The position numbers were made by a program, and so were the translations under genes. Shown here in pieces: positions 1 through 15,028 of a stretch of DNA of 15,028 bases. Positions within the stretch are counted from its first letter, which is position 1; each line of letters begins with the position of its first letter. Source of the DNA: Naegleria gruberi. Its lineage: Eukaryota. The stretch lies in the NCBI GenBank assembly GCA_000004985.1, contig GG738983.1; one strand, 5' to 3'. The notes beneath the pieces are model-generated. The model was not told the origin of the DNA. It did not search any database and saw only the letters and a list, made by a program, of their open reading frames with translations.

Positions 1-628
1 TATTATCATTAATATTTAAATCATGATTATATTCATCAGATAAAGATATAGCCATATCTAAAATAGATCTATAACCAGTACATCTACATAAATTACCATC
101 TAAAGATAATTCAATTTGTTTAATTGTAGGCTTTGAATAATTTCTTAATAAGGAATATAAACTCATAATAATACCAGGTGTACAAAAACCACATTGTAAA
201 GCATTAAATTAAACAACTTTACTTTTTAATAAAGTTAAAATTGAATCTTGTTTAATACCTTCTATAGTAATAATAGAACATCCATCTAAATGTATTAATG
301 GATATAAACAGGCATTAATAGAATAATTAATAATCTTATTTTGTAATGTATCATATTTAGATAACATTACAATACAACTACCACATCCACCTTCTGAACA
401 ACCTATTTTAGTACCTGTTAATTTTAAATATTCTCTCAAATATTCTGCTAAATTTAATTTAATTAATAAATTATTTAATTTTAATTCAATACGTTCACCA
501 TTAACATAAAATAATATTTTACTATTATTATTATTTGTATTATTATTTTCAAGTTGAACTTGATCATCATTAAAATTGAAAGTTAATGATGCTGATGATG
601 ATTTAATATCATTATTATTGATTATCAT
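1..628 (-). CDS. xdh: Xanthine dehydrogenase/aldehyde oxidase family protein, N-terminal part with two [2Fe-2S] iron-sulfur domains; partial, the 3' end runs beyond window position 1; single in-frame TAA at 209-211
   Basis: Minus-strand translation from ATG 628-626 gives [125 protein letters not shown]. This matches the plant-type ferredoxin-like 2Fe-2S domain of XDH/AOX (FxVNG..., TGTKxGCxEGGCGxCxVMxSxYD, NACL). After the TAA at 209-211 the same frame continues [51 protein letters not shown], the second 2Fe-2S motif (QCGFCTPG...[12 protein letters not shown]). The poly-Asn insert is low-complexity. The ORF-track start at 634 is a TTG; the first ATG is 628-626. Confidence 0.85.
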
Positions 629-639
629 TCTCAAGTTGT

Positions 640-900
640 TGATTTTAAATGATGATGAGGCTGATTGATGATGGCGTTGAAGATTTGCGATTAATTGGAG
701 AGAAAAAGTTACAGTAGTGTTGAGTTATTGTTTTTTCAACAGAGAAACACGAGTGGTGGAGAGGCTCAATATTGTTGAATGGTTCATGGATTCTGAAATT
801 GAGCGGAGCGGTTAGATCACAAACCATATTTGGCCGATCTATAGATATTTTTGCTCAACGTTTCCATTTCGGTAACACAAGGTTCATGGAATGAAAACAC
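640..900. other. GC-enriched island just upstream of the xdh start codon; function unknown (5' UTR/promoter, ncRNA or mobile-element remnant)
   Basis: Visibly less AT-rich than the flanks, with runs such as gagcggagcggttagatcacaaaccatatttggccgatc. The 10-mer ggttcatgga occurs at 781-790 and 881-890. A minus-strand ATG ORF (827..645) uses GC-rich codons (ccg, ctc, gct, tcg) that are atypical for the surrounding genes. No convincing tRNA/snRNA fold could be derived by eye. Confidence 0.3.
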
Positions 901-1150
901 TTAATTTTATTATTTATCAAATTTATTATTAAAATCGATGGTTGAGAAGAATTGTAGTAAATCTTCCCTTAATAAATGCAGAGGTGAACCCATGTCTAAA
1001 TTACCTGCTATTGGAGTTCATAAGGGATTAGACAAAAACTCGTAGTAGTTATACATTATTGTAAAAGTATTTGAAACTGATTCTTAATAATAGTGTGATC
1101 ATGAACATGTATTGAACTTGTTCCACATCAATTATTATTATAATAAAAAA

Positions 1151-4100
1151 NNNNNNNNNNNNNNNNNNNNNNNNNNNNNNNNNNNNNNNNNNNNNNNNNN
1201 NNNNNNNNNNNNNNNNNNNNNNNNNNNNNNNNNNNNNNNNNNNNNNNNNNNNNNNNNNNNNNNNNNNNNNNNNNNNNNNNNNNNNNNNNNNNNNNNNNNN
1301 NNNNNNNNNNNNNNNNNNNNNNNNNNNNNNNNNNNNNNNNNNNNNNNNNNNNNNNNNNNNNNNNNNNNNNNNNNNNNNNNNNNNNNNNNNNNNNNNNNNN
1401 NNNNNNNNNNNNNNNNNNNNNNNNNNNNNNNNNNNNNNNNNNNNNNNNNNNNNNNNNNNNNNNNNNNNNNNNNNNNNNNNNNNNNNNNNNNNNNNNNNNN
1501 NNNNNNNNNNNNNNNNNNNNNNNNNNNNNNNNNNNNNNNNNNNNNNNNNNNNNNNNNNNNNNNNNNNNNNNNNNNNNNNNNNNNNNNNNNNNNNNNNNNN
1601 NNNNNNNNNNNNNNNNNNNNNNNNNNNNNNNNNNNNNNNNNNNNNNNNNNNNNNNNNNNNNNNNNNNNNNNNNNNNNNNNNNNNNNNNNNNNNNNNNNNN
1701 NNNNNNNNNNNNNNNNNNNNNNNNNNNNNNNNNNNNNNNNNNNNNNNNNNNNNNNNNNNNNNNNNNNNNNNNNNNNNNNNNNNNNNNNNNNNNNNNNNNN
1801 NNNNNNNNNNNNNNNNNNNNNNNNNNNNNNNNNNNNNNNNNNNNNNNNNNNNNNNNNNNNNNNNNNNNNNNNNNNNNNNNNNNNNNNNNNNNNNNNNNNN
1901 NNNNNNNNNNNNNNNNNNNNNNNNNNNNNNNNNNNNNNNNNNNNNNNNNNNNNNNNNNNNNNNNNNNNNNNNNNNNNNNNNNNNNNNNNNNNNNNNNNNN
2001 NNNNNNNNNNNNNNNNNNNNNNNNNNNNNNNNNNNNNNNNNNNNNNNNNNNNNNNNNNNNNNNNNNNNNNNNNNNNNNNNNNNNNNNNNNNNNNNNNNNN
2101 NNNNNNNNNNNNNNNNNNNNNNNNNNNNNNNNNNNNNNNNNNNNNNNNNNNNNNNNNNNNNNNNNNNNNNNNNNNNNNNNNNNNNNNNNNNNNNNNNNNN
2201 NNNNNNNNNNNNNNNNNNNNNNNNNNNNNNNNNNNNNNNNNNNNNNNNNNNNNNNNNNNNNNNNNNNNNNNNNNNNNNNNNNNNNNNNNNNNNNNNNNNN
2301 NNNNNNNNNNNNNNNNNNNNNNNNNNNNNNNNNNNNNNNNNNNNNNNNNNNNNNNNNNNNNNNNNNNNNNNNNNNNNNNNNNNNNNNNNNNNNNNNNNNN
2401 NNNNNNNNNNNNNNNNNNNNNNNNNNNNNNNNNNNNNNNNNNNNNNNNNNNNNNNNNNNNNNNNNNNNNNNNNNNNNNNNNNNNNNNNNNNNNNNNNNNN
2501 NNNNNNNNNNNNNNNNNNNNNNNNNNNNNNNNNNNNNNNNNNNNNNNNNNNNNNNNNNNNNNNNNNNNNNNNNNNNNNNNNNNNNNNNNNNNNNNNNNNN
2601 NNNNNNNNNNNNNNNNNNNNNNNNNNNNNNNNNNNNNNNNNNNNNNNNNNNNNNNNNNNNNNNNNNNNNNNNNNNNNNNNNNNNNNNNNNNNNNNNNNNN
2701 NNNNNNNNNNNNNNNNNNNNNNNNNNNNNNNNNNNNNNNNNNNNNNNNNNNNNNNNNNNNNNNNNNNNNNNNNNNNNNNNNNNNNNNNNNNNNNNNNNNN
2801 NNNNNNNNNNNNNNNNNNNNNNNNNNNNNNNNNNNNNNNNNNNNNNNNNNNNNNNNNNNNNNNNNNNNNNNNNNNNNNNNNNNNNNNNNNNNNNNNNNNN
2901 NNNNNNNNNNNNNNNNNNNNNNNNNNNNNNNNNNNNNNNNNNNNNNNNNNNNNNNNNNNNNNNNNNNNNNNNNNNNNNNNNNNNNNNNNNNNNNNNNNNN
3001 NNNNNNNNNNNNNNNNNNNNNNNNNNNNNNNNNNNNNNNNNNNNNNNNNNNNNNNNNNNNNNNNNNNNNNNNNNNNNNNNNNNNNNNNNNNNNNNNNNNN
3101 NNNNNNNNNNNNNNNNNNNNNNNNNNNNNNNNNNNNNNNNNNNNNNNNNNNNNNNNNNNNNNNNNNNNNNNNNNNNNNNNNNNNNNNNNNNNNNNNNNNN
3201 NNNNNNNNNNNNNNNNNNNNNNNNNNNNNNNNNNNNNNNNNNNNNNNNNNNNNNNNNNNNNNNNNNNNNNNNNNNNNNNNNNNNNNNNNNNNNNNNNNNN
3301 NNNNNNNNNNNNNNNNNNNNNNNNNNNNNNNNNNNNNNNNNNNNNNNNNNNNNNNNNNNNNNNNNNNNNNNNNNNNNNNNNNNNNNNNNNNNNNNNNNNN
3401 NNNNNNNNNNNNNNNNNNNNNNNNNNNNNNNNNNNNNNNNNNNNNNNNNNNNNNNNNNNNNNNNNNNNNNNNNNNNNNNNNNNNNNNNNNNNNNNNNNNN
3501 NNNNNNNNNNNNNNNNNNNNNNNNNNNNNNNNNNNNNNNNNNNNNNNNNNNNNNNNNNNNNNNNNNNNNNNNNNNNNNNNNNNNNNNNNNNNNNNNNNNN
3601 NNNNNNNNNNNNNNNNNNNNNNNNNNNNNNNNNNNNNNNNNNNNNNNNNNNNNNNNNNNNNNNNNNNNNNNNNNNNNNNNNNNNNNNNNNNNNNNNNNNN
3701 NNNNNNNNNNNNNNNNNNNNNNNNNNNNNNNNNNNNNNNNNNNNNNNNNNNNNNNNNNNNNNNNNNNNNNNNNNNNNNNNNNNNNNNNNNNNNNNNNNNN
3801 NNNNNNNNNNNNNNNNNNNNNNNNNNNNNNNNNNNNNNNNNNNNNNNNNNNNNNNNNNNNNNNNNNNNNNNNNNNNNNNNNNNNNNNNNNNNNNNNNNNN
3901 NNNNNNNNNNNNNNNNNNNNNNNNNNNNNNNNNNNNNNNNNNNNNNNNNNNNNNNNNNNNNNNNNNNNNNNNNNNNNNNNNNNNNNNNNNNNNNNNNNNN
4001 NNNNNNNNNNNNNNNNNNNNNNNNNNNNNNNNNNNNNNNNNNNNNNNNNNNNNNNNNNNNNNNNNNNNNNNNNNNNNNNNNNNNNNNNNNNNNNNNNNNN

Positions 4101-6124
4101 NNNNNNNNNNNNNNNNNNNNNNNNNNNNNNNNNNNNNNNNNNNNNNNNNNNNNNNNNNNNNNNNNNNNNNNNNNNNNNNNNNNNNNNNNNNNNNNNNNNN
4201 NNNNNNNNNNNNNNNNNNNNNNNNNNNNNNNNNNNNNNNNNNNNNNNNNNNNNNNNNNNNNNNNNNNNNNNNNNNNNNNNNNNNNNNNNNNNNNNNNNNN
4301 NNNNNNNNNNNNNNNNNNNNNNNNNNNNNNNNNNNNNNNNNNNNNNNNNNNNNNNNNNNNNNNNNNNNNNNNNNNNNNNNNNNNNNNNNNNNNNNNNNNN
4401 NNNNNNNNNNNNNNNNNNNNNNNNNNNNNNNNNNNNNNNNNNNNNNNNNNNNNNNNNNNNNNNNNNNNNNNNNNNNNNNNNNNNNNNNNNNNNNNNNNNN
4501 NNNNNNNNNNNNNNNNNNNNNNNNNNNNNNNNNNNNNNNNNNNNNNNNNNNNNNNNNNNNNNNNNNNNNNNNNNNNNNNNNNNNNNNNNNNNNNNNNNNN
4601 NNNNNNNNNNNNNNNNNNNNNNNNNNNNNNNNNNNNNNNNNNNNNNNNNNNNNNNNNNNNNNNNNNNNNNNNNNNNNNNNNNNNNNNNNNNNNNNNNNNN
4701 NNNNNNNNNNNNNNNNNNNNNNNNNNNNNNNNNNNNNNNNNNNNNNNNNNNNNNNNNNNNNNNNNNNNNNNNNNNNNNNNNNNNNNNNNNNNNNNNNNNN
4801 NNNNNNNNNNNNNNNNNNNNNNNNNNNNNNNNNNNNNNNNNNNNNNNNNNNNNNNNNNNNNNNNNNNNNNNNNNNNNNNNNNNNNNNNNNNNNNNNNNNN
4901 NNNNNNNNNNNNNNNNNNNNNNNNNNNNNNNNNNNNNNNNNNNNNNNNNNNNNNNNNNNNNNNNNNNNNNNNNNNNNNNNNNNNNNNNNNNNNNNNNNNN
5001 NNNNNNNNNNNNNNNNNNNNNNNNNNNNNNNNNNNNNNNNNNNNNNNNNNNNNNNNNNNNNNNNNNNNNNNNNNNNNNNNNNNNNNNNNNNNNNNNNNNN
5101 NNNNNNNNNNNNNNNNNNNNNNNNNNNNNNNNNNNNNNNNNNNNNNNNNNNNNNNNNNNNNNNNNNNNNNNNNNNNNNNNNNNNNNNNNNNNNNNNNNNN
5201 NNNNNNNNNNNNNNNNNNNNNNNNNNNNNNNNNNNNNNNNNNNNNNNNNNNNNNNNNNNNNNNNNNNNNNNNNNNNNNNNNNNNNNNNNNNNNNNNNNNN
5301 NNNNNNNNNNNNNNNNNNNNNNNNNNNNNNNNNNNNNNNNNNNNNNNNNNNNNNNNNNNNNNNNNNNNNNNNNNNNNNNNNNNNNNNNNNNNNNNNNNNN
5401 NNNNNNNNNNNNNNNNNNNNNNNNNNNNNNNNNNNNNNNNNNNNNNNNNNNNNNNNNNNNNNNNNNNNNNNNNNNNNNNNNNNNNNNNNNNNNNNNNNNN
5501 NNNNNNNNNNNNNNNNNNNNNNNNNNNNNNNNNNNNNNNNNNNNNNNNNNNNNNNNNNNNNNNNNNNNNNNNNNNNNNNNNNNNNNNNNNNNNNNNNNNN
5601 NNNNNNNNNNNNNNNNNNNNNNNNNNNNNNNNNNNNNNNNNNNNNNNNNNNNNNNNNNNNNNNNNNNNNNNNNNNNNNNNNNNNNNNNNNNNNNNNNNNN
5701 NNNNNNNNNNNNNNNNNNNNNNNNNNNNNNNNNNNNNNNNNNNNNNNNNNNNNNNNNNNNNNNNNNNNNNNNNNNNNNNNNNNNNNNNNNNNNNNNNNNN
5801 NNNNNNNNNNNNNNNNNNNNNNNNNNNNNNNNNNNNNNNNNNNNNNNNNNNNNNNNNNNNNNNNNNNNNNNNNNNNNNNNNNNNNNNNNNNNNNNNNNNN
5901 NNNNNNNNNNNNNNNNNNNNNNNNNNNNNNNNNNNNNNNNNNNNNNNNNNNNNNNNNNNNNNNNNNNNNNNNNNNNNNNNNNNNNNNNNNNNNNNNNNNN
6001 NNNNNNNNNNNNNNNNNNNNNNNNNNNNNNNNNNNNNNNNNNNNNNNNNNNNNNNNNNNNNNNNNNNNNNNNNNNNNNNNNNNNNNNNNNNNNNNNNNNN
6101 NNNNNNNNNNNNNNNNNNNNNNNN
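1151..6124. other. Assembly gap (run of 4974 N)
   Basis: Uninterrupted n characters. All ORF-track entries spanning it (1049..6127, 1112..6154, 1128..6161) are poly-X artifacts. Confidence 0.99.
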
Positions 6125-6468
6125 CATACCTTTTCAAGCTCCAGAAATTCGTAAAAAGCAAAACTATGATGAAAAGATTGACATTTACAGTCTTGGGGCT
6201 ACTTTATTGTATCTCAAAAACAAGACCTCATATGAAATAATCTGTAAAAAAGACGAATTTGATCTTCAAGTTGACATGCAAACACTCCAATGGGATGATT
6301 TTAAATTTGGAAAAAATATTGGAAATGGTTAATGAAGATCCAAAGAAAAGACCTTCAGCTCAAGAGCTTGCCGATTATTTTACTACTCTTTACAACAACC
6401 CACAAACAACAAACGCAGAAACTAAAGACCAAGAAGATTTCGAAATGCTTTATGATCAAGAAAGATAA
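6125..6468 (+). CDS. Protein kinase, C-terminal lobe only (subdomains VIII-XI); the 5' part is lost in gap 1. The reading frame shifts by +1 between about 6290 and 6330 (frame 0 stops at 6330-6332, frame 1 continues to the stop at 6466-6468).
   Basis: Frame starting at 6126 reads IPFQAPEIRKKQNYDEKIDIYSLGATLLYLKNKTSYEIICKKDEFDLQVDMQTLQWDDFKFGKNIGNG*. This holds the APE motif and the D-x-W-S-x-G-like subdomain IX (DIYSLG). The frame containing 6259 reads ...ILNLEKILEMVNEDPKKRPSAQELADYFTTLYNNPQTTNAETKDQEDFEMLYDQER*, the subdomain XI DPxxRP motif. Removing one A from the A6 run at 6311-6316 gives the continuous ...WDDFKFGKILEMVNEDPKKRPSAQELADYF. Confidence 0.8.
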
Positions 6469-6912
6469 AAAGGTTAGCAAACAAATTGAAGATATTGAAA
6501 TAACATTTAGAACATTGCCTTAATTGGAAAGAATCCTGTTGGAATATTTTCAAATGGTAAAGGTGTCAAATCTTTCCAAAACTTTAAAATCAATTGAGAC
6601 ATTTGAAAGATTGACAACTCTTTCTACCCAAATTCATAATTCCATTTGCAACGATCTACTTCTCTTTTCCTTAATATCTCAAATCTTTTGCCAATCTTTG
6701 CAAAAATGATAAAACTTTTGCAAATTTGTTTACAAAATCTTACAATGGATCATATTTTACCAATAAATTATGAATTTCAGATGGATTTACATTCTAAAAG
6801 TAAAACACCTCCTTTATCAAATGGGAGTTTGATTATTCTACTAACCTGATATTTCATTGTGATCGGTATTAATGAGAAGGAATTAAATTATATTTAAAAT
6901 ATTTTAAAAAAA

Positions 6913-7980
6913 ATGTCTGAAGATTGGGTTTGTTTTGTGATGCAATTTTATTAATGGGTGTGATGACCATCACAAATAACAGGCCGATAGGACGTATGTG
7001 TTGGAAGCTGTTAAACAACGTGGAAATGCACTTGAATATGTAGATGAATCATTTAAAAAAGATAGAGAATTTATATTGGAAGCTGTAAAACATAATGGAT
7101 GGGAACTTTTATATGTTGATTCATCATTGAAAAAAGATAGGGAAATTGTATTGGAAGCTGTTAAACATAATGGATCAGCTCTCGAATATGCTGATTCATC
7201 ATTGAAAAAAGATAGAGAAATTGTACTGGAAGCTGTTAAACAAAATGGATCAGCACTTAAATATGCTGATTCATTATTTAAAAGAGATAGAGAAATTGTA
7301 TTGGAATTTGTTAAACATAATGGATCAGCACTTAAATATGTTGATTCTTCATTGAAAAAAGATAGAGAAATTGTATTGGAAGCTGTTAAACAATGTGGAC
7401 ATGCAGTTCAATATGCTGATTTATTCATTGAAAAAAGATAGAGAAATTGTATTGGAAGCTGTTAAACAATGTGGACATGCAGTTGAATATGCTGATTATT
7501 ATTCAAAAAGATAGAGAAATTGTATTGGAATCTGTTAAACAAAATGGATCAGCACTTGTATATGCTGATTCATCATTTAAAAAAGATAGAGAAATTGTAT
7601 TGGAAGCTGTTAAACAACATGAATTGGCACTTGAATATGCTGATTCATCTTTACAAAGAGATATCGTTTTTATATATTCACTTTTTAAATTGAACAAAGA
7701 AAATACAAGAAGCTTCTCACCCTCTATAACCAAAACCATTGAAGAAGCCAATATTAATCTTCAGAGAAAGCTGTCAAGCAATATAATTGAACAGCAATAC
7801 TCCAAAATATTTATGGATGAAAAGGATTTATATTATGCTATTGAATTAACAAGTCTCTTTAATCCAACACCAAAAGGTACAATATTCAATTTCAATTCTA
7901 TCTATACACCAATATTTGTTGAAAAGCTTGATTATTTTCCAAATATTGAAACGAATGAACCATTCAGAATTATCCACTGA
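6913..7980 (+). CDS. DUF4116-like tandem-repeat protein (about 8 copies of a 31-aa repeat, consensus SALEYADSSLKKDREIVLEAVKQNG) plus a non-repetitive roughly 100-aa C-terminal tail. Proposed model is join(6913..6927, 6983..7980) with a 55-nt intron. The frame is disrupted by a +1 indel near 7427 and a -2 indel near 7487 (net -1).
   Basis: ORF-track pieces 6998..7441 and 7447..7980 both encode the same 31-aa repeat (LEAVKxNGxALxYxDSSLKKDREIV). The first piece has no internal Met, and an in-frame TAA at 6977-6979 lies just upstream, so a spliced 5' exon is needed. aaaaaaaATGTCTGAAGATTGG (6913-6927) followed by GTTTGT...AATAACAG (6928-6982) joins in frame to GCC GAT AGG ACG TAT... The protein ends at TGA 7978-7980, just before gap 2. 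The name DUF4116 is assigned from memory of the Pfam repeat motif (ALxYAxxxLxxDxExVLxAVxxNG), not from a search. Confidence 0.7.
6928..6982 (+). other. Putative 55-nt intron of the DUF4116-like gene (GTTTGT...AACAG); an alternative donor at 6937 (GTGATG) gives a 46-nt intron
   Basis: Inferred only from the need to join an ATG-containing exon to the Met-less repeat ORF in the same phase. The donor is non-canonical. It contains a small inverted repeat gtgatg-ac-catcac (6961-6974). Confidence 0.35.
7001..7670 (+). repeat. In-frame coding tandem array of 93-bp units (about 7.5 copies, roughly 85-95% identical). Units 5 (7373-7466) and 6 (7467-7557) are near-identical duplicates (QCGHAV variant), 94 and 91 nt long.
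   Basis: Direct reading of the sequence. ttggaagctgttaaacaa...gattcatcattgaaaaaagatagagaaattgta recurs with a 93-nt period. Unit 5 has gatttattcattg where the canonical unit has gattcatcattg (+1). Unit 6 has gattattattcaaaaagatagag where the canonical unit has gattcatcattgaaaaaagatagag (-2). Confidence 0.9.
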
Positions 7981-8000
7981 AACTCTTCTTTCAGCCAACT

Positions 8001-11000
8001 NNNNNNNNNNNNNNNNNNNNNNNNNNNNNNNNNNNNNNNNNNNNNNNNNNNNNNNNNNNNNNNNNNNNNNNNNNNNNNNNNNNNNNNNNNNNNNNNNNNN
8101 NNNNNNNNNNNNNNNNNNNNNNNNNNNNNNNNNNNNNNNNNNNNNNNNNNNNNNNNNNNNNNNNNNNNNNNNNNNNNNNNNNNNNNNNNNNNNNNNNNNN
8201 NNNNNNNNNNNNNNNNNNNNNNNNNNNNNNNNNNNNNNNNNNNNNNNNNNNNNNNNNNNNNNNNNNNNNNNNNNNNNNNNNNNNNNNNNNNNNNNNNNNN
8301 NNNNNNNNNNNNNNNNNNNNNNNNNNNNNNNNNNNNNNNNNNNNNNNNNNNNNNNNNNNNNNNNNNNNNNNNNNNNNNNNNNNNNNNNNNNNNNNNNNNN
8401 NNNNNNNNNNNNNNNNNNNNNNNNNNNNNNNNNNNNNNNNNNNNNNNNNNNNNNNNNNNNNNNNNNNNNNNNNNNNNNNNNNNNNNNNNNNNNNNNNNNN
8501 NNNNNNNNNNNNNNNNNNNNNNNNNNNNNNNNNNNNNNNNNNNNNNNNNNNNNNNNNNNNNNNNNNNNNNNNNNNNNNNNNNNNNNNNNNNNNNNNNNNN
8601 NNNNNNNNNNNNNNNNNNNNNNNNNNNNNNNNNNNNNNNNNNNNNNNNNNNNNNNNNNNNNNNNNNNNNNNNNNNNNNNNNNNNNNNNNNNNNNNNNNNN
8701 NNNNNNNNNNNNNNNNNNNNNNNNNNNNNNNNNNNNNNNNNNNNNNNNNNNNNNNNNNNNNNNNNNNNNNNNNNNNNNNNNNNNNNNNNNNNNNNNNNNN
8801 NNNNNNNNNNNNNNNNNNNNNNNNNNNNNNNNNNNNNNNNNNNNNNNNNNNNNNNNNNNNNNNNNNNNNNNNNNNNNNNNNNNNNNNNNNNNNNNNNNNN
8901 NNNNNNNNNNNNNNNNNNNNNNNNNNNNNNNNNNNNNNNNNNNNNNNNNNNNNNNNNNNNNNNNNNNNNNNNNNNNNNNNNNNNNNNNNNNNNNNNNNNN
9001 NNNNNNNNNNNNNNNNNNNNNNNNNNNNNNNNNNNNNNNNNNNNNNNNNNNNNNNNNNNNNNNNNNNNNNNNNNNNNNNNNNNNNNNNNNNNNNNNNNNN
9101 NNNNNNNNNNNNNNNNNNNNNNNNNNNNNNNNNNNNNNNNNNNNNNNNNNNNNNNNNNNNNNNNNNNNNNNNNNNNNNNNNNNNNNNNNNNNNNNNNNNN
9201 NNNNNNNNNNNNNNNNNNNNNNNNNNNNNNNNNNNNNNNNNNNNNNNNNNNNNNNNNNNNNNNNNNNNNNNNNNNNNNNNNNNNNNNNNNNNNNNNNNNN
9301 NNNNNNNNNNNNNNNNNNNNNNNNNNNNNNNNNNNNNNNNNNNNNNNNNNNNNNNNNNNNNNNNNNNNNNNNNNNNNNNNNNNNNNNNNNNNNNNNNNNN
9401 NNNNNNNNNNNNNNNNNNNNNNNNNNNNNNNNNNNNNNNNNNNNNNNNNNNNNNNNNNNNNNNNNNNNNNNNNNNNNNNNNNNNNNNNNNNNNNNNNNNN
9501 NNNNNNNNNNNNNNNNNNNNNNNNNNNNNNNNNNNNNNNNNNNNNNNNNNNNNNNNNNNNNNNNNNNNNNNNNNNNNNNNNNNNNNNNNNNNNNNNNNNN
9601 NNNNNNNNNNNNNNNNNNNNNNNNNNNNNNNNNNNNNNNNNNNNNNNNNNNNNNNNNNNNNNNNNNNNNNNNNNNNNNNNNNNNNNNNNNNNNNNNNNNN
9701 NNNNNNNNNNNNNNNNNNNNNNNNNNNNNNNNNNNNNNNNNNNNNNNNNNNNNNNNNNNNNNNNNNNNNNNNNNNNNNNNNNNNNNNNNNNNNNNNNNNN
9801 NNNNNNNNNNNNNNNNNNNNNNNNNNNNNNNNNNNNNNNNNNNNNNNNNNNNNNNNNNNNNNNNNNNNNNNNNNNNNNNNNNNNNNNNNNNNNNNNNNNN
9901 NNNNNNNNNNNNNNNNNNNNNNNNNNNNNNNNNNNNNNNNNNNNNNNNNNNNNNNNNNNNNNNNNNNNNNNNNNNNNNNNNNNNNNNNNNNNNNNNNNNN
10001 NNNNNNNNNNNNNNNNNNNNNNNNNNNNNNNNNNNNNNNNNNNNNNNNNNNNNNNNNNNNNNNNNNNNNNNNNNNNNNNNNNNNNNNNNNNNNNNNNNNN
10101 NNNNNNNNNNNNNNNNNNNNNNNNNNNNNNNNNNNNNNNNNNNNNNNNNNNNNNNNNNNNNNNNNNNNNNNNNNNNNNNNNNNNNNNNNNNNNNNNNNNN
10201 NNNNNNNNNNNNNNNNNNNNNNNNNNNNNNNNNNNNNNNNNNNNNNNNNNNNNNNNNNNNNNNNNNNNNNNNNNNNNNNNNNNNNNNNNNNNNNNNNNNN
10301 NNNNNNNNNNNNNNNNNNNNNNNNNNNNNNNNNNNNNNNNNNNNNNNNNNNNNNNNNNNNNNNNNNNNNNNNNNNNNNNNNNNNNNNNNNNNNNNNNNNN
10401 NNNNNNNNNNNNNNNNNNNNNNNNNNNNNNNNNNNNNNNNNNNNNNNNNNNNNNNNNNNNNNNNNNNNNNNNNNNNNNNNNNNNNNNNNNNNNNNNNNNN
10501 NNNNNNNNNNNNNNNNNNNNNNNNNNNNNNNNNNNNNNNNNNNNNNNNNNNNNNNNNNNNNNNNNNNNNNNNNNNNNNNNNNNNNNNNNNNNNNNNNNNN
10601 NNNNNNNNNNNNNNNNNNNNNNNNNNNNNNNNNNNNNNNNNNNNNNNNNNNNNNNNNNNNNNNNNNNNNNNNNNNNNNNNNNNNNNNNNNNNNNNNNNNN
10701 NNNNNNNNNNNNNNNNNNNNNNNNNNNNNNNNNNNNNNNNNNNNNNNNNNNNNNNNNNNNNNNNNNNNNNNNNNNNNNNNNNNNNNNNNNNNNNNNNNNN
10801 NNNNNNNNNNNNNNNNNNNNNNNNNNNNNNNNNNNNNNNNNNNNNNNNNNNNNNNNNNNNNNNNNNNNNNNNNNNNNNNNNNNNNNNNNNNNNNNNNNNN
10901 NNNNNNNNNNNNNNNNNNNNNNNNNNNNNNNNNNNNNNNNNNNNNNNNNNNNNNNNNNNNNNNNNNNNNNNNNNNNNNNNNNNNNNNNNNNNNNNNNNNN

Positions 11001-12527
11001 NNNNNNNNNNNNNNNNNNNNNNNNNNNNNNNNNNNNNNNNNNNNNNNNNNNNNNNNNNNNNNNNNNNNNNNNNNNNNNNNNNNNNNNNNNNNNNNNNNNN
11101 NNNNNNNNNNNNNNNNNNNNNNNNNNNNNNNNNNNNNNNNNNNNNNNNNNNNNNNNNNNNNNNNNNNNNNNNNNNNNNNNNNNNNNNNNNNNNNNNNNNN
11201 NNNNNNNNNNNNNNNNNNNNNNNNNNNNNNNNNNNNNNNNNNNNNNNNNNNNNNNNNNNNNNNNNNNNNNNNNNNNNNNNNNNNNNNNNNNNNNNNNNNN
11301 NNNNNNNNNNNNNNNNNNNNNNNNNNNNNNNNNNNNNNNNNNNNNNNNNNNNNNNNNNNNNNNNNNNNNNNNNNNNNNNNNNNNNNNNNNNNNNNNNNNN
11401 NNNNNNNNNNNNNNNNNNNNNNNNNNNNNNNNNNNNNNNNNNNNNNNNNNNNNNNNNNNNNNNNNNNNNNNNNNNNNNNNNNNNNNNNNNNNNNNNNNNN
11501 NNNNNNNNNNNNNNNNNNNNNNNNNNNNNNNNNNNNNNNNNNNNNNNNNNNNNNNNNNNNNNNNNNNNNNNNNNNNNNNNNNNNNNNNNNNNNNNNNNNN
11601 NNNNNNNNNNNNNNNNNNNNNNNNNNNNNNNNNNNNNNNNNNNNNNNNNNNNNNNNNNNNNNNNNNNNNNNNNNNNNNNNNNNNNNNNNNNNNNNNNNNN
11701 NNNNNNNNNNNNNNNNNNNNNNNNNNNNNNNNNNNNNNNNNNNNNNNNNNNNNNNNNNNNNNNNNNNNNNNNNNNNNNNNNNNNNNNNNNNNNNNNNNNN
11801 NNNNNNNNNNNNNNNNNNNNNNNNNNNNNNNNNNNNNNNNNNNNNNNNNNNNNNNNNNNNNNNNNNNNNNNNNNNNNNNNNNNNNNNNNNNNNNNNNNNN
11901 NNNNNNNNNNNNNNNNNNNNNNNNNNNNNNNNNNNNNNNNNNNNNNNNNNNNNNNNNNNNNNNNNNNNNNNNNNNNNNNNNNNNNNNNNNNNNNNNNNNN
12001 NNNNNNNNNNNNNNNNNNNNNNNNNNNNNNNNNNNNNNNNNNNNNNNNNNNNNNNNNNNNNNNNNNNNNNNNNNNNNNNNNNNNNNNNNNNNNNNNNNNN
12101 NNNNNNNNNNNNNNNNNNNNNNNNNNNNNNNNNNNNNNNNNNNNNNNNNNNNNNNNNNNNNNNNNNNNNNNNNNNNNNNNNNNNNNNNNNNNNNNNNNNN
12201 NNNNNNNNNNNNNNNNNNNNNNNNNNNNNNNNNNNNNNNNNNNNNNNNNNNNNNNNNNNNNNNNNNNNNNNNNNNNNNNNNNNNNNNNNNNNNNNNNNNN
12301 NNNNNNNNNNNNNNNNNNNNNNNNNNNNNNNNNNNNNNNNNNNNNNNNNNNNNNNNNNNNNNNNNNNNNNNNNNNNNNNNNNNNNNNNNNNNNNNNNNNN
12401 NNNNNNNNNNNNNNNNNNNNNNNNNNNNNNNNNNNNNNNNNNNNNNNNNNNNNNNNNNNNNNNNNNNNNNNNNNNNNNNNNNNNNNNNNNNNNNNNNNNN
12501 NNNNNNNNNNNNNNNNNNNNNNNNNNN
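8001..12527. other. Assembly gap (run of 4527 N). It swallows the 3' end of the minus-strand Cys-rich gene and lies just downstream of the DUF4116-like gene stop.
   Basis: Uninterrupted n characters. ORF-track entries 7916..12532, 7991..12547 and the 7846..12527 portion of 7846..15021 are artifacts. Confidence 0.99.
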
Positions 12528-15028
12528 TGTAATTGTAATTTTGACAATAATTATTATTAGAAATTAAACTAATGTAAATTGGAACTGTCAAGGTAAGAAC
12601 AACTCCAGAAGAATCTAATTGTTGAGTGACTCTTGAATCAGAAATCAAATCAGAAATAGAAGTAGAAATAGAATATTGAGTTTCACATGTCAATTGACTT
12701 GTAGAATTTGTGACAAGATCAGTAACATTTCTTTCACAAGTAGAAATTTCAGAGAATGATAATCTTGTCATGTTTGTAGATCTTGAAAGAATATTAGAAA
12801 CTGAAATGGTATACATAATCTTTGAAGATCCTAAATTTGTAACTGAAACCTTTGGCGGAGAATTAATAAACGAAAGACAATTCTCCGTCTGAATTTCACA
12901 CATTGAACCACTTGAATATGGAGGACATGTGAGACAAGATGTGGAATTGATACAACTTTCACATGTAGATGGACAAGTATTACTACAATCTGAACCATAT
13001 AATCCATTAAAACATTTAGAACATTGATTTGGAGATGAACATGTAATGCAATTCTCATTACAAACTGGAATTTGACATGTTGGACCTGTCCATCCAGATC
13101 TACATGTTGAACATGATACCTCTGATGAACATGATTTGCAATTAGATGGGCATGTTATATTACAATAACTTCCATAATATCCTTCATTACATTCTAAACA
13201 ATCACCTGTACTTGTTGAACAGGTTGCACAATTGGAAACTTTACAAACTTTCTCATTACAATATTGACCTTTCAAACCATCTAAACACTTATTACATGTT
13301 TCACTTGATGAACATACTTCACAATTAACTAAACATTTGAGTCTACATAATTTAGAAGTATCATAAAATCCACTCTTACATGATTGACAATTAGATGCAG
13401 ATGGAAGACAATTAGAAACTGAACTAATCTCACAATTAGTACCATTATATCCATTTGGACATGAACAATTATTAGGTGAGAGACATGAACCAATACCAGA
13501 ACATACACTAGCAACATCAGCTCTCTTTCCACCACAAATTGGAACTTCACAATTAATTCCTGCATAACCTGTTTTACAATAACACATATCCATCTCTTCA
13601 CAAATTCCATTTCCACTACATACATTAGGATCTGAATCAAATAATCCATTACACATGGTTGGTGAATAAATAATATTTCCAATAACTTGCTTTCCACCAC
13701 CACCTCCCCATATCGTACCTGTAGTAGGTGAATTTGTTCCTGGATATGGAAATTTATAGAAATCTCCTAGAATGTAATTATTACCATTATATGCTGTGAA
13801 CAAAAGAGAGTTATAATTTTGTATGAATGTTATTCTAGTGATTCTCTCAGATGTTCCAATAAATGATGTAGATAAGAGTGTTGGATAGGAAACTCTTGGT
13901 AGTAATGACCCCCAGTAACCTGTGTAAAATATTTTTCCACTCTCCATTAGATACAATACGAAATATTGTGCAAAAGTAATGGACAAGAGAATTTCACTTC
14001 CAAAAGTAGTAATATCTAATTCCAGTGGTGAATATTGGCAAAGGCCAGTATTTGTACCGTAGTAACTATCAGAAATTGGACCCCAACCATATAATCTTCT
14101 TGATTCTCTACTGTAAGCGAAACATAAATATCGAGAATGGCAAGAAAGGTATGAAATTTTGTGTGGAATAGCTAATTTTGTAAAGTTGGTTTTGTAAACT
14201 CCAAAAAATCCACTTGGACAACATCCAGCAACAGATAATTCACCAAAAGATCTAACATTTCCTTCTTTAGTCAAAAAAAAGGAAAAGTAATTATTTGTAT
14301 AAACATCAATAAATGTCTCATTAATACCAGTATTGTATATCATTGTTGGAGAAATAGGGAATGAAACATAAGGACTTTGTGGAGTAATTATTAAAATACC
14401 TGGAACAGATGTTGTTGCCATGAATAATGTAGAGGAACTAGATAGACTTGTAAAAGGTGCAAATGTAGCATTATTGAAAAGTAATGTACTACTTGCAGCT
14501 GCAGACTGTGTTGGAAGCGTAAAGCCGAATATAACATCTCTTCTATTTCCAATGCTGAAAAAGCCATTTGATTCAAAATATCTAATACGATATGGTAAGA
14601 CTCCATCAATTCCAGCGGTAGTTGTAATTGTAGATCTAAAATAATTTGGACCAGTTGAGCAAGTTTGTCCAGTAAAACCAGCATCACATTTTGTGCAAGT
14701 CTTATCATCTGAACAAGTCAAACAATTAGGAATGCATGTAAAAGAACAAGTAGCACCAAATGTTCTTGGTAAACATGATGAACACAAATATGGTGTTGAA
14801 CATTTAAGGCAATTTTCTGGACAAATAACTGAGGAACAATTAACGCCTCCATAACCAGAGTTACAAACACAAACACCGTCAATACATTGACCATTCGCAC
14901 AATTGGTACATTTAGGTGCACATGTTGGTGGTGGAGAGGATGTTATAGAATTCTTACATGTCAAACAACTTGTTGCACTCTTACATGTTAAACAATTAGG
15001 ATTACAATAGAATTGACACAATGGACCG
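12528..15028 (-). CDS. Large cysteine-rich secreted/surface protein, partial at both ends (5' end beyond window position 15028, 3' end in gap 2). Contains tenascin/EGF-like and furin-like Cys repeats, a central RCC1-like beta-propeller-like domain, a second EGF-like repeat array, an S/T-rich stalk and a hydrophobic segment.
   Basis: Continuous minus-strand ORF from 15021 down to the gap edge (about 830 codons) with standard-code Gln codons throughout. It opens with repeats such as CNPNCLTCKSATSCLTCKNS and CPENCLKCSTPYLCSSCLPRTFGATCSFTCIPNCLTCSDDKTCTKCDAGFTGQTC, and later CPSNCKSCSSEVSCSTCRSGWTGPTCQIPVCNENCITCSSPNQCSKCFNGLYGSDC (period about 31-32 aa). N-x-S/T sequons are frequent (NATF, NFTK, NETF, NITC, NGTN, NSTS, NMTR, NVTD). 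Confidence 0.85.
12562..12603 (-). other. Hydrophobic segment VVLTLTVPIYISLI (candidate transmembrane helix) immediately before the gap edge
   Basis: 14 mostly aliphatic residues following the S/T-rich stalk and followed by SNNNYCQNYNY. The usual basic stop-transfer residues are not visible because the sequence enters the gap. Confidence 0.35.
12604..12894 (-). other. Ser/Thr-rich, N-glycosylation-sequon-dense stalk-like region
   Basis: LSFINSPPKVSVTNLGSSKIMYTISVSNILSRSTNMTRLSFSEISTCERNVTDLVTNSTSQLTCETQYSISTSISDLISDSRVTQQLDSSG. It is low in Cys, and S+T exceed 35% by eye. Confidence 0.55.
12895..13656 (-). repeat. Second EGF/tenascin-like repeat array (about 8 units of 31-32 aa)
   Basis: Runs from MCNGLFDSDPNVCSGNGICEEMDMCYCKTGYAGINCEVPICGG through CPSTCESCINSTSCLTCPPYSSGSMCEIQTENC with regular 6-8 Cys per unit and G-x-x-G-x-x-C endings. 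Confidence 0.75.
13657..14646 (-). other. Central Cys-poor domain of about 330 aa with RCC1-like repeat signatures (putative beta-propeller), ending in a GGGGG linker (13695-13709)
   Basis: Motifs RRLYGWGPISDSYYGTNTGLCQYSPLEL, AQYFVLYLMESGKIFYTGYWGSLLP and NYFSFFLTKEGNVRSFGELSVAGC match the RCC1/BLIP-II blade pattern (hs-ala-Lt-dG-kvYtWG-n-GqLG...P). Inference from motif memory only. Confidence 0.4.
14647..15028 (-). repeat. N-terminal (in this window) tenascin/EGF-like cysteine-rich repeat block of the Cys-rich protein
   Basis: C-x2-C-x(4-6)-C-x2-C-x(5-8)-G-x2-C spacing repeated at least 4 times, ending ...CTKCDAGFTGQTCSTGP. Confidence 0.7.

What the first reader, a model, noticed from the sequence alone, without database searches (positions are those of the whole stretch)
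203..217. Single in-frame TAA between the two [2Fe-2S] domains of the xdh-family gene
Both flanking segments are clearly in the same frame and strongly conserved. TIEGI lies about 15 codons upstream of the stop and QCGFCTPG 5 codons downstream. The human XDH spacing between these motifs (about 20 residues) is matched here, at 19 codons including the stop, so this is not an intron: no GT...AG fits and the length is conserved. The candidates are a base-call error, a recent pseudogenising nonsense mutation in an otherwise intact gene, or translational readthrough. The other two genes in this window carry homopolymer indels, but this disruption is a substitution, which makes it stand out.
Basis: partly seen in the sequence, partly recalled or inferred. 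Interest (0 to 1): 0.5.

Follow-up and report, generated by a model that had tools for sequence, protein, structure and literature searches.

The report
Lone stop codon in draft XDH-like gene
The single in-frame TAA is really in the sequence, but it lies in a read-sized contig of a gap-filled mini-scaffold of the Naegleria gruberi Sanger draft, at a variable protein position one base away from the expected Glu or Leu codon, so it is most likely a base-call error or a very recent nonsense mutation and not a recoding signal.

Summary
On the minus strand an XDH-family ORF starts at ATG 628-626 and runs off the window at position 1. It has one in-frame TAA (211-209) and no other stop in 209 codons. 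There is no intron at the TAA.

The window is a whole 15,028-bp unplaced scaffold of the Naegleria gruberi NEG-M Sanger draft. It consists of three contigs of 1.15, 1.9 and 2.5 kb; N runs make up 63% of it. The middle contig has three frame breaks in two genes.

The stop falls in a column that is variable in 68 homologues. Naegleria and Willaertia have E or L there, so GAA or TTA to TAA needs one base change. All eight Fe-S cysteines are intact.

Nothing supports recoding. TAA appears once in 1,482 in-frame codons, against 45 CAA/CAG. The following UUU-AAU context matches no readthrough motif as I recall them, and there is no downstream RNA structure (z = +0.22).

The gene is an extra, roughly 2x faster-evolving, strongly AT-driven paralogue, so a real recent nonsense mutation is the serious rival. 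My estimates: draft error about 0.55, real young pseudogene or nonsense allele about 0.38, recoding 0.03 or less. Only reads can decide. This is an ordinary finding of low interest.

The parts
1..628 (-). 5' part (209 codons) of an XDH/aldehyde-oxidase-family gene. The ATG is at 628-626 and the gene runs off the scaffold end at position 1.
   Evidence: Translation. Bovine and rat XDH match at E about 1e-48. Pfam finds Fer2 and Fer2_2. The closest homologues are the full-length Willaertia magna XDH and Naegleria proteins.
209..211 (-). The in-frame TAA (codon 140), the only stop in the 209 codons.
   Evidence: The column aligns with E in N. fowleri, N. gruberi P0285 and W. magna, L in N. gruberi P0001, and K/R in mammals.
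269..520 (-). N-terminal plant-type [2Fe-2S] domain (residues about 37-120) with its four Cys ligands ([10 protein letters not shown]...NAC) intact.
   Evidence: Pfam PF00111. C77, C82, C85 and C107 are invariant columns.
56..268 (-). Second [2Fe-2S] domain (Fer2_2, residues 121-191). It contains the stop at codon 140 and intact QCGFC and CRC ligands.
   Evidence: Pfam PF01799, E 3e-24, residues 121-191. C146, C149, C181 and C183 are invariant.
1151..6124 (.). Scaffold gap of 4,974 N.
8001..12527 (.). Scaffold gap of 4,527 N.
6126..6468 (+). Protein-kinase C-lobe fragment with a +1 frame break near 6295-6307. It serves as context for sequence quality.
6998..7980 (+). DUF4116 repeat gene made of 75-nt tandem units. 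Units at 7385 (76 nt) and 7461 (73 nt) break the frame.
12529..15027 (-). Intact 833-codon EGF/RCC1-like open frame. It is 99% identical to the published N. gruberi protein P0275 and so identifies the source of the window.

Best explanation
The TAA is a single-base error in a low-coverage part of a draft assembly. The real codon is a sense codon, most likely GAA (Glu) or TTA (Leu), and the gene is a divergent but functional extra XDH-family paralogue of Naegleria gruberi. Shown: the window is a complete 15-kb unplaced N. gruberi scaffold made of three read-sized contigs; the stop column is variable and one substitution away from the residues its relatives use; the rest of the visible gene is fully conserved where it must be; there is no sign of recoding. 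Inferred: that depth and base quality at 209-211 are low.
For: The source is identified. The P0275 model uses window 14976-12586 and 7901-7836. N. gruberi NEG-M was sequenced by Sanger (PMC9928731). Its assembly has 1,977 contigs in 784 scaffolds with a contig N50 of 159,679 bp (PMC6125883). The contigs here are 1.15, 1.88 and 2.5 kb, and 63% of the window is N. The middle contig has three frame-breaking lesions in two unrelated genes within 1.9 kb. The XDH fragment has one stop and no frameshift in 209 codons, while its other frames carry 8-42 stops. All 8 Cys ligands and all 43 columns invariant among 10 homologues are kept. The stop column is variable: E14, K13, A10, L4, R4, Q3 and others in 59 homologues, and E, E, E, L in the Naegleria/Willaertia copies. 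GAA, TTA, AAA and CAA are each one substitution from TAA. Of all possible substitutions in this fragment, 7.2% give a stop, and TTA alone accounts for 28 of 209 codons. The TAA lies at a TTT/AA run junction, so TTTTA or TTAAA read as TTTAA would be a run-boundary miscall.
Against: No reads or quality values could be examined, so low depth at this base is inferred, not shown. Position 210 could lie in the good part of a read that starts at the contig end. The copy evolves about twice as fast as its relatives. It has replaced nearly invariant G126, H132 and Q135 just upstream of the stop. That is what relaxed constraint would look like. GAA to TAA is a G:C to T:A change, in the direction of the strong AT pressure seen in this gene. 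The DUF4116 lesions are complex and fall in the same sub-segment of two sister repeat units, which looks more like real mutation than random error and so weakens the 'bad sequence nearby' argument.
Confidence: 0.55

Rival explanations
1. The TAA is real. It is a recent nonsense mutation in a redundant, fast-evolving, AT-driven extra XDH paralogue, which is therefore a young pseudogene or a nonsense allele in the NEG-M strain. The truncated 139-residue product would carry only the first Fe-S domain.
For: N. gruberi has at least two other XDH-family loci: P0285 (1,668 aa, full domain set) and P0001. The copy may therefore be dispensable. In Tajima relative-rate counts the window lineage has 20-35 unique changes against 7-14 for each other heterolobosean copy, while control pairs are balanced. 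It has 14 lineage-specific replacements at columns conserved in at least 6 of 7 heterolobosean homologues, against 2-8 for the others. All are directional: 9 to FYMINK and none from, 7 from GARP and none to. GC3 is 0.05. Three of six departures from highly conserved columns lie within 14 residues upstream of the stop. GAA to TAA follows the AT bias. Neighbouring genes on the scaffold are also disrupted. No protein model for this fragment appeared in the protein database.
Against: There is only one lesion in 627 nt of very homopolymer-rich sequence. All ligands and invariant residues are kept. The copy was therefore under purifying selection until very recently, and catching a gene with exactly one lesion is a narrow time window. 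The assembly context makes an error at least as likely. The rest of the gene lies outside the scaffold and could not be checked.
Confidence: 0.38
2. The TAA is real and is read through (programmed stop-codon readthrough or a suppressor tRNA), giving a full-length enzyme.
For: The sequence downstream of the stop is perfectly conserved coding sequence in the same frame. Readthrough would predict that too.
Against: From established knowledge, UAA is the least leaky stop codon. The context UAA-UUU-AAU matches neither the CARYYA-type nor the CUAG-type readthrough motif. The 112 nt from the stop onward fold no better than shuffles (z = +0.22). All 68 aligned homologues have a sense codon in this column, and the column itself is not conserved.
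Confidence: 0.03
3. TAA is a sense codon in this organism (a variant genetic code).
For: None beyond the single codon.
Against: Across 1,482 in-frame codons in four genes of the window there is 1 internal TAA, 0 TAG and 0 TGA, against 41 CAA and 4 CAG, 71 GAA and 79 TAT/TAC. The kinase ORF ends on TAA. N. gruberi uses the standard code (established knowledge). The published protein P0275 matches a standard-code translation.
Confidence: 0.01
4. The stop lies in a small unrecognised intron.
For: The W. magna homologue has a 70-nt phase-0 intron only 5 codons downstream, between Q and C of SQ|CGFC.
Against: In the window the codons run straight through that site (FNALQCGFC). The segment around the stop aligns residue for residue with homologues ([14 protein letters not shown] against MLHLIQQRVRLFHAS) and is 2 residues shorter, not longer. 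The only GT...AG pair that spans the stop (GTAAAG...ATGAG) would delete QCGFCTPG.
Confidence: 0.01

Closest known systems
Eukaryotic xanthine dehydrogenase/aldehyde oxidase family (for example bovine XDH 1FO4/3UNA; Willaertia magna KAL9651081.1; N. gruberi P0285)
   Same: The N-terminal architecture is the same: a plant-type [2Fe-2S] domain followed by a Fer2_2 domain. All eight Cys ligands are present. Identity over the Fe-S core is 49-60%.
   Different: The gene is interrupted by TAA at codon 140. It is unusually AT-rich (GC3 0.05) and evolves about 2x faster. It has lost the nearly invariant G126, H132 and Q135 of the EGIG...LHPxQ segment. It lacks the intron that W. magna has at SQ|CGFC. 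The FAD and Moco parts are not in the window.
Consensus errors in low-coverage contigs of Sanger whole-genome shotgun drafts
   Same: The setting matches: read-sized contigs joined by gaps of about 5 kb sized from mate pairs, at the bottom of the assembly's size range, with other frame-breaking lesions in neighbouring genes.
   Different: The lesion here is a substitution rather than an indel, and no quality data could be seen.
Young unitary or duplicate pseudogenes with a single nonsense mutation
   Same: It is a redundant paralogue with faster evolution and a single disabling lesion in the direction of the mutational bias.
   Different: No second lesion is visible and the catalytic ligands are all kept. 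Whether the mutation is in the DNA at all is unproven.
Programmed stop-codon readthrough (TMV-type UAG-CARYYA; metazoan UGA-CUAG)
   Same: There is in-frame conserved coding sequence downstream of a stop.
   Different: The stop codon is the wrong one, the context is wrong, there is no structure, and the stop is not conserved in any homologue.

Membership tests
XDH/aldehyde oxidase (molybdo-flavoenzyme) family | N-terminal plant-type [2Fe-2S] domain with four Cys ligands | tested here: met
   Pfam PF00111 matches. C77, C82, C85 and C107 lie in invariant columns.
XDH/aldehyde oxidase (molybdo-flavoenzyme) family | Second [2Fe-2S] domain (Fer2_2) with CxxC...CxC ligands | tested here: met
   Pfam PF01799 matches at E 3e-24. 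QCGFC and CRC are present. The domain is interrupted by the TAA at codon 140.
XDH/aldehyde oxidase (molybdo-flavoenzyme) family | FAD-binding domain and two molybdopterin-binding domains downstream | not testable with these tools
   The gene runs off the scaffold at position 1. The closest full-length relatives (W. magna P0123, N. gruberi P0285) have them.
XDH/aldehyde oxidase (molybdo-flavoenzyme) family | Uninterrupted reading frame | tested here: not met
   There is one in-frame TAA at 211-209 in the sequence as given.
Programmed stop-codon readthrough | Leaky stop codon with a known stimulatory 3' context | tested here: not met
   UAA-UUU-AAU matches neither CARYYA nor CUAG. The motifs are taken from established knowledge.
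Programmed stop-codon readthrough | Stimulatory downstream RNA structure | tested here: not met
   MFE is -12 kcal/mol against a shuffle mean of -12.6; z = +0.22.
Programmed stop-codon readthrough | Stop codon conserved at the same position in orthologues | tested here: not met
   All 59 + 9 aligned homologues have a sense residue, and the column is variable.
Variant genetic code (TAA as a sense codon) | Recurrent in-frame TAA in many genes | tested here: not met
   There is 1 TAA in 1,482 in-frame codons and none in an 833-codon ORF, against 45 canonical Gln codons.
Pseudogene | Disabling lesion present in the genomic DNA | not testable with these tools
   No reads or second assembly of N. 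gruberi were reachable.
Pseudogene | Relaxed constraint (faster evolution, loss of conserved residues, several lesions) | tested here: inconclusive
   The copy has about twice as many unique changes as its relatives and departs from 6 of 49 conserved columns against a median of 2. But there is only one lesion, all ligands are kept, and the changes follow the AT bias.
Spliceosomal intron | GT...AG segment in excess of the homologous protein length | tested here: not met
   There is no insertion relative to homologues. The segment is 1-2 residues shorter and aligns through the stop.

The most novel reading that the evidence does not exclude
The TAA is truly in the N. gruberi genome and the paralogue is still expressed as a full-length enzyme through low-level or regulated UAA readthrough. 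That would be the first such recoding event described in a heterolobosean.
Probability: 0.02. Interest if true: 0.5.

Novelty: not a real feature. Interest (0 to 1): 0.07.

Why it matters
It matters little. If the TAA is an error, it only flags a low-quality mini-scaffold in an old draft, plus an unannotated third XDH-family locus in N. gruberi. If it is real, it is an ordinary young pseudogene of a redundant paralogue. The useful by-products are these: N. gruberi carries an extra, strongly AT-driven, fast-evolving XDH-like copy that has no gene model, and the published model on this scaffold (P0275) is spliced across an N gap.

Tried and rejected
- Exact-protein look-ups of the 139-aa N-terminal ORF, of N. 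gruberi P0001 and of P0275 found nothing on record. I therefore could not obtain the rest of the gene, the P0001 locus or any independent assembly.
- The first word-indexed protein search listed only proteins of 358 aa or fewer and missed the full-length heterolobosean XDHs. The exhaustive representative search and a search with W. magna P0123 were needed to find them.
- The first alignment of DUF4116 units used guessed coordinates and was out of register. I redid it by anchoring on GTTAAACA.
- Rfam and tRNA scans of the window found nothing.
- The N. gruberi genome paper (PubMed 20211133) is not held. Assembly facts come from PMC9928731 and PMC6125883 instead.
- I considered compensating frameshifts across the poorly conserved 19-codon segment. 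The other two frames there are full of stops and show no XDH-like sequence (read), so I rejected this.
- I considered re-initiation after the stop. The first downstream in-frame ATG is M155, after Cys146 and Cys149, so I rejected this.
- I considered contamination by a dictyostelid, because of the Asn tracts and 21% GC. I rejected it because the nearest relatives are heteroloboseans (56-60% identity) and D. purpureum XDH is only 47% identical.

Full report
**Observation.** The reverse complement of window 1-628 reads in one frame as [12 protein letters not shown]...[13 protein letters not shown]...[10 protein letters not shown]...NACLYPL...[37 protein letters not shown]...[15 protein letters not shown]...NINDN.
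- The TAA occupies window 211-209 on the minus strand and is the only stop in 209 codons.
- The other five frames of these 628 bases have 8-42 stops.
- Pfam finds Fer2 and Fer2_2.
- Bovine and rat XDH align at E about 1e-48, straight through the stop with no insertion.
- The stop is not between the two Fe-S domains. It lies inside the second one, five codons before its first Cys ligand.

**Where the window comes from.** The window is 63% N. It has three contigs (1-1150, 6125-8000, 12528-15028) separated by runs of 4,974 and 4,527 N.
- The 833-codon open frame on the third contig is 99% identical to a published 'predicted protein, partial [Naegleria gruberi]' (P0275).
- The P0275 model consists of window 14976-12586 spliced across the N gap to 7901-7836. 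The window is therefore one complete small unplaced scaffold of the N. gruberi NEG-M draft.
- That genome was sequenced by Sanger (PMC9928731). It has 1,977 contigs in 784 scaffolds with a contig N50 of 159,679 bp (PMC6125883).
- The contigs here are about 100 times shorter than that N50 and about the length of one to three reads. Low depth is an inference from this; I could not see reads.

**Neighbouring genes.**
- The middle contig holds a protein-kinase C-lobe fragment with a +1 frame break near 6295-6307.
- It also holds a DUF4116 gene made of 75-nt tandem units. Two adjacent units, of 76 and 73 nt, break the frame.
- The third contig's gene is intact.
- The scaffold therefore has three frame-breaking lesions in 1.9 kb next to 2.5 kb with none.
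- The two DUF4116 lesions are multi-base, fall in the same sub-segment of sister units and share a derived TATTC. Some of this damage may therefore be real rather than error.

**What the stop column should be.**
- In 59 homologues from an exhaustive HMMER search the column is variable: E14, K13, A10, L4, R4, Q3 and others.
- Among the closest relatives it is E in N. fowleri (REFNGSQCGFC), in N. gruberi P0285 and in W. magna. It is L in N. gruberi P0001 and N, S or M in Acrasis-like sequences. The window reads [11 protein letters not shown].
- GAA, TTA, AAA and CAA are each one substitution from TAA.
- The gene is extremely AT-rich: GC3 is 0.05 and TTA makes up 28 of 209 codons. Of all possible substitutions, 7.2% create a stop.
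- The TAA sits at a TTT/AA run junction, so TTTTA or TTAAA read as TTTAA would be a run-boundary miscall.

**Not an intron.**
- The W. magna gene does have a 70-nt phase-0 intron, 5 codons downstream, between Q and C of SQ|CGFC. The window reads straight through that site.
- The segment around the stop aligns residue for residue with homologues and is two residues shorter than theirs.
- The only GT...AG pair that spans the stop would delete QCGFCTPG.

**Not recoding.**
- Over 1,482 in-frame codons from four genes there is one internal TAA, no TAG and no TGA, against 41 CAA and 4 CAG. The kinase ORF ends on TAA.
- From established knowledge, UAA is the tightest stop, and UAA-UUU-AAU matches no known readthrough motif.
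- The 112 nt from the stop onward fold no better than shuffles (z = +0.22).
- No homologue has a stop at this column.
- The first downstream in-frame ATG (M155) lies after two of the Cys ligands, so re-initiation cannot rescue the second cluster.

**What kind of gene it is.**
- N. gruberi has a full-length XDH (P0285, 1,668 aa) and a second locus (P0001, a 358-aa model). The window copy is a third locus.
- Over the Fe-S core it is 56-60% identical to every heterolobosean copy, while those copies are 67-70% identical to each other.
- Tajima counts give it 20-35 unique changes against 7-14 for each other copy; control pairs are balanced.
- It departs from 6 of 49 columns that are at least 85% conserved (median 2, maximum 9). 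Three of these (G126K, H132T, Q135K) lie in the 14 residues before the stop.
- Its 14 lineage-specific replacements are all directional: 9 towards FYMINK and none away, 7 away from GARP and none towards. The divergence is driven by AT pressure.
- All eight Cys ligands and all 43 columns invariant among ten homologues are kept. The copy was therefore under purifying selection until very recently, or still is.

**Weighing the two serious explanations.**
- An error is favoured by the assembly context and by the single lesion in an otherwise well-kept frame.
- It is also favoured because a long-constrained gene spends little time in the 'just died, one lesion' state. A substitution error rate of about 1e-3 per base in such contigs would give a stop in these 627 bases about 5% of the time. 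That rate is my assumption, not a measurement.
- A real mutation is favoured by redundancy, faster evolution, the local loss of conserved residues, the AT-ward direction of GAA to TAA, and the possibly real lesions next door.
- My estimates are error about 0.55, real nonsense mutation about 0.38, readthrough about 0.03, and variant code or intron about 0.01 each. Under every reading except readthrough the finding is ordinary.

**What could not be done.** No reads, no second N. gruberi assembly and no sequence beyond position 1 were reachable. Whether the rest of the gene is intact is unknown.

Noticed in passing
window 1-15028: The window is a whole unplaced Naegleria gruberi NEG-M scaffold. 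It has three contigs of 1.15, 1.88 and 2.5 kb, and N runs (1151-6124 and 8001-12527) make up 63% of it.
   Followed up: yes
window 14976-12586 and 7901-7836, minus strand: The published N. gruberi protein model P0275 is spliced (GT...AG) across the 4.5-kb N gap. Its last exon is a 22-codon ORF lying antisense to the DUF4116 gene, which is almost certainly an annotation artefact.
   Followed up: yes
window 7010-7700, plus strand: The DUF4116 gene is built of nine 75-nt tandem units. Units 6 (7385, 76 nt) and 7 (7461, 73 nt) are sister copies that share CAATGTGGACATGCAGTT. Both break the frame in the same GATTCATCATTGAAAAAA sub-segment and share a derived TATTC, which suggests real mutation rather than random error.
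   Followed up: partly
window 6126-6468, plus strand: A protein-kinase C-lobe fragment is cut by the gap at its 5' end. It has a +1 frame break in T/A runs near 6295-6307 and ends on TAA at 6466-6468.
   Followed up: partly
window 1-628 compared with the other genes: The XDH-like fragment has GC3 of 0.05 and 36% FYMINK residues, against 22-28% in its homologues. The other genes on the scaffold have GC3 of 0.07-0.28. The locus appears to be under unusually strong AT pressure.
   Followed up: partly
L001 6407-6476 (Willaertia magna JBEGDK010000075.1): The W. magna XDH has a 70-nt phase-0 intron between Q and C of the SQ|CGFC ligand motif. The N. gruberi window copy has no intron there.
   Followed up: yes
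P0001 (N. gruberi, 358 aa): This model joins the two Fe-S domains of an XDH-like gene to a tail carrying Pfam PF16543, with no FAD or Moco domains. It is probably a mis-joined or truncated gene model. Its locus could not be fetched.
   Followed up: no
window 781-790 and 881-890: There is an exact 10-nt direct repeat, GGTTCATGGA, spaced 100 nt apart in the GC-richer stretch upstream of the XDH start codon. A two-copy repeat this short may be chance.
   Followed up: no
one search compared: The word-indexed protein search with a 209-aa query listed only proteins of 358 aa or fewer. It missed the full-length W. magna, N. fowleri and N. gruberi XDHs, which score as well or better. This is a candidate-selection bias to keep in mind.
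   Followed up: partly

What the first reader, a model, noticed from the sequence alone, without database searches (positions are those of the whole stretch)
6913..7000. Met-less repeat ORF implies a 15-nt first exon and a roughly 55-nt intron with a non-canonical GTTTGT donor
The long repeat ORF has no in-frame ATG and is preceded by an in-frame TAA (6977-6979). The only ATG in Kozak-like A-rich context (8 A's then ATG at 6913) gives MSEDW and then hits a stop unless it is spliced. GT at 6928 and AG at 6981-6982 join exactly in phase: MSEDW|ADRTYVLEAVKQRGN... A 5-codon first exon and a mini-intron is a gene structure that automated predictors usually miss, so this gene may be unannotated or truncated in existing annotations.
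Basis: inference. Interest (0 to 1): 0.5.

Follow-up and report, generated by a model that had tools for sequence, protein, structure and literature searches.

The report
Missed five-codon first exon in Naegleria
The repeat gene very probably does start with a five-codon exon (MSEDW) followed by an ordinary 55-base GT-AG intron, a layout gene predictors miss; this is a correction to the Naegleria gruberi annotation and not new biology, and this copy is also broken by frameshifts further downstream.

Summary
The window is a 15,028-bp Naegleria gruberi scaffold, 63% of it N. The gene is a DUF4116 (PF13475) repeat gene. Comparison supports it. (1) A paralog (NAEGRDRAFT_57050, locus L002) has the same layout: A-run, ATG, 4 codons ending in TGG, GTAGGT, a 44-nt intron, TAG, then the first repeat. 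(2) The A-run, mini-exon and donor form the best-conserved DNA block between the two loci (22/27 identical, against 33-46% around it). (3) Intron-less homologs start M..W-x-[DN]R..[VC]L.AV. The junction 6927|6983 gives MSEDW|ADRTYVLEAV with the same spacing and scores about 8 bits above every rival model. The donor is not non-canonical: it is GT-AG, and both loci fit GTNNGT. No annotated protein matches this gene, and the paralog's published model is a chimera that uses the same acceptor but a wrong upstream exon. Caveats: there is no transcript evidence. The gene as assembled has 2 certain and 1 probable frameshift downstream and runs into a gap, so it is either a poorly sequenced copy or a pseudogene.

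The parts
6906..6912 (+). A-run directly before the start codon (AAAAAAA ATG)
   Evidence: Read directly. The same GAAAAAA ATG context occurs in the paralog L002, and it is part of the 22/27-identical block.
6913..6927 (+). Coding part of exon 1: ATG TCT GAA GAT TGG = MSEDW. The TGG encodes the N-terminal cap Trp.
   Evidence: The paralog has ATG TAT GAT CAT TGG. Trp lies 6 residues before [VCI]L.AV in the intron-less homologs L005, L006, L007, L015, P0090, P0112 and P0044.
6928..6982 (+). Phase-0 GT-AG intron, 55 nt: GTTTGT...AACAG. Two of its three reading frames contain stops (frames 0 and 1), so it must be removed.
   Evidence: The paralog has an intron at the same position (44 nt, GTAGGT...GCTAG). 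Retention would give MSEDWVCFVMQFY*.
6983..7659 (+). Start of exon 2: one Ala codon, then nine 75-nt DUF4116 half-repeat units from 6986, each beginning GAT AGR (Asp-Arg).
   Evidence: Pfam PF13475 E=1.8e-64. TRF reports period 75 and 8.9 copies. Units laid out in register.
7418..7430 (+). Frame break 1: an extra T in unit 6 (7361-7436 is 76 nt), moving frame 2 to frame 0.
7494..7514 (+). Frame break 2: 2 nt missing in unit 7 (7437-7509 is 73 nt), moving frame 0 to frame 1. Units 6 and 7 are near-identical QCGHAV copies.
7660..7929 (+). Non-repeat C-terminal domain up to FVEKL, shared with NAEGRDRAFT_57050 (GTIFNFNSIYTPIFVEKL against GNIFNFNQSYSSQFVEKL).
7930..8000 (+). Probable third frame break (an extra G after CTT). 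The protein then continues as IIFQILKRMNHSELSTETLLSAN, matching the paralog's IIVQILKSISSLDSTCSASVS, and runs into the N gap. The apparent stop at 7978-7980 is then not the real end.
   Evidence: The match is short and weak (E=6.5 on its own), so this is an inference.

Best explanation
This is the 5' end of a Naegleria gruberi DUF4116-repeat gene, a paralog of NAEGRDRAFT_57050. Transcription starts shortly upstream of an A-run. Translation starts at ATG 6913. After five codons (MSEDW) a phase-0, 55-nt U2-type GT-AG intron (6928-6982) is spliced out, joining TGG directly to GCC GAT AGG. The product begins MSEDW-ADRTYVLEAVKQ... . The exon-1 residues are not a dispensable leader. They supply the Trp-containing short helix that caps the first repeat, the counterpart of the xSLKK helix before each internal repeat. 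Shown here: the sequence anatomy, the conserved architecture in a paralog, and the agreement with intron-less homologs. Inferred: that splicing actually occurs, the role of the cap, and the transcription start. As assembled, this copy is interrupted downstream by 2 certain and 1 probable frameshift and by a scaffold gap. It is therefore either a low-quality Sanger contig of a functional gene or a decaying paralog that still keeps its 5' structure.
For: Coordinates and phase verified. Source identified: the island-3 protein is 99% identical to XP_002668670.1 'predicted protein, partial [Naegleria gruberi]' on a contig of exactly 15,028 bp. Paralog locus L002 (98% aa identity to XP_002681027.1) reads AAAAAA ATG TAT GAT CAT TGG | GTAGGT..44 nt..GCTAG | AAA TAC GAC AGA GAT, giving MYDHW|KYDRDQVL. 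DNA alignment of the two loci: 22/27 identical across the A-run, mini-exon and GTNNGT, against about 33% in the rest of the intron and about 46% in exon 2. Intron-less homologs begin MDWSDREECLAAVK, MDWSNREECLAAVK, MAKDKWADRDYVLKAVK, MSKWDDYKYCLEAVK and MTDWKNKKSVLVAV. A profile built only from these scores the 6927|6983 model at 86.5 bits against 77.8-79.1 bits for all seven rivals, and only that model aligns into the leader. Chance of an exon-1 peptide ending in Trp is about 3% per locus. The published model for the paralog uses the same acceptor. In the AlphaFold model of P0090 (N-terminus MAKDKWADRDYVL) residues 3-7, including the Trp, form a helix, with mean pLDDT 80 for residues 1-10.
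Against: No transcript, EST or proteomic evidence was available. The only two intron-containing examples are paralogs in one species, so the shared structure is partly inheritance. For L002 the profile gain from adding exon 1 is only about 1 bit, because of one extra residue. No clear branch-point or polypyrimidine signal is visible in the window's intron. The contig carries several indels, so an indel within 6913-6990 cannot be excluded on sequence quality alone.
Confidence: 0.8

Rival explanations
1. The locus is a pseudogene. The 5' exon-intron structure is a relic inherited from a functional ancestor, and the gene no longer makes a protein.
For: There are two certain frameshifts and one probable one in about 1 kb of coding sequence. 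The neighbouring kinase 3' end has a frameshift in an A6 run. The XDH-like fragment on the same scaffold has an in-frame TAA. The 833-codon ORF on island 3 is unbroken, so errors are not uniform across the scaffold. No annotated protein corresponds to this gene.
Against: Island 2 is a 1.9-kb contig between two gaps of about 5 kb in a small Sanger scaffold, the kind of place where low-coverage read errors gather (sequencing technology from PMC9928731). Two of the breaks lie in two near-identical tandem units that are hard to assemble. The start codon, Trp codon, donor, acceptor and phase are all intact. This reading does not contradict the gene structure; it only questions present function.
Confidence: 0.35
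2. There is no intron. A 1-nt assembly or sequencing indel near 6980-6990 hides a continuous ORF that starts at ATG 6954 or 6963 (MGVMTITNNRP-DRTYVL...).
For: Frame 0 is open from ATG 6954 through 7040. The contig demonstrably carries indels at roughly 1 per 400 nt of coding sequence.
Against: This N-terminus lacks the conserved Trp and scores 78.0-78.3 bits against 86.5. It does not explain why the paralog has the same ATG-4 codons-TGG-GT block, conserved at 22/27 nt. The prior for an indel in this particular stretch of about 10-30 nt is only a few percent.
Confidence: 0.05
3. The acceptor at 6982 is real, but it is joined to a different donor: the GTGATG at 6937 (MSEDWVCF|ADR...) or an exon further upstream, as in the published model of the paralog.
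For: Both are in phase. The JGI/NCBI model of NAEGRDRAFT_57050 joins the same acceptor to a far upstream exon with a GTGAGT donor.
Against: The 6936 junction puts the Trp 9 residues, not 6, before VLEAV and scores 79.1 bits. The upstream exon in the published paralog model is an out-of-frame reading of the WWE domain of a neighbouring Pif1-like gene, so it is an artefact. The upstream kinase tail has no GT between its last conserved motif and its stop codon (read).
Confidence: 0.05

Closest known systems
Naegleria gruberi NAEGRDRAFT_57050 (XP_002681027.1 / D2V3Y7_NAEGR), seen here as locus L002
   Same: DUF4116 repeats followed by the same non-repeat C-terminal domain (..IFNFN..Y...FVEKLII.QILK). 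A-run, ATG, 4 codons ending in TGG, a GTNNGT donor, a short phase-0 intron, and an acceptor immediately before the first repeat.
   Different: About 43% amino-acid identity. The intron is 44 nt, not 55, and has no alignable similarity. There is one extra residue between Trp and Asp-Arg. It has a downstream kinase in the same frame, which the published model fuses to it; in the window that region is hidden by the gap. Its published 5' end is a chimera with the neighbouring Pif1/WWE gene.
Intron-less DUF4116 proteins with a short Trp cap (P0090, P0112; loci L005-L007, L015) from metagenomes and a viral contig
   Same: N-terminus M-x(1-4)-W-x-[DN]-[RK]-x-x-[VCI]-L-x-A-V-K, followed directly by the repeat array. 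P0090 shares W-A-D-R-x-Y-V-L-x-A-V with the spliced product.
   Different: The cap is encoded continuously with the repeats and there is no intron. They lack the family-specific C-terminal domain. The organisms are unrelated; some cluster members come from the 0.22-1.6 um Tara fraction.
Start-codon-proximal spliceosomal introns with very short coding first exons (general eukaryotic phenomenon; from my own knowledge)
   Same: GT-AG ends, phase 0, a few codons after the ATG, routinely missed by ab initio predictors.
   Different: Nothing mechanistically different was found. Only the extended donor (GTTTGT) departs from the GTAAGT/GTATGT textbook consensus.

Membership tests
U2-type (GT-AG) spliceosomal intron | GT at the 5' end and AG at the 3' end | tested here: met
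   GTTTGT at 6928 and AACAG ending at 6982
U2-type (GT-AG) spliceosomal intron | Removal joins two coding segments in phase into a product that makes sense | tested here: met
   MSEDW|ADRTYVLEAV matches the N-termini of intron-less homologs and scores 86.5 bits against 78 or so for rivals
U2-type (GT-AG) spliceosomal intron | Intron position conserved in a homologous gene | tested here: met
   The paralog L002 has an intron in the same phase, directly after the Trp codon
U2-type (GT-AG) spliceosomal intron | Recognisable branch site or polypyrimidine tract | tested here: inconclusive
   The L002 intron is pyrimidine-rich before its TAG. The window's intron has only weak candidates (TTAAT at 6951-6955; ATAAC just before the AG). 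No N. gruberi consensus was available.
U2-type (GT-AG) spliceosomal intron | Spliced transcripts observed | not testable with these tools
   No RNA-seq or EST resource was available, and N. gruberi gene positions are not on record
   The termini are GT and AG, the donor is GTTTGT, and there is no TCCTTAAC (read)
DUF4116 (Pfam PF13475) repeat protein | Score above Pfam's gathering threshold | tested here: met
   213.5 bits against a cut-off of 24.9 for the first ORF segment, and 72.6 bits for the second
   An intact ATG, Trp codon, donor, acceptor and phase are present and conserved with the paralog
Disrupted gene or pseudogene (any cause) | The reading frame is interrupted within conserved coding sequence | tested here: met
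   Units of 76 and 73 nt among seven units of 75 nt, plus a probable shift after FVEKL. Whether these are sequencing errors or real could not be tested.

The most novel reading that the evidence does not exclude
The block 'A-run, ATG, 4 codons, TGG, GTNNGT' is the most conserved DNA between two paralogs that are otherwise near saturation. It could mark a family-wide, selectively maintained start-proximal intron in Naegleria DUF4116(-kinase) genes with a regulatory role. For example, regulated retention would yield only a 13-residue peptide, or the intron might enhance expression. It would also imply that the family is systematically mis-modelled in the reference annotation.
Probability: 0.12. 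Interest if true: 0.4.

Novelty: new member of a known kind. Interest (0 to 1): 0.22.

Why it matters
The main value is for annotation. It shows that a DUF4116 gene on a small N. gruberi scaffold has no counterpart in the protein collections. It shows that the published model of its paralog (XP_002681027.1) is a chimera, because the predictor missed a 15-nt coding first exon. It also gives a simple DNA signature (AAAATGNNNGANNNNTGGGTNNGT upstream of a Met-less DUF4116 ORF) for repairing other family members. A small by-product is the recognition of a conserved Trp-containing N-terminal cap on DUF4116 repeat arrays in eukaryotic, bacterial and viral homologs. It does not change any general understanding of splicing.

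Tried and rejected
1. Variant genetic code (ciliate TAA/TAG = Gln) to read through the TAA at 6977. Rejected: a TGA at 6938 still blocks the frame with no ATG in between, and the 833-codon island-3 ORF has no TAA or TAG.

2. Initial guesses at the organism from composition and motifs (Trichomonas, Entamoeba with its GTTTGT donors, dictyostelids, ciliates). All were superseded when the scaffold was identified as N. gruberi.

3. Kinase-DUF4116 fusion by splicing from the upstream kinase. Rejected: there is no GT in the kinase tail before its stop, and the family order is DUF4116 then kinase.

4. XDH fragment used for taxonomic placement. Uninformative: best hits are 47% identical and from scattered taxa.

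5. Searches with the C-terminal domain profile found nothing.

6. The whole-protein metagenome and viral scans gave only generic DUF4116 loci. These were still useful for N-termini.

7. Retrieval of N. gruberi reference loci failed, so no wider sample of N. gruberi introns could be collected.

8. Literature searches for a Naegleria splice-site consensus or for GTTTGT donors gave nothing usable.

10. P0120 and P0105, hits with non-ATG starts, were checked as possible third examples. L016 has a normal upstream ATG, and in L017 the gene starts 8 nt from the contig edge, so neither helps.

11. Rfam and tRNA scans of the window were empty.

12. The spacer 6468-6912 holds no convincing ORF on either strand.

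Full report
**What the window is**

- Only 5.5 kb of the 15,028 bases is real sequence: three islands (1-1150, 6125-8000, 12528-15028) separated by N runs of 4,974 and 4,527 bases.
- The long minus-strand ORF on island 3 is 99% identical to XP_002668670.1, "predicted protein, partial [Naegleria gruberi]". That protein is recorded on a contig of exactly 15,028 bp.
- The window is therefore one of the small scaffolds of the Sanger-sequenced N. gruberi NEG-M assembly: 40.9 Mb, 35% GC, 1,977 scaffolds (PMC9928731, Table 1).

**Check of the observation**

  - Seven A's precede ATG 6913.
  - ATG TCT GAA GAT TGG (MSEDW) ends at 6927, and GTTTGT starts at 6928.
  - AG is at 6981-6982, and the interval is 55 nt.
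  - The frame from 6983 reads ADRTYVLEAVKQRGN and has no Met.
  - TAA 6977-6979 is in frame with it, and TGA 6938-6940 blocks the same frame further up.
- The repeat is DUF4116 (PF13475, E=1.8e-64).
- It forms nine 75-nt units from 6986, each starting GAT AGR.
  - About 66% of resampled upstream sequences contain some in-phase ATG..GT that can be joined to a fixed AG.
  - The real sequence offers seven such combinations.

**Comparative evidence**

- *Paralog with the same layout.*
  - One hit, P0057, shares the gene's non-repeat C-terminal domain (GNIFNFNQSYSSQFVEKL against GTIFNFNSIYTPIFVEKL).
  - Its contig, L002, is a strain of N. gruberi: 98% amino-acid identity to XP_002681027.1 / NAEGRDRAFT_57050. 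It is therefore a paralog at about 43% identity.
  - Its repeat ORF is also Met-less.
  - Just upstream lies GAAAAAA ATG TAT GAT CAT TGG | GTAGGT...(44 nt)...GCTAG | AAA TAC GAC AGA GAT, giving MYDHW|KYDRDQVL.
  - Both loci therefore have an A-run, an ATG, four codons ending in TGG, a GTNNGT donor, a short phase-0 intron, and an acceptor one or two codons before the first Asp-Arg.
- *DNA conservation between the two loci.*
  - 22 of 27 positions are identical across the A-run, mini-exon and donor.
  - About 33% are identical in the rest of the intron.
  - About 46% are identical in the first 78 nt of exon 2.
  - About 41% are identical upstream.
  - The mini-exon with its donor is therefore the best-conserved block.
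- *Intron-less homologs.*
  - Homologs from metagenomes and one viral contig encode the same N-terminus in one piece:

| Source | N-terminus |
|---|---|
| L005 | MDWSDREECLAAVK |
| L006, L007 | MDWSNREECLAAVK / MDWSNREECLASVK |
| P0090 | MAKDKWADRDYVLKAVK |
| L015 | MSKWDDYKYCLEAVK |
| P0112 | MTDWKNKKSVLVAV |

  - In all of them the Trp lies six residues before [VCI]L.AV.
  - The junction 6927|6983 gives MSEDW-ADRTYVLEAV with exactly this spacing. W-A-D-R-x-Y-V-L-x-A-V is identical to P0090.
- *Profile test.*
  - A profile was built only from the intron-less proteins.
  - The alternative donor at 6937, the indel models starting at ATG 6954 or 6963, the other in-phase ATGs and the exon-less ORF score 77.8-79.1 bits.
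- *Chance.*
  - An exon-1 peptide ending in Trp arises in about 3% of resamples.
  - The 17-nt pattern ATGNNNGANNNNTGGGT is expected 0.01 times in the window and occurs once, at 6913.

**What the exon-1 residues do (inference)**

- In it, residues 3-7, which include the Trp, form a short helix. Mean pLDDT for residues 1-10 is 80.
- That helix sits where each internal repeat has its four-residue helix.
- The mini-exon thus seems to encode the N-terminal cap of the repeat solenoid. That would explain why it is kept.

- The intron is not non-canonical.
  - It has GT and AG termini.
  - The two Naegleria donors, GTTTGT and GTAGGT, share G+1, T+2, G+5 and T+6.
  - Nothing resembles a U12-type donor.
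  - I could not obtain a Naegleria donor consensus, so I cannot say how common GTTTGT is there.
- The 15 nt is only the coding part of exon 1, which also carries the 5'UTR.
- The alternative junction 6936/6983 is disfavoured.

**Annotation status**

- The prediction that annotation would miss this structure is borne out.
  - No protein more than 61% identical to this gene exists in the 5.8-billion-protein collection, which does contain the N. gruberi proteome.
  - The published 1,164-residue model of the paralog uses the same acceptor (its exon begins KYDRDQVL).
  - It joins that exon to ...LLLNNFSVQQTLFGAGKMELIGNCTIEFHTKSNKVI.
- In L002 that peptide lies at 1077-1184 in frame 3, followed by GTGAGT.
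  - This is inside the 450-codon frame-2 ORF of a neighbouring gene with Pif1-2B and WWE domains.
  - The model is therefore a chimera.
  - The real ATG sits 32 nt after that gene's stop codon.

**State of the gene downstream**

- Seven repeat units are exactly 75 nt.
- The two near-identical QCGHAV units are 76 nt (7361-7436) and 73 nt (7437-7509), shifting the frame 2 to 0 to 1.
- After FVEKL (about 7930) an extra G probably shifts it again.
  - The other frame reads IIFQILKRMNHSELS, against the paralog's IIVQILKSISSLDS.
  - This match is short and weak.
- The sequence then enters the gap.
- Other breaks on the scaffold:
  - The neighbouring kinase 3' end (6126-6467) has a shift in an A6 run.
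  - The XDH-like fragment on island 1 has an in-frame TAA.
  - The 833-codon island-3 ORF is intact.
- I cannot tell whether island 2 is a low-coverage, error-prone contig or a decaying paralog. Either way the 5' structure stands.

**Verdict**

- It is an ordinary GT-AG intron close to the start codon.
- Its value is as an annotation correction for N. gruberi DUF4116 genes, not as new biology.

Noticed in passing
L002 1077-1446, and protein P0241 (XP_002681027.1): The published N. gruberi model NAEGRDRAFT_57050 is chimeric. Its exon at L002 1077-1184 is an out-of-frame reading of the WWE domain of a neighbouring Pif1-like gene, spliced over 261 nt to the DUF4116 acceptor. It also fuses the downstream kinase.
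   Followed up: yes
L002 1584-1651 and 2779-2784: The metagenomic strain differs from the reference model in two ways. It has a 34-nt tandem duplication that breaks the frame, where the reference reads ...KKDKEVVLAAVKHDG. It also has a TAG stop between the DUF4116 part and the kinase (DDHL*TLAQ), where the reference model reads DDHRETLAQ. This could be a real polymorphism, an assembly artefact or a forced model; I could not tell which.
   Followed up: partly
window 6126-6467 (+): The 3' end of a protein kinase gene (Pfam Pkinase, E=9e-7). It has a +1 frame break in the A6 run inside GGAAAAAATATTGG (6309-6322) and ends at TAA 6465-6467. The 5' part is lost in the gap.
   Followed up: partly
window 1-~700 (-), stop at 209-211: N-terminal [2Fe-2S] and Fer2_2 part of a xanthine dehydrogenase/aldehyde oxidase-like gene with an Asn-rich leader. 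It has an in-frame TAA ([15 protein letters not shown]) at a position where homologs have an ordinary residue. No N. gruberi protein matches it; the best hits are about 47% identical. It looks unannotated and may be a pseudogene.
   Followed up: partly
window 12529-15027 (-): An unbroken 833-codon ORF of EGF/teneurin-like Cys-rich repeats. It equals XP_002668670.1 (partial) and falls in the same 90% cluster as NAEGRDRAFT_81427 (1,608 aa) on a 304-kb scaffold. The small scaffold may therefore be a haplotype variant or a recent segmental duplicate.
   Followed up: partly
P0090, P0112, L005-L007, L015 (N-termini): Many DUF4116 arrays from unrelated sources start with a short Trp-containing cap, M-x(1-4)-W-x-[DN][RK]-x-x-[VCI]L.AV. 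Another large class starts MKDNKDR..VLAAV, with Asn in place of the Trp. I did not check whether Pfam describes this capping motif.
   Followed up: partly
L001 (ERZ25039523 contig_17084, 3.12 Mb): The best-scoring homologs (P0001-P0004 and at least 12 more) all lie on one 3.1-Mb contig, in tandem clusters. They share an N-terminal ..IPNEVLGIIFDQVVNQ.. segment before the repeats. The organism was not identified.
   Followed up: no
L003 (P0021): A single continuous 581-codon ORF that combines DUF4116 repeats with a C-terminal protein kinase domain. This supports the idea that DUF4116-then-kinase is a recurring architecture, and that a kinase may lie in the window's gap 8001-12527.
   Followed up: no
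window 6849-6855 (+): A perfect TACTAAC, the yeast-type branch-site heptamer, lies in the spacer about 60 nt upstream of the ATG, with an AG about 20 nt downstream. No in-phase exon could be tied to it, so it is probably chance.
   Followed up: no

What the first reader, a model, noticed from the sequence alone, without database searches (positions are those of the whole stretch)
7373..7560. Two adjacent, near-identical DUF4116-like repeat units each carry a frame-breaking indel (+1, -2)
Units 5 and 6 are a recent tandem duplicate (both encode LEAVKQCGHAV[Q/E]YAD, unlike the other units). Unit 5 has an extra T in gatttattcattg and unit 6 lacks 2 nt in the A-run, so the frame changes from phase 2 to phase 1. 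Downstream units 7-8 and the C-terminal tail are again clean repeats in the new frame. Either this is an assembly collapse or mis-consensus of a 93-bp minisatellite, and the true copy number may differ, or it is a gene caught in the act of decaying. Repeat-number variation here would be expected between strains.
Basis: seen in the sequence. Interest (0 to 1): 0.5.

Follow-up and report, generated by a model that had tools for sequence, protein, structure and literature searches.

The report
Frame-broken DUF4116-repeat kinase gene fragment
Two neighbouring 75-base repeat units of a Naegleria-type repeat-plus-kinase gene do carry frame-breaking indels, but these belong to a cluster of four indels in a 1.9-kb stretch between two runs of N, so this is either poor sequence or a very young dead gene, and ordinary either way.

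Summary
The core observation holds. Two adjacent, near-identical repeat units are 76 nt (7377-7452, +1) and 73 nt (7453-7525, -2), and the frame goes 2 -> 0 -> 1. The details are wrong. The period is 75 nt (25 aa), not 93. The units are numbers 6 and 7 of nine. The 'clean C-terminal tail' has a third frameshift, an extra base at 7930. It is not a C-terminus either, because the frame runs open into the N run at 8001. With three conceptual repairs the product (339 aa, no stops) aligns end to end with Naegleria gruberi XP_002679510.1 residues 111-442 at 73% identity. That protein has 13 DUF4116 units, a linker and a Ser/Thr kinase domain. No GT-AG intron restores the repeat periodicity, and no recoding signal fits. 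A fourth probable frameshift sits in the kinase gene just upstream. All four indels lie in the 1,876 bases between the two N runs, while 2.5 kb of a neighbouring gene is unbroken. There are no in-frame stops after repair and no excess of amino-acid change. I lean towards base-calling or consensus error (about 0.55) over a very young pseudogene (about 0.38). Only reads can settle it. Interest is low.

The parts
6983..7663 (+). Array of nine 75-nt (25-aa) DUF4116 repeat units, preceded by a partial unit (DRTYV...). There is no in-frame ATG.
   Evidence: TRF period 75, 8.9 copies, score 880. Unit starts. Pfam PF13475 311.7 bits against a cut-off of 24.9. AF2 model of 6983-7420: pLDDT 88.5, all-helical, three short helices per unit.
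7377..7452 (+). Unit 6, 76 nt. The +1 lesion lies within GATTTATTCATTG (7418-7430). Frame 2 runs into TAG at 7439-7441.
   Evidence: ORF 6998-7441.
7453..7525 (+). Unit 7, 73 nt. The -2 lesion lies within GATTATTATTCAAAAAGAT (7494-7512). Frame 0 runs into TAG at 7512-7514.
   Evidence: ORF 7371-7514. tblastn frame-3 HSP 7431-7511.
7526..7929 (+). Units 8-9 plus the conserved linker, read in frame 1. It is 79% identical to N. gruberi XP_002679510.1 residues 283-426.
   Evidence: tblastn. Representative search, 82% over the tail. Identity of P0241.
7930..7930 (+). Third frameshift. One extra base (CTT-G-ATT ATT) moves the conserved reading from frame 1 to frame 2.
   Evidence: Frame 2 reads LIIFQILKRMNHSELS. 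P0241 has EKLIIFQILKQMNHSELS and P0057 has EKLIIVQILKS.
7931..8000 (+). Continuation of the linker in frame 2, open up to the N run. The kinase domain expected from the homologues would lie in or beyond 8001-12527.
   Evidence: P0241 architecture: DUF4116, then linker, then Pkinase at 551-771. L002 has the same order.
6913..6982 (+). Possible start (inference only): an ATG mini-exon at 6913-6927 (MSEDW), then a 55-nt GT...AG interval at 6928-6982 that would join in frame to 6983.
   Evidence: Read from the sequence. Not tested against transcripts or against an intron model for the organism.
6125..6468 (+). C-terminal part of a separate protein kinase gene. A probable +1-class frameshift lies at the A6 run 6311-6316. 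It sits in the same stretch between the N runs.
   Evidence: The frame-1 piece matches Pkinase positions 163-204 only. With one repair the match extends to 258 of 263. ...DPKKRPSAQEL is a typical subdomain XI motif (established knowledge).

Best explanation
Window 6983-8000 is the 5' part of a Naegleria-type DUF4116-repeat Ser/Thr kinase gene. It holds nine 25-aa helical repeat units and then a conserved linker. It is collinear with N. gruberi XP_002679510.1 residues 111-442.

If intact, the product would be an alpha-helical solenoid, presumably a binding scaffold, placed N-terminal to a kinase domain. That domain would lie in the N run.

As written, the frame is broken three times: +1 at 7418-7430, -2 at 7494-7512 and +1 at 7930.

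The most likely cause is single-base indel errors in base calling or consensus. They fall in a short, poorly supported contig (6125-8000) between two assembly gaps, in a region made of tandem repeats and multi-copy family sequence.

On this reading the true gene is intact, and the true number of QCGHAV-type units may differ.

Shown: the anatomy, the homology and the lesion positions. Inferred: that the lesions are errors, and that the N runs are assembly gaps.
For: 1. All four frame-breaking indels lie in the 1,876 bases between the N runs at 1151-6124 and 8001-12527. There are three in this gene and one in the upstream kinase gene. The 2.5-kb Cys-rich ORF at 12528-15021 and the 628-nt XDH-like ORF have no frameshift. 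At the island's rate of 4 per 1,876 nt, about 6.6 would be expected there.
2. Three or four single-base indel events cluster in 95 nt (7418-7512). Outside that stretch units 6 and 7 differ by one substitution.
3. After three repairs the 339 codons contain no stop, although 6.85% of random substitutions would create one.
4. The repaired product is 73% identical to XP_002679510.1 over 334 aa with only 2 gaps (E 8e-162).
5. With P0057 as outgroup, window-specific changes number 3 against 7 for the N. gruberi protein. The window's copy therefore shows no relaxed constraint.
6. Units 6 and 7, with their preceding flanks, share a 59-nt exact stretch, which invites mis-assembly or mis-consensus.
Against: - No reads or quality values are available, so error is inferred and not shown.
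- The lesions in units 6 and 7 are not plain homopolymer miscalls. Each combines indels with a neighbouring substitution. The extra base at 7930 is not in a homopolymer.
- The gene has no in-frame ATG, and it starts level with residue 111 of its closest homologue. Indel error does not explain that.
- An in-frame TAA (209-211) in the XDH-like gene, on a different contig, shows the window may also contain real lesions.
- Both N runs are multiples of 3 in length (4974 and 4527). If they are masks and not assembly gaps, the 'low-quality island' argument weakens, although the clustering remains.
Confidence: 0.55

Rival explanations
1. A real, very young pseudogene, or a segregating null allele. A functional DUF4116-kinase paralogue recently acquired frameshifts by replication slippage in AT-rich low-complexity tracts (ATTATT, A-runs) inside a tandem array. 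It is now truncated after about 5.8 repeats. The neighbouring kinase gene died as well.
For: Three frameshifts, with stops at 7439-7441 and 7512-7514 and an out-of-frame TGA at 7978. No in-frame ATG, and 4 units fewer than XP_002679510.1 at the 5' end. The lesions are complex, not simple homopolymer miscalls. The neighbouring kinase is frameshifted and the XDH-like gene has an in-frame TAA. Large protist gene families commonly carry dead copies (general knowledge).
Against: No nonsense codon in 339 repaired codons. If about 30 neutral substitutions had accompanied 3 indels, P is about 0.12. There is no excess of lineage-specific amino-acid change, 3 versus 7. Two adjacent genes would have to have been hit by four indels and essentially no substitution decay. 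The indels are confined to the stretch between the N runs.
Confidence: 0.38
2. Assembly collapse or expansion of the array. The true genome has a different number of QCGHAV-type units, and the two aberrant units are chimeric consensus built from several real copies. This is a special case of the artefact explanation.
For: Units 6 and 7 share a 59-nt exact stretch with their flanks. The array sits in a 1.9-kb piece between N runs. Family members differ in unit number, 9, 13 and about 8.
Against: Collapse alone yields whole-unit changes, not +1 or -2 indels. It does not explain the indels at 7930 and 6311-6316, which lie outside the array.
Confidence: 0.2
3. Programmed recoding. The mRNA is read through by +1 ribosomal frameshifting or corrected by transcript editing. 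All four breaks are of the +1 (mod 3) class, and the three in this gene sum to zero, so the kinase domain would be back in the starting frame.
For: All four lesions are +1 mod 3. Frames run 2 -> 0 -> 1 -> 2. Both repeat lesions run into the same AAA-AGA-TAG context. Protein conservation is kept across all frames with no decay.
Against: The conserved reading resumes upstream of each stop: LKKDRE in units 6 and 7, and IIFQILKRMNHSELS before the TGA. A shift at the stop codon would therefore lose conserved residues. The four sites share no slippery motif. The homologues P0241 and P0057 encode the same regions in a single frame. The shared TAG follows automatically from reading this repeat out of frame. 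All four being of one class has a chance probability of about 0.125.
Confidence: 0.03
4. Short spliceosomal introns remove the frame-breaking stretches.
For: The source looks eukaryotic. A plausible 55-nt GT-AG interval exists just upstream at 6928-6982.
Against: I enumerated all single GT...AG excisions that give an open frame from 6983 to 7980. There are 80. None keeps the 25-aa periodicity. Each either reads unit 7 out of frame or deletes part of a unit, and none has a consensus-like donor. Units 7-9 and the linker are conserved as protein.
Confidence: 0.02

Closest known systems
Naegleria gruberi NEG-M XP_002679510.1 / EFC46766.1, 'serine-threonine kinase', 934 aa (P0241)
   Same: N-terminal DUF4116 array followed by the same linker. 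73% identity over 334 aa with 2 gaps to the repaired product, and 79-82% in the linker.
   Different: It has 13 units against 9, an ATG start and a single open frame. Its Pkinase domain (551-771) and coiled coil are present. In the window the frame is broken three times, no in-frame ATG is seen, and the kinase part would fall in the N run. The window's other genes have no close match in the protein collection, so the source is a relative and not the annotated N. gruberi gene set.
Pfam PF13475 (DUF4116), a helical repeat of unknown function found in protists such as Naegleria and in bacteria
   Same: Strong match, E 3.8e-95. The model predicts an all-helical solenoid, in line with the alpha-solenoid model reported in PMC8078820.
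   Different: The Pfam model spans 49 residues, about two of the 25-aa units seen here. No solved structure matches significantly (best Foldseek E 0.28). The function is unknown.
P0057 on L002 (ENA metagenome contig ERZ929261), DUF4116 array plus linker plus kinase
   Same: Collinear, with about 8 units and the same linker including EKLIIVQILK. 43% identity. The kinase domain follows in the same frame.
   Different: The repeat and linker part is one intact 393-aa ORF. It is separated from the kinase part by a single in-frame TAG and not by frameshifts.

Membership tests
DUF4116 repeat proteins (Pfam PF13475) | Score above the Pfam gathering threshold | tested here: met
   311.7 bits against a cut-off of 24.9, 5 stretches, on the repaired translation. 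The raw frames also align to DUF4116 units of P0241 by tblastn.
DUF4116 repeat proteins (Pfam PF13475) | Tandem helical repeat architecture | tested here: met
   Nine 25-aa units. AF2 model with pLDDT 88.5, all-helical.
Naegleria-type DUF4116-repeat Ser/Thr kinases (XP_002679510.1-like) | DUF4116 array followed by the family-specific linker | tested here: met
   73% identity, collinear with residues 111-442. The linker found only this relative among 1.84 billion representatives.
Naegleria-type DUF4116-repeat Ser/Thr kinases (XP_002679510.1-like) | Protein kinase domain downstream of the linker | not testable with these tools
   The sequence after 8000 is a 4,527-base run of N.
Naegleria-type DUF4116-repeat Ser/Thr kinases (XP_002679510.1-like) | Single uninterrupted reading frame with a start codon | tested here: not met
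   Three frame changes and no in-frame ATG.
Pseudogene (decaying gene) | Frame disruptions or premature stops relative to intact homologues | tested here: met
   provided the sequence is correct.
Pseudogene (decaying gene) | Signs of relaxed constraint: nonsense substitutions and excess lineage-specific replacements | tested here: not met
   0 stops in 339 repaired codons. 3 window-specific against 7 P0241-specific changes. The numbers are small, and no DNA of the homologue was available for dN/dS.
Pseudogene (decaying gene) | Lesions confirmed in reads or independent assemblies | not testable with these tools
   The window was not found in genome contigs or viral contigs. The metagenome scan gave only repeat-level relatives.
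Programmed +1 ribosomal frameshift sites (RF2, antizyme, Euplotes type) | Shift at a defined slippery or stop-codon motif shared by the sites | tested here: not met
   The conserved reading resumes upstream of each stop, and the four sites share no motif.
Programmed +1 ribosomal frameshift sites (RF2, antizyme, Euplotes type) | Frameshift conserved in homologues | tested here: not met
   P0241 and P0057 are single-frame through the same regions.
   The period is 75 nt.

The most novel reading that the evidence does not exclude
The indels are real and the gene is still expressed as a full-length repeat-kinase protein. That would need obligatory +1 recoding, or transcript-level correction, at several sites in a heterolobosean amoeba. 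All four breaks are +1-class, the three in this gene sum to zero, and there is no substitution decay. This would be widespread frameshift tolerance of the kind so far documented in Euplotes.
Probability: 0.03. Interest if true: 0.7.

Novelty: new member of a known kind. Interest (0 to 1): 0.12.

Why it matters
It matters little. At most it flags a low-quality or decaying copy of a lineage-specific DUF4116-repeat kinase gene in an unannotated relative of Naegleria. The practical points are for annotation. The three ORF fragments belong to one gene. That gene continues into the gap. The apparent stop at 7978 is not its end. Indels in this stretch should be checked against reads before anything here is called a pseudogene. 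The function of DUF4116 repeats is still unknown, and their recurrent fusion to kinase domains hints at a scaffold or targeting role.

Tried and rejected
- Exact look-up of the frame-1 ORF product: not on record.
- Look-ups of the N. gruberi proteins P0241 and P0022 for their DNA: not on record. No dN/dS was therefore possible.
- Exact DNA search for a 39-mer of the linker in genome contigs and viral contigs: 0 hits.
- Metagenome scan with units 8-9 plus the linker: 147 relatives, all matching the repeats only and none the linker.
- XDH-like and Cys-rich neighbours used as taxonomic probes: best identities 48% and 49%, the latter over 15% coverage. The source genome could not be named.
- Rfam and tRNA scans of the window: nothing.
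- Intron rescue: rejected.
- Variant genetic code with TAA or TAG as a sense codon, considered because of the in-frame TAA in the XDH-like gene and the TAG in L002: rejected for the window. The 831-codon Cys-rich ORF and the repeat gene encode every Gln with CAA or CAG. The region after the kinase TAA is littered with stops.
- Frameshifting at the TAG stops: rejected, because the conserved residues lie upstream of the stops.
- A single 3-nt deletion relating units 6 and 7, which would imply a shared ancestral +1: it does not fit the alignment.
- Foldseek against the PDB: no significant match.

Full report
**What is in the sequence**

Only about 5.5 kb of the 15,028-base window is real sequence. 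Positions 1151-6124 (4,974 bases) and 8001-12527 (4,527 bases) are N. GC content is 30%.

Tandem Repeats Finder reports one strong array at 6997-7663, with period 75, 8.9 copies, 85% matches and score 880. Anchoring on TGGAAGCTGTTAAACA gives unit starts at 7002, 7077, 7152, 7227, 7302, 7377, 7453, 7526 and 7601. Seven units are exactly 75 nt. Unit 6 (7377-7452) is 76 nt and unit 7 (7453-7525) is 73 nt.

These two units alone carry CAATGTGGACATGCAGTT (QCGHAV). Outside a stretch of about 20 nt they differ by one substitution. Inside that stretch (7418-7430 and 7494-7512) they differ from each other by three 1-nt gaps and a substitution, and from the consensus by +1 and -2.

The ORF list shows the consequence: 6998-7441 in frame 2, 7371-7514 in frame 0 and 7447-7980 in frame 1.

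The unit length (93, 94 and 91 nt) is wrong, and the unit numbering is off by one.

**What the repeat is**

The conceptually repaired translation matches Pfam DUF4116 (PF13475) at E 3.8e-95. An AlphaFold2 single-sequence model of the untouched frame-2 segment (6983-7420, 146 aa) has pLDDT 88.5. It is entirely helical, with three short helices per 25-aa unit. This agrees with the alpha-solenoid model published for the family (PMC8078820). Foldseek found no significant solved relative, with a best E of 0.28.

**What the gene is**

A word-indexed search with the whole repaired protein returned only repeat-level relatives at 65% identity or less. Several were Naegleria proteins. One metagenomic protein, P0057, is collinear through the tail.

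An exhaustive HMMER search with the tail alone found one real relative among 1.84 billion representatives. This is P0241, at 82% identity. P0241 is Naegleria gruberi NEG-M XP_002679510.1, 'serine-threonine kinase', 934 aa. Its architecture is 13 DUF4116 units, a linker, a Pkinase domain at 551-771 and a coiled coil.

The contig that carries P0057 has the same order, with a kinase domain following the linker. The 'C-terminal tail' is therefore a linker to a kinase domain.

**A third frameshift**

Aligning the window to P0241 and P0057 shows that frame 1 is conserved only up to ...IYTPIFVEKL (7929). The conserved continuation, IIFQILKRMNHSELS..., is in frame 2 from 7931. One extra base sits at 7930, in CTT-G-ATT.

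The TGA at 7978-7980 is thus out of frame, and the conserved frame is open up to the N run at 8001.

With three repairs the 339-aa product has no stop. It aligns with P0241 residues 111-442 at 73% identity over 334 aa with 2 gaps, E 8e-162.

Frame 2 has no in-frame ATG upstream of the array. An ATG mini-exon at 6913-6927 followed by a 55-nt GT...AG interval would join in frame. This is inference only.

**Context**

- Upstream, 6125-6468 encodes the C-terminal part of another protein kinase. The frame-1 piece matches Pkinase positions 163-204. The classic ...DPKKRPSAQEL end is in frame 2. One repair at the A6 run 6311-6316 extends the match to position 258. This is a fourth, probable, +1-class frameshift.
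- On the minus strand, 1-628 encodes the 2Fe-2S N-terminus of a xanthine-dehydrogenase-like protein. It has an in-frame TAA at 209-211.
- Also on the minus strand, 12528-15021 is an unbroken 831-codon Cys-rich EGF/teneurin-like ORF.
- Neither of those two has a close relative in the protein collection. The window was not found in the prokaryotic or viral contig collections. The source is best described as an unannotated relative of Naegleria gruberi.

**Readings that can be set aside**

*Introns.* Of 80 single GT...AG excisions that open the frame, none preserves the 25-aa periodicity. Units 7-9 and the linker are conserved as protein.

*Variant genetic code.* Every Gln in the long ORFs is CAA or CAG, and the non-coding stretches are full of stops.

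*Programmed frameshifting.* All four breaks are +1 (mod 3). Both repeat lesions hit the same AAA-AGA-TAG. The three breaks in this gene sum to zero. However:
- the TAG follows automatically from reading this repeat out of frame;
- the conserved residues resume upstream of every stop;
- the four sites share no motif;
- the homologues are single-frame.

I give this reading about 3%.

**Error or young pseudogene?**

For error:
- All four indels lie in the 1,876 bases between the N runs. More than 3 kb of flanking coding sequence has none, where about 6.6 would be expected at the same rate.
- Three or four single-base indel events are packed into 95 nt of otherwise near-identical units.
- There are no nonsense codons after repair, although 6.85% of random substitutions would make one.
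- With P0057 as outgroup, the window has 3 lineage-specific replacements against 7 for the N. gruberi protein.
- Two adjacent genes are affected.

For a real lesion:
- The changes are not simple homopolymer miscalls.
- There is no in-frame ATG.
- The XDH-like gene on another contig has a nonsense codon.
- I cannot show that the N runs are assembly gaps. Both lengths are multiples of three, although their ends do not match gene ends.

I put error at about 0.55 and a very young pseudogene or null allele at about 0.38. Without reads the two cannot be separated.

**Verdict**

This is a correct but imprecisely described observation on an ordinary object. It is a frame-disrupted member of a known repeat-plus-kinase family in a draft eukaryotic sequence. 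Interest is low.

Noticed in passing
One extra base moves the conserved reading from frame 1 back to frame 2. The TGA at 7978-7980 is therefore not the gene's stop, and the ORF runs into the N run.
   Followed up: yes
window 6125-6468 (+), A6 run at 6311-6316: C-terminal part of a separate protein kinase gene. The subdomain IX region (IDIYSLGATLLYL) is in frame 1 and the subdomain XI region (DPKKRPSAQEL) is in frame 2. One repair at the A-run extends the Pfam match from model position 204 to 258.
   Followed up: partly
window 1-628 (-), TAA at 209-211: N-terminus of a xanthine-dehydrogenase-like protein (Fer2 plus Fer2_2). It has an in-frame TAA at a position aligned to Lys/Ser just before the conserved QCGFCTPG. 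This segment has only 21% GC against about 30-33% elsewhere, and it contains Asn-rich low-complexity runs.
   Followed up: partly
window 12528-15028 (-): An unbroken Cys-rich EGF/teneurin-like ORF of at least 831 codons, cut by the N run and by the window end. It has a central non-Cys region and a probable C-terminal membrane helix. The only hit in 5.8 billion proteins is at 49% identity over 15% of the query.
   Followed up: partly
window 1151-6124 and 8001-12527: Two N runs of 4,974 and 4,527 bases. Both lengths are exact multiples of 3. Their ends fall inside genes (kinase domain, linker, Cys-rich ORF) and not at gene boundaries. I could not decide whether they are assembly gaps or masks.
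   Followed up: no
window 6913-6982: A possible ATG mini-exon (MSEDW) followed by a 55-nt GTTTGT...ACAG interval that would splice in frame onto the first repeat unit. Otherwise the gene has no in-frame start codon.
   Followed up: no
L002 about 2780-2785 (ENA ERZ929261 metagenome contig, GC 34%): In the homologous gene, the DUF4116-plus-linker ORF (P0057) and the kinase-domain ORF are in the same frame. They are separated by a single TAG, aligned to a Gln of N. gruberi XP_002679510.1. This could be a nonsense mutation, readthrough or an error.
   Followed up: no
window 7399-7405 and 7475-7481: Units 6 and 7 share GGACATGCA where the other units have GGATCAGCA. This looks like a compensated -1/+1 indel pair (Ser to His) that predates their duplication.
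   Followed up: no
window 781 and 881: A 10-nt direct repeat, GGTTCATGGA, occurs twice 100 nt apart in the intergenic segment 641-1150 (32% GC, against 21% for the adjacent XDH-like segment 1-640). No Rfam or tRNA hit.
   Followed up: no
L001 (ENA ERZ25039523 contig_17084, 3.12 Mb): The best repeat-level hits come from a head-to-tail cluster of at least five DUF4116 genes on one 3.1-Mb contig. The three whose sequences I read share an N-terminal region. The genes look intron-less and may be bacterial.
   Followed up: no

What the first reader, a model, noticed from the sequence alone, without database searches (positions are those of the whole stretch)
13657..14646. RCC1-like beta-propeller signature embedded between extracellular-type EGF/tenascin repeat arrays
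RCC1 blades (…dG-kvY-WG-n-GqLG…P…) are typically cytosolic or nuclear GEF modules in eukaryotes. Here three or more blade-like motifs (RLYGWGPISDSYYGTNTG…SPLEL, SGKIFYTGYWGSLLP, TKEGNVRSFGELSVAGC) sit between Cys-rich repeat blocks, in a protein dense with N-glycosylation sequons and ending in an S/T stalk plus a hydrophobic anchor. That is a secretory-pathway context. An extracellular RCC1-like propeller fused to tenascin-type repeats would be an uncommon adhesion or receptor architecture.
Basis: inference. Interest (0 to 1): 0.6.

Follow-up and report, generated by a model that had tools for sequence, protein, structure and literature searches.

The report
Extracellular RCC1-like propeller in Naegleria lipase
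The flagged stretch encodes a very divergent RCC1-type beta-propeller, set between cysteine-rich EGF repeats in a fragment of a large Naegleria gruberi protein whose full-length copy looks secreted, carries a lipase and is probably lipid-anchored; the propeller is also the one part that differs strongly between the genome's two copies.

Summary
The window is a whole 15,028-bp Naegleria gruberi scaffold, and 63% of it is N gaps. On the minus strand, 12529-15027 is an 833-codon open frame cut at both ends.

This domain is a divergent RCC1-like propeller:
- An exhaustive phmmer search found only family members and bona fide RCC1 proteins, plus one compositional match.
- A family profile hit only RCC1-fold PDB chains (UVR8 1.5e-5).
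- hhalign against canonical RCC1 gave 98.5% probability over four blades.

Pfam barely detects it (RCC1_2 22.1 bits, cutoff 22).

The full-length copy NAEGRDRAFT_81427 and its N. fowleri and Willaertia orthologues show the architecture: signal peptide, class-3 lipase, Cys-rich repeats, propeller, teneurin-type EGFs, an unknown roughly 400-480-aa domain, and a GPI-like C-terminal tail. The secretory context is therefore supported.

Extracellular RCC1-like propellers have precedents (plant CRINKLY4, bacterial BLIP-II, a protist receptor-kinase-like protein), so this is a new variant of a known kind.

Unexpectedly, the two N. gruberi copies are about 98.5% identical in the flanks but 79% in the propeller.

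The parts
14647..15027 (-). N-terminal flank (aa 1-127 of the fragment): Cys-rich CXXC/EGF-like repeats. The upstream part of the gene (signal peptide and lipase in the full-length copy) lies beyond the contig end.
   Evidence: Translation. 19.7% Cys. 98.4% identical to P0020 residues 407-533.
13657..14646 (-). Divergent RCC1-like beta-propeller domain (aa 128-457), probably 7 blades of about 47-50 aa. It contains four Cys that are invariant across the family.
13756..14346 (-). The four consecutive blades (aa 228-424) with profile-profile homology to canonical RCC1 repeats.
   Evidence: hhalign 98.5% probability, E 2.5e-15, 189 columns. Blade-HMM hits at segment residues 119-145, 190-199 and 229-251. 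AF2 pLDDT 70-94 here.
13423..13656 (-). Two teneurin/tenascin-type EGF domains directly after the propeller (aa 458-535).
   Evidence: Pfam EGF_Teneurin 25.5 bits (cutoff 24.3) and EGF_2 25.8 bits (cutoff 22.1). 39% identical to the EGF pair that follows the canonical RCC1 repeats of P0026.
12883..13422 (-). Further Cys-rich CXXC/EGF-like repeat array (aa 536-715).
   Evidence: Translation. The EGF_TEN partial hit covers residues 467-661. Internal repeat HSPs.
12529..12882 (-). First ~118 aa of the family's conserved C-terminal domain of unknown fold. The rest is lost in the N gap.
   Evidence: Alignment to P0020 and orthologues. No Pfam or PDB sequence match. Hydropathy.

Best explanation
Window 12529-15027 (minus strand) is a fragment of a second N. 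gruberi copy, either an allele or a recent paralogue, of NAEGRDRAFT_81427. This is a family restricted to the heterolobosean genera Naegleria and Willaertia.

The mature protein is most likely displayed on the cell surface. It appears to have:
- an N-terminal signal peptide;
- a class-3 (GHSQG) lipase with its Ser/Asp/His triad intact at the membrane-distal end;
- a stalk of Cys-rich EGF/CXXC repeats;
- a divergent, probably disulfide-stabilised, roughly 7-bladed RCC1-like beta-propeller (the flagged 330 aa);
- two teneurin-type EGFs and more Cys-rich repeats;
- a domain of roughly 400-480 aa of unknown fold;
- a GPI-signal-like C-terminal tail.

Shown here: RCC1-repeat homology and fold, the domain order, and the terminal hydrophobic segments.

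Inferred: the propeller does not act as a Ran exchange factor. It more likely serves as a ligand-binding platform that positions or targets the tethered lipase on another surface, such as prey, another cell or a substrate membrane. This would parallel the extracellular RCC1-type propellers of plant CRINKLY4 and bacterial BLIP-II, which are binding modules. The strong divergence of just this domain between the two N. gruberi copies fits a recognition surface, but it is not proof.
For: Identity and origin:
- P0001 (XP_002668670.1, 'predicted protein, partial [Naegleria gruberi]') sits on a 15,028-bp contig, which is the window length.
- The full-length near-copy is P0020 (NAEGRDRAFT_81427). Orthologues are N. 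fowleri FDP41_004995 and Willaertia magna ABK040_000830.

RCC1 homology:
- Exhaustive phmmer found, apart from family members and one compositional match, only RCC1-repeat proteins, E down to 7e-11.
- The family profile against PDB gave 28 top hits, all RCC1-fold: UVR8 1.5e-5, RCC1 3e-4, then RPGR, HERC2 and RCC2.
- hhalign against six canonical RCC1 domains gave 98.5% probability, E 2.5e-15.
- Pfam WD40_RLD scored E 3e-6 for the window copy and 2e-11 for the N. fowleri orthologue.

Fold:
- The AF2 model has pTM 0.69, with residues 70-305 mostly at pLDDT 70-94.
- The top 44 Foldseek PDB hits are all RCC1-like propellers, E 8e-11 to 8e-8.

Secretory topology:
- Each full-length protein has exactly two strong hydrophobic segments, at the extreme N- and C-termini.
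- The flanks are 18-20% Cys, and four Cys within the propeller are invariant.

Lipase:
- PF01764 scores 56-79 bits, with GHSQGG and the downstream Asp and His conserved.

Module precedent:
- The window protein is collinear with P0026 over its last blades plus the EGF pair. In P0026 canonical RCC1 repeats and two EGFs lie between a signal segment and a transmembrane segment followed by a kinase.
Against: - Pfam's curated thresholds are essentially not met: RCC1_2 reaches 22.1 bits against a cutoff of 22 only when the domain is scanned alone, PF00415 gives no hit, and PF25390 gives 27 bits against 150.
- The GQLG signature is lost.
- Only 3-4 blades are recognisable by sequence. The first ~46 and last ~45 residues of the modelled segment have pLDDT below 50, so seven closed blades are inferred rather than shown.
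- The AF2 alignment contained canonical RCC1 sequences, which biases the model toward that fold. The single-sequence model was uninformative (pLDDT 37.6).
- Signal peptide and GPI signal were judged from hydropathy and position only, with no dedicated predictor.
- The window copy itself lacks both termini.
- No experimental or literature data exist for this gene. The binding and targeting role is inference by analogy.
Confidence: 0.75

Rival explanations
1. The central domain is a different extracellular propeller type that typically sits next to EGF modules (YWTD/LDL-receptor class B, or NHL as in teneurins), and the RCC1 resemblance is superficial.
For: EGF-propeller-EGF is the classic LDLR/nidogen arrangement (established knowledge). 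The flanking EGFs are teneurin-like. Motifs such as YGWG and FYTGYWG are vaguely YWTD-like.
Confidence: 0.04
2. The window copy is not an independent functional gene. It is either the alternative haplotype (allele) of NAEGRDRAFT_81427, left as a small gap-ridden scaffold because its propeller was too divergent to collapse in assembly, or a decaying duplicate.
For: The flanks are 98.4-98.9% identical to P0020. The scaffold is only 15 kb with 63% N. Naegleria is described as a heterozygous diploid (PMC9928731). The deposited gene model is partial and mis-spliced across a gap.
Against: The reading frame is intact over 833 codons with all Cys-repeat spacing preserved, so it is not obviously decaying. 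21% amino-acid divergence confined to one domain is extreme for ordinary alleles. The allele-versus-paralogue question does not change what the domain is.
Confidence: 0.5
3. The propeller is only a rigid spacer in the stalk, with no ligand-binding or targeting function.
For: Differences between the two N. gruberi copies fall on strands and loops alike (21/132 against 23/127). Between species the propeller evolves no faster than the rest of the protein (31% identity against 27-43%). No conserved surface could be mapped.
Against: The domain is retained in all three genera with invariant W-G, Cys and Gly/Pro positions. Extracellular RCC1-type propellers with known roles are binders: BLIP-II (PMC9218822) and CRINKLY4 (PMC4617170). 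Intra-genome divergence concentrated on this one domain (p 3e-23) is hard to explain for a pure spacer.
Confidence: 0.2
4. The protein is intracellular and the propeller acts as a small-GTPase exchange factor like RCC1.
For: This is the canonical role of eukaryotic RCC1-like domains (established knowledge; Hadjebi et al. 2008, cited in PMC9218822).
Against: The full-length orthologues have an N-terminal signal-like segment and a C-terminal hydrophobic tail. The protein carries dozens of EGF/CXXC disulfide modules and has invariant Cys inside the propeller. The consensus RCC1 loops (GQLG) are lost.
Confidence: 0.02

Closest known systems
Canonical RCC1-like domains (RCC1/Prp20, RCC1L/WBSCR16, HERC1/2 RLDs, RPGR, UVR8)
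   Different: The location is extracellular and Cys-containing rather than cytosolic or nuclear. Blades are shorter (about 47-50 aa). The GQLG loop signature is lost. It falls below Pfam thresholds, and NAEGRDRAFT_81427 gets no RCC1 Pfam hit at all at E up to 0.01. No GTPase partner is plausible.
Plant CRINKLY4/ACR4 receptor kinases (extracellular 'crinkly' RCC1-like propeller plus TNFR-like Cys-rich repeats)
   Same: A eukaryotic extracellular RCC1-related seven-repeat propeller with conserved Cys, adjacent to Cys-rich repeats (PMC4617170).
   Different: CR4 repeats are about 39 aa with regularly paired Cys and are followed by TNFR repeats, a transmembrane helix and a kinase. Here the blades are about 48 aa with only four invariant Cys, the partners are EGF/CXXC repeats and a lipase, and there is no kinase. 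Direct sequence comparison with CR4 was not run.
P0026-type protist receptor-kinase-like proteins (assembly GCA_037189345.1; organism not resolved)
   Same: An RCC1 propeller is followed immediately by the same pair of teneurin-type EGFs. The EGF pair is 39% identical, and the alignment is collinear across the last blades plus the EGFs. The repeats lie between a signal-like segment and a transmembrane segment, so they are extracellular.
   Different: P0026 has about 12 canonical RCC1 repeats (PF00415 321 bits) and a transmembrane helix plus a cytoplasmic kinase. It has no lipase and no C-terminal unknown domain.
Bacterial secreted RCC1/BLIP-II-type propellers (BLIP-II; surface proteins with PKD, Ig-like or Listeria-Bacteroides repeats)
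   Same: Secreted or surface RCC1-type propellers used as binding modules (PMC9218822). Several of the closest remote hits (P0008, P0010, P0011) have this kind of architecture.
YWTD (LDL-receptor class B) propeller flanked by EGF modules
   Same: The same overall logic: a propeller inserted in an extracellular EGF array.
   Different: A different propeller family. No sequence or fold support here.

Membership tests
RCC1-like repeat propeller superfamily (Pfam PF00415 / PF13540 / PF25390) | Hit to a Pfam RCC1 model at the curated gathering threshold | tested here: inconclusive
   RCC1_2 scores 22.1 bits against a cutoff of 22 when the 330 aa are scanned alone, but 18.5 bits in the 833-aa fragment. 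PF00415 gives no hit. PF25390 gives 27.1 bits against a cutoff of 150. Orthologues: RCC1_2 27.4 bits in Willaertia, 22.0 in the N. fowleri fragment P0002 (19.8 in the full-length P0021), none in P0020.
RCC1-like repeat propeller superfamily | Statistically significant sequence homology to bona fide RCC1 repeats | tested here: met
   phmmer against 1.84 billion proteins gave hits outside the family with E 7e-11 to 9e-4; all those checked by Pfam are RCC1 proteins except one compositional S-layer match. Family profile against PDB: UVR8 1.5e-5, RCC1 3e-4. hhalign 98.5%, E 2.5e-15 over 189 columns.
RCC1-like repeat propeller superfamily | Seven-bladed propeller fold of RCC1 type | tested here: inconclusive
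RCC1-like repeat propeller superfamily | Tandem 50-60-aa repeats with the conserved G..WG.N..GQLG pattern | tested here: inconclusive
   A blade HMM built from 66 canonical blades finds 3 blades plus a weak fourth in some family members. The WG/FG position is kept, but the GQLG loop is replaced, for example by PISDSYYG or YWGSLLP.
RCC1-type guanine-nucleotide exchange factors | Cytosolic or nuclear location with access to a small GTPase | tested here: not met
   The full-length copies have a signal-like N-terminus, a hydrophobic C-terminal tail, and disulfide-type modules on both sides of the propeller.
RCC1-type guanine-nucleotide exchange factors | Exchange activity or a beta-wedge contacting Ran | not testable with these tools
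   Needs biochemistry or a reliable model of the top face.
Teneurin/tenascin-type EGF repeats | Pfam EGF_Teneurin / EGF_2 at the gathering threshold | tested here: met
   PF23106 scores 25.5 bits (cutoff 24.3) and PF07974 scores 25.8 bits (cutoff 22.1), at aa 468-532.
YWTD / LDL-receptor class B propeller | Ldl_recept_b repeats or YWTD-propeller fold | tested here: not met
CRINKLY4-type extracellular propeller receptors | About 39-aa Cys-paired crinkly repeats plus TNFR repeats, a transmembrane helix and a kinase | tested here: not met
   None of the three full-length orthologues has a kinase, TNFR repeats or an internal transmembrane helix. Blade length is about 48 aa. Direct alignment to CR4 was not done.
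Class-3 lipase (PF01764), full-length family only | Lipase_3 domain with GxSxG nucleophile and Asp/His | tested here: met
   PF01764 scores 66.7, 56.5 and 78.6 bits in P0020, P0021 and P0025. GHSQGG and the downstream D and H are conserved. This region is not present in the window, which ends at the contig boundary.
GPI-anchored surface protein | N-terminal signal peptide plus a C-terminal hydrophobic signal with no cytoplasmic tail | tested here: inconclusive
   The hydropathy peaks are only at the extreme N- and C-termini, and the last hydrophobic stretch ends 0-3 residues from the C-terminus after a Ser/Asn-rich spacer. No GPI or signal-peptide predictor was available.

The most novel reading that the evidence does not exclude
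The RCC1-like propeller is a polymorphic recognition module. In N. gruberi, two copies that are about 98.5% identical in every other region differ by 21% in exactly this domain. That would fit balancing or diversifying selection on a surface that recognises prey, pathogens or conspecific cells, and that directs a tethered lipase for contact-dependent membrane attack. This would be a previously undescribed use of the RCC1 fold in a free-living or pathogenic amoeba lineage.
Probability: 0.15. Interest if true: 0.7.

Novelty: new variant of a known kind. Interest (0 to 1): 0.45.

Why it matters
In eukaryotes, RCC1-like propellers are treated almost by default as intracellular GTPase or ubiquitin-pathway modules. 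This family adds a clear case outside plants of the fold working in the secretory pathway, and it is divergent enough that Pfam leaves it unannotated in the reference protein.

It also defines a family found here only in Naegleria and Willaertia: lipase, EGF repeats, propeller, EGF repeats, an unknown domain, and an anchor. The family has an orthologue in the brain-eating amoeba N. fowleri (FDP41_004995). I recall that membrane-damaging lipases have been discussed as cytopathic factors in that species, but I did not check this. A surface-tethered lipase with a binding propeller is a concrete, testable candidate for contact-dependent feeding or cytolysis.

The domain-restricted divergence between the two N. 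gruberi copies gives a specific population-genetic question to test.

Tried and rejected
- The word-indexed protein search with the domain, and with a 3-sequence family alignment, returned nothing. The exhaustive HMMER search was what found the family.
- Scans of bacterial/archaeal genomes and of metagenome contigs found no relatives.
- Single-sequence AF2 was uninformative (pLDDT 37.6).
- The afdb50 fold library was unavailable.
- DNA for the NAEGRDRAFT_81427 locus could not be retrieved, so dN/dS between the two copies could not be computed.
- Literature searches found nothing for the gene identifiers or for 'class 3 lipase' in Naegleria.
- The C-terminal domain profile has no PDB or Pfam match.

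Rejected readings:
- A YWTD/NHL propeller, because it has no sequence or fold support.
- A membrane anchor at VVLTLTVPIYISLI, because it is a conserved internal segment.
- Sequon enrichment, because 11 were observed against 14.6 expected.
- The hit to S-layer protein P0004, which is a compositional match to the S/T-rich N-terminal part.
Full report
**What the window is**

The 15,028 bases consist of three islands of real sequence: 1-1150, 6125-8000 and 12528-15028. They are separated by N runs of 4,974 and 4,527 bases. An exact look-up shows that the deposited protein on this contig is XP_002668670.1, 'predicted protein, partial [Naegleria gruberi]'. Its longest contig is 15,028 bp, so the window is a whole small scaffold of the N. 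gruberi assembly.

**Checking the observation**

The feature is on the minus strand. The frame starting at 15027 is open for 833 codons and is cut by the contig end and by the N gap.

The flanks are 18-20% Cys. They pass the Pfam thresholds for EGF_2 and EGF_Teneurin.

Two parts of the description do not hold:
- N-glycosylation sequons number 11, against 14.6 expected from composition.
- The 'hydrophobic anchor' VVLTLTVPIYISLI is an internal segment. It aligns to the conserved YTLTIPFYVAF and YTLTFPIYVAF of the N. fowleri and Willaertia orthologues, and about 390 more residues follow it in the full-length copy.

**Is the central domain RCC1-like?**

Pfam alone is borderline. RCC1_2 scores 22.1 bits against a cutoff of 22. 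WD40_RLD scores 27 bits (E 3e-6) against a cutoff of 150. PF00415 gives nothing.

Stronger tests agree with each other:
- An exhaustive phmmer search of 1.84 billion representative proteins returned 19 hits. Three are the family itself. One is a compositional match to an S-layer protein. Every other hit checked by Pfam (P0003, P0006-P0014) is a bona fide RCC1-repeat protein. Their library-wide E-values run down to 7e-11.
- A profile of the four family sequences hit 28 PDB chains before anything else appeared. All are RCC1-fold: UVR8 1.5e-5, RCC1 3e-4, then RPGR, HERC2, RCC1L and RCC2.
- hhalign of that profile against six canonical RCC1 domains gave 98.5% probability, E 2.5e-15, over four consecutive blades.
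- AF2 with a 14-sequence alignment gave pTM 0.69, with the core (residues about 70-305 of the 350 modelled) mostly at pLDDT 70-94.
- The top 44 Foldseek hits against PDB are all RCC1-like propellers.

Caveats on the structure evidence:
- The AF2 alignment contained canonical RCC1 sequences, which may bias the model.
- The single-sequence model was useless.
- The first and last roughly 45 residues are not confidently modelled.
- Seven blades are therefore inferred from domain length (about 330 aa at 47-50 aa per blade) and from the MAFFT register, not shown.

**Context and architecture**

The full-length N. gruberi copy is P0020 (NAEGRDRAFT_81427, 1608 aa). The N. fowleri orthologue is P0021 (FDP41_004995, 1667 aa). 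The Willaertia magna orthologue is P0025 (1600 aa). All three share one layout:
- an N-terminal hydrophobic, signal-like segment;
- a Lipase_3 domain (56-79 bits) with GHSQGG and the downstream Asp and His conserved;
- Cys-rich CXXC/EGF repeats;
- the propeller;
- two teneurin-type EGFs and more CXXC repeats;
- a conserved domain of roughly 400-480 aa with no Pfam or PDB sequence match;
- a Ser/Thr/Asn-rich stretch;
- a hydrophobic tail ending 0-3 residues from the C-terminus, which is GPI-signal-like.

Each protein has exactly two strong hydropathy peaks, one at each extreme end. Four Cys inside the propeller are invariant across the family. This fits disulfides in an oxidising compartment. 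The secretory-pathway reading is therefore supported, although no dedicated signal-peptide or GPI predictor was available.

**Most likely function**

Shown: an RCC1-homologous propeller is embedded in a secreted-type, Cys-rich protein whose full-length form carries a class-3 lipase with an intact catalytic triad.

Inferred: the protein is surface-tethered, and the propeller is a binding platform rather than a GEF. It would position or target the lipase at another surface. The analogy is to the known extracellular members of the fold. CRINKLY4's extracellular crinkly repeats are modelled on RCC1 and BLIP-II (PMC4617170). BLIP-II is a secreted binder (PMC9218822).

A further precedent emerged here. 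P0026 has about 12 canonical RCC1 repeats plus the same pair of teneurin EGFs between a signal-like segment and a transmembrane helix followed by a kinase. The window protein aligns collinearly with it across the last blades and the EGF pair.

**An unexpected observation**

The window copy and P0020 differ in a strikingly uneven way:

| Region | Identity |
|---|---|
| N-terminal flank (aa 1-127) | 98.4% |
| Propeller (aa 128-457) | 79.1% |
| C-terminal flank (aa 458-830) | 98.9% |

The excess in the propeller is highly significant (Fisher p 3e-23).

- Differences fall on predicted strands and loops alike.
- The two Willaertia copies show a weak version of the same pattern: 96.8% in the propeller against 98.2-99.4% elsewhere, p 0.009.
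- Between N. gruberi and N. fowleri, the propeller is no faster-evolving than the rest of the protein.
- Naegleria is described as a heterozygous diploid (PMC9928731). The small scaffold may therefore be an alternative haplotype that failed to collapse because of this domain.
- I cannot distinguish balancing or diversifying selection from an old variant whose flanks were homogenised by gene conversion. The DNA of the other locus was not retrievable.

**Comparison with known families, and novelty**

The domain belongs to the RCC1-like repeat superfamily by homology and predicted fold. It fails or only grazes the curated Pfam thresholds and has lost the GQLG loops. It is not an RCC1-type GEF by context, not a YWTD or NHL propeller, and not a CRINKLY4 receptor, since it has no kinase, TNFR repeats or internal transmembrane helix.

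The family is narrow. Only Naegleria and Willaertia members were found. Prokaryotic genome and metagenome scans found none.

The databases list the members as 'hypothetical' or 'EGF-like domain-containing' proteins. I found no literature on them.

I therefore rate it a new variant of a known kind. Extracellular RCC1-type propellers already have precedents. The protein is a lipase-bearing surface protein rather than a simple adhesin or receptor.

**Verdict**

| Claim | Confidence |
|---|---|
| The domain is an RCC1-like propeller | about 0.9 |
| The protein is extracellular or surface-displayed | about 0.85 |
| The propeller is a targeting or binding module for the lipase | about 0.4 |

Interest is 0.45. 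That would rise if the domain-restricted polymorphism proves to be selected.

Noticed in passing
window 12529-15027 (-) compared with P0020: The two N. gruberi copies are 98.4% and 98.9% identical in the EGF flanks but only 79.1% in the propeller (Fisher p 3e-23). The divergence is confined to the flagged domain.
   Followed up: partly
window ~7833-7901 (-) and 12528-12546 (-): The deposited gene model XP_002668670.1 ends in 'IELKLNIVPFGVGLKRLVNSIA'. That peptide is encoded about 4.6 kb away on the other side of the N gap, so this is an annotation artefact. The real C-terminal ~390 aa are missing in the gap.
   Followed up: yes
window 1151-6124 and 8001-12527: Two N runs make up 9,501 of the 15,028 bases (63%). 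The long 'ORFs' listed through them are meaningless.
   Followed up: yes
window 1-1150 (-): N-terminus of a xanthine dehydrogenase/aldehyde oxidase-like protein (Fer2 plus Fer2_2 [2Fe-2S] domains). One in-frame stop lies between the two domains, which suggests a short intron.
   Followed up: partly
window 6998-7980 (+): An array of DUF4116 repeats (REIVLEAVKQNGSALKYADSSLKKD) is split into two ORFs in different frames (6998-7441 and 7447-7980). This could be a short intron or a frameshift. A protein-kinase C-lobe fragment lies at about 6125-6330 (+).
   Followed up: partly
L001 1001-4780 (P0026; GCA_037189345.1 contig JBBCKJ010037481.1): A receptor-kinase-like protein with about 12 canonical RCC1 repeats and two teneurin EGFs outside a transmembrane helix, and a kinase inside. 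It is an independent example of an extracellular RCC1+EGF module. The organism was not resolved.
   Followed up: partly
window 13657-14646 (-): segment Cys152, Cys179, Cys185, Cys213 (fragment aa 269, 296, 302, 330): Four cysteines inside the propeller are invariant in all four family sequences and may form two disulfides. Canonical RCC1 has no such pattern.
   Followed up: no
P0020 residues ~1128-1530; window 12529-12882 (-) covers its start: A conserved, apparently beta-rich C-terminal domain of roughly 400-480 aa (invariant LCC, GxxGCT and CFIHTE motifs) has no Pfam or PDB sequence match.
   Followed up: partly
P0025 compared with P0005 (Willaertia magna): The two Willaertia copies also concentrate their few differences in the last propeller blades: 11 of 23 differences fall in 342 of 1,515 aligned residues (p 0.009).
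   Followed up: partly
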